Below, one piece after another: positions 1 to 64,000 of a stretch of DNA of 64,000 nucleotides (positions within the stretch are counted from its first letter, which is position 1; each line of letters begins with the position of its first letter). The stretch is from a virus. Location: the UHGV virus genome UHGV-0112180; one strand, 5' to 3'. The notes beneath the pieces were generated by a model, which worked only from the letters and a program-made list of their open reading frames with translations, was not told the origin of the DNA and searched no databases. A program made the translations under genes and the position numbers.

Positions 1-212
1 CTGCGGATGATTTCCTGTCGGTGATTAACCCGGAATCGCTGGTGATCAAACAGGGTTTTGCTGAACCGTCGCTGAAAGAAGCGGTAGCGGGTAAAGCATT
101 CCAGTTTGAGCGTGAAGGTTATTTCTGCCTCGACAGCCGCCATTCTACGGCGGAAAAACCGGTATTTAACCGCACCGTTGGGCTGCGTGATACCTGGGCG
201 AAGTTAGGTTAA
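1..212 (+). CDS. glnS: Glutaminyl-tRNA synthetase, C-terminal fragment (5' end lies outside the window)
   Basis: Translation ...[68 protein letters not shown] matches the remembered C-terminus of enterobacterial GlnS; followed by a hairpin terminator. Confidence 0.65.
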
Positions 213-235
213 TAGGTATTTCGCCACATAAAAAA

Positions 236-262
236 GAAAACGCCGCTACTGCGGCGTTTTTT
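236..262. terminator. Rho-independent terminator, bidirectional (glnS on + strand, methylase gene on - strand)
   Basis: AAAACGCCGC-AGTA-GCGGCGTTTTTT: GC-rich stem flanked by A-run and T-run between convergent genes. Confidence 0.55.
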
Positions 263-1166
263 ACTTCATTATTGCAATTATATCGTTAGCAACTACACGT
301 TTTGACGCCTTGCAGGACACCGACCGTCTGGCTGCCATATGATGTACTTTAAACCCGTTTCCTTCATATAGTTCACGGATGTTTGGCGCACCACTATTTG
401 TTATCACTACCTTAGCGCCGCGCTGGTGGGCTTCCACCAATAGAGATACCAGCCGTTTCTGTTCGTCGAAACGGAAGCTATTTCCTGAATAACTGGTAAA
501 CCCTTCTGTATCCGGCAGCGGTTCATACGGCGGATCGCAAAAAATCACATCGCCTTCACCAGCCGCCTCGATGACGCCAGCAAAGTCACCTGATACAAAG
601 GACGTGTTTTTGAGGACGTCATCAGCCAAAAATGCCTCCATCTCTGCATGTGGGAAGTAGGGCGCTTTGTATTTGCCATACCCCACGTTGAACTCGCCAT
701 TTTGGTTGTACCGCGTTACGCCATTAAAACAGTGCCGATTAAGGTACAAAAAGGCGGCAGCATGATGTAGCTGGTCATACTTTCCTCTGTTAAATGCCTC
801 ACGCACTTCGAGGTAAGCGTCAGCGTTGTTGTAATTTTGGAAAAAACTATATGACAGCGTGACGAGCGAATGTCCTTCTCGCTGCAATGTCTGATAGAAG
901 TTAATCAGGTCACCGTTAATATCATTAAGCAGGTTGTGGCAAAATCCTGCATTCGTAAATACGGAACCGCCACCAACGAATGGTTCTATTAACCGCTTAC
1001 CGTGTGGTAGATGCTCAAGCACTGTAGGCAATTCTGAGAATTTACCACCTACCCATTTGAATATCGGACGCTCATATTCATCCGGAGTCCGAATGGTGCG
1101 CATATAGCTAATTTCAGCCATCGTATCCTGTTTTTCTATGGCTATGCTTGCTATAGATTTACTCAT
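261..1166 (-). CDS. Dam-family DNA N6-adenine methyltransferase
   Basis: FKWVGGKF, EPFVGGGSVF (AdoMet motif) and FCDPPY (DPPY catalytic motif). Start moved to ATG at 1166, preceded by AAGGGGG ribosome-binding site. Confidence 0.85.
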   Translation of the reverse strand: MSKSIASIAIEKQDTMAEISYMRTIRTPDEYERPIFKWVGGKFSELPTVLEHLPHGKRLIEPFVGGGSVFTNAGFCHNLLNDINGDLINFYQTLQREGHSLVTLSYSFFQNYNNADAYLEVREAFNRGKYDQLHHAAAFLYLNRHCFNGVTRYNQNGEFNVGYGKYKAPYFPHAEMEAFLADDVLKNTSFVSGDFAGVIEAAGEGDVIFCDPPYEPLPDTEGFTSYSGNSFRFDEQKRLVSLLVEAHQRGAKVVITNSGAPNIRELYEGNGFKVHHMAARRSVSCKASKRVVANDIIAIMK

Positions 1167-1809
1167 AGAGCACCCCCTTATTCGCTTCGAAAACTGCCTT
1201 TGCGAATCCATGTGGAGTAGCACTTCGAAAATTAGCCCTGTCAGGCCCTGGTGGCGCGGCATGGATTCTGTTATCTGGCTTGCCTAATGATTCGTCCATT
1301 AGGGCATCAGGCATGACAAAGCCCTGGCCGCTCCAGAGGCATGTTTTTTTGGTGTAGTTATCTTCCTGACAATATGCAGTGAAGAAGTAAGGGTGAAAGA
1401 TGTGATCTGGCTTACGCCAGAATGTCGATATTTTGCTGACCGGATTTTCAATCATGTACGGACAACCGATCATCTTTGCAATGTCATAACACTGCCAGAC
1501 AACCTGCATTGCTTTGAACTGGAAAAACGGATCTTTGTCAGCCTTATGCGCAAACCAGCGCGCACCGGAAACAGCAAGGTCCGTGCACGGCGGAAAACCA
1601 GCTAAAAACACAATACGTTGTAAATTATTTCGGAGAAAAGCATAAACTTCATCACTATCGATAATCGCACTGATACGTGTCAGAACTGCGCCTGATTGCA
1701 TCAGCTCATCTCTGGTCTCTGCGTGTTGTGGATCGACGATAACAGCATCTATACCATGCTCCAGCCAGGGGGCGACCATTTTCCCCGTGAAATCACAAAG
1801 ACTCACCAT
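1159..1809 (-). CDS. C5-cytosine methyltransferase-like protein, short (possible split or degenerate part of a P1 dmt-like gene)
   Basis: GFPPCTDLAVSG resembles C5-MTase motif IV (PC), YMIENP resembles motif VI (ENV); no clear target-recognition domain or motifs IX/X. Overlaps the downstream Dam gene by 8 nt. Confidence 0.4.
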   Translation of the reverse strand: MVSLCDFTGKMVAPWLEHGIDAVIVDPQHAETRDELMQSGAVLTRISAIIDSDEVYAFLRNNLQRIVFLAGFPPCTDLAVSGARWFAHKADKDPFFQFKAMQVVWQCYDIAKMIGCPYMIENPVSKISTFWRKPDHIFHPYFFTAYCQEDNYTKKTCLWSGQGFVMPDALMDESLGKPDNRIHAAPPGPDRANFRSATPHGFAKAVFEANKGVLYE

Positions 1810-1822
1810 CAGAGGTCTATTG

Positions 1823-2728
1823 TTAACGTTCTGCTTCACCACCAACGGCCTCCACCAGCGAAGTGAACATCGCGGATAATTCAGCAGTAAACAGGATAAA
1901 GTCAGCGTCAAATCGTTGCGCAACATCCTCTCGATCAATATCGTCGTTCTGGTCGTACAATTCGTCGCTGAACGACAAAGCCTTGATACTCATATCGTCA
2001 TTCAGTCTGAAAAATGCACGGTCTTGCCAGTTAACCGCAACTGTGGTTGCAACCTTACCAGCTTCTATATGACTCATGATCTCGTCGGATAGCAGGTCCA
2101 CTTTTTTGCAGCGGACCGCGCCGCCATCATCAAGCAATGCTTTTAAGGTCGCTTCCTCACCGGCACGGAAACCGTTCGGGAAGCCATTTTTAATCCAGCC
2201 AGTGATGGTCAGTTCTAATGGGTCTTTCGGAGAGAAGGGGACAACGGGCAAGCTGCCAAGCGATTTCCGTAACAAAGCCAGCTGATCCTCTGCTTTTTTA
2301 GCACTGCTGGCCTCGACAAAAACCAGATGATTGCTTCGGTCTATCAGGATTTTAGCGACTGATTTTCTCGTGAAAGCACGAGGAAGCAGAGAGTGAAGCA
2401 CTTCATCCTTCAGCGAATCTTTTTCAGTCTTCTTCAGCTTTCTGTCTTGCTCTTCTTCAAGTGTCAGGATTTTTTTCTGTAACTCTTCTTTGAGCACTTG
2501 AGAGGGTAGGATTTTTTCCTCTCGTTTATGCTGTATCAGAAGAAAACCCTGGTATTCATGGGTGAGGTTGTCACCAAGAACGGAGGTCCAACCAGCTTTA
2601 GCCATATCCTGAGAACCGCATGGGGTAAACACAAACTTGCTAAGGGCTGCATTTACTTCTGCAGTATCCCAGCTAACTTCGCGTGAAAGACGATAGATGA
2701 AGATATTTTTGAAAGCGACTGATCTCAT
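1823..2728 (-). CDS. RdgC-like recombination-associated protein (P1 HrdC analogue)
   Basis: Near full-length similarity to E. coli RdgC from memory: [83 protein letters not shown]. Confidence 0.85.
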
Positions 2729-2735
2729 GTCTCAC

Positions 2736-2779
2736 CATTTGTGTTAGAAAATACATATTAATTATCTAACACAAATGGG
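2736..2779. repeat. Palindrome: 13-bp inverted repeats (CCATTTGTGTTAG / CTAACACAAATGG) separated by an AT-rich spacer
   Basis: Read directly; lies between the RdgC-like start and the upstream gene end; contains the recurring TTCTAACA motif. Confidence 0.4.
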
Positions 2780-2787
2780 TGCATTTT

Positions 2788-3441
2788 CTATCCTTTCTTG
2801 AAATCGAAGTTGCCAGCAGTGGCCTGAAAGGTTCCTCCTGCCTTGAAAGCTATGTCTCCGTTAGCGGTGACAGCTATATTTTCCCCATTAACATTGATGT
2901 TGTTGGCTGATTTGACGTTAACACTCCCTCCTGCATTCACGATTACATCAGCCGGACCAATGATATATATCTGCCCGGACTCATTCATGCCAATCCTTGA
3001 GCCTGCTGCCGTATTGGCAATTTCATAGCCGCCACCAGCAGTTCGTACTTCAAGAATATTGTTGCGGTGAATAACGAAGTCTTTCGTTGCTGAGATTTGG
3101 GGGCGGGGAGGTGCTCCATCTACTTCCGGCGGCGTCCAGCCGTTGCCTTTGCCAGATGCTTCTGGTGCAACGTTTGGAATTCCTCCCGGTGCATCCTGAG
3201 CGGCACCAACTATCATTGGGCGTCTGGTGTCTATTCGACCGTTAACATCTAAATAAGGAAACTCTACCCAGACCAGGTCACCTTTGACTGTAGGTACAAA
3301 AGCGTTCCCGATGGGTAACTGGTATTCCGCCCAGGGTAGATCGTCATCAGGAACGCCATTCCAGTCAGGTAAAACACGGACTTGAGCACGCATAAGCCCT
3401 GCCGGGTGCACAGTTCCAACAATTTGCGCTCTACGCTTCAT
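2788..3441 (-). CDS. Baseplate hub/spike protein (gpV-like N-terminal OB fold plus beta-helical repeats)
   Basis: N-terminal pattern GTVHP...RAQVRVLPDW...GDLVWVEFPYLDVNG typical of baseplate assembly protein V; C-terminal GGSVNVKSANNINVNGENIAVTANGDIAFKAGG repeats. Confidence 0.5.
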   Translation of the reverse strand: MKRRAQIVGTVHPAGLMRAQVRVLPDWNGVPDDDLPWAEYQLPIGNAFVPTVKGDLVWVEFPYLDVNGRIDTRRPMIVGAAQDAPGGIPNVAPEASGKGNGWTPPEVDGAPPRPQISATKDFVIHRNNILEVRTAGGGYEIANTAAGSRIGMNESGQIYIIGPADVIVNAGGSVNVKSANNINVNGENIAVTANGDIAFKAGGTFQATAGNFDFKKG

Positions 3442-4418
3442 TTGTTAGGCACTCCCAATATCATTCGTGTTGTGTAGCCTACGCGGTCCTCAAAGTGCGC
3501 AACATTTTTTACTATCAGCTTACGGGGCATTGATTCATCAATGCGGTTTTCCTGGTCATAGCGGTATACGATAATCTCTATTACCATCCCCGGTTTTATA
3601 TCAGGATTGCCTGCGACTTCTATATCCATTTTGGGGACGAGAGACAGCTGCATATTGCGAAGAGTTTCCATATCAGAGTCGGATATATAACGCACTGGGA
3701 GTGAGCTATCGCCATATTCGACGTAGCCATCGGTCATGGAATACCCAACAAAACGATATTGATTCTTTGCTGTTGTCGCATGTTCCTGTTGGAGTAGGCG
3801 CATTTTGGACAAAGTGTATTCTGCTTTAGGGTTATTCCCCTCGTAGGTAAATGATGGCGTTTGCTTCATCAGATCAGCCAGGGTATAAAAGTTAAATTCC
3901 CCCCGACATACCCAACACAATGCACCTTTGTCTCGCGCTATCTCCGAAAGCATTTTTGACGGTTTGTCACCGGCATTCAGATGATATGTAACTGCGCGTT
4001 TTAGCACGCTGCTGGTAATTTTAAGTTTGCCGGAATATGCCTTGAATATAGCGTCTGGTGTTTTGTTGGTATGTAAATTTGTGCGCGGGGAGGGGATCTT
4101 AAACCTGCGCACGTCTTCACTGACAGCAATAACGGTAACAACATCACCAGCCAGCATTGCAGACGTAACAAAGAAATCTGTTTTAAAAGTGCCTGCATTA
4201 CCGTTTGGATCGCCCATTTCAGCCACCAGCGATGCACCGTATTTGGCTTTCCAGTCATCAATTACGGTGCCGGTAGCGTCATGAATTTCCAGTTTTAGCA
4301 AAGGGGCTTTGAGGCTGGTTTTTTCTACATATACTGCGGTAAAAATCCAGTCTCGTGGCACTTTGTTATCGTTAATGAGCACTGACTGTAGAAAATATTG
4401 TTGTAACTCCTGGGCCAC
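3438..4418 (-). CDS. Hypothetical phage protein (tail/baseplate region)
   Basis: 326-aa ORF coupled to neighbours (4-nt overlaps); no recognisable motif. Confidence 0.35.
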   Translation of the reverse strand: MAQELQQYFLQSVLINDNKVPRDWIFTAVYVEKTSLKAPLLKLEIHDATGTVIDDWKAKYGASLVAEMGDPNGNAGTFKTDFFVTSAMLAGDVVTVIAVSEDVRRFKIPSPRTNLHTNKTPDAIFKAYSGKLKITSSVLKRAVTYHLNAGDKPSKMLSEIARDKGALCWVCRGEFNFYTLADLMKQTPSFTYEGNNPKAEYTLSKMRLLQQEHATTAKNQYRFVGYSMTDGYVEYGDSSLPVRYISDSDMETLRNMQLSLVPKMDIEVAGNPDIKPGMVIEIIVYRYDQENRIDESMPRKLIVKNVAHFEDRVGYTTRMILGVPNK

Positions 4419-4421
4419 TTA

Positions 4422-5189
4422 TCACCCCATAGATATCGAGGTTTCGGTAATAATACGTTTTGCGTCCAACTCCCATGCTGTGATCACGTCTGCAATCACA
4501 CTTATCGGCGCTTGTGTGGCATAAATACGCTCTTCTCCAATTGGTGCTGAAACATCCGTAAAGCCGACTTCTTTGGCATCCTGTATCGAGCAAATCAGCG
4601 GGACCGGGACACGAACAAGGTGAGTGGTTGCTTCAAATTGTGTACCTGTCATCAGGCGAAGCCGTGCGCCCAGCGAATTACACATCAGACTCATGGTCGC
4701 TTTATCAGTTGCCATTAACGTAACGTCATACGTCAGAATGGCCTGGGTGTATTCCAGTTCTGCTAAAGGCATTCCGGTATCCGGTTCGCAAAAACTGGCT
4801 ACTTTTTTGCGGTCAATCTGCTGATCATCGTTGATATAATTGATATCCATAGTGCGTGAGATATTGACCAGGGGGAGAGCATCCCGGTTAATGTTCTGGT
4901 TTTCAGGTTTTCTCCCTTGCCCGGCATTTGCGCGACGAACTGCTTTAAGAAACTCGATCGCATTGTCGAAACGGGCCACATAGACACGCTCTGCTGGTGG
5001 ACGATTCAGGAATGACGCAAAGCGTTTTTCTTCCGGCGCGGGGGCCACCAGTAAGATATCAGAAAAAATGTTGCTGATTAGCGTCGCAAACGCGTTATCC
5101 ACGTTTTCAAAGCCCGTGGTCTGGAATTTTCCTGTGCGTGAGGTTTGCCATTCACCTGTTCGCGCCAGGAGGGTTTTATTTGAAGTCAT
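4422..5189 (-). CDS. Hypothetical phage protein
   Basis: 255-aa ORF in same-strand operon; no recognisable motif. Confidence 0.35.
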   Translation of the reverse strand: MTSNKTLLARTGEWQTSRTGKFQTTGFENVDNAFATLISNIFSDILLVAPAPEEKRFASFLNRPPAERVYVARFDNAIEFLKAVRRANAGQGRKPENQNINRDALPLVNISRTMDINYINDDQQIDRKKVASFCEPDTGMPLAELEYTQAILTYDVTLMATDKATMSLMCNSLGARLRLMTGTQFEATTHLVRVPVPLICSIQDAKEVGFTDVSAPIGEERIYATQAPISVIADVITAWELDAKRIITETSISMG

Positions 5190-5989
5190 TCGATCACTCC
5201 GTTTTGAGTCGTATCAAAATTCCTGGCAGGTATGCAGTAGTAAAGCGAACCAACATGCTGTGTGCCGTAGCTAAAAATACGGTGCACGTACCACCAGCGG
5301 CGCGCTACGCCGTTTACCATCTCTTCATTCCATTCAAGAATTGAGCCGACGGGGACGTTATTTGCTGCAATACGCAGAATCAGAACATCATCGGTTAAGC
5401 CATCCTGCTCACCGTCTGCGTCAATCGCATGGAAAGAGTCACGCCCGTCAGGGTTATCCAGCACATAAACGATTTCAGGTTCCTGGTAAGTCAGTTCGCG
5501 TTGGTTGTTATCCAGTTCAGTGAATGACTCTTCTCCTGTTTCGTCGCTGACTACCCCATATGTGCCAACATCTGGTCGATATAAGAGAGCCTGAAACGCG
5601 TCTGGGCTGGATTCAATAATCAGCATCCAGTCTGCGCGGATTTGGTCGTTAAAGGCTTTATGCCCGTTATAGCGTGCTTTTAACTGTGGAGTCGGTTCTC
5701 TGCCAGCCAGGGAAGATGGAAGTATGGCTATATCTGATTCGCCAGCATCCGGAGTAAGGCCACCGTTGCTATCAGCAAAATTATCATGGCTATCAGCTTG
5801 GGCGGCGGGTTGCTCTTCCAGAATGCTGAATGAATCCGAACCGGTATTGCCATGTTCCGGCGCGCCTCCTGCATTCGCTTCAATCGGCGCTGGCGTTTCT
5901 CTCTGCGTGCTGTCATGTTCTGACTCCTTACTTGCCAGGTTTGCATCGTCAGCAAACCATTCGTCAAAACGGCCCATAAGCATCCTCAA
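5186..5989 (-). CDS. Hypothetical acidic phage protein
   Basis: 267-aa ORF overlapping the downstream gene by 4 nt; acidic low-complexity N-terminus. Confidence 0.35.
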   Translation of the reverse strand: MRMLMGRFDEWFADDANLASKESEHDSTQRETPAPIEANAGGAPEHGNTGSDSFSILEEQPAAQADSHDNFADSNGGLTPDAGESDIAILPSSLAGREPTPQLKARYNGHKAFNDQIRADWMLIIESSPDAFQALLYRPDVGTYGVVSDETGEESFTELDNNQRELTYQEPEIVYVLDNPDGRDSFHAIDADGEQDGLTDDVLILRIAANNVPVGSILEWNEEMVNGVARRWWYVHRIFSYGTQHVGSLYYCIPARNFDTTQNGVIE

Positions 5990-6139
5990 AGGTCGATCTG
6001 TCAGGTATCGAAAGGAAGATTTTCTGGAGATTGTGATTTTGGATGAAGGAGGGGGAATTCATAAAATGCACTTGCGCACAGTGCAACGGTGCGCTATAGT
6101 TATGGCATTCGGTAATCATCACGGAGGATCAAATGACTA

Positions 6140-6442
6140 ATGACCAAAAAAATTAACATAAAGGATTTCAGGGATGCGTGGCTTGATGATTTTTTTGAAT
6201 TTTCAACACCACATAGAAAGATACCTCCTGATATTCATATGACATTGTCACGGAAGTTGGACATTATCAATGCCGCAACTACCTGTAAGGATTTAAGATC
6301 ACCACCAGGTAATCGGTATGAGGAACTGTCAGGGAAGCTAAATGGCTATTCATCAGTAAGGGTGAATAAGCAATATAGGTTAATTTTTAAGTGGGTTAAC
6401 GGAAAGGCCGAGGACTTGTATCTCGACCCTCACAAATACTAA
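6140..6442 (+). CDS. higB: HigB-family toxin (plasmid maintenance killer protein, RelE/ParE superfamily)
   Basis: KDLRSPPGNRYEELSGKLNGYSSVRVNKQYRLIFKW matches the HigB signature; followed by an HTH antitoxin gene. Confidence 0.85.
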   Translation: MTKKINIKDFRDAWLDDFFEFSTPHRKIPPDIHMTLSRKLDIINAATTCKDLRSPPGNRYEELSGKLNGYSSVRVNKQYRLIFKWVNGKAEDLYLDPHKY

Positions 6443-6512
6443 AACAGATACCCGGTTACGGACCGGGTTCTGACCAGAGTCCACTTAATACGCACGCTAG
6501 TAAGGGCAAAAA

Positions 6513-6851
6513 ATGAAACAGGCAACCAGAAAACCGACGACCGTAGGTGATATCCTGCTGTACGAATACCTGGAGCCGTTAGAGCTGAAGATCAACGAGT
6601 TAGCAGAAATACTTCATGTTCATCGTAACACCGTAAGTGCTCTTGTTAATAACAATCGTAAGCTAACGATGGATATGGCATATCGCCTGGCAAAAGCATT
6701 CGATACTTCTGTAGATTTTTGGATTAATCTTCAGACCGCAGTAGATCTGTGGGAAGTCGAAAATGATATGCGCGTTCAGGAAGAGTTAAGTCGTATCAAT
6801 ACTGCTGAAAAATTTATTTCTCAGCGGAACCTGAATAAAAAAGCAGCCTGA
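6513..6851 (+). CDS. higA: HigA antitoxin (Xre-type HTH)
   Basis: TVGDILLYEYLEPLELKINELAEILHVHRNTVSALVNNNRKLTMDMAYRLAKAFDTSVDFWINLQ is a typical HigA HTH. Confidence 0.85.
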   Translation: MKQATRKPTTVGDILLYEYLEPLELKINELAEILHVHRNTVSALVNNNRKLTMDMAYRLAKAFDTSVDFWINLQTAVDLWEVENDMRVQEELSRINTAEKFISQRNLNKKAA

Positions 6852-6870
6852 TATAGTAAAACACATACAA

Positions 6871-6900
6871 AAAGCCCACTTAGCAAGTGGGCTTTCCTTT
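6871..6900 (+). terminator. Rho-independent terminator after higA
   Basis: AAAGCCCACTT-AGCA-AGTGGGCTTT followed by CCTTTG. Confidence 0.55.
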
Positions 6901-6907
6901 GTAATTA

Positions 6908-7108
6908 ATGAACATTAAACCTATCCGTACAGAACAAGATTATGAGGCCGCACTGCGTGCGGTCGAACCGATGTTCGATAACGAACCGGAAATGAATACT
7001 CCGGAAGGTGATTTCTTTGAGGTTATGAGTCTTCTCATTGAGGAGTACGAGAAGAAACATTACCCAATTCAACCACCATCACCTGTTGAATCTTTTAACT
7101 ATCCATAA
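6908..7108 (+). CDS. Orphan antitoxin-like fragment: resembles the N-terminal (non-HTH) domain of two-domain HigA-type antitoxins; HTH half absent
   Basis: MNIKPIRTEQDYEAALRAVEPMFDNEPEMNTPEGDFFEVMSLLIEEYEKKHYPI then stop; the expected HTH is missing. Possibly a truncated gene. Confidence 0.4.
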   Translation: MNIKPIRTEQDYEAALRAVEPMFDNEPEMNTPEGDFFEVMSLLIEEYEKKHYPIQPPSPVESFNYP

Positions 7109-7129
7109 TAAAAGTAATCAGGATAAGCT

Positions 7130-7858
7130 ATGATGTCAGAAAAAGTTAAAGATAATCCGTCTATAAATGAAACAGAACTAAAATCATTTTCTGAAATAAT
7201 AAAAGATAAAATATTTAACAAGGTTTTTGCATATGTTGTCATTTCTTTTCTAATTTTTAACTGGAAGGATATTTTAATTATATTAAAGTCAAAGGACGAC
7301 ATCCTATATACATTATCTATTGTTTCTGTTGGTGGTAATGTCCCGTTCATTGATAATTGGATTGTATCCCCGTGGGTTTATCACGTTGTAATCCCATTTA
7401 TTTATGGAGTATTTGCATCTGTGTTAGCTCCTGTTCTCACACTGAAGATATCTAAGCTAACAAGTAAATTATACACTGAAATAAGATATTTAGATGAAGT
7501 TGCTGATTATGATAAAAGAATAGAATTGCAAAGAAAGAAAACAAAGTTAAATCAAGCAACCAATGACGCTAAATATTCAAAACAAATCTTAGATGAAAAT
7601 GAAAATAAACTTAATGACTTGGTTGCGAAACAGCGAGAAATTTGTGGCGCGATAAAACTATTGCATACTGATGTTGGCAGTATTATTGAACTATATAAAA
7701 ATAAGGGGGTTAGCATTGAATCTCCGCAAGATTTATGTGATTTTATAGTCGCTATAAAAAGCACATCATTCTATAATGATGACAAGCATTTTAATAAATT
7801 GGTGTCTGATATTTCCAGTTTGTTTGATAATACTGGAATTGATCTTTCAAAAAAATGA
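7130..7858 (+). CDS. AT-rich membrane protein of unknown function (hydrophobic segments plus coiled-coil C-terminus)
   Basis: Hydrophobic stretches VFAYVVISFLIFNW and VYHVVIPFIYGVFASVLAPVLTL; K/N/I-rich composition; much lower GC than flanking structural genes. Confidence 0.5.
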   Translation: MMSEKVKDNPSINETELKSFSEIIKDKIFNKVFAYVVISFLIFNWKDILIILKSKDDILYTLSIVSVGGNVPFIDNWIVSPWVYHVVIPFIYGVFASVLAPVLTLKISKLTSKLYTEIRYLDEVADYDKRIELQRKKTKLNQATNDAKYSKQILDENENKLNDLVAKQREICGAIKLLHTDVGSIIELYKNKGVSIESPQDLCDFIVAIKSTSFYNDDKHFNKLVSDISSLFDNTGIDLSKK

Positions 7859-7864
7859 AAGCCC

Positions 7865-7904
7865 AGCATAAACTACTAGGCTATGTGTGGTTTATGCTTT
7901 TTTT
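7865..7904. terminator. Stem-loop terminator between convergent genes
   Basis: AGCATAAAC...GTTTATGCT followed by TTTTTT; overlaps the last codons of the minus-strand gene. Confidence 0.45.
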
Positions 7905-9085
7905 ACATACTCCATGAACATTTTTTCAGCTTGTGCTGGTGGTGTTCCAGCCATGACAAGCGCATCAATGAACGCCTGCTTCTTCAGTGCGAACTGATCG
8001 GCAAGGCGTTGCTGAAGCTCCTTGTTTTTCTGTTTCTCACGTTGCAAGGCCGCTTCTTTTGCTGCCGCCCGTTTTTTCTGTGCATCTGACAACTTTCTGG
8101 CCTTGGTCAATTGGTCACGTAGTTTGTCGATCTTGCCGTTGTCCTTTGCCAGTTTTGTACTTAAAGCTGCCTGGCGCTTCTGATAGAGCCTCCATTCGCG
8201 TTTGGCGGCTTCAACGTTCGTTTTACTGCTACGATTGCGATTAAACTCCTTCTCGTCTTCTTTTGAGAAGTGTTTGGTTGTACGGCGGCGATCGTCACCA
8301 AATGCAATTTGCGTTGCAGCCTTTTGTAGCGCACGAGCAATACTCATTTGCCAACTGGCGGACTGTAACCGCGTCATTGAGTGGATCACGTGTTTACAGG
8401 CGACGCCTTGCAGCTTCGGGTTGCGAACTTTTGGATAGGCGTATTCTTTTGGCGGTGCCAGGGCAAAGTTACCCGCAGTGGCGATGTAACGATACCAGTA
8501 TTGATGACGACCACAGTCACAATCGAAAGACACTCGCCCGGCGCACAGTGATTTAGTGATTTTGAGAGCTGATTTATCGTCTTCTGCGATGTCATCAACC
8601 ATCTGATCCCATTCTTCAAAGCGTATCCGGACGATATGGTGCTGGTGGACGGATATATCCGATGCTTCTACGCGGATATTAATCACATTGTGGCGAAGAG
8701 ATACGGGTGTAGCTCTTTTGATACCAGATCCGTCATCCACGGCGTTATTTGCACGCTTAATATCGATTGCCTGGCTGGATGCCACCAGCTGGGCGTATGT
8801 GATGCCAGCCGTCTTGCTGTCATATTTTTCGCGCGTTTTACTCCGTAGCTTTTCGAAACCTTTCAGGTCGTCTCGCGTGAAGAACGTGCCGCCTTTTTTC
8901 TTCCCTAACTTGAGAATATCTTCGGCGGATTTGTTCCTCAGTCTACCTGGCGTCAGCGTCCGGTGAGCTTGTCGGCGCTTACGGGTTTGTTCTTTCCTGA
9001 TAAGGTCGAATAAACGCGTGAAGTCCTTAGAGGACAGGCCGTCAGTGATATAGCGCCCGTCCTGGTTTTTCAGGAAATCAGGCAT
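7892..9085 (-). CDS. SWIM-type zinc-finger protein with K/R/E-rich coiled-coil C-terminus
   Basis: CDCGRH-x(35)-CKH matches the CxC...CxH SWIM pattern; C-terminal KKRAAAKEAALQREKQKNKELQQRL tail. Confidence 0.45.
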   Translation of the reverse strand: MPDFLKNQDGRYITDGLSSKDFTRLFDLIRKEQTRKRRQAHRTLTPGRLRNKSAEDILKLGKKKGGTFFTRDDLKGFEKLRSKTREKYDSKTAGITYAQLVASSQAIDIKRANNAVDDGSGIKRATPVSLRHNVINIRVEASDISVHQHHIVRIRFEEWDQMVDDIAEDDKSALKITKSLCAGRVSFDCDCGRHQYWYRYIATAGNFALAPPKEYAYPKVRNPKLQGVACKHVIHSMTRLQSASWQMSIARALQKAATQIAFGDDRRRTTKHFSKEDEKEFNRNRSSKTNVEAAKREWRLYQKRQAALSTKLAKDNGKIDKLRDQLTKARKLSDAQKKRAAAKEAALQREKQKNKELQQRLADQFALKKQAFIDALVMAGTPPAQAEKMFMEYVKKA

Positions 9086-9407
9086 TTTCTATCTCCGGTT
9101 CCGCGCTTGCGTAATCACGGATCTTGTTCCTCAGCCATGCCACATCAGGAAGAGTTAACGTGGTCCCTGCGGGCATTTCTTCCATTTCTGACTCATGGCC
9201 CACCAGCACCCGGAATACCCAGCGCAAATCTGCATTGCCATACGCCCTGTAGGCTGCAAGGTCTGAACGATATACTTCATCAATCTTTATCGTGTACTGG
9301 AAATTATCAGAGTGATACTCCGATACCCGCTTAATCATTTCCTGGTGAAACAGCGCACGAAAAATATCGTCTTCAATGTACCTATCGTCGAGTCTGCTAT
9401 AGCCCAT
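9078..9407 (-). CDS. Hypothetical protein
   Basis: 109-aa ORF overlapping the downstream gene start by 8 nt. Confidence 0.35.
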   Translation of the reverse strand: MGYSRLDDRYIEDDIFRALFHQEMIKRVSEYHSDNFQYTIKIDEVYRSDLAAYRAYGNADLRWVFRVLVGHESEMEEMPAGTTLTLPDVAWLRNKIRDYASAEPEIENA

Positions 9408-9600
9408 AACAAAGCCTCTCAGTCATAACCTGGGGGAAACTGTATGCAGGGTGTGAAATGCGAGAAACAGACAGGCCACCAGTTCAGGGGGATGTGGTTC
9501 ATAAATCCCCTCACTGGTGACAAGTGACTTTCATTAATCTTTATGCGGGGGCCAGCTTCATTTGCTGGCATTAGATTAAAAATCAAACGGAGTAAATGAC

Positions 9601-9735
9601 ATGGATGTTATCTTCGAATTATTAATGCTAATTGATCTGTTTATGAACGCTTCATTGACCACTCAAATACTCGCGTCAATATTTTTGTTACTCTTCTACC
9701 TGGTATTGAGGGAGTTAACAAAGCTACTAATGTGA
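9601..9735 (+). CDS. Small hydrophobic peptide (44 aa), candidate membrane peptide
   Basis: ATG preceded by GGAG; MDVIFELLMLIDLFMNASLTTQILASIFLLLFYLVLRELTKLLM; its stop abuts the stop of the convergent 9736..10389 gene. Below the ORF-track length cutoff. Confidence 0.25.
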   Translation: MDVIFELLMLIDLFMNASLTTQILASIFLLLFYLVLRELTKLLM

Positions 9736-10389
9736 TCAAAGTATCACGGTATCTTCATCAACTTCTTTCCCAGTCAGCGACTTTGGCTGGGAGGTGCCTG
9801 CTTTAACTTTTTCATGCCCAATAATGGACAGGAACGAAGCGAGTATGCCTGTTTTTTGCTCTTTCTCGACTGTACCGGTCATCTGCTCTACGTAATCCGC
9901 ACTGGCAACATTGTGGTATACGGTCGCGTAGCAACACAGGATCATCAAAATATGTTCCGGCCTGATATCCTGCCAGTTCACCCGGTAAACTTCTTCTCCG
10001 TTACCGTTGTATTCGGTGTCAACGATGGAGTCGGGAATTTCGAAAGCACCTTTATTGTTTTGCGGCAGGGATAATAGCTTCTGGAGTTTTAGCTCTCTGT
10101 ATCTTTCCATCCCTACGATGATCGCAGCTCTGCCGTCGGCATGACGTGTCTTGAGTGTTACCTGGCTTGCTCCGGTGCCAGCGGAGATCGTTGGCGTAAT
10201 TTCGTCTACCAGCACCTTAAATTTGCTTTTCCGCAGGGCTGCTATAGCTGGAGGAATCTTTTGCTTTTGTTCCAATGCTGACGCGGGAAGGGGTTTTACT
10301 TCGTTAATCACGAGAGCACCGTCTTTCAGTATTGCAGTGAGCATTTGCGGTTTGCTGGTGGTCAGGCTGAATATTGCTATCTTCTCCAT
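9736..10389 (-). CDS. Hypothetical protein
   Basis: Start set at MEKIAIFSL (ATG at 10389) preceded by GGAGGAAGG ribosome-binding site. Confidence 0.45.
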   Translation of the reverse strand: MEKIAIFSLTTSKPQMLTAILKDGALVINEVKPLPASALEQKQKIPPAIAALRKSKFKVLVDEITPTISAGTGASQVTLKTRHADGRAAIIVGMERYRELKLQKLLSLPQNNKGAFEIPDSIVDTEYNGNGEEVYRVNWQDIRPEHILMILCCYATVYHNVASADYVEQMTGTVEKEQKTGILASFLSIIGHEKVKAGTSQPKSLTGKEVDEDTVIL

Positions 10390-10735
10390 TGTCCTTCCTC
10401 CACGGATGACGGATACAAAAAAAGGCCGCACATGGCGGCCTGCTTTGGCGTTATGACTCCCTACCGCGCTTCGGCTGAAAGTTAATCGTCAAAAGAACCT
10501 TCAACGGGAGCCGTTAGCGCGATGGATTATGTGCAGTTTGTGATTTCCAGAATAGTGTCAACCACTTTTTGAGGATTTTATTATTTGACCGAAACTTGGC
10601 CTAAATCATGTTGATGTAGTTGATTGTTTTTATAACATAAAACCTCATTTTGTTTACATGAAGGACGGGGTAGTGAAGTTAAGGGTTTTAGGGACCGCGC
10701 TCGCGGCTAAGATGGTAAAGTATGGAGTTAATGAA

Positions 10736-11569
10736 ATGTTTTTTATAAAAAATGGAAAAAGATGTTCCTCAACAATACTTGCTACTGTTGTTGCTCTCTC
10801 TGTTCCCACATTTGCCTTTGCTTATGATTTTAGCAAAATTGACTGTAATGCCCCTAAAACCAGACAGATGTTAATCGATGATTATAATGAACTGCTGAAG
10901 GACGATCAGGAAGCAATCTCTGTAATTGATGCTTATAATCAGATCAATGAGATAAGAGAAAAAAATAAGCTCCAATGTCTGGGAACGTATGAATTCTCTG
11001 ATGGAAGTGCGCTTAGGGTTAGATATAAGTTATATTTAAATAGCCTCGGCACACCCATATATGAATTTGCTCCAGTTGAGGAATTAACGCAGGATGATGT
11101 AAGCGCATCTATTCATAATTCCCCTGCAACTCCTGCAAGCATGGCTGGACATGATAAAAAAAATAATGGTGAAACGTATGCCTGTAAGGTGGCTGTAACT
11201 TACAAGGGGGAGCGTTCTAACTATATGGGGGATTCCGGAACATGGGATCGTGTGATTACTGACTATGGCACTTATTTTTCATGGGATTTGCCACGCGGAA
11301 ACCGAGGCAACAGCACAGGTCAGGATGCTTTTAGTGGCATGGACGAATCAAAGCCTGTATTAGAAAATCAGCTAGTGAGAAAGGAAACTGAAAAAGATGG
11401 TAGCGTGGTTGATGAATTTAGGACTGATGTAAGTTATGGGGAAAAACAACCAGTTCATAAGTTTGTATATGCTCGTAGAATAAAACCTACAGGCATGAGA
11501 GAGTATTATGTTACGGATTTAACAGACAAGCGGGCGTTTATGTTTCTGAATTGTCAGAGAGATTCGTGA
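10736..11569 (+). CDS. Secreted protein of unknown function (signal peptide), AT-rich
   Basis: Start chosen at MFFIKNGKRCSSTILATVVALSVPTFAFA (GGAG upstream); cleavable signal peptide ending AFA; Cys-containing mature part. Confidence 0.5.
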   Translation: MFFIKNGKRCSSTILATVVALSVPTFAFAYDFSKIDCNAPKTRQMLIDDYNELLKDDQEAISVIDAYNQINEIREKNKLQCLGTYEFSDGSALRVRYKLYLNSLGTPIYEFAPVEELTQDDVSASIHNSPATPASMAGHDKKNNGETYACKVAVTYKGERSNYMGDSGTWDRVITDYGTYFSWDLPRGNRGNSTGQDAFSGMDESKPVLENQLVRKETEKDGSVVDEFRTDVSYGEKQPVHKFVYARRIKPTGMREYYVTDLTDKRAFMFLNCQRDS

Positions 11570-11576
11570 TTGACAT

Positions 11577-11606
11577 AGCAGGCTTACTATTAAGCCTGCT
11601 TTTTGG
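11577..11606. terminator. Bidirectional rho-independent terminator
   Basis: AGCAGGCTTA-CTAT-TAAGCCTGCT followed by TTTTGG, between convergent genes. Confidence 0.55.
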
Positions 11607-11608
11607 CT

Positions 11609-11968
11609 TTACTCGGTAATAGTTTTGCAGTTGTTTTGATTTAATGACAATCCTAGCTTGCTAGCAGCCAACTCATTTTCTGTGTGAGAACCAGCAAAAA
11701 TGAAGCCTTGTTTTATCTTATTTACGGTGAAATATTTATTATACATGAACGCCCAGATAAATGAGGCAATCCACGGGCCAATTCCGGCTGTGAGGAATGC
11801 CAGTATCAGCATCACTACAAATACCCCAATAAAAGTTATAAAGTCTTTCCTGAACAAAGCTGGAAAAGCACCAAACAAGAATGTAGTCCAGGAAAAACCA
11901 TAAAAACCGGTGATTGATTCGCCAGTTTGAGGGTTTTCAAGTTTAATTTTAGTAGCCACGATTATCAT
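11609..11968 (-). CDS. Small inner-membrane protein of unknown function
   Basis: Two long hydrophobic segments (FGAFPALF...FIGVFVVMLILAFLTAGIGPWIASFIWAFMY). Confidence 0.45.
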   Translation of the reverse strand: MIIVATKIKLENPQTGESITGFYGFSWTTFLFGAFPALFRKDFITFIGVFVVMLILAFLTAGIGPWIASFIWAFMYNKYFTVNKIKQGFIFAGSHTENELAASKLGLSLNQNNCKTITE

Positions 11969-12104
11969 CCTTTTACATAAAAAACATATAGTTATAGTGC
12001 TGTGTGAGATTCTAATGTTACTAATTTACACTTTGTAATGCAATTAAATAACTTTAGGCAGTGGAAGTAACTATTCGTGGCAGACTATCGTTAAGACCTT
12101 TCAA

Positions 12105-12389
12105 TTATGGTTGCTGTAAATGGAGGGGAACAGCCTGTTCTATCATCCCGCGTATCAAGCCAACTTCAAGTAGTTCCTCGTATTCCCAGTATCTGTTTGT
12201 TACCAGATCCAGGCTGGCTATGACCTTGTGCCGGTCATTCGGCATAGCCAATTTTTCTGCTATAACCATCAGTGAAAACTCTTCATCCAGTAGAATTTGA
12301 TAGCAGTTTTTTGATAGTTCCACTTCCCTTATGAGACTGAAACGTCGCTGGATTGTGGCAGCAGAGTAAGTGAAATCTATTTTCTTCAT
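12105..12389 (-). CDS. Hypothetical protein
   Basis: 94-aa ORF; no recognisable motif. Confidence 0.3.
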   Translation of the reverse strand: MKKIDFTYSAATIQRRFSLIREVELSKNCYQILLDEEFSLMVIAEKLAMPNDRHKVIASLDLVTNRYWEYEELLEVGLIRGMIEQAVPLHLQQP

Positions 12390-12448
12390 CGTGCGGAGAA
12401 TCCGGTTATTTAGTAGTTAAAGCCCCGGACAGGCCGGGGCAACAGTAA

Positions 12449-12811
12449 TTAACTAACAATCCAGTCCGTAGCAACAACATCCTCTGGAGCTAAATCAATC
12501 GCATGGATTTTCCCATCCCGGATAGTGCGCCAGTGCTTTCGTGATCCACCTTCGGGCCACACCCATACACCTTCAGGCCAGGATACTCGACGGCATACGA
12601 TTGCATAGCCTGTTTTAATCCTCTCTCTGGCGGTATGCAACGACAGGTTTGCCTTTGGACTTTCAGGCACAGGATGGTGGATTGCCTGAAACATCCCCAT
12701 CTTTGGATGATACCAGCGTTTATTGCGTGGTTCTGCCTCCGACATCACCTGCTTAAAGGCTTTCCGGAAGGGGGGCCATGGCCACAATGGAGCGTCGCGC
12801 AAGCAAACCAT
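12449..12811 (-). pseudogene. Frameshifted 3' continuation of the antirepressor gene (copy 1), fused in-frame to a homologue of the small ORF that follows copy 2
   Basis: PPFRKAFKQVMSEAEPRNKRWYHPKMGMFQ parallels SPFMNAFNRMMSEAEHRGKRWYHPKMGQFQ at the end of 51363..52070; the tail VCRRVSWPEGVWVWPEGG parallels VCRRKVWSVGVWAWPDNY of 51166..51366. Confidence 0.3.
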
Positions 12812-13391
12812 CGGGAGTTAAAAACTCATGCGTATCGGTGGGAATCCGGAAAGCGTTAACCAGGTTGCGGCATTTGGCTTCAGTCAGGCCACATTTCGCC
12901 GCCAGCTGGCGGTAGCCAATGTAGCCTTCCGGAATATTGCCTTTCTTTATTTGCTCGAGTGTTTCAGCGACCATCGATACTTGTGCTGATACCTCGGCTA
13001 CCTGGGCATTTACGGCGTTGATCCGGCGTTCATGCTCAAGATGCATTTGCGCCATTTCAGCCAGAATTTCGGCTTTTGATTTTAACTGTACCCGGGCATT
13101 CTCCAGTTCGCGCCAGCGGTCCACCAGCCGGGCGGTGAATTCGGGAGAGAGCTGCGCGACGACGACAATACTATCGCGCTTGCCTTGCTCGCCTTCGAAG
13201 AAATAGGCTTTTGTGTATTTATTAGGGCTAAGTGATTGATTATTCTCAACTGTAGCCAATGGCGTATGTTGGATAACTCCTTTAGCAACAAGTCTTTCGA
13301 TGCTGCGTTTAACATCAGAGTGACGACTTCCCACCAGTTCCGCGATCTCAATGCTGGTCATTGTCGCTTTTTGAGAGATGGACAGATTCAT
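12753..13391 (-). CDS. Rha-type phage regulatory protein / antirepressor-like (copy 1; C-terminus altered by frameshift relative to copy 2)
   Basis: MTSIEIAELVGSRHSDVKRSIERLVAKGVI N-terminus and FEGEQGKRDSIVVVAQLSPEFTARLVDRWRELE core, near-identical to copy 2. Confidence 0.55.
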   Translation of the reverse strand: MNLSISQKATMTSIEIAELVGSRHSDVKRSIERLVAKGVIQHTPLATVENNQSLSPNKYTKAYFFEGEQGKRDSIVVVAQLSPEFTARLVDRWRELENARVQLKSKAEILAEMAQMHLEHERRINAVNAQVAEVSAQVSMVAETLEQIKKGNIPEGYIGYRQLAAKCGLTEAKCRNLVNAFRIPTDTHEFLTPDGLLARRSIVAMAPLPESL

Positions 13392-13606
13392 CAGTGCACC
13401 TCCACGCAGTTCATTGGCAGATTCCAGTAATTGAGGATCTCCATCGCATCAAGAGTGAAGCGAGCAGCAAAAATGCAGGGTTCTTCGGGAAGGTATGAGC
13501 GCGCCTCTGCTTCGGTAGCAGCCATTACGCAGATATAAAGGTGTTTTTGGCAGGAATAGAAACGCCAGATAAATTCAGAATGAGTTGGGGTAGGGATAGT
13601 AGCCAT
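13391..13606 (-). CDS. Icd-like small protein (P1 immI icd position, copy 1)
   Basis: 71 aa, EFIWRF...AATEAEAR motif; stop overlaps the ant start; AAGGAGG ribosome-binding site. Confidence 0.5.
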   Translation of the reverse strand: MATIPTPTHSEFIWRFYSCQKHLYICVMAATEAEARSYLPEEPCIFAARFTLDAMEILNYWNLPMNCVEVH

Positions 13607-13918
13607 ATTGGCAGCCTCCTTTGACTAAGTTAAGGAGCTACCGCGTGAGGTTCCAATCTCAATGGCGGTAGCACTGACTGGGTTGGAACTACCGGCGTCA
13701 AAGGGAACCGGCCTGCCTTTCGGCAGCCCAGCCAGCACTACCATTGATCTCTGAGCTAAACGCTAAGTATGGCTGTGCGATGGCATGACACAAAAAAAGA
13801 CGCGTTCGGCGTCTGTGTCGCCTTTGACATTATCCGGGGTTCCAATCCCGGCACCCGTTTTTCTAAGGTGCCGTAGAAATATACCCCACGATAATGCCAG
13901 GGCGCAACAGTCAGTATT

Positions 13919-14086
13919 TTATGCTTTGGCGGATTTCTTCCGGGCTTGCTTGCAGGCGTAGGCCATTGCTTTAGCTTTCACTTCATCCAGCTTCCCGGTG
14001 ATCACTTCTTTTCCGAGAGTGACAAACCAGTCATAGCAACCGCCAGTAATGTTCTTGATTTGAAAGTTGAGGTAGCGAACAGTCAT
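13919..14086 (-). CDS. Small basic protein (55 aa), hypothetical
   Basis: Read from sequence: MTVRYLNFQIKNITGGCYDWFVTLGKEVITGKLDEVKAKAMAYACKQARKKSAKA; below the ORF-track cutoff. Confidence 0.3.
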   Translation of the reverse strand: MTVRYLNFQIKNITGGCYDWFVTLGKEVITGKLDEVKAKAMAYACKQARKKSAKA

Positions 14087-14417
14087 TTTGACACCCCCAG
14101 CGCGAGTAAAGAATGCAGATTATCGCGTGAGTGGTGGACGACGAGTGATGGGAAAAGACTGTAGTTGTTCATAGTGTAGTGACTCCTTGCTTTCGGAGCC
14201 GCCATCGACTGTTCCACGGTCTGGTGGCGGCGCAATAAAGGCTGGAACACCGTGAGTCAACGGGGGCTTTTCAGCCACCTATATTGCACCGCCATAGGTA
14301 TGGCGGCGGCAATAATACGAAAAACTAAACAGTTTGTCTCAAAAAGTTGACCGGTGTGCCAATCGGTAGTGAATGTACATCGGTGAAATTCACAATTCAA
14401 CTTAAAATGTTAGAAAA

Positions 14418-14996
14418 CTAATTTATCAATTCAATCGCCATCTGATACAACGTCATTTCATCGGCATTGTGCCGCATGAAATCTGCTTTTCCGCCTATTT
14501 TTCCGTCAGCATGAACAGGGACCAGCCAGGGATATTGTTCTCGGACCTCGGCTGGCGCTGCGTACTGGTGGTGCCATTTACACAAAGGGAGGACATATTT
14601 ATGCGCGTTCTCTACCGTTCTCCCGAAGATATGGTGCAGGGATACCACAGGGCTATGTTGCCCGTGAATATGGCAGGCAATGCAGGGGAGAGTACCGATA
14701 GCGGTCTGTATCCGGCGTTCATCGGCTGTGAGTGATCTGCCCTTCAGGCCGCGTGACGTGCGTGTTTTTTTGGGCGGAGCGGATACCGCTTTATCTTTTC
14801 TCCGCTGTTCATATTGCTTTGCTTTTTCAATTTTCTTTTGCCGATATTCAGGCGATGCGGCTTTTTCTCTCGCTCGCTGCTGCTGGCGTTGAGCTTGTTG
14901 AAGGCGCTTTGCCCTTTGTTCCTCTCGCCAGGCTGGGTCAGCCAATTTTTGCATGGCTTTTTGTCTCTGTTTCTCCCAATAGCTCTGTTTCTGCAT
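14418..14996 (-). CDS. Ref-like recombination enhancement nuclease (HNH-type; P1 Ref analogue)
   Basis: Highly basic disordered N-terminus plus C-terminal His/Cys cluster LPCIACHIHGQHSPVVSLHHIFGRTVENAHKYVLPLCKWHH, matching the known architecture of P1 Ref. Confidence 0.55.
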   Translation of the reverse strand: MQKQSYWEKQRQKAMQKLADPAWREEQRAKRLQQAQRQQQRAREKAASPEYRQKKIEKAKQYEQRRKDKAVSAPPKKTRTSRGLKGRSLTADERRIQTAIGTLPCIACHIHGQHSPVVSLHHIFGRTVENAHKYVLPLCKWHHQYAAPAEVREQYPWLVPVHADGKIGGKADFMRHNADEMTLYQMAIELIN

Positions 14997-15268
14997 GATG
15001 GCAGTCTCTTACTTTTCAACGATTTTTCTATGATTGATCATAACCGTTAGATATTCAAAATTGATTTTCTAACACAAAACATTAATATCATCACTGATAA
15101 ATGTTTGGAGGACATGATGCTTATAGCTTTAAGTGCGATCCACCAGCCATCTGTGAATGAGATTGGCCTGTTCTATGTGTTGGTTTTCGGGGCGTTGGCG
15201 CTACTTGAGCTTGGTATTGAGCTTTTCGCAGTGCTTATGTTTTGCGTCACGATTCTGGGGAAATTTTG

Positions 15269-15880
15269 ATGGTGAAACGTGTTTTGAAAATTTACATCGC
15301 GGGGCCGATGACTGGTTATCCAGATTACAACCGTGCGGCGTTTAATGCGAAAGCGAGCGAGTTGATGGCTGAAGGGCATATCGTTCTGAATCCAGCTGTG
15401 TTACCTGGTGGCCTTTGTCAGAGTGAATACATGGATATTTGCCTGGCAATGGTGCGTTCTGCTGATGCGATCTACTTGCTCAATCGATGGGAGGAATCGA
15501 TTGGTGCTCGTGCAGAGCACGCGCTGGCTGAAAAGCTGGGGCTGACTGTAATTTATGAGTCACCAACCAACATTGAATGCCAGGTTGCTCCGCATATTTA
15601 CCGGGAACTGGTCAATGCACTGCGTGATATCGCTGCTGTATATCACGGCACAGAACAGCTTCGTGAGCGTTTAGCCCATACCATTTCCTATTACCTGTCT
15701 TTATCTCATGAGCACAAGCTCCGCCAGAAGGTAATGATCAAATTTATCATGAGGTTATCGAAATCCCTGGCAAACGCCGATCCAAAGAATCCATTACCGA
15801 AAGAGGCAATGAATTACCTGAAGTCCTGCAACGTTGTTTCTGAAGATGGCGTTCTTTTGGTTAGAAGGAGTTCTGCGTGA
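15269..15880 (+). CDS. DUF4406-like protein (nucleoside 2-deoxyribosyltransferase-like fold)
   Basis: N-terminal KIYIAGPMTGYPDYNRAAF motif; start set at MVKRV (ATG at 15269). Confidence 0.45.
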   Translation: MVKRVLKIYIAGPMTGYPDYNRAAFNAKASELMAEGHIVLNPAVLPGGLCQSEYMDICLAMVRSADAIYLLNRWEESIGARAEHALAEKLGLTVIYESPTNIECQVAPHIYRELVNALRDIAAVYHGTEQLRERLAHTISYYLSLSHEHKLRQKVMIKFIMRLSKSLANADPKNPLPKEAMNYLKSCNVVSEDGVLLVRRSSA

Positions 15881-16194
15881 GCTGGCGGGGATGGGGAAGG
15901 GCAGAAATCATGATACTCCGCCAGTGCGCCGGAACTATGACGGTCGAGAGTATTGGGAAGCTGATCGGTCGTACCGGTGATGCCGTCAGGACTAAAGCGC
16001 GGGAGTTGGGGATCAGCATGATTCTGAAAGGAGACTTTCATCCGTCAGCCAAATACCGGCAGAGCGATATAGAACTGGCACGGCAGCTTCATCAGTGTGG
16101 TGTTCCCCGCCGTGAGATCGCGGAAAAACTCGAAATGCCCCTGGGCATGATTAATCAGTACGTTTATTTCGAAAGGAGAGTGTATGAAGTCTGA
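15877..16194 (+). CDS. Hypothetical small protein, possible HTH
   Basis: 105-aa ORF coupled to upstream gene; TVESIGKLIGRTGDAVRTKARELG region. Confidence 0.3.
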   Translation: MSWRGWGRAEIMILRQCAGTMTVESIGKLIGRTGDAVRTKARELGISMILKGDFHPSAKYRQSDIELARQLHQCGVPRREIAEKLEMPLGMINQYVYFERRVYEV

Positions 16195-16672
16195 AGGTTT
16201 AACGCCCGCACAACTGGCAGAGCGTAACGCTGAGTATGTAACGGAAATTTCCCGACTTGAGAAAGCGTGTGCTGCGCTGGCGGCGGAGAATGCTGGGCTG
16301 AAACATGCAATGGCTGTAACTCTTGAGCATGTGTCGGTCACGGATGCAGGGCAGGCCGGAGTTGCTGCAATGATTATCAACGATGCCCTGCACCACAGCG
16401 AAACTCCAGCCACCAATGCTTTTCTGGCTGAAATTCGTGCGGCGGCTCGCAACGAGGGGATTAACTATACCGCAAGCCGTCTTGCTGCTGCTTTCAACCA
16501 CGGATTTATCAATAAGTCTTTACGTGAAGTTTTCGACGTTACGCGCATGATTCTGTCAGCGAAAGAAGAGTTGGCTAATGAACCGCACCCGATTGATGGC
16601 CTGTCCGGTGAATATGCGGAGAAATCCCTTGAAGAATGGGCGGAACAGATTCGCAAAGGAGCTGACAAGTGA
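16184..16672 (+). CDS. Coiled-coil protein, paralogue of 17088..17873 (tentatively Ead/Ea22-like)
   Basis: Shares ALAAENAGLK and FLAEIRAAARNEG...AAAFNHGFI segments with the ORF at 17088. Confidence 0.4.
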   Translation: MKSEGLTPAQLAERNAEYVTEISRLEKACAALAAENAGLKHAMAVTLEHVSVTDAGQAGVAAMIINDALHHSETPATNAFLAEIRAAARNEGINYTASRLAAAFNHGFINKSLREVFDVTRMILSAKEELANEPHPIDGLSGEYAEKSLEEWAEQIRKGADK

Positions 16673-17079
16673 AGAGGATGATTTTTGTGGCGGCATTGCT
16701 GACCATTACCCAACAGGCGCAGGCTTCAGCAGTTATTGTGGCATCTACCGCCGCGACCACGGCTGCTGTAGCTGCTGCGAACTCTGCGAATATCGCAAAC
16801 CAACAGTCACAGCGTGCTGCCAATGCATCAGCCAGTGTTCACCCGATCGCCATTAAGACCGGCAAGAAAAATATAGGTTTCATAACATGCGGCAAACGTT
16901 CTGACGAGGCTGTAGGTTCACTTGGATGTACGGTATATGGGGATAGTGAGAGTAGAGAAATTCCATGGAAAACGTGGCCCGGATACGTTCTCGGATCGAA
17001 GCTCCCTGCCAGCTACGAAGTAAATGCCGTATCGTTTGATCACTATAACGGCGTGGCAACTGTCTATTTTACATACTGA
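16669..17079 (+). CDS. Secreted Ala-rich small protein
   Basis: N-terminal signal peptide MKRMIFVAALLTITQQAQA; Ala/Thr-rich low-complexity region. Confidence 0.35.
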   Translation: MKRMIFVAALLTITQQAQASAVIVASTAATTAAVAAANSANIANQQSQRAANASASVHPIAIKTGKKNIGFITCGKRSDEAVGSLGCTVYGDSESREIPWKTWPGYVLGSKLPASYEVNAVSFDHYNGVATVYFTY

Positions 17080-17087
17080 GGCTCCGC

Positions 17088-17873
17088 ATGAAATTCTCCA
17101 AATTTTCTGAGTTGGTGAATCGTATTTTGTCCAACAACCACAGCCATCGTCGCGATATGGATGTAACGATCATTGTTCATTCGCCTGGCAGCATTGGTTC
17201 AACACCCTCAGTTGAGGTTCAGTCAATTCACGCTGGTTTTGATTGGGATTCCGGGAAAGTGCTGATTTTCCCTGCACAGCCACTGACTACGCTAACACCA
17301 GAACAGATTACTGATATTACTGATAGTGTGCGCAAAGGTCAGTCCTGGCACGCATATCAGGAATACAAGAAGCATAAAGAGCAGTTGGAAAAATTATCGA
17401 TTGAACTTGATACCGCAAAACAGCGCATTGCAGAGCTGGAGGGTAATCGCGCGGCGCTGGCTGCGGAGAATGCGAGACTGAAGGCGATATGTGAGGATCG
17501 CCGCACGTTCATTATGAATGGCGTGCAGCTTGGTTTTATCAAGGTGCCAACAGTGGAAATAGATCCAGCTCTTGAAACAATTCGTATCGCCCTATCACCA
17601 CAAAAAACCACTCCTGCGACCGACACTTTCCTGGATGAAGTGAAGACTGAAGCACGCAAGGAGGGCGCTTACTTTGTGGCGAACAGGATGCTGGCTGCCT
17701 GGAAAGCTGGTTTTATTGATGATACTGCGAAGAACGCCGCGGATATTGCCCGGATGATTCTTACCTCTACTGAGTTTATGGCTAATGCGCGGGAAGGCGA
17801 TTTTGACCGCTCATTCTCTGATGGCGTTCTCGAAGATATCGCCGAACAGCTTAGAAAAGGAGGTAAACAGTGA
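17088..17873 (+). CDS. Coiled-coil protein, paralogue of 16184..16672
   Basis: ALAAENARLKAICE and FLDEVKTEARKEGAYFVANRMLAAWKAGFIDD match the 16184 ORF. Confidence 0.4.
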   Translation: MKFSKFSELVNRILSNNHSHRRDMDVTIIVHSPGSIGSTPSVEVQSIHAGFDWDSGKVLIFPAQPLTTLTPEQITDITDSVRKGQSWHAYQEYKKHKEQLEKLSIELDTAKQRIAELEGNRAALAAENARLKAICEDRRTFIMNGVQLGFIKVPTVEIDPALETIRIALSPQKTTPATDTFLDEVKTEARKEGAYFVANRMLAAWKAGFIDDTAKNAADIARMILTSTEFMANAREGDFDRSFSDGVLEDIAEQLRKGGKQ

Positions 17874-18118
17874 GTAATACCGCACGACTACAGCTTGGTT
17901 TTTCACCGCTATCAAAAACCATCGTGTTGGCAAAAATGCGTGACTTAGGGGATGGAACAAAACGTCGTGTCGGCAATGATCGCGGTCGTGATGTAACCAA
18001 CGAGGCCGCACAACTCGTTTGGCATCTAGTCATGGCTGAAGGCGGTGAAATTAATTGGGAGCTGGATGATGGTTCTCGCATGGTATTGAAGGCAGAAAAG
18101 CAGGAGCCACCACAGTGA
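17870..18118 (+). CDS. Hypothetical small protein
   Basis: Translationally coupled chain of small ORFs (4-nt overlaps). Confidence 0.3.
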   Translation: MSNTARLQLGFSPLSKTIVLAKMRDLGDGTKRRVGNDRGRDVTNEAAQLVWHLVMAEGGEINWELDDGSRMVLKAEKQEPPQ

Positions 18119-18390
18119 ATATCGACACCACGATAACAATCGATACGGCCCTAAATACCGGTCTGGCACTTTTCGGTTGGCTTTACATCATGTCCCGTAC
18201 CTGGCGATGGCTGGGTTCCATTTTCCTAAAAGAGTGGAAAAAACGGCGCAAACAGGAACTACGCCAGAAGGCATTAGAAGCGTTCTATGACGCATTTGAG
18301 CTTAGCCGCATTGAACCAGGCACAACAGCCAGAATAGCGACAAAAGGCGACCTGATGATAGTGATGTTCAGACAGGAGAAAACCAAATGA
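18115..18390 (+). CDS. Hypothetical small membrane-anchored protein
   Basis: Coupled ORF; hydrophobic segment LALFGWLYIM. Confidence 0.3.
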   Translation: MNIDTTITIDTALNTGLALFGWLYIMSRTWRWLGSIFLKEWKKRRKQELRQKALEAFYDAFELSRIEPGTTARIATKGDLMIVMFRQEKTK

Positions 18391-18611
18391 CAGAACAGAC
18401 GATGACAAATCGCGAACTTGTTGATGCCGCGATTGAACTTGCTGGCGATTTTTATTCCATGATGGGTTACGAGCATCGACCTGGTTTTAAGTATTGGGAG
18501 TCACCGCATCCGCAAGAACAACAGGTGTTTGAAATGGCCTGCCGTGCTTTTGAGGTTATTCGCGGTTCTGATGTGATGGAGGCCGTTGCCGACTTGGAGG
18601 ATGAAGAGTGA
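18387..18611 (+). CDS. Hypothetical small protein
   Basis: Coupled ORF. Confidence 0.3.
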   Translation: MTEQTMTNRELVDAAIELAGDFYSMMGYEHRPGFKYWESPHPQEQQVFEMACRAFEVIRGSDVMEAVADLEDEE

Positions 18612-18919
18612 GCATCATTAAAGAAATGCCGGTAGAACGTGATGAATATGGCTGCTGGACACATCCGGAGTATGAGAAGTTTTGCGCAGGTCGTGAATAT
18701 ATTTCCACTGAGGAATTTGACGCCTGGATGAAGGAAAATAATCTTCAGTGGACTATTCGCAGTATGGATGAAGATGATTTTGATCTGGACGCAGCTGGAC
18801 CCGATATTGCCGCCTGGGAACCGGAGCGACCAGAGGGTGAAGGCTGGTTTGTTGGCTCTATCCATGACACTGAAGATGGTCCAGTTTGTATCTGGCTGCG
18901 GGAGAAGGTTGCCGCATGA
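18608..18919 (+). CDS. Hypothetical small protein
   Basis: Coupled ORF; stop overlaps the phosphatase start. Confidence 0.3.
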
Positions 18920-19608
18920 TCCAGGCTATGCATGAAGTGAATTTATATAGCCGTATTGATGGTTCTGGCTACAGAAACATATGGGTTGTTGGTGATCTGC
19001 ATGGTTGCTACACCAGACTGATGTCCGAACTCCATCGTGTGGATTTTGACCCGGCGCAGGATTTACTGATATCGGTTGGCGACCTTATCGATCGCGGCAC
19101 CGAAAATGTTGAATGCCTGGAGCTATTGCAGATGCCCTGGTTTCGGTCGGTTATGGGAAACCACGAGCGATTAATGATCGATGCGTTAAGTCCTGATGGC
19201 AACGTGAATAACTGGCTAATGAATGGCGGGCAATGGTTCTTCATGCTGGACGCTGATCAGGAAATATTAGCCAGGGCGCTGGTGGAGCTGGTAAGACGTC
19301 TGCCCTATATCATTGAGTTGAACACCGGGCATGAAACTATCGTTATAGCCCATGCCGACTATCCAGGTGGAGAGTACCAGTTCGGTAAGGATGTGTCGCT
19401 TTTTGATGTTGTCTGGTCGCGCAGTCGCGTCGGTGATTCGATAGATGGCATTGGTGGAGAAATCACAGGCGCAGATCGCTTTATCTTTGGGCACACACCG
19501 GTACGAAGACCAAAAGCATACTGGAATCAGCACTACATAGACACTGGCGCGGTTTTTTGCGGAAATCTGACGCTAATGCATGTGAAGGGAGGGCAGCTTA
19601 AAGTCTGA
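18916..19608 (+). CDS. Serine/threonine protein phosphatase (calcineurin-like metallophosphoesterase)
   Basis: GDLHG, GDLIDRG and GNHE metallophosphatase motifs. Confidence 0.8.
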
Positions 19609-19705
19609 TCAAATCATTTACGCACTCAAAATACGTTAGAACATTGATTTTAGTTTTCTAACATATTATTTTACCACTCGGAACAAAACAGAGTCGGTAT
19701 GCATT

Positions 19706-20701
19706 ATGAGTGCAATAATCACCCCATATGTCGTAAATGAAACTGGTGTGGCTGTCTTTCCTGTAGATAAGCCCACCAGCAATTACATCGGCGCAGGACG
19801 CCGTTTTCTTATATCCCCATTGCCGCGCGAACAGGTTGAAAACACCCCTGATGGCGTCGTGGACCTGAATTATTCCCTGGTTGCCAACCAGTCACTGACA
19901 CCCTTTTTTCAAAGTGAGCGCGTATTTAATGCGTTAGGTGGTGAGGATTCTATCGTTCACTGGGTTAGCACCAACATTCACGATTGCCAGGCGCATGATA
20001 AGCGTGATTGTAGCCACCAGCTAACCACTCACTTCTATAACGGTTCTGCCGTTCGCCTGTGCTGGAAGCATGATGCGGAATACATGATGAAGGGGTACGG
20101 CAAGCTTGACGACCAGCTATCCCTGAATCGCGCCAACTGGATTATGAACTGGGCCGCCAGCGAGTTAAAACTTCCGCCAGACCGCGATCTTAGCATGGTT
20201 GAACTCACCTTTTGGGCCATTCGCCGGAATCTTAAAGACGAGCTACCTGATGAAGCTGGTCGCATTGCATTTTGTCAGCCAAAGCCTGAGATCCCTACAG
20301 GCACTCTGAAAGAGTCGGATATCACCTGGGAGCACAGCACCCGCGAGCTGGTGGATATTACCGCAGAGCAGATCGTCAACCTGTCTGTAGATGAAGATTC
20401 CGGCCTGCTTTATATGCGCCGACCAAAAACGGTCCTCGGTAAAAGCCCGGCTTATCTCCGGTTTGTGGTTTCTCGTCCGTGCATCGGATGCGGTGGAAAA
20501 GTTAATCACCCGTTCATGTACCGCGCCCGCTCGTTAAACGAACACGATCGCTGGGCTGTTCCTCTTTGCGATGAATGCGCCAGAAGCGCAGAAAACGATG
20601 TCCGGGCATGGGAAAAAACGCATGGCATACGCCTTTACGTAGCCGCTAACCAGCTTTTCGATTTCGCCATCGAGCGCGGAGTGATCACGTTCAATAACTG
20701 A
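19706..20701 (+). CDS. Hypothetical protein with C-terminal Cys-rich metal-binding motif
   Basis: CIGCGG...HP...PLCDECA near the C-terminus. Confidence 0.4.
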   Translation: MSAIITPYVVNETGVAVFPVDKPTSNYIGAGRRFLISPLPREQVENTPDGVVDLNYSLVANQSLTPFFQSERVFNALGGEDSIVHWVSTNIHDCQAHDKRDCSHQLTTHFYNGSAVRLCWKHDAEYMMKGYGKLDDQLSLNRANWIMNWAASELKLPPDRDLSMVELTFWAIRRNLKDELPDEAGRIAFCQPKPEIPTGTLKESDITWEHSTRELVDITAEQIVNLSVDEDSGLLYMRRPKTVLGKSPAYLRFVVSRPCIGCGGKVNHPFMYRARSLNEHDRWAVPLCDECARSAENDVRAWEKTHGIRLYVAANQLFDFAIERGVITFNN

Positions 20702-20714
20702 TGGGAACAATGCA

Positions 20715-21014
20715 ATGAGTCAAGGTAATGGTGACGGAGCTGCAAAGTGCAGAATCTCCACTTGTTTGATTAATGACAAAAAAATAGAACCGTGCGCGGC
20801 GTTGGCACAATCCCTGGAGCAGGATGCTGAATACACGACGCGGAAAGGTCTGCTGAAATACAAAATCTATAACCATGAATTAATTCATTCACAAGACCTG
20901 ATCATGCTGCGGTCAGGCGAGCTTTCTAAATCGCCGATTCGAATTTCATTTTGCCCGTTCTGTGGTGAAAGTCTGAAAACGTGGGAAGCGGAGGCAACCA
21001 GTGATCAAAATTAA
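20715..21014 (+). CDS. Hypothetical small protein, putative zinc ribbon
   Basis: CPFCGESL motif; overlaps next gene. Confidence 0.3.
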   Translation: MSQGNGDGAAKCRISTCLINDKKIEPCAALAQSLEQDAEYTTRKGLLKYKIYNHELIHSQDLIMLRSGELSKSPIRISFCPFCGESLKTWEAEATSDQN

Positions 21015-21810
21015 CTATCAAGAACTGCGCGAGGCGGCGGAACAGGCAACGCAAGATGAATGGGTAGCATATATTTTGCCGGGTCATAACGGCATTTATC
21101 CTGCGCGCACGTCTGAGGGTAGGCATTGCGGATACTTTATTGACTGGCCTGGCATTGATGGACAAAGGAATGCTGGTGCTAATGCCCGTTATATCGCGTC
21201 TATCCCACCAAAAGTTGCGCTGGCACTCCTGGCCGAAATTAAGTGCCTGGAAGACACAAATATTGATGCCATGTGCCGAATTGCAGAACTGGAAAAACAA
21301 TGCGCTGAATGGGAGCGAAAAGCATTAAGCAACTTTGAAGAGTGTGCTGCTATGGCTGAACGTATCGAAGAGTTGCAGACAAACTCTGCACCAGGTTCGT
21401 TTGGCATCATCGGTGAAAATATTCGAACACAGGATAATCGAATAACGTCAGACCCTATGTTTTGTGTGTATCAAAAGCGCGAAATCGTTGTTGATGCTGA
21501 TTATGACTATGACCGGATTGTCTGGGTTGATGAAGATGGCAATGAAGCCAATAAACGCCAAAGTCGTCGTCTCGAACTACTTCACGAAAACTTTCGAGAG
21601 CCACCAGAAAAATGGCGGCGCGTTGCTGTGAAAGATATTGATGAATTCGTGACCTGCTGTTTCACCGAGCAGGGTTGTAAAGACTACTTGGCAGCCAATG
21701 GTCACAATCTTCGCTTGCCTTTTATATATGTAAAAAGCGGTTTCAGGAACGCTGAATATATCGGCATAAGAAACTGGCTTGCTGGCATTCGCATCAAAGG
21801 AGGTGAGTAA
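21001..21810 (+). CDS. Hypothetical protein
   Basis: 269-aa ORF, coiled-coil mid-region. Confidence 0.35.
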   Translation: MIKINYQELREAAEQATQDEWVAYILPGHNGIYPARTSEGRHCGYFIDWPGIDGQRNAGANARYIASIPPKVALALLAEIKCLEDTNIDAMCRIAELEKQCAEWERKALSNFEECAAMAERIEELQTNSAPGSFGIIGENIRTQDNRITSDPMFCVYQKREIVVDADYDYDRIVWVDEDGNEANKRQSRRLELLHENFREPPEKWRRVAVKDIDEFVTCCFTEQGCKDYLAANGHNLRLPFIYVKSGFRNAEYIGIRNWLAGIRIKGGE

Positions 21811-21982
21811 TGCGTGTGGCATGTATCGGCTTGTTACCGTACCCGACTCGTTTTTGGGCTTCTGCGCTAATTGCAAAGCCACATGTCCTGATGGCTGACA
21901 ACATCATCCCGGCACCAAAGCGCCGCCATACCGGTATTGCAGCGGCACGACGAGCAGCAAAGAAACGCAGGAGAGCAAAACG

Positions 21983-22165
21983 ATGAAAAACCGTAAAGCA
22001 AAGATTCTGTTAGTTCGTAGAAACGCCCCTAGCGTCTGGCAGTGGGTGAGACTCAGCAACCGACGGATGGGGTTGATGAAATATTACGGGATGATGGATT
22101 GTTGTTTTTGCAAAAAGCCTACCGCGGCACAGAACAGGCGGAAGAAAGGGTACGCAGTACGATGA
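21983..22165 (+). CDS. Small basic protein, tandem paralogue 1
   Basis: MKNRKAKILLVRR...; repeated immediately downstream. Confidence 0.25.
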   Translation: MKNRKAKILLVRRNAPSVWQWVRLSNRRMGLMKYYGMMDCCFCKKPTAAQNRRKKGYAVR

Positions 22166-22353
22166 AAAACCGTAAAGCAAAGATGCTTATTTCCCGTGTA
22201 TACAGACGTTGCCATCCCAGCCAGTGGTTGAGAGTTAGCAATCGCCGTGTGGTGTTGTACTTATATTCTGGAATTGCCAGAGAGGGAGTCCGAGATAAGC
22301 GCAGCGCGGCGCAAAACCGCTGGAAAAACCACCTGCGCACTAAAGGAGACTGA
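22162..22353 (+). CDS. Small basic protein, tandem paralogue 2
   Basis: MKNRKAKMLISRV...; shares N-terminus and SAAQNR motif with paralogue 1. Confidence 0.25.
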   Translation: MKNRKAKMLISRVYRRCHPSQWLRVSNRRVVLYLYSGIAREGVRDKRSAAQNRWKNHLRTKGD

Positions 22354-22354
22354 T

Positions 22355-22564
22355 ATGGCTATTGCCGCAAGTTACACCATGCATCTCTACTGTGATTGTC
22401 GCCAGTGTACAAATGGTAAATATCAAACGCCAGACTTCGGTGAGTATATCGGTACGTCATGGGCTGGCTGTGCAAAAGAGGCGCGCAAGGACGGCTGGCG
22501 AATAAGCAAAGACAAAACACGTGCTTTTGCGCCCGGGCATAAAGTTTTGAGGATTAACAAATGA
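22355..22564 (+). CDS. Small Cys-rich protein
   Basis: Start at MAIAASYT with AAGGAG ribosome-binding site; YCDCRQC...C cluster. Confidence 0.35.
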   Translation: MAIAASYTMHLYCDCRQCTNGKYQTPDFGEYIGTSWAGCAKEARKDGWRISKDKTRAFAPGHKVLRINK

Positions 22565-23421
22565 CAACTATTACCAGAGAAAACGCGGAAATTAAATCAT
22601 TCATCACTGGTTTCCTGAGCGACCCGGCGCACGACAACCAATCTACAGACAGCCTGCTTGCCAATGTGTTTCGTATCGCACAGGCATCGCTGGAAGCAGA
22701 GCCTATTGGTGAAGTTTCAGAGAAGCGACACGGCCTTGTTATGGATGGAACGGTAGACCTTGGCGGGAAATCAACTTATCGCATCATTAAGGGAGAAAAA
22801 GCGATGAAGTTGTTGCCGTTGGGGACGAAGTTTTATACCGCACCGCCAGCGCCGGTAATACAGGCTGATGTCGCGCAAGCAATTGAAAATCTCAAGCAGA
22901 AATTAGTGGAATGCAATCGCTATAACTACTGCGCAGATGCAGTTAAGGGCGTAGAGGATGCCTGCCACGCTGCCATGCTTCAGGGTATCCAACCTGTAAG
23001 CCAAACTTACAACTTGCCAGAATTAATCGAAGGGATGGAAGTTTCCATTGATGTAAGCACTTGTGATGCTGATTTAGGTAATCGCTATTTCGGCACCGTC
23101 ACCGAGGCGTTAGAACTTGATACAGCCAAGAATGGTTACATCCTCCTGGTTCAGGACGCAGAGCCAAACTTCGATGTAAATGGCAACTCTCCGGTAACTC
23201 CGGATAGTTGGATAAGCTGTAGTGATCGAATGCCTGAAAAGGGCCAGAACGTGCTTATTTCGGTGAATTTCGATAGCTCTCTGGTTGAACCGCTAATATG
23301 CTCCGCACGCTATACCGGAAGCACCTTTCGGCGCGGAGATGCAACGATTAAGCCGGGTAATGGTATTGAGCAAGCAACTCACTGGATGCCGCTACCGGAA
23401 CCGCCGCAGGAGGCGAAATGA
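22561..23421 (+). CDS. Hypothetical protein
   Basis: 286-aa ORF, coupled to neighbours. Confidence 0.4.
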   Translation: MTTITRENAEIKSFITGFLSDPAHDNQSTDSLLANVFRIAQASLEAEPIGEVSEKRHGLVMDGTVDLGGKSTYRIIKGEKAMKLLPLGTKFYTAPPAPVIQADVAQAIENLKQKLVECNRYNYCADAVKGVEDACHAAMLQGIQPVSQTYNLPELIEGMEVSIDVSTCDADLGNRYFGTVTEALELDTAKNGYILLVQDAEPNFDVNGNSPVTPDSWISCSDRMPEKGQNVLISVNFDSSLVEPLICSARYTGSTFRRGDATIKPGNGIEQATHWMPLPEPPQEAK

Positions 23422-23678
23422 TGGATGTAAAAGAGAAGGTTTTGCAGGTGATGCGTTCCCGGGCTGCCCTGCAAGATAAAGCTCTCGGCGGGGAATATCC
23501 ATTCAGGATGGCAACCTGGAATTTGCGGTTGGCAATGGAGAAGGAATTTCCTGATGAAGAATGGCGTTCGGCAGATTTGCGAAAAATCCTTATGGAGATT
23601 GCTAAAGACGGAACAGTATCTAAAGATAACCATGCCAGCCGGATTGGTCAGGCGGTATGGAGACTGGAGGTGCGGTAA
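23418..23678 (+). CDS. Hypothetical small protein
   Basis: 86-aa coupled ORF. Confidence 0.3.
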   Translation: MMDVKEKVLQVMRSRAALQDKALGGEYPFRMATWNLRLAMEKEFPDEEWRSADLRKILMEIAKDGTVSKDNHASRIGQAVWRLEVR

Positions 23679-23959
23679 TGGCTAACCTGCAACTTGCCGT
23701 CAAAGGTGAATACTTCGATGCCATGATTCGCGGAGATAAAACGGAAGAGTATCGCCTGTGTAATGACTACTGGAATAAGCGAATCATGTTCCGGGAATAT
23801 GACCGCCTGATTATCACAAAGGGATATCCGAAGCGCGACGACTCCAGCCGCAGAATTGATGTTCCGTATGACGGATATGAAATCAAGACAATCACACATC
23901 TGCACTTCGGCGATAAACCGGTAAAGGTGTTCGCGATAAAAGTGAAGATTAATAGCTAA
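23678..23959 (+). CDS. ASCH/PUA-like small protein (tentative)
   Basis: Start MANLQLAVKGEYFDAMIRGDKTEEYR with GGAGG upstream; resembles ASCH/DUF3850-type proteins. Confidence 0.35.
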   Translation: MANLQLAVKGEYFDAMIRGDKTEEYRLCNDYWNKRIMFREYDRLIITKGYPKRDDSSRRIDVPYDGYEIKTITHLHFGDKPVKVFAIKVKINS

Positions 23960-23982
23960 ATTTCAATTAACACGGAGTAATT

Positions 23983-24276
23983 ATGTGGCGCGGTAATAAT
24001 CATGGCGGAAGTCAGATGATACTTACCGAATATACGTTCGACCACAAAACCAATAAATCACGTTCAGTATATTTGCTTCGGCACAATAGCCGCGTAAGAA
24101 ATACCGTTCTGGAGCAAAATCTGACCGTTGAAATGGATAATTTGGGAAACTTCAAGCCAACAATATCGCTTGATGATTTTCCGTGTGGTTTAAGCGAAAG
24201 AGAAGCAATGCTGAAATTAGCAGAATGGTTACAAAGATTGAGCATTGCTATTGAAGATAACTGGATTCAACCATAA
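23983..24276 (+). CDS. Hypothetical protein
   Basis: 97-aa ORF. Confidence 0.3.
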   Translation: MWRGNNHGGSQMILTEYTFDHKTNKSRSVYLLRHNSRVRNTVLEQNLTVEMDNLGNFKPTISLDDFPCGLSEREAMLKLAEWLQRLSIAIEDNWIQP

Positions 24277-24300
24277 TGAAAAACAGAAAGAAAGATTGCT

Positions 24301-24510
24301 ATGACAACATTTAGTAAATTCGCAGTAATTATGATTTTATTAATCCCTCTCACTGTTACAGCAGGGGAACAGCAACATTGCACAAAAGAGAATGAACACC
24401 CTTTCATCGTTATTCAATGCGATGACGGAACGGTGACTGTGGTTAATGTAAGAAATGACCGTGTAGCTGTTTGCCGTAAAGGCGAACCATGCAAGGAAAT
24501 AAAACTATGA
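24301..24510 (+). CDS. Small secreted protein (signal peptide), AT-rich
   Basis: MTTFSKFAVIMILLIPLTVTAGE signal peptide; paired cysteines. Confidence 0.35.
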   Translation: MTTFSKFAVIMILLIPLTVTAGEQQHCTKENEHPFIVIQCDDGTVTVVNVRNDRVAVCRKGEPCKEIKL

Positions 24511-24625
24511 CAAGAATCACTAAAGAGCGTATTTCAGATATTATTTCCCGTATCGAAATGTATGGTCACGGTGCTGGATACACAGCAGATGAAGTATTGG
24601 AGCTTGCCAAAATAGCTTTAGCGCC

Positions 24626-25255
24626 TTGCAAGGAGGTAAAGCTATGACACTGATTGACTTGTTAGTGAAGGAATTATCTAAGGGGCGTGGATGGCCTGAT
24701 GGAAAAGATTTTTGCCATCTATCCATTACGATGCCAGGTAGTAGTCGCGCTACGGTTCTTTTTGGTACGCGCCATAAAAATTACCAATCATCAAAGAATT
24801 ATTCCATTGATGGCATTATTTGTGATATCAGTGACCTTGATCGCAGTGCGTTTACATCGGTTGTCACTCGTGAACAGTATGAAGCAGCTCGCATAGCGTC
24901 TCAGAAAGTCAAGTCTGAAAGTAAGGCTTACAAGTTAGATTTTGAGCAATGGCTGGAGCAGCAACGCGGGGAAATCGATGTGGACTGCGGTTGTGTGTCT
25001 GCGGAAACATTCATGCACTGGTTGCGGGTAGCTTATGAGGCTGGGAACCATCCGGTTCTTCCGGATAGTTCCCAACAAGCGCCCAGGAAAAGCGTAAAAA
25101 CCACTCTGGAAAGAGGCTATCTTGAGGCCGCATTAAAGATTAAGCCGGGCCATACGCTAGGCGTCATTGATGCCATGTTGGTTCATGAAATGGCTAAGGC
25201 TTTATTGCCGCTGGTGGCTGATAAACATGAGGCGGGCCATGCCAACGAAAGCTGA
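24626..25255 (+). CDS. Hypothetical protein
   Basis: 209-aa ORF. Confidence 0.35.
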   Translation: MQGGKAMTLIDLLVKELSKGRGWPDGKDFCHLSITMPGSSRATVLFGTRHKNYQSSKNYSIDGIICDISDLDRSAFTSVVTREQYEAARIASQKVKSESKAYKLDFEQWLEQQRGEIDVDCGCVSAETFMHWLRVAYEAGNHPVLPDSSQQAPRKSVKTTLERGYLEAALKIKPGHTLGVIDAMLVHEMAKALLPLVADKHEAGHANES

Positions 25256-25523
25256 GTTACAGGCTCGCGTAGAGATTCTTGAAAAAGAAAATGCGAGTCT
25301 AAAAGGAATGCTGGCGCGGGCGGAAAGGGAATTATCAGGCAAATTATTGCCAGAAGAGCTGCCACCAGCAGATATACCTGATCGAGTGTCCTGGTGGATG
25401 AAGTATTTCCGTGCACCGTGGGAGGCGTTTTGGTGCTACGACCATCGCAGATGGTGTGATGAGCTTGATAGCAGTTTCCCCTATTTTGCGGAAGGGAACT
25501 CTTGCCCTGAATGTAGGAGTTAA
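25239..25523 (+). CDS. Hypothetical protein (coiled-coil N-terminus)
   Basis: Start set at MPTKAELQARVEILEKENASLK with GAGG upstream. Confidence 0.3.
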   Translation: MPTKAELQARVEILEKENASLKGMLARAERELSGKLLPEELPPADIPDRVSWWMKYFRAPWEAFWCYDHRRWCDELDSSFPYFAEGNSCPECRS

Positions 25524-25753
25524 TGATGACCGGCGAGCTTTATTTTAAAATGTTTCTCGTTAGGAGTGCAGTCAAAATTTTTGGGCAATACAGGATCGAG
25601 AGGAATGCGATTAGGCATAGCCAATTCCTTATTAACTGATTGGCAACGAGGTTACGCTGATCCGTTGGTGATGAATAGTAGCAAAGCGCACAAAATCATC
25701 TGCGGTGGTTGATGTACATAACGCGTTTGCACCAAAGGTGTCTCTTTAATGTA

Positions 25754-25773
25754 TACTGTATAAATGAACAGTA
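25754..25773. promoter_or_regulatory. LexA box (SOS operator) upstream of humD
   Basis: TACTGTATAAATGAACAGTA fits CTGT-N8-ACAG, about 20 bp upstream of the humD start. Confidence 0.6.
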
Positions 25774-25792
25774 TTATTGAGGTGAAAACGCT

Positions 25793-26182
25793 ATGGGCTT
25801 CCCTTCTCCTGCGGCGGATTATGTTGAAAGCCGAATTTCTCTTGATCAGCAGATAATTAGACATCCATCAGCAACCTACTTCATGCGGGCAGCTGATAGC
25901 CATCACCGTGAGGGAATATTGCAGGGTGCTTTGCTGGTGGTTGATTCTTCGCTTACTCCAGTTGATGGTTCGCTGCTTGTGTGCGCTATGGAGGGTGAAT
26001 ATCGCATAAAGAGATACAGGAAGTATCCGCGCCAGCACCTGGAGGATTTAAGCACCGGGAAGAAAGAGGCGTTACCAGTAGATGACGATGGTTACACGGG
26101 TAGTAATGCTGTTTTTGGTGTGATCACTCATGTCATCAATGATGCCCGAAGTGGGGAATTTGATGATTGTCCGGTCATTTAA
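25793..26182 (+). CDS. humD: UmuD'-like protein (P1 HumD homologue), S24 peptidase fold
   Basis: MGFPSPAADYVE...HPSATYF...VFGVITHVIN aligns with E. coli UmuD from the GFPSPAADYVE region onward. Confidence 0.8.
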   Translation: MGFPSPAADYVESRISLDQQIIRHPSATYFMRAADSHHREGILQGALLVVDSSLTPVDGSLLVCAMEGEYRIKRYRKYPRQHLEDLSTGKKEALPVDDDGYTGSNAVFGVITHVINDARSGEFDDCPVI

Positions 26183-26254
26183 GCTGCAAAGTGCTGGTGC
26201 TTTATGCCTGTGAAGTTTATAATTGTGTACACATAACGAGTACACGAGGTGTTT

Positions 26255-26476
26255 ATGCAATCCATTAACTTCCGTACCGCGCGCGGCAACCTTTCTGAAG
26301 TGCTCAACAATGTTGAAGCCGGGGAAGAGGTTGAAATCACCCGCAGAGGCCGTGAGTCAGCAGTAATTGTCAGCAAGGCTACTTTCGAAGCCTACAAAAA
26401 AGCGGCGCTGGATGCTGAATTTGCATCCCTGTTTGACACCCTGGACTCCACCAACAAGGAACTGGTTAACCGATAA
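26255..26476 (+). CDS. phd: Phd antitoxin (prevent-host-death)
   Basis: [32 protein letters not shown]... essentially matches remembered P1 Phd; stop overlaps doc start. Confidence 0.9.
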
Positions 26477-26856
26477 TGAGGCATATATCACCGGAAGAAC
26501 TTATTGCGCTTCATGATGCGAATATAAACCGCTACGGCGGCCTGCCGGGAATGTCAGATCCGGGTAGGGCAGAGGCCATTATCGGGAGAGTTCAGGCCAG
26601 AGTTGCCTACGAAGAGATCACCGACCTTTTCGAAGTCTCCGCCACCTACCTGGTGGCTACAGCGAGAGGGCATATATTCAATGATGCCAATAAGCGTACC
26701 GCGCTAAACAGTGCGCTGTTATTTCTACGCCGTAACGGGGTGCAGGTATTTGATTCACCTGAACTGGCAGACCTTACCGTAGGGGCTGCGACCGGAGAGA
26801 TATCTGTATCTTCTGTCGCCGACACGTTACGTAGATTGTATGGTTCCGCGGAGTAG
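26476..26856 (+). CDS. doc: Doc toxin (death-on-curing, Fic fold)
   Basis: [17 protein letters not shown]... with [12 protein letters not shown] Fic-like motif; essentially matches remembered P1 Doc. Confidence 0.9.
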
Positions 26857-27062
26857 ATTAATGGCACGTAGATACAACAAATTGTCCCGTGAAGCGTTAA
26901 AGATGCTTCTTGATGGCGTGAGTCGCCGCGAGGTAAAGCAATACCTGATTGGTAAGCAAATTGGCGCCAGGACCGCTATTGCTGTGTTATGCCGTCAGGA
27001 AATGGTTGTGCTTAAACAGAGAATGCTTGGTAGCAGACAAAGTGCTTCCAGTATTTGAAAAG

Positions 27063-27091
27063 AAGCCCGCCATACCAAGCGGGCTTTTTGT
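27063..27091. terminator. Bidirectional rho-independent terminator
   Basis: AAGCCCGC-CATACCAA-GCGGGCTTTTTG between convergent genes. Confidence 0.55.
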
Positions 27092-27867
27092 TATTTCACC
27101 TCTTCTGCCGCTGTATCATTGGACTGTTCTTCTTTGGCCCGTTCTGCAATCGCCGCACGGCATTTCGCCCTGGCTATAGCGATTGCTTCAGCTCGCACAT
27201 CGTCTGGAATCGTTGACGTGATATACATATCCAGTTCTTCGGCACGGAATACTGTTTGGTCCAGATATTCGCGTAGCATCCAGGTAAATTCGAAATCACA
27301 CGCGATAATCTCTGCGCTACCTTCTGCACCATTTGGGAAATGAATAAATGCCTGTTTAGCCAAACCGATAACACGACATGCGGTTGCCAAAACAGCGACA
27401 ACCAGGTTTACATTTTCACACGCTACGGGCTGATTAACGCCGGAGATTACTCCATTTAACTGTCGGTTATATGGAAGGTAGTTTGAGATGCGTTCTACGC
27501 GCCATGTGCCAGTCAGGCTGCCATTTTTAAAGATAATTGGTGTAACGGATAGCCCAAGCTCGCGTATAAGTCGTTGCGCTATAGCAGGATCATTAAACAG
27601 GTCTAATGCTACACATTCGAAAGACTGCGCAAGGGCAAACAGTTCTTCCAGAGAGTAGTCTTTGCCCCTGGCGGTGATGTAACGACGAACGCCGCTGTCC
27701 GCATCACTCCATATAGCTACGCCATGCTCTTCATTCAGTTCTTCATTAAAGCCGAGATACGTCATGATAGTGCGTTCAATCGTGTCAAACGGCAGTGACA
27801 TGTCGGCGTTAACATCCACCAGCAGACCATTACGCAAGCGGTATTGAATTGCTTTAGTATTTTCCAC
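27091..27867 (-). CDS. Hypothetical protein
   Basis: 258-aa ORF. Confidence 0.4.
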   Translation of the reverse strand: MENTKAIQYRLRNGLLVDVNADMSLPFDTIERTIMTYLGFNEELNEEHGVAIWSDADSGVRRYITARGKDYSLEELFALAQSFECVALDLFNDPAIAQRLIRELGLSVTPIIFKNGSLTGTWRVERISNYLPYNRQLNGVISGVNQPVACENVNLVVAVLATACRVIGLAKQAFIHFPNGAEGSAEIIACDFEFTWMLREYLDQTVFRAEELDMYITSTIPDDVRAEAIAIARAKCRAAIAERAKEEQSNDTAAEEVK

Positions 27868-27873
27868 GTTAAA

Positions 27874-28536
27874 TCACTCCACTACAAACCAGTCACATGC
27901 CAGTAAGTCGCCTACAGAAGGAACCCACGGAACAACTACACCTTGTGCATTTTTTAAGGCGAAATAAGCACCATACGGAACGAGGTCGCCGGGGAAATAT
28001 CCCTTAATGGCTTCCATTCGTGCCGGGTACTGTCCTTCAGGAACCAGCCAGCAGAATTGGTTTTCACCGTTCCACCCGCGTCGAGCAACTTTCTTTCCTT
28101 CCTTCAGCCACATCAGCGCGTCAGAAAAGTCGGCTGCTTCAAGGTCGATTTCTTCTTGCTGGGTGGTGATGCCACCAGCAGAAATAGTTACGCTTCCGGA
28201 AATATTAATGTTCACGCCGTTGTCATCCGTAATGATGACCGTGGTCCCATTTTCGGAGGTGTCGTTAACCCGGCTATAGCATTTTTCAAATGCTTTCTCT
28301 GGCACATAGACCGGATAGCCATTTTCAGCAGTGACGAGATATCCTCCTATTTGCGGTCGGAATCTTTCCAAGAACACACCATCAACACGAAGCGTCATTC
28401 CTTTTGGCTCAACGACTTCGATACTGCCCAAAATGGGCGCATCAGTTTCGCCGACAATAACAATATCTTTGATTTTCGATGCCCGAATGATGCTGTGGCT
28501 TTTGTATTTGGGGAACACCTGAAAAGTGCTAGCCAT
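27874..28536 (-). CDS. DUF2829-domain protein (Tad2-like C-terminal domain) with an N-terminal beta-rich domain
   Basis: C-terminal FSDALMWLKEGKKVARRGWNGENQFCWLV...VVVPWVPSVGDLLACDWFVVE fits the DUF2829 signature. Confidence 0.5.
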   Translation of the reverse strand: MASTFQVFPKYKSHSIIRASKIKDIVIVGETDAPILGSIEVVEPKGMTLRVDGVFLERFRPQIGGYLVTAENGYPVYVPEKAFEKCYSRVNDTSENGTTVIITDDNGVNINISGSVTISAGGITTQQEEIDLEAADFSDALMWLKEGKKVARRGWNGENQFCWLVPEGQYPARMEAIKGYFPGDLVPYGAYFALKNAQGVVVPWVPSVGDLLACDWFVVE

Positions 28537-28550
28537 AATCTTTCCTCTAC

Positions 28551-29045
28551 TTAAAACTTTTCGTACTGAAGCGGTGTACGCTTGATTTCAACGCGGTCTT
28601 CCGATGTACTACCAAAGCCACCAGCACCTCGCTCTGTTTCATCGAGTTCATCAACTTCTACCAGCGATACCGGTTCAACACGCTCAAAAATGCCTTGCAT
28701 GACAGCCATTCCAGGCTTGAGGCAAATGCCTTCCCCGCCGGGATCAGCAATCAGTTTTGCCATGATTTCACCGCGATAATCGGAGTCGATAATTCCTACG
28801 CAGTTAGCCAGGCGAGTATGTTTTTTGCAGCCCAATCCGGATCGTGGATAGAGTTTCAGACACCAGCCGGGCGGGATCTCCATAGCCAGTCCGGTATACA
28901 CCCACCAGCTTGAGGAAATTGCACCATTGCTATCGACGCATGGTTTTATTTCAACAGCCTCAAAATCCATCGCCGCCGATCCGGAGGTGGCATAAGCTGG
29001 AAGTTTTGCTGCCGGATGTAGGCGTTTCACTTTTACGTAAATCAT
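28551..29045 (-). CDS. dut: dUTP diphosphatase (dUTPase)
   Basis: Conserved dUTPase motifs RSGLG, GIIDSDYRGE, and C-terminal GAGGFGSTS. Confidence 0.8.
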   Translation of the reverse strand: MIYVKVKRLHPAAKLPAYATSGSAAMDFEAVEIKPCVDSNGAISSSWWVYTGLAMEIPPGWCLKLYPRSGLGCKKHTRLANCVGIIDSDYRGEIMAKLIADPGGEGICLKPGMAVMQGIFERVEPVSLVEVDELDETERGAGGFGSTSEDRVEIKRTPLQYEKF

Positions 29046-29518
29046 TGTTTTTTAGCTCTCTGCGTGAAGGTGTAAACCCGACGTTTGATATGTGGAACGG
29101 TAGGAACAGGAAGACAGGAACTTTCAATAACCCCTTGCTCCTCCAGCGATCGCACCGCCCGCAAGAACTGCGACGTGTCGCCGCCAAACTGGCGGGCATA
29201 GGTGCTGCCGTTAAGAAGTATTTGAGCTATTACCCGAGCTTTTGTCTGGCTGTCACGATATGCGAATAGCCGCACGGCCTCTTCTGGCGCAATCGCTAAC
29301 TGATAGCCTTTCCCGGCACGGTGTCGAATGAATCCATGCGCCAGTAGGTTTTTGAGTTCGTTACGAGTGCGAACAGATCCGTAATCCAGGAAGTGTGGAT
29401 TGATAACGACTGGCTTAAACCATTCCGTAGGTGCTTTAGATAATAGAGCTAACAGCTTCCCGGATAATTCTGGATAGGAAGACGGGTAACAATTCAGAGA
29501 TGGGTAATAAGTTTTCAC
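29042..29518 (-). CDS. Hypothetical protein
   Basis: 158-aa coupled ORF. Confidence 0.35.
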   Translation of the reverse strand: MKTYYPSLNCYPSSYPELSGKLLALLSKAPTEWFKPVVINPHFLDYGSVRTRNELKNLLAHGFIRHRAGKGYQLAIAPEEAVRLFAYRDSQTKARVIAQILLNGSTYARQFGGDTSQFLRAVRSLEEQGVIESSCLPVPTVPHIKRRVYTFTQRAKKQ

Positions 29519-29859
29519 CGACGCCCCCTTGCAGGATATCGACCTGCATTAGTATCCGGTGCAATAAAGCCGGTAGTGGGGCGAGTGAAAGCGAGATTAA
29601 TCTTCTCGACCATAGTGCGATAATTTTCCTGATAGTGGGCCAGGAGTTTTTCGGCGGCAATGATGGTTACTTTCCGGACGTAGCTTTCTGCTTCCTCCAG
29701 ATTTCGCCAGTTTTTTTCGAGGGTAAACACAGGGACGGCCTCAAGCCCGGTCATGATGCCGAACACAACGACAGCATGACTGTTCTTAACACCAGCGGCG
29801 AAGGTTACGGTGTAACCATCCACCTTGAAGCGTCTTGATTCCGTGATTTGACTCTGCAA
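29515..29859 (-). CDS. Hypothetical protein (P1 cra position, downstream of recombinase)
   Basis: 114-aa ORF. Confidence 0.3.
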   Translation of the reverse strand: MQSQITESRRFKVDGYTVTFAAGVKNSHAVVVFGIMTGLEAVPVFTLEKNWRNLEEAESYVRKVTIIAAEKLLAHYQENYRTMVEKINLAFTRPTTGFIAPDTNAGRYPARGRR

Positions 29860-29932
29860 AGCACCCTCCTAAATAGGCGAGGGTACTTTACAGCAAAGAC
29901 GTTAATCTAAAAAGATGTGTTAGAAATTTAAT

Positions 29933-30961
29933 TTACGAATCCATCAGGCGGCTATTAGCCCCCACAGACACGCCGCCACGGCGAAGATACCGCATAAGTG
30001 TTTCCGGTTTCTTCCAGGTTCCTTCCTGCATGATCTCCACCATAGACACCTGCTTTTCAGCCATATCAATAGCGGCCCCGACGCGTGCACTATGCCCGGT
30101 CCACGTCCGGTATCTTCCTTTGTTTGGCGTAGCATCTCTTTTATTCAGCAACACCCAGGCGTCGCTGAATATTTTCTCCATTGCAGGTGCAGTAAGGGGC
30201 GTTATCGTGATCCTGGCCTTATTGCTACGGTGTATCGGCGGGAACAGCACTGCGTCAGGATGTTCGCGAAGCCCGGAAACATCCAGCCAGTCATTCAGCA
30301 CAGCGGTAGTGCGACGGGAAAGCACCTTATCAAGCCCGGCGGCGGTCGTTATTGTCTTCGTGTGTGAAATATGTAGCGTGACAGTGTCACCTGTTTGGTC
30401 CAGATCTCCTACACGAATACGCGAGATTTCCGACATACGCATCAGCGTATTGTATGCAACAAAGAGAAAAGCCCGGTTGCGCAGGTCCACCAGCCGTTCT
30501 GACCTGGACAACAGGACGTCGAGCAGTTTCAGATCGTCCCACCGCAGCGGTATAGCCTGGCCTGTTCGTTCGCCTTTTTCCGTTGCCGCTTCACGCCGGA
30601 TGCGCCGCATAGCCAGAGAAACACTTTTATCATCCGAAAGTGGCGGAAGGCCACAATGCGAAAGCAGCATGTTAAGCATGGCGTAGTGCTTATCAATGGT
30701 GGTCGAAGCCAGATCAGCATCATGCAGCTGAAGAAAATACTCGCGGGCCATCTCTGGTGAGATCGGGAACCAGGCGAGCTGGCGAGCGTGACACCATCTC
30801 GCCCAGGAGTGAAACACTAACCGGAGATCGCGCAAAGTATTCGGCGCATAAGCCCCCTGGTCATTCATGAACCGCATAAAGTTTTCTGCGGCCTCCTGGT
30901 ACTCTTTGCCAATGTTGCGCAGAAAACCACCGGAGCTGCCAGAGATAATTAATTCACTCAT
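29933..30961 (-). CDS. dre: Cre-family tyrosine recombinase, Dre-like (phage D6 type)
   Basis: 342 aa; aligns to Cre over LSVCRSWAAWC/LVFHSWARWC, MRRIRKE/MRRIRRE, and catalytic region TWTGHSARVGAAIDMA...MRYLRR (Cre GHSARVGAARDMA...MNYIRN); adjacent rox-like site. Confidence 0.85.
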   Translation of the reverse strand: MSELIISGSSGGFLRNIGKEYQEAAENFMRFMNDQGAYAPNTLRDLRLVFHSWARWCHARQLAWFPISPEMAREYFLQLHDADLASTTIDKHYAMLNMLLSHCGLPPLSDDKSVSLAMRRIRREAATEKGERTGQAIPLRWDDLKLLDVLLSRSERLVDLRNRAFLFVAYNTLMRMSEISRIRVGDLDQTGDTVTLHISHTKTITTAAGLDKVLSRRTTAVLNDWLDVSGLREHPDAVLFPPIHRSNKARITITPLTAPAMEKIFSDAWVLLNKRDATPNKGRYRTWTGHSARVGAAIDMAEKQVSMVEIMQEGTWKKPETLMRYLRRGGVSVGANSRLMDS

Positions 30962-31113
30962 GAAACTATTTCACCTCTATATACAGATGACGCTACGCGA
31001 AAAATATAAAAATGACAGGGTAGCTATAAGTTAATTTTCAAAATACAACCCTTTGATTCGATGCACGTATTTTCAGTGATGTCAACACTGTTCATCTACA
31101 CATGATTATAGCC

Positions 31114-31145
31114 TAACTTTAAATAATGCCAATTATTTAAAGTTA
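31114..31145. other. rox-like recombination site (lox-family target of the Dre-like recombinase)
   Basis: TAACTTTAAATAAT-GCCA-ATTATTTAAAGTTA: perfect 14-bp inverted arms, 4-bp spacer, about 150 bp upstream of the recombinase gene; matches the rox site as remembered. Confidence 0.75.
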
Positions 31146-31355
31146 TAAAATGCCGATTTTTTTTAATCCATCATAGATTGATGATGACCAGTAACACGTT
31201 GCCTTCATGGTCTTTAATTTGCGAAGTGTGGTTTCTACGGTTGGTTTTCTAAAATTGATGACAAAAAATCACAGTTCGATCCTTTACTCACTCTGTTATT
31301 CGACATAAATTTGTCATAGTAATTTTATGTTAGAAAACTAAATCGAGTAGGAATA

Positions 31356-32393
31356 ATGAGTAAGAAGTCGATCGAGAAAGAGTACAAACGGTTCCTGCAA
31401 ACCGCTGAACGGTGGAAAGAGCTGGTGGTCGCAAACTCTGTTTTCCATGATACCAGTTATGCTGGCGAGGAATTCCGCCATGTTGCATTAACGCATGACC
31501 AAAACATATTAGAAGAAGCTGAAAAATGTCTTGCTGAATGGAAAGCCTTCGTTGACATGTGCCGCGATGCCGACGGCAAAGCGTCGAACATTGTTGAGTC
31601 TGTATATTCTCCGATCCCATTCATCATTGAGGACACCAATCAAAGCACGCATGTCGTTGTGCAAAGCGCTACAACAACACGTACATTTACACGTGAACAA
31701 TTGCTAAAAAAATACGACAAAATCATAAAGAAAAGCCTTAAAAATAGGGTTTTTTCTCAAATCGTAGGTGATCTTGAAGAAGAACAGCGCTTCTTTGAAG
31801 CTGAGCCTGAAGGCGAGATCTACCGGGCGCGTAAAGAGGCATATACAGATGTTGTGCTGACAACAAACATCGAAGGCAGCAATGCCCTTTCTCGCTTTAG
31901 AGTTGGCGCACATGGTGCATTGGTTTTCGCAAGACTACCGAAGACAACGATCCCCGTTGTCAATAATGTTGGTGAACGCCGGAGCATTACAATTTATTCT
32001 GGCGTCGAATCGGTACCTTGCAGCCTTCTCGGCGATTTTAACTTATATCGTGTTCGTGACCTGGAAAAACACCAGCCAAGCTATGTTGCGAAGTCGTACA
32101 TCTTAAGGAACATCGATATTCGCAATGAAAGCCTTAAGCAGAAATCCGCTAAGATGCTGGAGGATGCCGATCCGGCTATTCGCCATATCATTGAGCGTAA
32201 GATACGTACATCACGTGAAGCAATGGCAAGGCTGGATAAAATGGATCTGGAATTGTTAGACGTAATGATGGCCTCTGGAGACGACCTGACCGGCATTAAA
32301 CTGAATGAAGCTCGTAAAAAATACGGCAAAGCAATCGAAGAACGTTACGGATACACATTCCCCCAAACGCAGTACGCCGCGAAGCTCTGGTAA
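31356..32393 (+). CDS. Hypothetical protein at the P1 immC (c1) position
   Basis: 345-aa ORF convergent with pacB; two copies of the TTTCTAACA-type motif in its upstream region; no sequence-level confirmation. Confidence 0.35.
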   Translation: MSKKSIEKEYKRFLQTAERWKELVVANSVFHDTSYAGEEFRHVALTHDQNILEEAEKCLAEWKAFVDMCRDADGKASNIVESVYSPIPFIIEDTNQSTHVVVQSATTTRTFTREQLLKKYDKIIKKSLKNRVFSQIVGDLEEEQRFFEAEPEGEIYRARKEAYTDVVLTTNIEGSNALSRFRVGAHGALVFARLPKTTIPVVNNVGERRSITIYSGVESVPCSLLGDFNLYRVRDLEKHQPSYVAKSYILRNIDIRNESLKQKSAKMLEDADPAIRHIIERKIRTSREAMARLDKMDLELLDVMMASGDDLTGIKLNEARKKYGKAIEERYGYTFPQTQYAAKLW

Positions 32394-32401
32394 TCACAAC
32401 C

Positions 32402-32428
32402 GGCCCCGCATCGCGGGGCTTTATATAT
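32402..32428. terminator. Hairpin terminator between convergent genes
   Basis: CCGGCCCCGC-ATCG-CGGGGCTTTATAT. Confidence 0.45.
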
Positions 32429-33929
32429 CCAGATCCGGCATTTCGATATCCGCCAGAACCTGATCTCGGAAAGTTGCCATTTCGGCACCAATATCTTCAT
32501 TAGCAGGCACATAGTCCACCAGCATAGTGAAGCAGTAGGTATCCCATCGGTCAGGCGATTTGATGTTTAGCTTTTGCCGCATGTGCTCTTTGCGCATCAT
32601 CGCCATTTTCCCTTCTTCATTCAGTAAAAAGGGGATTTTTGACGCTTGCTCTGCCGTTTTAGGGTCACTGTCTATCCGCATACGCCCTGACTTTATGGCA
32701 TCACGCGCCATAATGTTTGCGTAGGCACGCTGATTAACAAATCGCTCCCTGTCTTTGTTCGCAAACATGGGTTTTCCCCACCGAATACGTACCGGGTTCG
32801 CACCACGACGCACCAACTGCGCACACGTATCAGAACCAAAACCATCAGCATCAACCGCGATTGTTATATTCGGGTATTTTTCCGGCGTACATTCGTTATA
32901 TATGAAGTCAGCAAAGGCCAATGGGTCCATAGTGCCAGGCATCTCCATTACCTTAAAGTTAACAACGCGCCGCTTATCCCTGTGACCTGATACCTTGCAG
33001 ATGTTGAGGACCGACTTATCTCGCCCATTACCAACGTCAGCCGTTGCCACCCATCCCCAGTTTTTCTCCAACAACACCTTGCGGCGAGCAGCGCGATCGC
33101 ATTCATCACGACCAAGCAAATAGCCGTTAATTTCTCGTGGGAACTGACCAAGCACCTTGACCATGTACTCAATAGAATCGCGCCCGCCATATTCCAGAAG
33201 CTTCTCCTTGATGAATTGTGGTGTGACGAACGGTGATTCTTCCGAGTTAAGAACAATTGCTGTCCAGATCCCTTTCGGGTTGTCTGGGGTTTTTGCTCGA
33301 GAATGGTGCGAATCGTAGAAATAACCACTTGGCCTTGTTGGCTGGGATAGCATCAACATCCGGTTATCTTCTTCAGTAAGAGCACCGGTCATTACGCCGA
33401 TCGCCTTATCAGATATACCAGATGCTTCATCCAGAATTAGAAGCAAATGTGCCGCGTGTTCCCCCGCCAGCGCTTCTTCGTTGCCGAGTCGATAACCTTT
33501 GCAGAGAACTTCCCAAATCCCCTTACGGGAGCGCTCATAAAACATGGTGTCAGAGAGGACAAAATAGGTCTGCAACCACCCATGACGCTTAACTGCATTC
33601 GCCCAATACTGTTTAACGTATTTGAATACGCCTGTTTTTACCTGGCCTATCTTGTTAGCAACAATGATGACACGGGCATCGGGGAACAGGATCATAAAAA
33701 TCAACAGCAACATCGCGGTAAGGGACGACTTCCCCGTTCCGTGTCCGGACGTGACGGTCGTCCTACTCCCCGTTTCCTGCACTGACTGAATGATCTGCTG
33801 CTGCTGGTGGGAGGGGAACATCCCAAAAATATCGACTACAGCCTGGGTAAAGTTGTAGCGGTATTTGATTACCATATCGCGCCAGCGTGGATCGCTGGTG
33901 ACGCATTTAATCTTGCGCCCGCCAGCCAT
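32421..33929 (-). CDS. pacB: Terminase large subunit (PacB-like)
   Basis: Walker A VTSGHGTGKS, Walker B-like LLLILDEASGI; size and position after pacA as in P1. Confidence 0.75.
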   Translation of the reverse strand: MAGGRKIKCVTSDPRWRDMVIKYRYNFTQAVVDIFGMFPSHQQQQIIQSVQETGSRTTVTSGHGTGKSSLTAMLLLIFMILFPDARVIIVANKIGQVKTGVFKYVKQYWANAVKRHGWLQTYFVLSDTMFYERSRKGIWEVLCKGYRLGNEEALAGEHAAHLLLILDEASGISDKAIGVMTGALTEEDNRMLMLSQPTRPSGYFYDSHHSRAKTPDNPKGIWTAIVLNSEESPFVTPQFIKEKLLEYGGRDSIEYMVKVLGQFPREINGYLLGRDECDRAARRKVLLEKNWGWVATADVGNGRDKSVLNICKVSGHRDKRRVVNFKVMEMPGTMDPLAFADFIYNECTPEKYPNITIAVDADGFGSDTCAQLVRRGANPVRIRWGKPMFANKDRERFVNQRAYANIMARDAIKSGRMRIDSDPKTAEQASKIPFLLNEEGKMAMMRKEHMRQKLNIKSPDRWDTYCFTMLVDYVPANEDIGAEMATFRDQVLADIEMPDLDI

Positions 33930-35293
33930 TAATCATCCTCCGGCGGTTCTATCGCGATATCATCATCTCCGGCGTCATACCCTGCATCAGATGCATCATA
34001 ATCACCGTAAATTTCAGCCGTTGCCGAAGGGTCAATATCCAGCTCTTCGTCGTTGGCCTCGAATTCTCCAGCTTTACGCTCGCCATTGCGGTCGTAATCT
34101 CCGCACCCCAATTCTTCAACAATGGTTGCCACATCCGCCCGGCGCTCTGCCAGCCATTGCGGATGGTTAGCCTGAAGCGTTGCAAACTCCCTTGCCTCTT
34201 TGTCCAGCTGTTCATCATCAACATCATTGACGTCAGAAACAGGTGGTTCGAGAAGAGTGATAGCTTTCGCCGCGCGCGCCGCGAGGATAGCCGGGACGCT
34301 GACACCCTGGCGCTCGATGTATTCAGCAACACCGATATCATCCAGTTCCTCGCGCTCACGCATACGTATAGCGGCGGCGATAACTCTGGCTGCGCGTGCG
34401 TCAGCGCCAATGCGATATTCAATCTCTTTGCCACGCTGTTCGGCCTGTAGGCGTGCTAATTCGAGTTTTTCTCTGGCCTCAGCCTCTTTGAATGCTTGCT
34501 GGCGAGCGCTCTGACGAAGCTTTTCATCCCCCTGTCGCAGCTTTTGTTCGGACTGATATATAGCTGCCAACCTACTGATAAAATCATTCATGTAGTAGGC
34601 CGCGTCACTGATTAGACCGAGAAGGCGCTGCCCAGGGTGCATTCCTTCTGGCTCTTTATCGCCCAAGGCGTCTATTTCCGCCTGTAGACGTTCGGCCTCC
34701 TGATCAACAATGCTTTGATACTGAAGTGCGCGCTCTTGCGCCATTTGAATTGCTAACCGCAGGTGTTCTTCTGCGCCGTTCTTCATCATATCGCGAGCCA
34801 CATTCGTAGTTGGCAATGTGGCACGCTGCACAGCACCGTCAGGGATCATTGCAGAAGATCCCTCAATTTTTGGGGCGTTTTTATCTTCTTCGGGGATCAT
34901 TTTCGCCATTTTTTCGCGCAATGATCTCCTGACGGATTCTTTTATCTCATTGTTATTATTTGAATTATTTTCATGATCCGAAGTTTTCTTTCTCGGCATA
35001 CTTCGGAAAGAACCTGCGCCCTGCGAATTGTCAATTTCTGTAAATTTTGTTTTTTCTGCACCCTCTTCCAGCTTTTTTGTTGCTCTTCCCGCCCGTTTTT
35101 TTTCAGGTGATTTGGTGCTTTTTTTTGTTGTCTTTACCTGCGACCGCACCTCATTTTTTTTCATATTGAGATGCTTTCTGGCTGTATTGAAGCTAAGGCC
35201 ATGCTCCTCACAGTATTCCTTTACAGTGATCCCTTTTTCTTCACGCAACGCTATAAAGCGGGCGCGGTGCTCCTCCCAATTAACCAGACTCAT
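33929..35293 (-). CDS. pacA: Terminase small subunit (PacA-like)
   Basis: N-terminal HTH-like segment (ITVKEYCEEHGLSFNTARKHL); coupled to pacB; GATC cluster inside 5' part. Confidence 0.55.
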   Translation of the reverse strand: MSLVNWEEHRARFIALREEKGITVKEYCEEHGLSFNTARKHLNMKKNEVRSQVKTTKKSTKSPEKKRAGRATKKLEEGAEKTKFTEIDNSQGAGSFRSMPRKKTSDHENNSNNNNEIKESVRRSLREKMAKMIPEEDKNAPKIEGSSAMIPDGAVQRATLPTTNVARDMMKNGAEEHLRLAIQMAQERALQYQSIVDQEAERLQAEIDALGDKEPEGMHPGQRLLGLISDAAYYMNDFISRLAAIYQSEQKLRQGDEKLRQSARQQAFKEAEAREKLELARLQAEQRGKEIEYRIGADARAARVIAAAIRMREREELDDIGVAEYIERQGVSVPAILAARAAKAITLLEPPVSDVNDVDDEQLDKEAREFATLQANHPQWLAERRADVATIVEELGCGDYDRNGERKAGEFEANDEELDIDPSATAEIYGDYDASDAGYDAGDDDIAIEPPEDD

Positions 35294-35682
35294 AAAGCAA
35301 CACCACGCTTTTTAACGGCGGCATTCCACAGCTTATTCGCCATGTCCACCAGCTCTCGTTGCTCTTTTCGCGCCTGTTCGACTGATTTCCTGCTACAGTT
35401 TTTAACCAGTAAACTGCCATATTCAGGGGTTCGCCCACGCACCTTGAACTGATATCCGTTCAGGCCATGCAACCAGTATTTTCGTGGGTAAACACGATCA
35501 TCAAGCTCACAGATTGCCCTGCTTGAACGAACAAAATGACGAATGATGTTAGTTACACTTACTCGTGAAACATGGAGATGAGGGTATTTTTCTTTGGCGA
35601 GAGTGGTAATTTCAGTGACTGTCAGATAGCAGTCAGCCCTGATCATGATATCCGCAATTTCTGCGCTGCTGATTTGTTCCAT
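35290..35682 (-). CDS. Hypothetical protein (P1 lpa position)
   Basis: 130-aa ORF overlapping pacA start by 4 nt; position only. Confidence 0.3.
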   Translation of the reverse strand: MEQISSAEIADIMIRADCYLTVTEITTLAKEKYPHLHVSRVSVTNIIRHFVRSSRAICELDDRVYPRKYWLHGLNGYQFKVRGRTPEYGSLLVKNCSRKSVEQARKEQRELVDMANKLWNAAVKKRGVAL

Positions 35683-35790
35683 TAATCCCCCGGGCAGGAA
35701 ATGACCGAGGGGATGATAATGAGAATGTTAAAACTGTATAGACTGGTAAAAAGATGATTGTATTAGAAAATTAATACTAAATATCTAATG

Positions 35791-36183
35791 CTACCAGCGA
35801 GACAAACGAACAACATGTTTCACTTTTGCGATCCACTGTCCGCGATAACTATTGATTACGGCCTGTGCCAGCTTCAAATTGGCTTCAAAATCAGCCTTAC
35901 TACCATCAGACTCCACCAGCATTCCTCCATCTATTTCTGGTAAACATAGATAATCCTGCTCAACCTGCAGCGGCATTGATGGCTCTCTGAATGGGGTTAC
36001 TTGCTCTGCTTTCCAGCGAAATCTAACCCTTATCCCCCTGGTGGTCATTACTAGATAGCCTGTTATAGTGCTTTTATGGCCCACATCAGTACGCGTGGCA
36101 TTGCATGACACGATCTTACAGTTAGCGATAGACCACTCCATATTGGTGGCCTGTTGAGTGCTTAATTTGGTAGTCCCGTACAT
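35791..36183 (-). CDS. Hypothetical protein
   Basis: 130-aa ORF. Confidence 0.3.
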   Translation of the reverse strand: MYGTTKLSTQQATNMEWSIANCKIVSCNATRTDVGHKSTITGYLVMTTRGIRVRFRWKAEQVTPFREPSMPLQVEQDYLCLPEIDGGMLVESDGSKADFEANLKLAQAVINSYRGQWIAKVKHVVRLSRW

Positions 36184-36758
36184 CAGAAAGCCTCCCAGTC
36201 AGTCGCGATAATATCCACACCAGTTGCAAACCAGTCTGTCTGCGCCTGTAAATCACCATTCATCATTACCAGGCGAGGCATCACCATCACATCGCACCCT
36301 TCCACAATATCGAATGCCTCTTCCGGCAAGAATTCGAAGAGCTTTTCTTTGCTGCCAATGCTGCCACGGAACATCGATATATAGCTCCCTTTAGGCCATG
36401 ATGTCCGCCGGGCATCAAGCCCTTTCATCATCCAGTAAAAAGCCGAGGAAAAAGGGATATTCTTTTTGCCAATGATTACATTATTCGCTTCTGTGTACTT
36501 CAGGAACTTAACTAACCTTACCATTGACTCGGATAACGCAACGTATGGCTCATGATTGATTGCTGACACGCTTACACCGTGCAATCCAACGCTTACCACT
36601 GTCATATCGCCGCTCTGTGCGGTTTCGATATTGACGCCTTTGCGAACTAATGAGGCGTAAAGTTCCTCTCGCTTTTGGGTCCAGCGTTCCCGCTTCCCTA
36701 TGAAGTCACTCAAAATGAGATCTTCTTCTGCATATGCGTTATCGTTCGCCATTAACAT
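36183..36758 (-). CDS. Protein with DUF2829-like (Tad2-like) C-terminal domain
   Basis: AFYWMMKGLDARRTSWPKGSYISMF...TDWFATGVDIIATDWEAF resembles the DUF2829 signature. Confidence 0.4.
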   Translation of the reverse strand: MLMANDNAYAEEDLILSDFIGKRERWTQKREELYASLVRKGVNIETAQSGDMTVVSVGLHGVSVSAINHEPYVALSESMVRLVKFLKYTEANNVIIGKKNIPFSSAFYWMMKGLDARRTSWPKGSYISMFRGSIGSKEKLFEFLPEEAFDIVEGCDVMVMPRLVMMNGDLQAQTDWFATGVDIIATDWEAF

Positions 36759-36962
36759 AACGTCTCCTTTTTACACGCGCGACCATCTCTCGGTTAAACC
36801 GATAGAGATGTCGAAACTTCGTATTAATTAAGGGTTACAGCCTGAGCGGCTATATGATGAATTGAAAGGAGTTGTGGCGGTGGTGCCTCCACCTGCCAGG
36901 TCAGCCACGCCCGGCGACGACACTTATCAGAACCTCAATGAATGAAAATGGCTTCGTCACGA

Positions 36963-37030
36963 GCGCATAGCCGCAATTACCACAACGGAAACGGCGCTCG
37001 CGTTAATTAAACGCCTTTTCCTGTTGTGCG
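36963..37030. repeat. Hairpin element, member of the ACAACGG...CCTGTTGTG family (unit R1)
   Basis: GCGCATAGCCGCAATTACCACAACGG...CCTTTTCCTGTTGTGCGCC; shares its 5' box with the unit at 38141. Confidence 0.35.
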
Positions 37031-37212
37031 CCGTACTCTTCCGGCTGTCACACCGAATCGCCAGGATGGTGAGTCCTCGGTCCGACGATATGAACGGGGC
37101 TTGCACATTCCGGCTACCTGGTTTGTTGCCTGAGCTAGGGGAAAAGGTAACCCCTTTAACGTCACCAGACCGCTAACGACGCATGTGCCAGACGCCGTGT
37201 TACAACCAAATA

Positions 37213-37288
37213 TGGTGGCCCCTACCGGACTTGAACCGGTGACCGTGCGATTATGAGTCGCCAGCTCTAACCACTGAGCTAAGGGGCC
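37213..37288 (-). tRNA. tRNA with CAU anticodon (Ile2/lysidine-type, ileX-like; Met not excluded)
   Basis: GGCCCCTTAGCTCAGTGGTTAGAGC...GACTCATAATC...GGTTCAAGTCCGGTAGGGGCCACCA; 7-bp acceptor stem, canonical D and T arms, encoded CCA. Confidence 0.8.
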
Positions 37289-37297
37289 AATTAGTTT

Positions 37298-37411
37298 TTA
37301 TTTTCGACGCCTGAGATTCTTCGCTACTTGTTCTACTCCGTATACGATCACAAGCAGAAATAGCAAAGACCATCCAGGGTTCTTATCAATATACGTCCAA
37401 AAATCCATCAT
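37298..37411 (-). CDS. Small membrane peptide (37 aa), tci-operon member
   Basis: MMDFWTYIDKNPGWSLLFLLVIVYGVEQVAKNLRRRK; start overlaps upstream stop (ATGA). Confidence 0.25.
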   Translation of the reverse strand: MMDFWTYIDKNPGWSLLFLLVIVYGVEQVAKNLRRRK

Positions 37412-37572
37412 GAGTTCCTGAACGCAGCTTTAATAATCGGCAATAGCAATACCACAGCTACTGAAACCAGTGCCCCATCAGCCAACACCGACATCACTTT
37501 GCTGGTGAAATCCACCAGCACGGACAAAACGAGAAAACCAATGGCGCACGCAATACGCGCCTTGCCAATCAT
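37408..37572 (-). CDS. Small membrane protein (54 aa), tci-operon member
   Basis: MIGKARIACAIGFLVLSVLVDFTSKVMSVLADGALVSVAVVLLLPIIKAAFRNS; start overlaps the TerB-like stop (TAATG). Confidence 0.35.
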   Translation of the reverse strand: MIGKARIACAIGFLVLSVLVDFTSKVMSVLADGALVSVAVVLLLPIIKAAFRNS

Positions 37573-38006
37573 TACAGATAATCTTCCACACGAAGGCCCA
37601 AACGACGGCCTACTTCTTCCAGTACTTTGTGTTCTGCTGGCTCGATTTCACCGTCCGCTTCTGCAATCGTCAGCATGTTAACGAATACTTCTTCCGCTTC
37701 TTTTGGATCATTTTTGATATCTTCAATTTCGCGAAGGATATTCATGCGACCAACACGGAAACCAGCTTCCAGTTGCTCAGTAAAACGGGTGATTGTTGCG
37801 GTAATTTCGTTGCCAAAATGACTTAAGCGAGGATTAGAGCGGACAAGCTGATCAAGTTTCGCTGTTTCTTCCTTTTCGATTTCACCATCTGCGGCAGACA
37901 CCAACAAACAGCCACCGATAATGGCCTCCATCAGATCGCGATTCTCAACCCTTTTCAGCTCTACTTTTGCTGAAGCGACTTTCTTACCGAAAAATTTACC
38001 GAACAT
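37572..38006 (-). CDS. TerB-family tellurite-resistance-like protein (P1 TciA analogue)
   Basis: Two AADGEI / AEADGEI TerB-type repeats in a 144-aa protein. Confidence 0.65.
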   Translation of the reverse strand: MFGKFFGKKVASAKVELKRVENRDLMEAIIGGCLLVSAADGEIEKEETAKLDQLVRSNPRLSHFGNEITATITRFTEQLEAGFRVGRMNILREIEDIKNDPKEAEEVFVNMLTIAEADGEIEPAEHKVLEEVGRRLGLRVEDYL

Positions 38007-38273
38007 TGGTTATCCCTCAATAAACATGACGTATTTATTAGGTTGCGGTGCCTGGTGCCTCCAGGTGACGTTAACCAGTTAACAATTAACGCCGGGATGT
38101 TTGACTTAACCACTAAGGAGGATTGTTTTAACTGTTCCGCGTGCGCATAGCCGCATTCACCGCAATGGTAAGAGCACTTGGCTGGCTGGGCGGCGATGAC
38201 GCCTGTACGCATTTGGTGATCCGGTTCTGCTTCCGGCATTCGCTTAATTAGCCAAATACTCTTAACGTTGCAC

Positions 38274-38360
38274 TGGCGGAGAGTAATGGAATCGAACCAT
38301 CATCGCTTGCGCAATGGGACGGTTTTCAAGACCGTTTGAGCACCATGCTCCCTACTCTCC
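38274..38360 (-). tRNA. tRNA-Ser(UGA)-like, type II with long variable arm and atypically short D-loop (possible pseudo-tRNA)
   Basis: Acceptor GGAGAGT/ACTCTCC + G + CCA; anticodon arm ACGGT-CTTGAAA-ACCGT; T-arm GATGG-TTCGATT-CCATT; D-loop only about 5 nt. Confidence 0.45.
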
Positions 38361-38462
38361 AGTGATTGTGATGGTCGGTGCTGAACTCCGACACAGGGTT
38401 GTAGCAAGCCCCGCAAAGCGCGCACTACTGTAGTTGCGGCACATCAGCCTGTGCATTCACCA

Positions 38463-38552
38463 CAATGTTGAGAACACTGGTTGTCACGCTGCAACGCAAC
38501 ATTTATTCGTAGATTGGGATATGACCCCGTTACGCCAGTGTTCTCAACGTTG
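38463..38552. repeat. Hairpin element of the tRNA-array repeat family (18-bp near-perfect inverted repeat)
   Basis: CAATGTTGAGAACACTGG ... CCAGTGTTCTCAACGTTG with about 55-nt loop. Confidence 0.45.
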
Positions 38553-38690
38553 TAGTGCCGGTTACGGTTCCGGCCAGGCCTCTTCCTCAACGGGGTGTTC
38601 TCCATACGGACTACCGTTTATTGGTCGTTCCTGCGGTTTATGTTGTGAAGCCAGATGCTTATCTTCTGGTTGCTTCAAAGAGCTGCACTT

Positions 38691-38770
38691 CATCACAACG
38701 GTAAGAGCACTCGATGCATTTAAGCCAAGCCCCATAAGGGAGAATGCCCTTACCTGTTGTGTTGTGATGA
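38691..38770. repeat. Hairpin element of the tRNA-array repeat family
   Basis: CATCACAACGGTAAGAGCAC ... GCCCTTACCTGTTGTGTTGTGATG. Confidence 0.45.
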
Positions 38771-38884
38771 CCGGTGCTGATCTCCGGCTTGCGGTTATTT
38801 CAGACTCTCACGGGCGTTTATTTGCCCCGCCGAACAGCTCTTTTCCGCAATAGCTGCAATGTCTTTCGCGCATCAGCCTGCGCA

Positions 38885-38977
38885 TTCATCACAACGGTAA
38901 GGGTACTTCGTAGGGATTCGAACCCTCTGCCAAGCACGGCGATCTCCGACGTCGCAAAATACCCTTACCTGTTGTGT
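38885..38977. repeat. Hairpin element of the tRNA-array repeat family; interior carries a tRNA T-arm-like GGGATTCGAACCC
   Basis: CATTCATCACAACGGTAAGGGTAC ... TACCCTTACCTGTTGTGTTGG, ending immediately before tRNA-Thr. Confidence 0.45.
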
Positions 38978-39054
38978 TGGTGCCGGTTAACGGACTCGAA
39001 CCGCTGACATCCTGCTTACAAGGCAGGCGCTCTACCAACTGAGCTAAACCGGCA
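38978..39054 (-). tRNA. tRNA-Thr (UGU)
   Basis: TGCCGGTTTAGCTCAGTTGGTAGAGCGCCTGCCTTGTAAGCAGGATGTCAGCGGTTCGAGTCCGTTAACCGGCACCA; perfect acceptor and anticodon stems. Confidence 0.8.
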
Positions 39055-39057
39055 ATT

Positions 39058-39144
39058 TGGTGGGGAGTGATGGAGTCGAACCACCCGAGTCGCAATGACA
39101 GTAGATTTACAGTCTACCCCGCTACCCCTACGGACTAACTCCCC
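39058..39144 (-). tRNA. tRNA-Tyr (GUA)-like, type II
   Basis: Acceptor GGGGAGT/ACTCCCC + A + CCA; anticodon arm GTAGA-CTGTAAA-TCTAC; long variable arm; D-arm somewhat atypical. Confidence 0.55.
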
Positions 39145-39149
39145 TGAAT

Positions 39150-39226
39150 TGGCGATGGTGGGTGGATTCGAACCACCGACCGACAGCTTAGAAGGCTGCT
39201 GCTCTATCCTACTGAGCTACACCACC
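39150..39226 (-). tRNA. tRNA-Arg (UCU)
   Basis: GGTGGTGTAGCTCAGTAGGATAGAGC...CCTTCTAAG...GGTGGTTCGAATCCACC...GCCA; anticodon loop CUUCUAA as in argU. Confidence 0.75.
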
Positions 39227-39426
39227 ACTGTGCCGGGTACGTCTCCGGCGAGGGCTTCCACCTCCGTATGCTTTTCGGCGCACCGCGCCCTGGCTGCAAT
39301 TCAGTAACAGGGGATGCATAACCCTGGCTTCCAGCGTGATTAGCGCCTTCAGCATGACGGGATATACCCGTAACCAACAAACTTTCCCATATACCATCAA
39401 GCAATGGCTGTTACGCGGGAGGGACG

Positions 39427-39505
39427 TAACAGGTAAGGGCGCTGACCAGAAAGACCTGACCCTTCTCATTCATCTGGTTAATCACACCAGCGCCCTTGCC
39501 TGTTA
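39427..39505. repeat. Hairpin element of the tRNA-array repeat family (17-bp inverted repeat)
   Basis: TAACAGGTAAGGGCGCTG ... CAGCGCCCTTGCCTGTTA. Confidence 0.45.
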
Positions 39506-39730
39506 TGCCTCCCCGTTCCCTAATACACAGACGGGGACACTCTGCGGTCGATTTTTTGACGGGGGACGACTCATACCCCGTGGCGTCAGGCTTCTTAGGC
39601 CGCTACCATCATCAGATCATCGTTTGCATTTACTTTAATGGTCGGGTTCTAAACCGCCGCAAAGTCGCTAACCATGACGAAAACCCTAAAAAAGCCCACC
39701 CGAAGATGGGCAAATACGCTACATCTCACA

Positions 39731-39809
39731 CAAGAAAGAAGCCGACTGCCTGAGCTGGATTCACTTTCAAATGCCCGCTGAAAGGGATCACAAGTCGGCT
39801 TCTTTCTTG
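39731..39809. repeat. Large hairpin (17-bp perfect inverted repeat) in the noncoding region
   Basis: CAAGAAAGAAGCCGACT ... AGTCGGCTTCTTTCTTG with about 45-nt loop. Confidence 0.4.
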
Positions 39810-40461
39810 ATGCGGCACTCTCTCCGCCCGTCACCGCTCTGTCTCGGTTGTCGCGTTTGCCACGCCAGCCATAACGAGGTTTAAAGTCTTTTCACGTTCC
39901 CATCACTCGACTGCCGTCTGTGGCTGTTCGTTGCAGCGGGGGTGCCTCCCCCTGGGGATATCCCCGGCCTTACCCCATTCTTTCAAGACACAATGCAAGG
40001 CCACATCCGCATAGGTGCATTACCGCAACATTAAGGAGACTCAGGGCAAAAGGTAACCGCCACAAAAATCCCTATGCCTCCTTAATGTTGAAGATGTGCA
40101 TTGATGATTAGATGCAGCATGTACCGTTACTCTCTGCCGGACCATCATCAATGAACACCTTAAAAAGACCTTCCGTGGCTCAACATGTATTGTCGTTTAC
40201 TCCGCAAAGTGCTCTCTCTGAAACCACTTTCCGCACTAAACCTGTTGAACTTTGGTCTGCTCGGTGCCAAAGCGTGCTCTTGGTTTACTATACTTTTCTA
40301 ACACTTTAATTTGTTAATTGCTGGTGGGCAAACAATAACCAATAAGTGACTATCAAGCCCAGCAAGCGAAACGTGGGTACCGCCCACCAGCAAGGAAAAT
40401 TCTATGTTAAGTCATCTTCACAATCAATACATTCGAATTGTGATTTTAGATTTCTAACACA

Positions 40462-41670
40462 TTATTTCCCATAAAGATCTTCTACACCCCCATTCTTCTT
40501 ATCCCATTCGTTCGCCCATACCCGGCAAGCGTCAATGATTTCCTGACGACGATCTCCTTGCATGAACGGAATGCTTTCATGGAAACAGCTTGGAATGCAG
40601 GCCACACTGAATACAGTATCAAACTCCGTCTGCTTGATTGCCTCCAGCGTCTCCGGACGCATTTTTAATTCATCGATTGGCGCATCCTTAGAGTCCATAA
40701 TCCGGCGATATAAGCGCGGAAAATCCGTCTCCAGGTACGCCATAATTTTATCTGCGAGACATTCGTCTATGTCGGTATTCCAGTCCTTTTCGAAGCCCGG
40801 CAGGCGATAGTAAAGCGGCGTTCCCCATACCGATGGGATCACATCCATCGTTAACAGGCGATTAGTTCTGATTTGTTGATGGTAATTAGCCGTCAGCAGT
40901 GCTTCGCCACGCTGCCCAGTTTCCGCAACCAGGCCGTGCGGATACTCATGGATGTAGGCAATGGCATCCCTTCCATCATACATAAGTGGAAATGTCTCTG
41001 GTCTTTGTCCCATGCCACAAGCACGGTTCAGATCGTGACCAAGCTGTGAGCACTCTCGCTTTAATGTTTCGATAATGCTCTGCGCTGTAGCCAACTTTTT
41101 ACGCAGTGTGACGCCTTCGCCTTGATAATCAATGCATTGCTGATTGAGCTTGGTTAAACGCTCTTTTAGTTCCCGGCGCTCTCTTTTCAGCGTGCGGTTA
41201 TCCTTCTCCGCAACATCCAGCCGCTTTGTCAGGCTGGGCGGATAGTCTTTTTTGTAACGGTTCAAATCGGCTTCGGCAGATTTACGCAGTGTATTTGCCT
41301 GTTCAAGACGCGCTTCCAGATTGCCGATCTCATTACGCATATTCGCGGCAAATTGATTAACTGCATCGCCCAGGCTTTCAACTGTCGCTGATACGCCTGT
41401 GACTTGTGAAAAACGGATCAAGCCATCATTAACGGCTTGTTGGTATTCCTCAAACTGATCCACCAGCTTATTGTAATCAACTGCCCCATCATCAAGCAGC
41501 TTGTTGATTTCCGCCACCAGGTTATCTGTAGTGGCAATGACACTCTCGTGCAGTCGCTTTGACAGGTCATCTCCCGGATTCCGTTTCTGTATAAGAGCGA
41601 TTTGTGTGCGCAGCGTTTCAATTGCTGTCGAGATAATTTCCAGATTAGAAGTATCAGTGTGTTGACTCAT
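40462..41670 (-). CDS. Hypothetical coiled-coil protein
   Basis: About 400-aa ORF; start ambiguous (GTG at 41685 or ATG at 41670). Confidence 0.4.
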   Translation of the reverse strand: MSQHTDTSNLEIISTAIETLRTQIALIQKRNPGDDLSKRLHESVIATTDNLVAEINKLLDDGAVDYNKLVDQFEEYQQAVNDGLIRFSQVTGVSATVESLGDAVNQFAANMRNEIGNLEARLEQANTLRKSAEADLNRYKKDYPPSLTKRLDVAEKDNRTLKRERRELKERLTKLNQQCIDYQGEGVTLRKKLATAQSIIETLKRECSQLGHDLNRACGMGQRPETFPLMYDGRDAIAYIHEYPHGLVAETGQRGEALLTANYHQQIRTNRLLTMDVIPSVWGTPLYYRLPGFEKDWNTDIDECLADKIMAYLETDFPRLYRRIMDSKDAPIDELKMRPETLEAIKQTEFDTVFSVACIPSCFHESIPFMQGDRRQEIIDACRVWANEWDKKNGGVEDLYGK

Positions 41671-41783
41671 TGCTGTTCCCGTCACTTTGTTAAATTAGTT
41701 TTCTAACATATTTTATTAGTTTGATGACGGTATCGGAAGATGCAATAAACAAAAAACCCGCTAATTGGCGGGTTTTTATGCAA

Positions 41784-42098
41784 TTACTGTGTTGCAGCCT
41801 GATAAATAAGATACGCGATAAATACAGGTACGATGGCCCATTGCAGCAATGAAAGTAGCCTCATTACTGTTATTGGGGTAACTCCATCCACGTATTGTTT
41901 CTCTGACATTTTCCCTAACCAACTAACCGACAACAGTGCCGAGTTTTCCCCCAATTCCAGCTCTCTGAGAGCTTCACGGATTAACGGCGCTGTCACAGCC
42001 TTAACCGGTGTGCTCAACGTGATACTCCGCGTCCTCCCCGCATCGTCAGCGAACGCCAGACTCACATAATATTTTTTGCTCAATGTACAAACTCCCAA
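41784..42098 (-). CDS. Small membrane-anchored protein
   Basis: C-terminal hydrophobic segment LLSLLQWAIVPVFIAYLIYQ. Confidence 0.3.
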   Translation of the reverse strand: MGVCTLSKKYYVSLAFADDAGRTRSITLSTPVKAVTAPLIREALRELELGENSALLSVSWLGKMSEKQYVDGVTPITVMRLLSLLQWAIVPVFIAYLIYQAATQ

Positions 42099-42294
42099 TC
42101 ATCAGCGCTTGCACTTTCCGGGGTTATGTGAACCTTATCGCCAGTAACAATATTGCGAGCTTCAAAACTTCCATTGATACGTTTCGAGATCTCAATACAT
42201 AGAGCCTGCTGCCATGAGCGACGACGAGCGATAGCATTAGTTCCTGCAGGGATAAGTTCTGCCACGTTAAGTAAACGCAAAACGATTTCTCCGT

Positions 42295-42789
42295 TTAATC
42301 AAGACAAACATACTCCGTGATAGCTTTTATGGCTTCAGCGGCACTGCGCGCCTCAAAGCAGTAGTAACCGGCTTCAGTGAGGCGGGTCATCCAGACGAGT
42401 TGTTCGGGAGTCAGGCGATTTCTCCCATGTTTCATCTCAATGCGCATTCCGTGGTATCCCCCACAAGCAAGGTCTATAGAAAGATCGGGATATCCCTTCT
42501 TTTGGCCCTCTGCCACCATTTTTATTGCCGTCCTTATGCCTCGCAGGCCACCGTTTGGAGTGGCGTGAGTATGCTCATACACATAACGCATATTGCGATA
42601 CAACCAGTCCAGGACGCGAACCTGCTCGTAATGCTCATGGTTCCTTTTGATTAGATCTGGGTTTTTCTCCAGTTCTCTAAGAGCTGCGGCATGTGGGGAT
42701 GTTTCAGAATATTCACTGCGACGCCTTCTCTTTCGCGCTATTTTTCTAACACACCCATTGATGGTAAATATGCGAAATAATAACAACAA
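42295..42789 (-). CDS. VRR-NUC domain nuclease-like protein
   Basis: KKGYPDLSIDLACGGYHGMRIEMKHG resembles the VRR-NUC (PD-(D/E)xK) core; N-terminal extent uncertain. Confidence 0.45.
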   Translation of the reverse strand: MLLLFRIFTINGCVRKIARKRRRRSEYSETSPHAAALRELEKNPDLIKRNHEHYEQVRVLDWLYRNMRYVYEHTHATPNGGLRGIRTAIKMVAEGQKKGYPDLSIDLACGGYHGMRIEMKHGRNRLTPEQLVWMTRLTEAGYYCFEARSAAEAIKAITEYVCLD

Positions 42790-42925
42790 CGTTAGATTTG
42801 TAAAACAAGAGAGATACTACTCAAGGATGGTCTATATGCAACAGGTCGGATTTGCTTTTAGAGTAAAGAGTGACCTTAATCAACAAGGAGGGTAAATCGC
42901 ATGGCATTTACCCAACCTGTTATTT

Positions 42926-43186
42926 TTAAAGGGTTATTTTATCCTGTTCGGATAATTCTTTGATTGTCTTGTCGATTGCGATCAACCAACCTTCATAGGT
43001 TAAATCATCAACAAGTTCTACCAACTTATCATCGGTGTGAGGAAAGTATATCCAGCTCCAGTTCGCAGGGTTTTCTGCTTTTCGCAGCGTAAAAACCTTC
43101 TTGTAACGGTGGAACTCAAGGACATACCCCTTCGATATGGAATATTCCTTTAGGTCTTCGACCGTAAACCTACGATTCTTTCGCAT
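42926..43186 (-). CDS. Hypothetical small protein
   Basis: 86-aa ORF. Confidence 0.3.
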   Translation of the reverse strand: MRKNRRFTVEDLKEYSISKGYVLEFHRYKKVFTLRKAENPANWSWIYFPHTDDKLVELVDDLTYEGWLIAIDKTIKELSEQDKITL

Positions 43187-43188
43187 GG

Positions 43189-43623
43189 CTACCCCATGAT
43201 TCGATATTTCTCTATAGACTCGTCGTAACTTATGTACACGTATGGCTCGGTATCATCAGCATAAGGTGCGACTTCCAGAGCATGAACGGGATTGTATACC
43301 GCGTCATTTTCCAGGCGATCGCTCGAATACAGATGCCCAGCCAAAACCGTAAGCGCCGGGCGACTCATTTTGTAGATCTCTGCCACATCACTATCTACAA
43401 CTTGTCCAAATGATATGTCGCCGCGCTCCAGCAATATCGTTTTGAGCGCGGGCCACCACGGACCATAAAGGTGATAAAGCTGTGGATTTTTCTTCAGTCT
43501 TTCTACCATGCCATCAAGATAAACTGTCAGGTATTCTTCTTCACTCCTGCCATTGAGCGCCTGCGGCAAAATGTCCTCAAGGTAGGATTCCGTCGGTTTT
43601 ACAGTGTCAATTAATGTCGTCAT
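43189..43623 (-). CDS. Hypothetical protein
   Basis: 144-aa ORF. Confidence 0.3.
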   Translation of the reverse strand: MTTLIDTVKPTESYLEDILPQALNGRSEEEYLTVYLDGMVERLKKNPQLYHLYGPWWPALKTILLERGDISFGQVVDSDVAEIYKMSRPALTVLAGHLYSSDRLENDAVYNPVHALEVAPYADDTEPYVYISYDESIEKYRIMG

Positions 43624-43659
43624 TCAAATTCGGCCCCGGTTGGGGCCGCTCCTTATCTG

Positions 43660-46600
43660 TTAGGCCGCATCGGCGATTATTTTACGCAGTTCATCTACCG
43701 AGTAACGCGTAGATACCATCCATGCAGGACGGTCAAAGTTCACATCAGCAACCGGGTTTGCTTCAAAATTCCAGAAACGCCCGCCAATCTTCTTAATCGC
43801 GTCTTTGGCGTTCCGTATTGTCGAGGAACCTGGCTGGTCGGCAATGAGATAAACCGCGCCAACGTCTTCGCTGACGCTCCACCAGCGCCCGCGAACACGC
43901 GCCTTAGCGCGAATCGGCTTATCATTAACCACAATGATATAGTCATCATTCGCCGCTTCATCAGCTCTTGCTTCAGCCACTGCCGCCTGCTCTTCTCTTT
44001 TGCTTTCAGCCTGCTCAAGCCTTTTCGCGATCTCTGATTCAGTGGCCCCGCCGTTTTTCAGCGATACATAGTCCTGCCACGTTGCCGATTTGAGCGCATC
44101 CGGCAACTCATTCACATAGTCGCCGTCTTTCAACTCACGGGCGCGACGGGTAGCCATTTCTACCAGGCGATTAACAGAAACAGCATCAGCAAAATCGTCC
44201 TTACTAATGTGTTTTTCATCAAATGCATTGATGACAGCCCCAACCTTAATCCACTGTGCTGCCGGTGATTCCAAGGGGTTATCAGCCTGAACAATGGCGA
44301 GTTTCGCTCCATCTACCCCATTATTCGCCAGCTGTTCCAATGCCGCCCATCCATCTGCATCACTGAGTGATTTATATTGCTCAAACAATGCATCGCGCCA
44401 GGCCACCAGCGCAGAACGTGTTTTTTCGATCTTCGCCTTAATTTTCGCGATCTTGACCTGATTAAACATCCGTTCAATATCATCGATATTGCTAAAGGCT
44501 TTCATCCTGCCCTGGAATAAACGGTATGCCAGCACGGTCCTCCAGAATGATTCCAGACCTTCTCCGGACGGTTTACGGAACAAGCTAAGAATATCTTCAG
44601 AAGTGACTTTATTAAGCGAACGACCTGACAGACCACGCCCAGCCATCCAGTTTTCGAACTCCTGGGCAACATCATCCATCGTTGCTTGTGCGCCCCATGC
44701 CTGCATTCCCTGGATGTAATCATACCCATACAATGCCTGGAGGAATCCCTCTCCGTCCACGATATTCAGCGGATTATCACTGGCTTGTATTTTTGCCACT
44801 TCACGCTTCAGCGCCTCATTGTTGATATCAGGGTAAATCCACTGCTCTGGTGCAATATCCGATGTACGCCCGATTTTCTGTCCTATCATGCCATCATAGG
44901 TCGATGACAGCGCGATCTGACCATCATCTGTGCGATAAGCCCAGTATTTAATAGCTGACCCACCGCCCCATGCATTACCAGGTTTACCAGCAATAACATT
45001 CATTACCCCATTGCGAATAGCATCATAGAACTGATCGCGAGTAAGTATTGTTGATAGCTGGTGGCACTGAACACCACGCGCAGCCGTTGCGCGCGATTCA
45101 GCTACCCCCTCTTCAAAAGTTACCGCTTCAATCACAGAGTCAAACGGCAATGTAACGATTGACCCCGGTGCTCGAGCGTAACGACTTGCTCTATCCAGCC
45201 AGGCGATACGGCAGAGGTATTGTGCTTTTTCACCGTCAATTTTTTCCACCCGGACAATCGCTGTTGTTTCGCGATCATCAATGACTGCACGGTAATAACT
45301 ACCTTTATGCAACAGGATATTCTTGTCAGTGCGCATATATTCCTGTGGGTTCTGAATAACATCGATACTGATATCCAGCACACCAGACTTAATAGCGCGC
45401 TCCACATCACCACGAGAGCGTTTCATTATGGTATCCGCGTCTTTTGCCCTGGTGATCGCAAACCGCAGCACCCGCGCACGTTTTCTGTAGCTACTCAACT
45501 GCTCAAGCGCGTATTTTTGCCCATTCCTGTTCGTACCCGCTTTTATCAGGTCGTCAAGATTGCGCTGGTAATACTCTATCTGTTCCATCGCGCTTTTCAG
45601 TTCTGTCTCCATCATGCCGATATCTTTTCCGGCGGCGTTTGCCGCTTTCAGGTAGATATCGAGAGCATTGTTGGCCTCGCGCTGTGCTTTCAGTTTCAGA
45701 CGTTCTTCACGCTCTTGCGCCTGGCGAGCCATGATTGCGCGGCGTTCTTCCGGGTTTGCCGCCAGCATAATGGCGCGTTCATCAGCATCATCCGCATCAC
45801 CATTGGCGATCTCTGACATGTCGGAGGTCATCACCATCTTGATCCAATCTTTCTTACGTTTCAGCGTATCCAGACGGAAGTCGTCGAATGTGCCTTTGCC
45901 ACAATAGTAGTGAACATTGACCTTCTCTTGCGGTGAACCTACGCGCGCACCGCGCCCATTTCGTTGGTCGATACTGGCTGGTGTCCAGGGTAGTGTCAGG
46001 TGGTGGATATCGGTTGTCCCGATGTGCAGGTTAATACCTACTTCAGCCTTCTTGTTACAGATTATGATACGCGTGCGACCTTCGTTATAGTCGGCGGCAA
46101 TACCTTCCATGCCCTCAAGGCCAGCATCATTTTTAGCTGAGAGATAATCCTCATATTGGGCAAGTTTGCTGTAGTAGGTTTCCCATGCCCCTTCTTTGTA
46201 TTCACCGTTTTTGTTTGGAGTAGGTTCGGTCGGCTTATTCACCTTCTTCAGCTTGATGCCGCCAGCCTGGCTAACTGTCGTTGCATTGATAATGCCAATC
46301 TCCTGCTCCGGCATTTGCAGTGCACTGGCGATAATACGGCGCAGCTTCTGGTGCTGGGCTTTTTCATCAATAAAGACGATCTGCTTACCGTTCTTCAGAC
46401 CTTCACGAAGATTTTCGATCAGCGCGGCATACTTCGGCGGGATGGGGTGCGATACCTGCTGCATATCAATACCGGCAGCCGCAATGGCCTTAAGTATTTC
46501 AGCTTCCAGTTCAATGCTGGCACGTATTTCAACATGCGTCGGATGTTCACTAAAAGCGGTCTTCACTACCTTGCTGGTACGCGTACTGACCAGCCCGCCA

Positions 46601-49600
46601 GCGCCGTCTTCCTCGGCCTCATCAACATCATCTGCCACTTTACCGCCAGCTACTTTTGGCAAGGCATCAGCAATAGCTTTTACCTGGTCTGCAAGCTCAA
46701 CGGGGAACTGGAATGTAATCGCACTGGCATACAGATCCGGGTCTATAGCAACCTTGTCCATGTCACGGATGATGGAGAAGATGAAATCATCCGGTTTGTC
46801 GTTAGTGATATGCCCGTTTTCATCGACTGTCAGCTCATCATTGCGACTTAACTCCTGAGCACGCTTACGAAGCTCTTCATAAGCAGTCTCCTGCTCCCCT
46901 GTCATCGGGATCTGCAAGGTGTTCTCAATGATGTCGGGAATTTTAACCGTTGCTCCGACATCTGCAGCAGTCTTCAGAGTGGTCCAACGATGGAAAATAC
47001 CACGCAGGCCGTCAAGGTTCTGGAAGCCCACCAGCCCCTGCTTCTCTTCCACTTCCCCGGAAATTTTCTGGACCTGAACTGTGGCTGTTTTGCCAAACAC
47101 ACGAACGAAATCATCAGGCGTAATGATGCCCATGCGCATCCACTCTTCCTGCGGAATGACAGTAGACAGCATGTTGAAGGCATCAATCGGACTGTTCACC
47201 AGCGGAGTTGCCGTCAGCATGACTACACCACGCCCGTTGTTGCGTTTCATCATGTACGCAGCTTTTACAGCCATGTCGCGGGCCATCTTGGATACTGCCG
47301 GGTTAGGCAAATATGCCAGTTGTCCCGCTTCACGCCCGGCATTAAAGGAGTTGCGGTAGTTATGCCCCTCGTCGGCAATCACGCTATCGAAGTTCATATC
47401 CTCAAAGTACGGGATATTCTGCTTCTTCGTTGTACCGGTATTCGCGGCCTGATCCTTAATCTTGTTCTTCTTCTGCGCATCACGGTGTTTACCGGACGCC
47501 AGGTCAAGACGCCCCATTTCCACAGCATTAAAGACAGCTTGCTGTGAGTTCTCCTCGATGGTTTTTTCTCGTAGCGGGATAGACGCGAATTGTTCTTTTG
47601 TCATGATGACCGTTCGCCAATTTGACGACGGGATCATGTTCATGCGCTGAACGATAACGGCGCTGGCGGACTCTTTCACAACATTTCTGGTAAGAGGCTG
47701 CCCGTTACTGTCGAGGCGTGGTTCGCCATTTTCATCAAGCACCGGCGCGGTCAGAATATTTCCGCTGTCATCACGAACTTCATCCAAACCGATAAACATC
47801 ATATTGGCGAAGGCATCAGCACTGTAGAAACTCTGTGCCTCGTGATACCAGTTCTGATAAACCGCCTTCGGAACAACAATACACGTGCGTTTAGTGCGAC
47901 CTGTTTCGAAGTTATACGCCTCAAGCGCAAGCGCGGTCGTGGTTTTACCCAGCCCGGTACCAAATCCCATGATGCCGCGCCCATCTTCTGACAAGCGCCG
48001 AACTTCTTCATTCTGATAAGTAAGAGGAATGCGCTTTCCACTAAGCCCTTCCAGGCCAAGCGGTGCGTCAGAATGCGTGAACGGAATGAAACCATTGAAT
48101 GCGTCGTTATACTCGCGGGCTATCTGATCAGCCTGCGGGTGAGTGCGTAACCAGTCGTTAAAACTAACTTCCAGTTGAGCAATTTTATCCAGGTACTCGT
48201 TAGCGTTCTGCCCACGCGGTTTAACACCGTTCAGGTAGTTTTCTAACTGGTTCAGGAAGCCGTCTTTATTGTTGGCCTTCTTGAACTCATTCCCGTTTTT
48301 GCCGTTTACGGTTCGTAGCTGATAGCCGGTAAATACCCCGTCCTTACCTTCGTAATCGTCCGGAGATACCAGAATGCCATCGACGACCTTCAGATCAGGT
48401 TCAGTGTACTTAAACTCGTCATAGCCCTGCTCTGCCAGGAACTCTTTTATCAAGCGGCGATCCAGCCAGCGGGCATTCAGATTAACGGTGACTTTATTTA
48501 GTGGCGTGAAAATACGTTTCTCTTCGATTTTCGCCAACTGACGCTCAAAGTTCGCTTTCTGCTCACCTGTTGACGCATCACGCCAGCCCATCAGCAATGC
48601 TGTTTTGGTTGCAATATCGCCGCTGGTGGCGCGGTCCATCGGCAGCAGGCAGCCATACCCATCAATAGCGATATCATCAAATTTCGCCAGGTATTCAAGG
48701 GCCGCGTCGTCGTCCTCTGGCAGTTCACCAGCAAACGCCTCACGAAAGTCTCCCAGCGTTATAGGATTAAGGGCTACATCACTGAAAAGATGTGCTATCA
48801 CTTGTTCAGGACGTGTAAAGTCAATACCGGCAGCACCATCCGTTACATCAAGTCGCCCTGCCAGAAGGTCAGAAGTGGAACCATCCTGTTTCACATTGCC
48901 AGTGAACGTCATCCAGTTTTTAGCGCCAGCTTCAGCAAGCCCATTCAGCTTAATGGCGTGCGGTGGCCCATACTTCGCAACTTCTGCTGCCGCCAGGCGG
49001 GATGCATCTGCCAGTTTGTCATCAACGTTCACACCCAGGTTACGCAAATCAAGTGCCTTGTTGATCAACTGACCTATCAGCGCACCGCGCATAACGCGCT
49101 CCCTGTCTTTTTCTCGCTGCTTGCCAGCAAAGCGAATCATTGCTGCCACTTCATCACTGACAACCGATGGATAGTCGGACGCGATCGCCGATATCTGGTC
49201 CCATGACAAAGCCAGAATCCCGTTTGTTGACTGGAACGCGATCTGCAGATCGCCAAACGTCGAAACACCATATCGACTTACATCAAGCGCGGAGGATTTG
49301 GTTGTCGTGTCCTTAACCCATTTCAGACCATCAAACTCATGCCAGATACCGCCTACAAGGCGTTTATCGCCCACTTTCGCGCCCTGCCATGCCTGAGTAG
49401 TTACGCCGAGCAAATCCCAATTGATGCGACTATCAAAGCGACGAGATAGCGCGGTTTTCATCGACTCATTGGATACACGACCGTCTTTTTTCACCACCAG
49501 GGTATTGCGGAAGCTGGTACGTTCCATGTCGCCGTAAACAAATCGCTTCCCTTCGGTTGTAAACCATTTTCCTTTGAGGAAGGTATCCCAAAGGACGTTT

Positions 49601-50496
49601 GCCGATTTGAGTGTTGAATCATCCGTGTCGGGGATCATCTCCAGGAAGGTTTCCGGGTGTTTACGCAATACCCATACGTCCACCACGGTATCTGTACCGG
49701 ATTCGCTGAACGTACCGGAAGGCATACGATGTGCGCCCAAAAATTCCGCTTTACGGCTGACTTTATCGCGCAATTTTTTATATTTCGCACCATCGGTCAT
49801 GCCATTTGGCACCACCAATACGATAAGCCCACCAGGCTTAACCTTGTCGATCGTGCGCAGCACAAAGTAATTGCCAACGTTCTTCTCGTTTGCATATGCC
49901 GGATCAAGCCCGGCAACGCCGGAACGCCCTTCACCAAACGGTACGTTACCAACAGCGTGGTCATACATTGCATCTTTCGCCGCCAGCGCCTCAAACGCCC
50001 CGATATTCACATCGTCTTCCGGGTGCAAAAGCTGGTTTATTCGACCAGAAATCGGAGACAGTTCGGCGCTGGTCATTATCATGCCCTGCCGTTTTGTCTC
50101 CTGGAAAATACCTGTGCCCGCTGATGGTTCCAGTACGTGCCCGCCATCAATACCGTAGTCAGCAAACAGATCCCATATACCTTCAGCCATAAACTGTGGC
50201 GTGTAGTATTCGTATTGGCTGCCCTCACCATCTGTCAGGCCGCCTTCACCGGTATACCCAGCAAGAATCTGACGTTGTTCGTCAGTTAATTTCGCCCCAT
50301 CGAAGCCGGGCGGAAGGGAATTAAGAAGATTTACTGCGGCATTGTTTGCTGCCCGGCGTGTTTTCTGAATACTGACGCCATCGGCTTTCCTGACGCCAAA
50401 GGTCGCAACAGCACGTAATTTATGCAACCGACTAACAATTTCAATCAGTTCGCCTAAGCTGGAGGCTTCACTGATTGAATGAAGTAGTTTGTCCAA
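43660..50496 (-). CDS. darB: DarB-like giant methyltransferase-helicase (P1 defence-against-restriction type)
   Basis: 2278 aa; N-terminal N6-adenine MTase motifs (VLEPSAGTGIF, GNVPFG); DExH helicase motifs (GTGLGKT, VIADEGHNYRN); size matches P1 DarB. Confidence 0.8.
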   Translation of the reverse strand: MDKLLHSISEASSLGELIEIVSRLHKLRAVATFGVRKADGVSIQKTRRAANNAAVNLLNSLPPGFDGAKLTDEQRQILAGYTGEGGLTDGEGSQYEYYTPQFMAEGIWDLFADYGIDGGHVLEPSAGTGIFQETKRQGMIMTSAELSPISGRINQLLHPEDDVNIGAFEALAAKDAMYDHAVGNVPFGEGRSGVAGLDPAYANEKNVGNYFVLRTIDKVKPGGLIVLVVPNGMTDGAKYKKLRDKVSRKAEFLGAHRMPSGTFSESGTDTVVDVWVLRKHPETFLEMIPDTDDSTLKSANVLWDTFLKGKWFTTEGKRFVYGDMERTSFRNTLVVKKDGRVSNESMKTALSRRFDSRINWDLLGVTTQAWQGAKVGDKRLVGGIWHEFDGLKWVKDTTTKSSALDVSRYGVSTFGDLQIAFQSTNGILALSWDQISAIASDYPSVVSDEVAAMIRFAGKQREKDRERVMRGALIGQLINKALDLRNLGVNVDDKLADASRLAAAEVAKYGPPHAIKLNGLAEAGAKNWMTFTGNVKQDGSTSDLLAGRLDVTDGAAGIDFTRPEQVIAHLFSDVALNPITLGDFREAFAGELPEDDDAALEYLAKFDDIAIDGYGCLLPMDRATSGDIATKTALLMGWRDASTGEQKANFERQLAKIEEKRIFTPLNKVTVNLNARWLDRRLIKEFLAEQGYDEFKYTEPDLKVVDGILVSPDDYEGKDGVFTGYQLRTVNGKNGNEFKKANNKDGFLNQLENYLNGVKPRGQNANEYLDKIAQLEVSFNDWLRTHPQADQIAREYNDAFNGFIPFTHSDAPLGLEGLSGKRIPLTYQNEEVRRLSEDGRGIMGFGTGLGKTTTALALEAYNFETGRTKRTCIVVPKAVYQNWYHEAQSFYSADAFANMMFIGLDEVRDDSGNILTAPVLDENGEPRLDSNGQPLTRNVVKESASAVIVQRMNMIPSSNWRTVIMTKEQFASIPLREKTIEENSQQAVFNAVEMGRLDLASGKHRDAQKKNKIKDQAANTGTTKKQNIPYFEDMNFDSVIADEGHNYRNSFNAGREAGQLAYLPNPAVSKMARDMAVKAAYMMKRNNGRGVVMLTATPLVNSPIDAFNMLSTVIPQEEWMRMGIITPDDFVRVFGKTATVQVQKISGEVEEKQGLVGFQNLDGLRGIFHRWTTLKTAADVGATVKIPDIIENTLQIPMTGEQETAYEELRKRAQELSRNDELTVDENGHITNDKPDDFIFSIIRDMDKVAIDPDLYASAITFQFPVELADQVKAIADALPKVAGGKVADDVDEAEEDGAGGLVSTRTSKVVKTAFSEHPTHVEIRASIELEAEILKAIAAAGIDMQQVSHPIPPKYAALIENLREGLKNGKQIVFIDEKAQHQKLRRIIASALQMPEQEIGIINATTVSQAGGIKLKKVNKPTEPTPNKNGEYKEGAWETYYSKLAQYEDYLSAKNDAGLEGMEGIAADYNEGRTRIIICNKKAEVGINLHIGTTDIHHLTLPWTPASIDQRNGRGARVGSPQEKVNVHYYCGKGTFDDFRLDTLKRKKDWIKMVMTSDMSEIANGDADDADERAIMLAANPEERRAIMARQAQEREERLKLKAQREANNALDIYLKAANAAGKDIGMMETELKSAMEQIEYYQRNLDDLIKAGTNRNGQKYALEQLSSYRKRARVLRFAITRAKDADTIMKRSRGDVERAIKSGVLDISIDVIQNPQEYMRTDKNILLHKGSYYRAVIDDRETTAIVRVEKIDGEKAQYLCRIAWLDRASRYARAPGSIVTLPFDSVIEAVTFEEGVAESRATAARGVQCHQLSTILTRDQFYDAIRNGVMNVIAGKPGNAWGGGSAIKYWAYRTDDGQIALSSTYDGMIGQKIGRTSDIAPEQWIYPDINNEALKREVAKIQASDNPLNIVDGEGFLQALYGYDYIQGMQAWGAQATMDDVAQEFENWMAGRGLSGRSLNKVTSEDILSLFRKPSGEGLESFWRTVLAYRLFQGRMKAFSNIDDIERMFNQVKIAKIKAKIEKTRSALVAWRDALFEQYKSLSDADGWAALEQLANNGVDGAKLAIVQADNPLESPAAQWIKVGAVINAFDEKHISKDDFADAVSVNRLVEMATRRARELKDGDYVNELPDALKSATWQDYVSLKNGGATESEIAKRLEQAESKREEQAAVAEARADEAANDDYIIVVNDKPIRAKARVRGRWWSVSEDVGAVYLIADQPGSSTIRNAKDAIKKIGGRFWNFEANPVADVNFDRPAWMVSTRYSVDELRKIIADAA

Positions 50497-50647
50497 AGGA
50501 TTTCCCCCTCTAAACCGTAAAAAATTCCGCTATGCGGTACGGTTGAGAGGGTATGGAGAATGTTATTTTCAGGGGGACGATACTACCGTCAAAATCACAT
50601 ACTCCCCATAGTTTGCCTACTTATTAACCCATGACCGGGAGAAAAAT

Positions 50648-51133
50648 ATGGCAAACATTGAACCTCGCTGGCTAATTGAAGCCCGTAAGCACATTGGCCT
50701 GACTGAAATAAAAGGCGCTAAACACAACCCTGAAATCGTTCAGTTCTGGCGCGACATCAAGCGCGGCGGAATTAAAGACGATGAAACGCCGTGGTGCGCA
50801 GCATTTGTCGGTGCAATGCTGGAACGTGTAGGCATCCGCTCAACAAGATTTGAGTCGGCAAAATCCTATCTGGATTGGGGCGAAAAATTAGATACACCGG
50901 CATACGGATGTATCGTTGTATTTACCCGCGTAGGCGGTGGGCACGTAGGCTTCGTTGTCGGACGCCGTGCCAATGGCGATCTGCTTGTCCTGGGTGGGAA
51001 CCAGGGGGATGCTGTTAATATTCGCGCATTCCCAACATCAAGAGTGTCTGGCTATCGCTGGCCTGCTGGCGAACCACGCAATACCGCTCTGTTACCAGTC
51101 GGAGACGCAGCAACCTCAACTAATGAGGCATGA
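50648..51133 (+). CDS. CHAP/NlpC-P60-like peptidoglycan hydrolase family protein (tentative)
   Basis: Putative catalytic Cys (ETPWCAAFVG) and His (GGGHVGFVVG) in a 161-aa protein. Confidence 0.5.
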   Translation: MANIEPRWLIEARKHIGLTEIKGAKHNPEIVQFWRDIKRGGIKDDETPWCAAFVGAMLERVGIRSTRFESAKSYLDWGEKLDTPAYGCIVVFTRVGGGHVGFVVGRRANGDLLVLGGNQGDAVNIRAFPTSRVSGYRWPAGEPRNTALLPVGDAATSTNEA

Positions 51134-51136
51134 AAA

Positions 51137-51164
51137 AAGCCCCGGCCAGGCCGGGGCATCACGC
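51137..51164 (-). terminator. Rho-independent terminator (minus strand)
   Basis: On minus strand GCCCCGGCC-TGG-CCGGGGC followed by TTTTTT. Confidence 0.5.
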
Positions 51165-51165
51165 T

Positions 51166-51366
51166 TCAAGTCACGATCCAATCATTACCGACTATATCAG
51201 CCGTCGATAAATCAACTTCCCGGATCTGGAGTCCATTAATACAAAACCATCCGGTAGTAGAGTAATTATCAGGCCAGGCCCATACACCAACACTCCATAC
51301 TTTACGGCGGCACACTTCAGCCTGTCCTTCCCTGATTTTTTTTACCGCCTGCATGATGTCCATCAC
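51166..51366 (-). CDS. Small protein downstream of ant (copy 2)
   Basis: 66-aa ORF overlapping the ant stop; homologous segment is fused in copy 1. Confidence 0.35.
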   Translation of the reverse strand: MMDIMQAVKKIREGQAEVCRRKVWSVGVWAWPDNYSTTGWFCINGLQIREVDLSTADIVGNDWIVT

Positions 51367-52070
51367 TCACCTCCCCAACCGATCACCTGGAATTGCCCCA
51401 TTTTGGGGTGATACCAGCGTTTTCCTCGGTGTTCAGCCTCCGACATCATCCGGTTAAAAGCATTCATGAAGGGAGATAAGGCCACGATTGAACGACGCGA
51501 CAATACCCCCTCTGGAGTTAAAAACTCATGCGTATCTGTGGGGATCCGGTAAGCGTTGACCAGGTTGCGGCATTTGGCTTCGGTCAGGCCGCATTTTGCC
51601 GCCAGCTGGCGGTAGCCAATGTAACCTTCCGGCATGTTGCCCTTCTTGATTTGCTCGACGGTTTCTACCACTTGGCTAACCTTTGACTCAACAACATGAA
51701 GCCGCTTTTGCTGCTGAACTGCATTTGCAGCCATTGCGGCGATCATCTCTATTTCGGTCAACGGCTGGCGTGCTTGTTCTTCCAGTTCGCGCCAGCGGTC
51801 CACCAGCCGGGCGGTGAATTCGGGAGAGAGCTGCGCAACGACAATAATGCTGTCTCGTTTGCCTTGCTCGCCTTCGAAGACGTAAGCCTCGACACTACGG
51901 CGTAGTCCTAAGTTATTGATTTTTTCGAAAACCTGCAATGCAGGAAGTTGAATAACTCCAGATTTAGCCAGGCGCTCTATTGATATTTTTACGTTATCTG
52001 GACGACTTCCCACCAGCTCCGCGATCTCAATGCTGGTCATTGATGGCTTTTCAAGAATGCAGATATCCAT
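51363..52070 (-). CDS. Rha-type phage regulatory protein / antirepressor-like (copy 2, intact)
   Basis: MTSIEIAELVGSRPDNVKISIERLAKSGVI and FEGEQGKRDSIIVVAQLSPEFTARLVDRWRELE; single 235-aa frame. Confidence 0.55.
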   Translation of the reverse strand: MDICILEKPSMTSIEIAELVGSRPDNVKISIERLAKSGVIQLPALQVFEKINNLGLRRSVEAYVFEGEQGKRDSIIVVAQLSPEFTARLVDRWRELEEQARQPLTEIEMIAAMAANAVQQQKRLHVVESKVSQVVETVEQIKKGNMPEGYIGYRQLAAKCGLTEAKCRNLVNAYRIPTDTHEFLTPEGVLSRRSIVALSPFMNAFNRMMSEAEHRGKRWYHPKMGQFQVIGWGGE

Positions 52071-52294
52071 CAGTGTGCCTCCGCAATTCCGGGATTGGTA
52101 ATATTGCGATACCAGGGATTAGTGTTTGGTTGTGGGGAAGTAGAGAAACGACCAGTAAGAACACCATGCTGATCAGGGATCAGAGAACGGGCTTCTTTTT
52201 CGGTTGCGGCAATTGCGAAGTGATCGCAGTGTTTTTGCAGGGAGTGGAAACGCCAGATGAATTCTGGACGTGAGCAAGGATTGGCATTAACCAT
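52070..52294 (-). CDS. Icd-like small protein (copy 2)
   Basis: 74 aa, EFIWRF...AATEKEAR motif; stop overlaps the ant start. Confidence 0.5.
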   Translation of the reverse strand: MVNANPCSRPEFIWRFHSLQKHCDHFAIAATEKEARSLIPDQHGVLTGRFSTSPQPNTNPWYRNITNPGIAEAH

Positions 52295-52707
52295 AGTTAC
52301 GGCCTCACTAACAGGTTTAACAACCTGCTACCCGCTGTCAAACAGGTGGCAGGACGTGACAGGGTTGACAGACTGGCGTTAGTGAAACCAGCAGGCCGAA
52401 GCCTCCCCATCACGCCCCACCATAATTCGGGCGTAACGCGGTTTACGGACACAAAAATACCGCAATATCGGAAATCTGCGGTTGTCCGCACTAACATTCA
52501 GGCTGTCAAACCTGGTCGCAGAATTTGCTACGACGGCATGAATATAAGCCTGAAAACATGGAAGATCAACTAAAAATTTCAGCAATGGATGACTTCAGTC
52601 GATGATGCAGATCATACATTCCGATTTAGAAACAGCAAATTAATTTTCTAACACAGATTATCGAGCGAGCATTTTCCGATCATTGGGATGTTTTGTAGAC
52701 ACACAGG

Positions 52708-53670
52708 TCATCCCCTAAAGCCCGCCGGGATTGACCAATCCTCACGGTCAAATTCAGACCGATAGCCACGCTGTTTCATCAGGTCAAAGGCTTCACCAAT
52801 GGTTGCACACCCCAGGGAGCCAGAATAATCCATTGAGAAATCCAGGGCACTGGATTGTTTAGGCTTATTCACTGCGGTAGCGGCACTACGTATCCATGCA
52901 AATTTTTTTGCCAGCTTTTCAGCGGTACGATACAGAGCCTGCCGTTTTGCGTGCCCCTCGTCTGAACGACGCTTTGCAGCTCTCGCTTTTGCCGCCGCCA
53001 GGCAGTGGTTGGTATGTTCTTCCCTGATTACTGGTTTTTTATCCAGCACCCCATTATCCGCTTGAGAACTATCTGCTGGTGAAGCCTTTGGCTGAACCGC
53101 GCATGATCTTTCTCTTCTTTTTGCTATAGAGTGACTCTTATTTTCTATTGGCTGTTCATTTTGAACATGGGGGGACTTGTTCAATTTGAACAGGGGGTTC
53201 CCAGTTTCAAAAAAATAACGAACCTTTGAAATCAACTGCTTAACCAGTTTTGTGGCGTTGGCAAATTTGATGCCCTGCTTACCCCCTATCTCCATTGCTA
53301 CATGAATGAAGTGGAGAAATTGTGTCGTAAACCGATATACGTTACACACCTGGGCATTGTTATTCGCTACCTGATGTTGCTTAACAAGCATTCCGCACTT
53401 CGTCGCTTCAGCAAATGCCCGGCGCACAGTAGAAATACTGCGTCCTGTAATCTCGGACATATCAGCATATGAGCGACGGATCATGTATTCATCGGTAGAC
53501 CCTGCCAGGTTGGCGAACTCGGCAATAATGGCGCTATGTGAAGGGGAAAGAAGACCGCTATGACGAGCAAAAAAACTCAACTGATGACCTTTGATTTTTT
53601 TGTGGTATTCAGTGTTGTTTTTATACTCAGAAGTGTTGAAAGTTACTGAAACTGAATTTAAAATACTCAC
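52708..53670 (-). CDS. HTH-containing protein, possibly a RepL-type replication or regulatory protein
   Basis: HTH-like MSEITGRSISTVRRAFAEATKCGMLV; position upstream of the immI-like module. Confidence 0.3.
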   Translation of the reverse strand: MSILNSVSVTFNTSEYKNNTEYHKKIKGHQLSFFARHSGLLSPSHSAIIAEFANLAGSTDEYMIRRSYADMSEITGRSISTVRRAFAEATKCGMLVKQHQVANNNAQVCNVYRFTTQFLHFIHVAMEIGGKQGIKFANATKLVKQLISKVRYFFETGNPLFKLNKSPHVQNEQPIENKSHSIAKRRERSCAVQPKASPADSSQADNGVLDKKPVIREEHTNHCLAAAKARAAKRRSDEGHAKRQALYRTAEKLAKKFAWIRSAATAVNKPKQSSALDFSMDYSGSLGCATIGEAFDLMKQRGYRSEFDREDWSIPAGFRG

Positions 53671-53870
53671 CAGATAGTTCCGTGAAAAAATCTATCTACC
53701 GTATAAATCTATGGCAGTGGATTTATACACCCAAAAAGCCGCTTCTCAGCGGCTTTTGCTTTTTTGGCAGTCGCTACCGGAGCAGTGACCGCGATCCTAC
53801 TCGATCCCATCCACCAGGATCAACAGTGTATATAAATACACTATGTTAGAAATTTAACTTAACAAGGCAA

Positions 53871-54869
53871 TCACCCCCTTCTAGAAACGAAGAGTAACGG
53901 GGTGGTGTTTTTGTTCTCCTTCGGTGATAACTCTGGTTCTTTCTTGCCTGATACCGGTAAGCCATAAGTAGCATTTGCCCCAAGAGATTCAAGCATCGCA
54001 GCCACTATGCGGGCATCATCTTCAGACTGCATACGGCAGAGCGCCCGGCGCTGTTCTGCGCTGATAAAAACAGGCATTTCCTGGATAGCGTCACGCAAAA
54101 TCCGGCGGCATTGCTTTGCATTTTCCCCTTGGCTTTCCATCATCGCTGTTTGAGCGCGCAGCTTATCTCGAAGCTGTATGTTTTCCACTTCAAGGAGCAT
54201 CAATTCTGATTCCAGGGCTTCACGATGTGCAGATTCGAGCATGGCTTGCTGATTTTTCATTGCTGAAAAGTGGTGAACCAGATCCGTAGCTGCGTTATCG
54301 GTAAAACCTTGTTCGATAAGTGCTGCATGAATAGCCGCATCGCGCTCTTCTACTGATTCAAGCATCAGGCTTTTCTTGTCGAGGCTGATATAGTTAGGCA
54401 CAGTTACGTAATCAAAGCCGTGGAAAGACTTTACCAGGGATACCGATGAATCTGGACCAGATGTAGCCCACGACCAACCACCAGCACCAGAATTAATCAT
54501 GCCCTGAACAATACGCCCGGTGTCTGTATCCAGTATTTCCTGCGTATGAGTAACAATGCCGTTGTCGTCAATCGAAATGTCGATAGTCCTGTTTGACGGC
54601 ACGTTCTCCAATACAACAGGCTTCCCATCTACCATCACAACAGAGACTTCCGGCAAGTTCAGGCTTTTCGTTTTGTTATAGTGCATCGCCCGGCGACCAT
54701 GACCGTAATAACCATACATCTCACCCAGCGCGATACGCTCTTTTGTTTCTGGCGAGTTGAATGTGTCTCGTACCGACTGAATGACGTAATTTCGGTTGTT
54801 CTGCGGTGTGTGTTTGCGGATTTTCTCTACCAGGGAGAAGCGATCCGTAACAGTATTCAGTGATTGCAT
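53871..54869 (-). CDS. Head morphogenesis protein (possible prohead protease or scaffold; P1 pro position)
   Basis: 332 aa immediately downstream of the putative portal gene; assignment by size and position only. Confidence 0.3.
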   Translation of the reverse strand: MQSLNTVTDRFSLVEKIRKHTPQNNRNYVIQSVRDTFNSPETKERIALGEMYGYYGHGRRAMHYNKTKSLNLPEVSVVMVDGKPVVLENVPSNRTIDISIDDNGIVTHTQEILDTDTGRIVQGMINSGAGGWSWATSGPDSSVSLVKSFHGFDYVTVPNYISLDKKSLMLESVEERDAAIHAALIEQGFTDNAATDLVHHFSAMKNQQAMLESAHREALESELMLLEVENIQLRDKLRAQTAMMESQGENAKQCRRILRDAIQEMPVFISAEQRRALCRMQSEDDARIVAAMLESLGANATYGLPVSGKKEPELSPKENKNTTPLLFVSRRG

Positions 54870-54882
54870 TATTTCCCTCCGG

Positions 54883-56565
54883 TTAATTGCTCATCACAAA
54901 TTTTGCAAAGTTTATTAACTGTTCTGGCGTCCAGTTTTCCGGATCGTCACCGGACGACAACGGCGCGGATTCGTACATACCATGCTCGCTGTTTTGCTCT
55001 GATTCATTCGCCTTAAACTCTTTGATCATGGTGTTGAGAGTGTCATCGTCGATGTGCAACTGCTCGGTGAACAGATAACGCATAAACGCGTCACTACCAG
55101 CCAGTTTCGGGTTGTTCTGGATCTGGTCCATAATTTGGGAGATGACAGCAACAAAGTTGGCGCGTGCATCCAGTTCTCGGTTTTCCTCTTCCTGGATAGC
55201 AGTGTTCATTGAGTTGAATTGCACGTCATAAGGGCGGTTTGTTTCGGTGTAAACCTTGCCGTATTTATAAGCGAGGTGAATGTCCAGAAGCCGATAAATA
55301 GTTCGCTGGGCGGCCTGTCTGATCCAGTTCGCACGCAATGCAGCCTGGATAGCAGTTTGCTGCCAGCCGCCTTCTCCAAGCCCTCCGCTCATCTGATCAG
55401 CCCAGCCAAGCATTGTTGCGTCAATGCCGAGGCTTGCAGCAAGCTGCCGGAGGTGAAACATAACGTCTTCGATACCACTGATATCTGCGGGTATGGATTG
55501 CGTATCAATGGTGATGCCGTTCTTCCCGTCTCCCATAACAGGTATCAGATGGTTAAGCACAGTCGGAATAGCGTTAGCATTAATCGACCTTTGCGCCACC
55601 AGGTCACTATGACGCTTCAATGCCTGGCTGACGCCACGCGTATAGTTCGCCGCATTAACCGGGTCCAGTGTGTTCGTCGTAAGAGCAATCAGGCGGTCAA
55701 TTTTGGCTGCATTATTTCGCGTTGATTTCAGCGCGGCGAGCGAAGCACATAAATTAAGGTAAGGTTCATAGCTGTATTCCAGGAATGAAGTTCCGTAATT
55801 CTGCGTCTCCATTAACGGCTTATCAGCCTGATCACTTAACAGTGAGTACCCTTTTGTGCCGTAGCTAACCGGAATAACTTTATGCTGTGGCGTCCAATAG
55901 GGATTTTTCATGGAAACCAGATTCCACGGTTCGGTTATTACTCTGCGCAAACTATGCGTATCCAGGATGTAATCACCACTGAATCCAACCAGCTGGCTAC
56001 CGCGATAAAATTCCTGGACGAAATGTGGCAGAGTGTAATAACTGGACTCAATGCCTGTTATCCCCCTGCCCTGTTCAGCATAAGGTCGGACATAAGACAC
56101 CCCAAAGATCGCCATGATCATGGCCCATGAAGGAAGTCCGTCATTAATCATCGCCCCCAAATCAGCGGTTAACTCTTCACATCTACTTACTGCCTCGGCA
56201 TCGGAACCATCCTTTGGCGAAAGGATGAATGCCTGTCCGGTTTTTTTTGAAGGCGCAAGCGCATGTGCAATGTGAATGTTTAAAGCCGTCGAGATAGTCG
56301 GGCTTTTAGCCATCGTTTCCAGGATGTTGTACTTTTGCAGGCGCTCGCCGGGCAGTTCAGCGGATAAAGAAATTGAATCTGCCTCACTCGTCATGCCATC
56401 GCTATTGCTCCCCAGGATGCCTGGACGTAAAGCAGACAGGCCGGAACGAGCAACGACACTATGTCCGCTCGTAAAAACGACCGGATCGGCGGGCGTAACA
56501 TCACCACCGTTGAAGGCTTTCTTCAATGCTGACAGAAAGCCTTTATTTTTGTCTTTCGTTGCCAT
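54883..56565 (-). CDS. Putative portal protein (P1 prt position)
   Basis: 560 aa; size and position only. Confidence 0.35.
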   Translation of the reverse strand: MATKDKNKGFLSALKKAFNGGDVTPADPVVFTSGHSVVARSGLSALRPGILGSNSDGMTSEADSISLSAELPGERLQKYNILETMAKSPTISTALNIHIAHALAPSKKTGQAFILSPKDGSDAEAVSRCEELTADLGAMINDGLPSWAMIMAIFGVSYVRPYAEQGRGITGIESSYYTLPHFVQEFYRGSQLVGFSGDYILDTHSLRRVITEPWNLVSMKNPYWTPQHKVIPVSYGTKGYSLLSDQADKPLMETQNYGTSFLEYSYEPYLNLCASLAALKSTRNNAAKIDRLIALTTNTLDPVNAANYTRGVSQALKRHSDLVAQRSINANAIPTVLNHLIPVMGDGKNGITIDTQSIPADISGIEDVMFHLRQLAASLGIDATMLGWADQMSGGLGEGGWQQTAIQAALRANWIRQAAQRTIYRLLDIHLAYKYGKVYTETNRPYDVQFNSMNTAIQEEENRELDARANFVAVISQIMDQIQNNPKLAGSDAFMRYLFTEQLHIDDDTLNTMIKEFKANESEQNSEHGMYESAPLSSGDDPENWTPEQLINFAKFVMSN

Positions 56566-56629
56566 GAATCACCGCAAATTGTTTCCAGTTTTGCGGCAGC
56601 ATAATCAGTATGTGATTTCAGCGGTTGGT

Positions 56630-58027
56630 TTAGTTTTCCGTACGGCAATTATTTAGATCTGTAGAATTTTCAAACATAGCAAAGTTCAGACCTTTCCCTT
56701 CGCCAAATTCACCCTCAATTTCATCAGATACAGCAGACAAAATACGACGCAGATCAACATCGCCACCGCCGAACATATCGCCCAATGCCTGTTGTTTATG
56801 AGTCAGCTCGTCGTTGATTTTTTGCGCCATTTTTTTGAATGCTGTCCCCATACGCTTCGCACTGCGATTATTTGCTACGATGAATAGCGCCAATGCCTCA
56901 GCTTCTGGTGTACTGTCGCCGAATAACCCCCTTTGGGCGATCACTTCTTCAACGGCCTGACCGTTGTCTTTGGCTTCACGTACAAGATTAATTGCTTCCT
57001 GGAGTGCTGCTATCGCCTGTGTATCCAGGCCATTAACCTGCTCTATACCGTCCACTAAGCCTGTTACTGCGTCATGGTGAGCGTCGCCAGACAGCGACTG
57101 CATTTGCGCAAAATCGCTGGCTGCCGTATTTAATGCGGTCAGGATATTACGCATTTCCGGATCTGGCTCTTCCGACACCAGCCGAACAAGCCTTTCATCC
57201 TTGTACGCTTTGGCAAAAATTGCATTCTGGATGCGATCGATAAGCTGTTTCGTGGGACGCCCATCGGCAGTAAGCAAGCCTGCCGTCGCTGTATCGCCAA
57301 TTTCGCGCAAAAACGCACGAATAAACGCATCATTGGACCGCGCCAGCAGATTTCCATCATCTGAAGGATTAAATAGCGCCATGACGCTCTCAGTGAGAAA
57401 TTGCGCATCCGCATACGCTTTTTCACTTGCTGCCATCTCTTGCAGATCGCTAATGTTTGAATCGCGGGCAAATTGAGCGCGGTCTACATCTGTGAGTCTT
57501 TCTCGCACCAGTACGGGCATAGACATTTGCGAAATTTCGTCAGGATTCAGACCAAACTCTTTCGCATGGTCGATCAGGTACTGGCGATACTCATCCGCCT
57601 GTCCTTGCTCATAGGCACGCCAGATACCCATACTCCTTCCGTTGCCGGATTCAACAACGTTGTCCGGACCAACTATCGGCGCTCCGTGGCTGCTCATACC
57701 GGAATCCGTTAATTGTGCCGGGCGTAAATTGGAGGCAATACGGTTAACCTGGAGTTTGCTGGATAGCCGGGTACGATCTCGTGGTTGGAGTTCTTCCGGG
57801 AAGGCCGGGTTAATCGTACCGTCAAGGTTGTTCGAAATGATCAGACTGCTGGCATCAACGACCTTAAAAGCCGTCTTTACCTCTGCACCTTTGCTGGTGA
57901 CTACGTAGCTACTTCGCCCCAGGCGTGTTTCTTTCCTCTCTAATGAAGAAACCAGAGCAATGACGCTGTTAATATCTGCGGCCCCGGAAAGCGCAGAAGT
58001 AACTGATTTGTTCAAAATACACTCCAA
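56630..58027 (-). CDS. Hypothetical protein (dar-operon region)
   Basis: 465-aa ORF. Confidence 0.3.
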   Translation of the reverse strand: MECILNKSVTSALSGAADINSVIALVSSLERKETRLGRSSYVVTSKGAEVKTAFKVVDASSLIISNNLDGTINPAFPEELQPRDRTRLSSKLQVNRIASNLRPAQLTDSGMSSHGAPIVGPDNVVESGNGRSMGIWRAYEQGQADEYRQYLIDHAKEFGLNPDEISQMSMPVLVRERLTDVDRAQFARDSNISDLQEMAASEKAYADAQFLTESVMALFNPSDDGNLLARSNDAFIRAFLREIGDTATAGLLTADGRPTKQLIDRIQNAIFAKAYKDERLVRLVSEEPDPEMRNILTALNTAASDFAQMQSLSGDAHHDAVTGLVDGIEQVNGLDTQAIAALQEAINLVREAKDNGQAVEEVIAQRGLFGDSTPEAEALALFIVANNRSAKRMGTAFKKMAQKINDELTHKQQALGDMFGGGDVDLRRILSAVSDEIEGEFGEGKGLNFAMFENSTDLNNCRTEN

Positions 58028-58109
58028 CTATAGAGAAAGCTGTGAGTGTAAAAAGTGTGTGATTTATGTGAGAACAGATAAGTGAAAGGGGCATTTCAGC
58101 CCCTTTTGA

Positions 58110-58478
58110 TTACCCGGCATAACCGTTAGCTTTCACCCAGCTTATGGTCTGCTCTTTAGCCTGCTCCAACGTAAGGAACTCGCCAACATAGTTTGAGATC
58201 CCACGCAGCGCATCAATAAATTCCATTTGTGTGGACTTTGTGAAGACACCGCCCAGGAAGTCAGTCACTATCTTAGGGACTTCATCTACAACAGGATCAG
58301 TCTGTTGTTGCGGTTCCGCTGCCGGTTGCGCGGCAGTCCCCAGGCCCAATTTCAGCATCACATCAACAATCTGCTTACCAATGGTGACGCGTTGCAATAC
58401 TGGCGCAGTTTTCTGCGCCTGCATTAGATCTGATAGCTCTTTACCTAATTTCAGGCGGTCTAAAACAGAGATGGTCAT
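58110..58478 (-). CDS. Hypothetical protein (dar-operon region, DdrA-like size)
   Basis: 122-aa ORF. Confidence 0.3.
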   Translation of the reverse strand: MTISVLDRLKLGKELSDLMQAQKTAPVLQRVTIGKQIVDVMLKLGLGTAAQPAAEPQQQTDPVVDEVPKIVTDFLGGVFTKSTQMEFIDALRGISNYVGEFLTLEQAKEQTISWVKANGYAG

Positions 58479-60415
58479 TAAGCACCTCCCTGCTGAATTT
58501 CAGCCAGAATGTTGATCAGGTAGTCAACTGCTGCACCAACAGTGGCTTCGTTCTCGTCGTATCGACCTGCACTGATTAGAGCGTTTGCTGCTTCCTGCAC
58601 ATGATCAAGTTCAGCACTAATGACCGTCAGATCGCGGGATGTAAACTGCTCCGGCACGGATTTCAGGTACTCCAGTGCTTTATCTGCCTCCTGATCAGCT
58701 TCATTTGCTGATTCACCCGTTTCTTCTGGCTCCTGTTCTGGTGCTGGTTGTGGTTGTGGTTGTGGTTGTGATTCTGGCTCAACCATATGCTCTGTTTTTA
58801 CTTCGCTTGAATGATTTTGAAGGGCGTTATACACGTCCATAATGAAAAGGTTCTCCCCATCACTAAGTGGATACGCCACGTTTGGAAACGCTTTGCGGAA
58901 AAGAATTTTCACTTGCGCCTTGAATGTTTTCAGGTCACTGCCAAACAGGTCCACATAGCCATCAATATGTTTCGACATGCTGGACGCAACCAATTGGTCT
59001 GCAAAATCTTTCAGCTCATCTTCATCAGGAAGATAGAGCAACTCGTACTGGCTGACTTCTTCATCTGTCAGTTTACGGTCATACGTAATGATACCGTGAC
59101 GAGCATATTCGTAATACTGATCAGCCTGGTCAGGACGATCAAGCACGGCTTTATTTCCATCCGGAACAGCACCAACACCAGCCGGGCGAGATTGAAGTGC
59201 ATAGTGGTATTTACCTACATCTTGGCTCTCTGGTTGTAATACTGGGTTCGTTTCGGGGTCTGTCTGTGGTGGTTCGGAGTCTTCCAGCTGGCCTGGTAAC
59301 ACATCAACTTTATATTTATCTGCGTTATGCTCTCGGTAGGCTTTAAGTAATTTGGTTGCAGCATCTGCCAAACTGCCTCCTTTGACAGCACTGGCATCAA
59401 TACTGAATTTACCTTCAGGTGCTACTATCGTAACGAAATTATCACTGCCGGACGTGACATAATTAACTTCAGCTCCATTATCCAGCACTGTTTTTCCGTC
59501 AATGGCAAGATTATGTTTTACATGTCGCAGCTGGTCACTAAACGCTCGTTCTTTCGTTTTTTCACCTTTAGCAGACAACAATTTATCGCGTTTTGCTTGT
59601 AATTCCTCGTTGATGGCTTTCTGGGCATCAAGTTTTTTTTGCATCTCCGTAAGAGCAGCACGCTTTTCAGTCAGCCCACGTTGCGCAACTTCCACCTGAT
59701 CAATCATTATTGACCGTTCTTCTGCCAGTTTATCTGCTTCATTGAGATAACTCTCAATATCTGCCTTCATTTTGTCCTGGCGCTCTTTTGCTTTCTTAAA
59801 TTTTTCGCTGTTACGCTCAATCAAATTAGATAGCGCCTGGCATACCTGGCTTAAAGAAACATCTCTCCCACCAATCGGGGCGACAACGTGAGTTACGTTA
59901 CGTTTATTAAGTAAAAACTGAAATGCAACAAGCTCGTCGTTACTCTTTATTTTTGCCCCGTCAGCTGTTGGAGAGTGGAAAATTATGCTTGTACTCTGCC
60001 CGTCAGTAAGCGGTATCTGCGCGGTCAAAACAGGGATATTAGCTACCCGACGTACACGACCGATAATCGCACCACCAATACAATTACGTCCATTTTCATC
60101 GGTCCCAGCTTCATCAGTCCCTGCCATAATATTCGTACCATTCAGGCCACGATTCAGCGCACGGACGAAAGCTCGCATTGTTTGAGCTAACCGAATTCTG
60201 GTTGTAGTTATGGACTCAAACATAGCTTCGTCAGACACAACCAGAATTTCATTGCCCATATAGGCAAGCTCAATATCTTCTAAGGTCGCCGCCTCAAAAA
60301 TCAGGTCATCTTCGCTTAATTCTTCTGAAGACCAGCGACTTGGCATATAGCCGGGGATCGTATCAGCAAAAGTAGACTGAATATTAATTCGTAAAGGATT
60401 GTTAATCATGCTCAT
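58478..60415 (-). CDS. Large coiled-coil protein with acidic QPQPQP repeat (P1 darA position)
   Basis: About 645 aa; start set at MSMINNPL with GGAGG upstream; central coiled coil. Confidence 0.35.
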   Translation of the reverse strand: MSMINNPLRINIQSTFADTIPGYMPSRWSSEELSEDDLIFEAATLEDIELAYMGNEILVVSDEAMFESITTTRIRLAQTMRAFVRALNRGLNGTNIMAGTDEAGTDENGRNCIGGAIIGRVRRVANIPVLTAQIPLTDGQSTSIIFHSPTADGAKIKSNDELVAFQFLLNKRNVTHVVAPIGGRDVSLSQVCQALSNLIERNSEKFKKAKERQDKMKADIESYLNEADKLAEERSIMIDQVEVAQRGLTEKRAALTEMQKKLDAQKAINEELQAKRDKLLSAKGEKTKERAFSDQLRHVKHNLAIDGKTVLDNGAEVNYVTSGSDNFVTIVAPEGKFSIDASAVKGGSLADAATKLLKAYREHNADKYKVDVLPGQLEDSEPPQTDPETNPVLQPESQDVGKYHYALQSRPAGVGAVPDGNKAVLDRPDQADQYYEYARHGIITYDRKLTDEEVSQYELLYLPDEDELKDFADQLVASSMSKHIDGYVDLFGSDLKTFKAQVKILFRKAFPNVAYPLSDGENLFIMDVYNALQNHSSEVKTEHMVEPESQPQPQPQPAPEQEPEETGESANEADQEADKALEYLKSVPEQFTSRDLTVISAELDHVQEAANALISAGRYDENEATVGAAVDYLINILAEIQQGGA

Positions 60416-61037
60416 CCTCCAGGCGCGCGATTTCTTCTTTAAGAGCACGTGTCTTAGCTACTTCCTGAGACAAGGCAGCTTTAACATTACCCGTATCTTG
60501 CATTACTTTGTCTGACTTGCTCTGGAGTTTAGACAGTTTGTCGTTAGCATTAGCGATATCTTCACGGAGTGCATCACGTGATTCTTTCGCTTCAGCTAAT
60601 TTCTGAGCGTTAGATTTAACTCCCTGCCGCTTCTTATTTCCGTCATCAATATTTTTTGCTGCACGAGCAAGTTTTCGAGCTAATGACTTCTGGAAAGAAG
60701 TTGCTCCACGATTAAATAAAGCCGCAAGAGATTGCCCCAAAGCCGACATTGTTTTTACTGGCTTGAACGGTACTGTTTTACCATTCAGTTTGATCCCAGA
60801 TATATCACCGGTATCGTTAACCTGAACTTCCATTGTCTGTTCATCAATACCAATAAGGGTAAACGTGCGCGTCATGATCCCATCTTTCTTCCTGCCATTA
60901 CTTGCAGGGATCACCCTCGCTATCTTGTAACCACCTTTGCTGATTTCTTTGACGAGTTTTGCCAGCCCCTTTTCGTTTAACTCATCATAATTAAGAAGAA
61001 CATAATTATTCTTATTTGACATCCCAGTCTCCTTCAC
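60402..61037 (-). CDS. Hypothetical protein (P1 hdf position)
   Basis: 211-aa ORF with K-rich coiled-coil C-terminus. Confidence 0.3.
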   Translation of the reverse strand: MKETGMSNKNNYVLLNYDELNEKGLAKLVKEISKGGYKIARVIPASNGRKKDGIMTRTFTLIGIDEQTMEVQVNDTGDISGIKLNGKTVPFKPVKTMSALGQSLAALFNRGATSFQKSLARKLARAAKNIDDGNKKRQGVKSNAQKLAEAKESRDALREDIANANDKLSKLQSKSDKVMQDTGNVKAALSQEVAKTRALKEEIARLEDEHD

Positions 61038-61458
61038 GCTTTTCGATCGTAAACTGGCGCTCTATGCAGTCATTGATAGGGAAAATGCGATAAAGCGGAT
61101 TCAGTCGGCAGTTACCGTTAGTCAATGTGACTTTCAGATCCCACTTCGTTGGCTCAAGATATTTCGTATCGATGAGCAAATACTCTTCTCTCTCACCGCG
61201 TTTTGAGGCGTCAACTGGTCGCGTTTTCCCTGAAATAACCACAGATGGATTTTTCAGGTCTTGCAACCAATATTCGATTTGAGCATTGCTGACCCAGCTT
61301 CGCTTAACACGTAGCGAAACAGGAAATGCTATAGCTGATTCTTTCACTACAGCGTCACCAATACTCAAAATCTCAACACTCTTGCGACGAAAAATGAAAC
61401 GGTCAATGATGGCAACAAATGCCATGATAAAAATGAAATAATTTCCAAAGTTACCCAT
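61012..61458 (-). CDS. Membrane-anchored protein, putative antiholin (P1 LydB position and size)
   Basis: 148 aa with N-terminal hydrophobic anchor; directly downstream of the holin-like gene. Confidence 0.35.
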   Translation of the reverse strand: MGNFGNYFIFIMAFVAIIDRFIFRRKSVEILSIGDAVVKESAIAFPVSLRVKRSWVSNAQIEYWLQDLKNPSVVISGKTRPVDASKRGEREEYLLIDTKYLEPTKWDLKVTLTNGNCRLNPLYRIFPINDCIERQFTIEKREGDWDVK

Positions 61459-61784
61459 TATTTCTCTCCACCTTTTCCCCCATTCGCTATTACGCTTAAG
61501 AGATTCAAGACGTTACTAGCTCTGGACTTCAAGCCCTGTAAAATTTCACTACCGTTGTTACTGGCAATCAGAACAACGCAGAAAATGATGCCTTCAGGCC
61601 ATTCTTGGCTAACCGCCACCCCATACCCCGCAAGCCCGGCTGTTACCGCAGTAAACAATTCACTCGCAAGATTGAGCAGGGACGCAGAAATGCGCCCGTC
61701 TCTAACTCCGAGAAGGAATACGCCGGTTCCACTTAGTAGGGATGTTATGACTACTACAGCCAGATTTTCATAATCTGCAAACAT
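61458..61784 (-). CDS. Holin-like protein (multi-pass membrane, 108 aa; P1 LydA position and size)
   Basis: Three hydrophobic segments with charged C-terminal tail KGGEK. Confidence 0.45.
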   Translation of the reverse strand: MFADYENLAVVVITSLLSGTGVFLLGVRDGRISASLLNLASELFTAVTAGLAGYGVAVSQEWPEGIIFCVVLIASNNGSEILQGLKSRASNVLNLLSVIANGGKGGEK

Positions 61785-61889
61785 ACCCCTCCAGAAATAA
61801 CATCTAATGCGCCACTAACTTAGTCAGTTTGTTATTTCCTTACAGGACATCTTCTAAAATCTCCCCCCTTAACATACTAGGGGGGACAT

Positions 61890-62450
61890 ATGCTTATTGG
61901 ATACATTCGCGTATCAACTAATGACCAAAACACCGCTTTACAACGAAACGCCCTTGAAAGCGCAGGATGTGAGCTAATTTTTGAGGATAAGGCGAGCGGC
62001 AAAAAGGCTGAACGCCCAGGGTTAAAAAAGGTTCTGCGTATTATTTCCAGAGGTGACACCCTGGTCGTATGGAAGTTAGATCGTCTTGGGCGCAGCATGC
62101 GTCACTTGGTTGTGCTGGTGGAAGAGCTGCGTGACAGAGGCATTAACTTCCGAAGTCTCACTGACTCCATCGACACCAGTACACCAATGGGGCGCTTTTT
62201 CTTTCACGTAATGGGGGCGCTGGCAGAAATGGAACGTGAGCTTATCGTTGAACGTACACGCGCTGGACTTGATGCAGCTCGCGCAGAAGGTCGTATAGGT
62301 GGGCGTCGGCCTAAATACAAAGAAGAAACATGGCAGCAAATGCGGCGATTGCTGGAGAAGGGCATCCCCCGTAAGCAGGTTGCAATCATCTATGATGTGG
62401 CTGTTTCCACGCTTTATAAGAAGTTTCCGGCGTCATCATTTCAATCCTAA
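61890..62450 (+). CDS. cin: Cin DNA invertase (serine recombinase, Hin/Gin/Cin family)
   Basis: MLIGYIRVSTNDQNTALQRNAL...TLVVWKLDRLGRSM...FFHVMGALAEMERELI...RIGGR near-identical to remembered P1 Cin. Confidence 0.9.
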   Translation: MLIGYIRVSTNDQNTALQRNALESAGCELIFEDKASGKKAERPGLKKVLRIISRGDTLVVWKLDRLGRSMRHLVVLVEELRDRGINFRSLTDSIDTSTPMGRFFFHVMGALAEMERELIVERTRAGLDAARAEGRIGGRRPKYKEETWQQMRRLLEKGIPRKQVAIIYDVAVSTLYKKFPASSFQS

Positions 62451-62464
62451 ACCTTGGTTTAAGA
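62439..62464. other. cix-like crossover site at the cin-proximal end of the invertible segment
   Basis: CAATCCTAAACC-TT-GGTTTAAGAGAA: AAACC-NN-GGTTT core as in gix/cix/hix sites; overlaps the cin stop codon. Confidence 0.45.
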
Positions 62465-64000
62465 GAACTCGGTACCAGCGGTGAAAAGATCCCCCTGTTG
62501 AGTACGGCTAACACATGGAGTGCGCGCCAGACTTTCAACGGCGGGATCACCGGGGCGCTGACAGGGAACGCCGACACCGCTACGAAATTAAAAACAGCCA
62601 TAAACATTAATGGCGTCAGGTTCGATGGTTCTACGAACATTTCGATACCAACAATTACGTCTAGAGGACGCGTTACTGCGCTTACCGGTACAACGCAAGG
62701 TGCTGCTACTGGATTGCAGATGTATGAGGCATACAACAATGGTTATCCAACGACTTACGGGAATGTACTTCACCTGAAGGGAGCAGCATCCACTGGTGAA
62801 GGCGAGTTGCTCATTGGCTGGAGTGGCACAAATGGCGCTCATGCACCTGCTTTCATTCGATCCAAAAGAGATAGCACTGCTGCGGCATGGTCCGAATGGG
62901 CGCAGATCTATACGTCAAAAGATTCCGTTCCCGGCGTCAATGCTAAAGGGGATCAGGATACCTCTGGTAATGCGGCTACAGCGACTAAATTGCAGACAGC
63001 ATGTACTATTAACGGTGTCTCGTTTGATGGTTCTAAAAATATTGAGTTAACGGCGGAAGATTTAAATCTTGAGCAAACCGTAGAATTAGCCGCTGGATCA
63101 TTGCAGAAAAACCAGAACGGCGCAGATATTCCAGGAAAAGATACCTTCACCAAAAATATTGGTGCCTGCCGCGCATATAGCTCATGGCTGAATATTGGTG
63201 GCGATAGTCAGGTCTGGACAACCGCGCAATTTATTTCGTGGCTGGAGAGTCAGGGAGCATTTAACCATCCTTACTGGATGTGCAAAGGCTCATGGGCTTA
63301 TGCAAATAATAAGGTCATTACAGATACAGGTTGCGGAAATATTTGTCTTGCAGGTGCTGTGGTGGAAGTTATTGGCACTCGCGGCGCAATGACCATACGC
63401 GTTACTACGCCGAGTACGTCCAGCGGCGGCGGAATTACTAACGCTCAATTCACCTATATTAATCATGGTGATGCTTATGCTCCTGGCTGGCGACGAGACT
63501 ACAACACGAAAAACCAGCAGCCTGCATTTGCTTTAGGGCAAACAGGAAGCACTGTCGGAAATGATAAAGCTGTTGGCTGGAACTGGAATAGCGGGGTCTA
63601 TAACGCAAATATTGGTGGCGCATCGACATTAATCCTCCACTTCAATATGAATACGGGGAGCTGCCCTGCTGTACAGTTCCGCGTGAATTACAGAAATGGC
63701 GGAATCTTTTATCGTTCAGCGCGTGATGGTTATGGCTTTGAAGCTGACTGGTCAGAGTTTTACACCACAACCCGCAAACCCTCTGCGAGAGATGTTGGTG
63801 CATATACGCAGGCAGAATGTAACTCAAGGTTTATTACAGGTATTCGCCTTGGCGGTCTGTCATCTGTTCAGACATGGAATGGTCCCGGCTGGTCTGACAG
63901 GTCAGGTTATGTCGTTACTGGTTCAGTTAACGGAAACCGTGATGAATTAATTGATACAACTCAGGCAAGGCCAATTCAGTATTGCATTAATGGAACGTGG
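62451..64000 (+). CDS. Tail-fibre variable C-terminal segment in silent orientation (Sv'-like), partial, runs past window end
   Basis: Stop-free frame from 62420 to 64000 (absent from ORF track because no stop in window); G/T/S/N-rich translation ...GTSGEKIPLLSTANTWSARQTFNGG...; no upstream constant part in this orientation. Confidence 0.55.

Follow-up and report, generated by a model that had tools for sequence, protein, structure and literature searches.

The segment between positions 51139 and 52654 of the window, i.e. of the whole stretch of 64,000 nucleotides analysed here, very probably carries a functional immI cassette of the P1 type, in which an antirepressor operon is gated by its own processed antisense RNA. 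We put the probability of this reading at about 0.85. It builds on features that could be read directly from the DNA of this D6-like phage-plasmid of E. coli: an RNA gene and its target boxes, their complementarity and co-variation, a promoter that can be aligned with that of P1, intact and coupled open reading frames (ORFs) and the absence of cross-targets in the other immI-like module of the window (copy 1; the module described here is copy 2).

Organisation of the locus

Plasmid pF16EC0589-1 (CP088384.1) matches the region from 50500 to 53900 with 100% identity, and phage D6 (MF356679, 19123-22520) shares 96.4% DNA identity with it over 3.4 kb. Read 5' to 3' on the minus strand, repL is followed by an intergenic control region, icd, ant, an ORF of 66 aa and an intrinsic terminator. 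The whole operon, which consists of the promoter, a1/b1, C4, a2/b2, icd, ant, the 66-aa ORF and the terminator, lies on the minus strand. An intact module of icd, ant and a small ORF, located between the head genes and darB, had been reported in a preliminary description of this DNA. Both the coordinates and the placement were confirmed, the module being flanked by darB and a CHAP gene on one side and by repL and a head protease homologue on the other. The genes of the region and the terminator are the following:

43660-50496: darB, on the flank of the module facing away from repL
50648-51133: CHAP/TIGR02594 peptidoglycan-hydrolase gene, convergent, between darB and the module
51139-51157, minus strand: strong intrinsic terminator at the end of the operon, with a T-run behind an all-GC stem of 8 bp
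51166-51366, minus strand: 66-aa ORF (orf66), the GTG start of which overlaps the ant stop; phrog_7385 (E 1.5e-48), a family without assigned function
51363-52070, minus strand: ant, 235 aa, Rha/Roi-like putative antirepressor; phrog_63 'anti-repressor Ant' (E 2.7e-47)
52070-52294, minus strand: icd, 74 aa, Icd-like cell-division inhibitor; NF033153 (40.3 bits), phrog_1426 (E 6.5e-39)
52708-53670, minus strand: repL, directly upstream of the module, lytic replication protein according to the D6 and RefSeq annotation; phrog_2418
53871-54869: head protease homologue (D6 pro), beyond repL

The icd product shares 61% identity with P1 Icd over 61 aa, and the stop codon of icd has 1 nt in common with the start codon of ant. 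The 66-aa ORF is 40% identical to residues 249-313 of D6 orf82, which form the C-terminus (65 aa) of the antirepressor encoded by copy 1, and it can therefore be regarded as a split-off domain. A search of NCBIfam yielded no model for Ant, orf66 or RepL, and PDB sequence searches with Ant and orf66 returned nothing usable, the lone match to a designer PPR protein being below the threshold; no close relative of Ant with a solved structure or a characterised function emerged. Moreover, read-through from the upstream repL gene could be a possible modifier of the regulation.

The C4 RNA, its target boxes and their co-variation

The preliminary description had drawn attention to a direct repeat upstream of icd. 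The exact 10-mer GCTGTCAAAC is present in only two copies in the 64-kb window (52334-52343 and 52502-52511), with 0.20 matches expected by chance and two copies reached in 1 of 100 shuffles. The 20-nt consensus that had been given for the repeat fits 52502-52521 as written, but the copy at 52334 only if a 1-nt gap is introduced; when aligned, the two copies read GCTGTCAAAC-A-GGTGGCAG and GCTGTCAAAC-CT-GGTCGCAG. A second repeat pair, CACTAACA at 52306-52313 and 52489-52496, had been missed. To judge from the sequence, the repeat noticed earlier is the a1/a2 pair of C4 target boxes and the missed one is the b1/b2 pair. The similarity of the repeats extends beyond the a box because each a box sits directly after a G+C-rich helix, which is the leader hairpin GUCGUAG...CUGCGAC for a1 and the closing stem of C4 for a2. 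Furthermore, the window contains exactly three occurrences of the pattern TTGACAG-N(5-35)-GTTAGTG, with 0.00 expected, and these correspond to the two target sites and, in antisense, to the C4 loops. The control region comprises the following elements:

52303-52342, minus strand: target region in the icd leader, equivalent to the annotated P1 sites a2 and b2
52306-52312, minus strand: box b2 GTTAGTG (RNA sense GUUAGUG), in the icd leader
52312-52327, minus strand: hairpin CAGGTTGTTAAACCTG in the target region
52335-52342, minus strand: box a2 TTTGACAG (RNA sense UUUGACAG), in the icd leader
52342-52427, minus strand: C4 antisense RNA gene; RF01695, 68.8 bits (gathering score 45), E 2.8e-11, all 87 model positions covered
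52489-52495, minus strand: box b1 GTTAGTG (RNA sense GUUAGUG), the first base of which is the last position of the Rfam c4-a1b1 match
52495-52547, minus strand: leader with a1, Rfam c4-a1b1; RF03163, 54.4 bits (gathering score 46.7), all 53 model positions covered
52503-52510, minus strand: box a1 TTTGACAG (RNA sense UUUGACAG)
52541-52569, minus strand: sigma-70 promoter from a promoter scan, with -35 TTGATC (52564-52569), a 17-nt spacer and -10 TATATT (52541-52546)
52638-52654, minus strand: candidate D6-type C1 operator GTGTTAGAAAATTAATT, which fits a 17-bp motif without mismatch and precedes the -35 hexamer by about 70 nt

The covariance search for C4 that had been proposed earlier was run and gave a full-length match above the gathering score, which lies between the two repeat sets. 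The RNA is predicted to fold with a minimum free energy of -42.5 kcal/mol (z -4.66). Two of its unpaired segments, the loop b' (CACTAAC, in RNA CACUAAC; 52378-52384) and the single-stranded a' (CTGTCAA, in RNA CUGUCAA; 52365-52371), are complementary to the b and a boxes, respectively. Box b2 overlaps the Shine-Dalgarno sequence GAGG (52303-52306), which precedes the ATG of icd by 8 nt. A terminator scan of copy 2 found no terminator between b1 and C4, and the isrK model (RF01394) had no match at copy 2, its only match in the window being in copy 1. Visual inspection of the interval between b1 and C4 of copy 2 showed no more than a weak hairpin with a U-run behind it.

The promoter at 52541-52569 aligns column by column with the annotated P1 promoter P51b (P1c4). 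In P1, P51b is constitutive and is accompanied by an upstream promoter under the C1 operator Op51. Control by a P1-type C1 repressor could be rejected because no site resembling the P1 C1 operator ATTGCTCTAATAAATTT was found in the whole window when up to 3 mismatches were allowed. The C1 homologue encoded at 31374-32150 is only 21% identical to P1 C1. A k-mer comparison uncovered a different 17-bp motif, GTGTTAGAAAANTAATT, with 14 sites in the window against 0.82 expected. These include the perfect copy upstream of this module as well as sites upstream of repL (53843-53859), upstream of the copy-1 operon and directly before the C1 homologue. The site at 52638-52654 holds the position that Op51 has in P1 and is kept in 18 of 19 loci with D6 context. 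We infer that the motif is a putative operator of the D6-type C1 repressor.

A comparison with the immI regions of D6 and P1, which had also been suggested, was carried out and bore out the immI-like identity of the module. From the -10 hexamer into icd, the elements a1, b1, C4, a2 and b2 are identical to those of phage P1, in whose record these sites have been annotated from experiments. BLAST detected 93% identity to P1 in the segment 52183-52554 and only there, so that the P1-like part is a regulatory cassette of about 370 bp ending inside icd. The regulatory region of phage D6 departs from that of the window in b1, b' and b2 and nowhere else, and the changes are coordinated (ACTTACG, CGTAAGT and ACTTACG, respectively). 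P7 possesses a third box set with a AGCAG and b GATTGTG. Thus, the box sets of D6, P7 and P1 differ and each of them is internally consistent.

The co-variation was also evident in a larger sample. When IMG/VR was scanned for exact matches to 21 nt of the C4 stem, at least 119 stretches were retrieved, from which 116 loci were parsed. Among these listed matches there are at least two a-box types and at least seven b-box types in 13 combinations; a1, a' and a2 agree in 116 of the 116 loci and b1, b' and b2 in 115. The sole exception is a natural recombinant carrying a P1-type b2 behind a different b'. When 49 distinct sequences are aligned, pairing reaches 100% in each of the helices a'-a2, b'-b2, a'-a1 and b'-b1, with compensatory changes at six of seven b pairs and two of seven a pairs and no one-sided changes, and the pairing dropped to 32-53% in a control in which the partner was slid by 1-3 columns. 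The upstream box pair is matched to C4 as tightly as the downstream pair. A lack of conservation of the repeats in relatives had been named as an outcome that would argue against the proposal; instead, their position is kept and they co-vary with the C4 loops.

These data also bear on two other explanations. As the repeats are direct repeats located 200-370 bp from the end of repL, they might act as DNA, either as RepL/oriL iterons or as repressor-binding sites. This is hardly credible given that both pairs show exact complementarity to the unpaired segments of the intervening C4 RNA and that, in relatives, the repeats change only along with these segments. Moreover, P1 has the same boxes even though its repL gene is located far downstream, and the operator-like motif dispersed through this genome has another sequence. 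It is also very unlikely that the module is a decaying immI duplicate without present function. That such copies can decay is shown by the other one of the two modules present, which has a frameshifted ant gene in this plasmid. However, all three ORFs of copy 2 are intact, its C4 and four boxes are identical to those of the functional P1 system, the perfect co-variation of boxes and loops across alleles requires selection and both D6 and 110 plasmids have kept the module. Both explanations were therefore rejected on the grounds of co-variation and conservation.

The putative antirepressor and the other module

Besides phrog_63, several further antirepressor PHROGs match the copy-2 ant product, which is 91% identical to D6 orf18 and 63% identical to D6 orf82, the copy-1 Ant. 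From its family, its position and this paralogy, Ant may be expected to inactivate the resident D6-type C1 repressor (31374-32150). Alternatively, the switch could work as described, and the Rha/Roi-like protein would not be the antirepressor of the resident C1 but a DNA-binding regulator of the lytic phase linked to repL, or it could be aimed at the repressors of other prophages, like the cross-acting antirepressors of the Gifsy phages. In line with this, Pfam recognises only a winged helix (HTH_24, E 9e-7) and a sub-threshold Phage_pRha domain in the N-terminal part, and no BLASTP match to P1 Ant1 was obtained at E 1e-3. Furthermore, positions 51779-52041 in the N-terminal part of ant show about 90% DNA identity to genes named roi or 'DNA-binding protein' in Stx phages and further lambdoid phages, the RefSeq name of the product is 'Rha family transcriptional regulator' and the module adjoins repL. 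We regard this alternative as rather unlikely, since the best-matching family is phrog_63, the protein is encoded at the exact position of ant behind c4-icd and its 63%-identical paralogue is located behind the other C4-icd cassette.

Moreover, P1 Ant1 and the Rha/Roi protein seem to be interchangeable behind one C4 scaffold. Among the IMG/VR matches listed, this scaffold precedes a gene of the P1 Ant1 type in 70 loci and a gene of the Rha/Roi type in 17 loci. A P1 operator is found upstream in 64 of the 70 Ant1-type loci, none of which has repL upstream where enough upstream sequence is available, whereas repL is upstream in all 15 of the 17 Rha/Roi-type loci with enough upstream sequence. 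Since one scaffold precedes two types of antirepressor, the RNA cassette appears to be a mobile control unit that has been joined to different effectors.

Returning to the antirepressor reading, the relationship between the two modules of the window has to be considered. Copy 1, which served as the comparator, is organised as follows:

12449-13871, minus strand: copy 1 module
12449-13391, minus strand: ant, frameshifted at the C-run 12770-12775
13391-13606, minus strand: icd
13661-13748, minus strand: C4 (77.1 bits)
13793-13871, minus strand: isrK-like a1b1 RNA (RF01394) with its own terminator

A CDS for a 39-aa 'ash family protein' has been annotated across the C4 RNA gene of copy 1. The boxes of copy 1 are TTGGAAC (a; UUGGAAC in RNA) and GTCAAAGG (b; GUCAAAGG in RNA). 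The earlier remark that the repeats of the two copies differ holds true, the boxes being wholly unrelated. Within the window, the box pair of each copy occurs only three times, namely in its own two targets and its own C4, and no cross-target of either C4 was found in the other module. The predicted duplex energies range from -26 to -34 kcal/mol for cognate partners and from -12 to -18 kcal/mol across the copies. As the boxes are unrelated and cross-targets are absent from the window, it is plausible that the two circuits are independent at the RNA level. Co-resident cassettes in at least seven multi-copy IMG/VR contigs differ in the b box in all 11 pairs. An avoidance of shared b boxes among co-resident cassettes is suggestive only, the rough chance probability being about 0.06 for 11 pairs that are not independent of each other.

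The idea of two independent antirepressor circuits could thus be maintained for the RNA, but not without reservation for the proteins. Copy-1 ant contains an extra C in the C-run 12770-12775 that causes a +1 frameshift in this plasmid, while in D6 and plasmid pLD93-1-90kb (99.9% identical) the gene is intact and encodes a 313-aa protein. Unless the extra C is a sequencing error, only copy 2 encodes an intact antirepressor here, and owing to the frameshift there is possibly only one working antirepressor circuit.

Two immI-like modules in one genome had been considered unusual and copy 2 had been called the second one. Neither view can be upheld, because both modules are present in phage D6 and each of them is found in many plasmids, and copy 2 is the P1-orthologous one with a C4 and four boxes identical to those of P1. 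In D6, orf17-19 correspond to this copy and orf82-83 to the other, and at both sites icd and a putative antirepressor are annotated. In PLSDB, at least 80% of this module is present in 110 plasmids and at least 80% of copy 1 in 91, with many accessions in common between the top lists for the two modules. Copy 2 is also present in 96 of 5,426 complete E. coli genomes, and at least seven P1-like contigs of IMG/VR carry two to three cassettes with the same C4 scaffold. A second c4-icd region in a D6-like plasmid was already noted in 2019 (PMC6799933), and a survey of P1-like plasmids described extra icd-ant homologues (PMC6906374). Thus, D6-like phage-plasmids normally have two modules, and both the system and this instance are already known. 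Mildly new are the breadth of natural a and b alleles, the exact P1 allele on a D6-type backbone and the candidate operator motif. A C4 RNA annotation is absent from the D6 and RefSeq records that were examined, which is a modest side result.

Proposed mechanism and relation to known systems

Because the sequences are identical, the RNA mechanism established for P1 can be transferred to copy 2 with confidence. Transcription would start from the P51b-like promoter (52541-52569) and possibly also from an upstream promoter controlled by the operator, and the primary transcript would contain the hairpin, a1/b1, C4, a2/b2, icd, ant and orf66 in this order. The C4 RNA of about 77-86 nt would then be excised from the transcript; in P1, it is released by RNase P. 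Its b' (CACUAAC) and a' (CUGUCAA) segments are expected to pair with b2 and a2 of the same kind of transcript. As the C4-paired b2 overlaps the Shine-Dalgarno sequence of icd, icd would remain untranslated. In P1, blocked icd translation leads to Rho-dependent termination within icd, before ant is reached. By the same logic, a lack of icd translation in copy 2 would bring transcription to an early end and leave the coupled genes ant and orf66 unexpressed. When C4 is outrun or titrated, Icd, which is a division inhibitor, and the Rha/Roi-like Ant would be produced, and Ant would inactivate the resident D6-type C1 repressor. The upstream a1/b1 pair would bind the same C4 loops and most likely serves as a decoy or anti-antisense, as for IsrK. 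Indeed, the a1b1-like IsrK RNA of Gifsy-1 activates a downstream antirepressor in trans (PMC4825925). For copy 2, the processing, the translational block, the early end of transcription, the function of a1b1 as a decoy and the protein targeted by Ant are thus modelled on the work on P1, P7 and IsrK.

The main value of the present analysis lies in clearing the record, as the repeats are textbook C4 target boxes. The alleles also provide a very clean case of natural co-variation, in which three sites change together. Beyond this locus, the C4 cassette may be a portable and combinatorially addressed RNA switch, with at least two a and at least seven b alleles, that is placed in front of different antirepressors, so that co-resident cassettes would be gated independently and cross-regulation with the C4 of P1 would be expected. 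This generalisation is tentative, and we give it slightly less than an even chance. Since the exact P1 address is found here on a repressor/antirepressor pair that is not that of P1, this C4 and the P1 C4 should cross-regulate each other. If this is true, two phage-plasmids that are otherwise heteroimmune would be linked in their choice between lysis and lysogeny. As this plasmid joins the RNA address of P1 to another antirepressor, it could provide a simple experimental handle on the cross-talk between co-resident or superinfecting phage-plasmids.

Among the known systems, the immI regions of P1 and P7 are close in architecture. They share with copy 2 the order of promoter, a1/b1, C4, a2/b2, icd and ant, the P51b-type promoter, the location of b2 over the icd ribosome-binding site and the translational coupling of icd and ant. 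Moreover, the a and b boxes have changed in a coordinated way among the relatives analysed here, as they have between P1 and P7. However, copy 2 encodes a Rha/Roi-like antirepressor of 235 aa and a separate 66-aa ORF instead of Ant1/Ant2, kilA and an adjacent sim operon are lacking, a terminator follows orf66 and Op51 is replaced by a different 17-bp motif. In P1, repL is located downstream of ant and kilA, with kilA-repL under Op53, whereas it is upstream of the module here. The D6 genes orf17-orf19 (MF356679, 19789-20917) and the corresponding region of D6-like plasmid prophages, for instance pYU39_89, represent the same locus, with darB, the peptidoglycan hydrolase gene, repL and pro as neighbours. 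D6 differs in having its own b allele (ACTTACG/CGTAAGT), while this plasmid carries the P1 allele (GTTAGTG/CACTAAC).

More distant parallels exist as well. The IsrK-orf45-AnrP system of the Salmonella phage Gifsy-1 also consists of an a1b1-like RNA, a processed C4-like RNA, a small ORF and an antirepressor (PMC4825925). In contrast to Gifsy-1, copy 2 has no strong terminator after a1b1, so that a short a1b1 RNA is not evident. Finally, the CI RNA of the satellite phage P4 resembles C4 in being processed from a leader and in pairing with repeats (seqA, seqC) up- and downstream, according to the literature cited in PMC4825925. The outcome in P4 is the premature termination of the transcription of replication genes rather than a translational block of icd-ant.

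Recombination of the C4 cassette

The similarity of copy 2, the intact C4-icd-ant module of the window, to P1 is restricted to a segment of only about 370 bp (93% identity), which begins at the promoter and runs as far as roughly codon 37 of icd. The mosaic boundaries are located at window position 52183, within icd, and at about 52554. The remainder of icd and ant is of a different origin, so the regulatory segment is exchanged in recombination as one block.

Relatives in IMG/VR were also inspected for the boxes with which the antisense RNA C4 pairs. Among the matches listed, a mismatch between C4 and the b2 box was found in only one of 116 loci carrying the copy-2-type C4 scaffold. This locus, L043 (IMGVR_UViG_2565956613_000015, reverse strand, first 250 nt), combines b1/b' of the ACGAATG/CATTCGT type with a b2 box of the P1 type (GTTAGTG), and is thus a natural recombinant. 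Since its C4 does not match its own b2 site, repression is predicted to be weakened. Moreover, at least seven P1-like contigs have more than one cassette on the same C4 scaffold, two or three each:

L017, L052 and L100
L014, L077 and L105
L055 and L064
L067 and L093
L056 and L098
L099 and L112
L107 and L111

In every case (seven multi-cassette contigs among the matches listed), the b box differs between the co-resident cassettes.

RNA elements and ant of copy 1

Two RNA elements belong to copy 1, the other C4 module of the window:

13661-13748, C4 RNA gene
13793-13871, minus strand, a1b1 element (Rfam isrK, 61.3 bits)

Because of the isrK score and a 3' end consisting of a stem followed by a T-run, the a1b1 element is the IsrK-type variant, predicted to form a separate short RNA, in contrast to copy 2. 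A 39-aa "ash family protein" CDS annotated in GenBank and RefSeq (window about 13625-13744; CP088384.1 7500-7619) overlaps the C4 gene and is probably the mis-annotated C4 RNA gene. For the copy-2 C4 RNA, no feature is annotated in the RefSeq plasmid record examined. The Rfam scan also detected four clustered tRNA genes (37216-39226, minus strand).

The C-run at 12770-12775 (within 12766-12779) in the copy-1 ant gene contains six C, versus five in phage D6 and in the 99.9%-identical plasmid pLD93-1-90kb. The extra C breaks up the 313-aa protein, leaving two ORFs of 212 aa and 120 aa. It is due either to a frameshift private to this sequence or to a homopolymer error in the sequencing of CP088384.1.

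A dispersed motif and the C1 homologue

The 17-bp motif GTGTTAGAAAANTAATT is scattered through the window, with 14 sites versus 0.82 expected (up to three mismatches allowed):

2741-2772 (two sites, at 2741 and 2756, overlapping in inverted orientation)
14407, 15059, 19648, 29917, 31327, 35760, 40288, 40444, 41693, 42736, 52638, 53843

Both C4 modules and repL each have a site upstream, and another of these sites (31327-31343) lies immediately 5' of the following gene:

31374-32150, plus strand, C1 repressor homologue (tblastn E 1e-6 to P1 C1)

The motif is a candidate operator of the D6-type C1 repressor. No site for the P1 operator was found anywhere in the window, and the C1 homologue shares only 21% identity with P1 C1 (tblastn). 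A palindromic (bivalent) P1-type C1 operator precedes several extra cassettes of the multi-cassette IMG/VR contigs.
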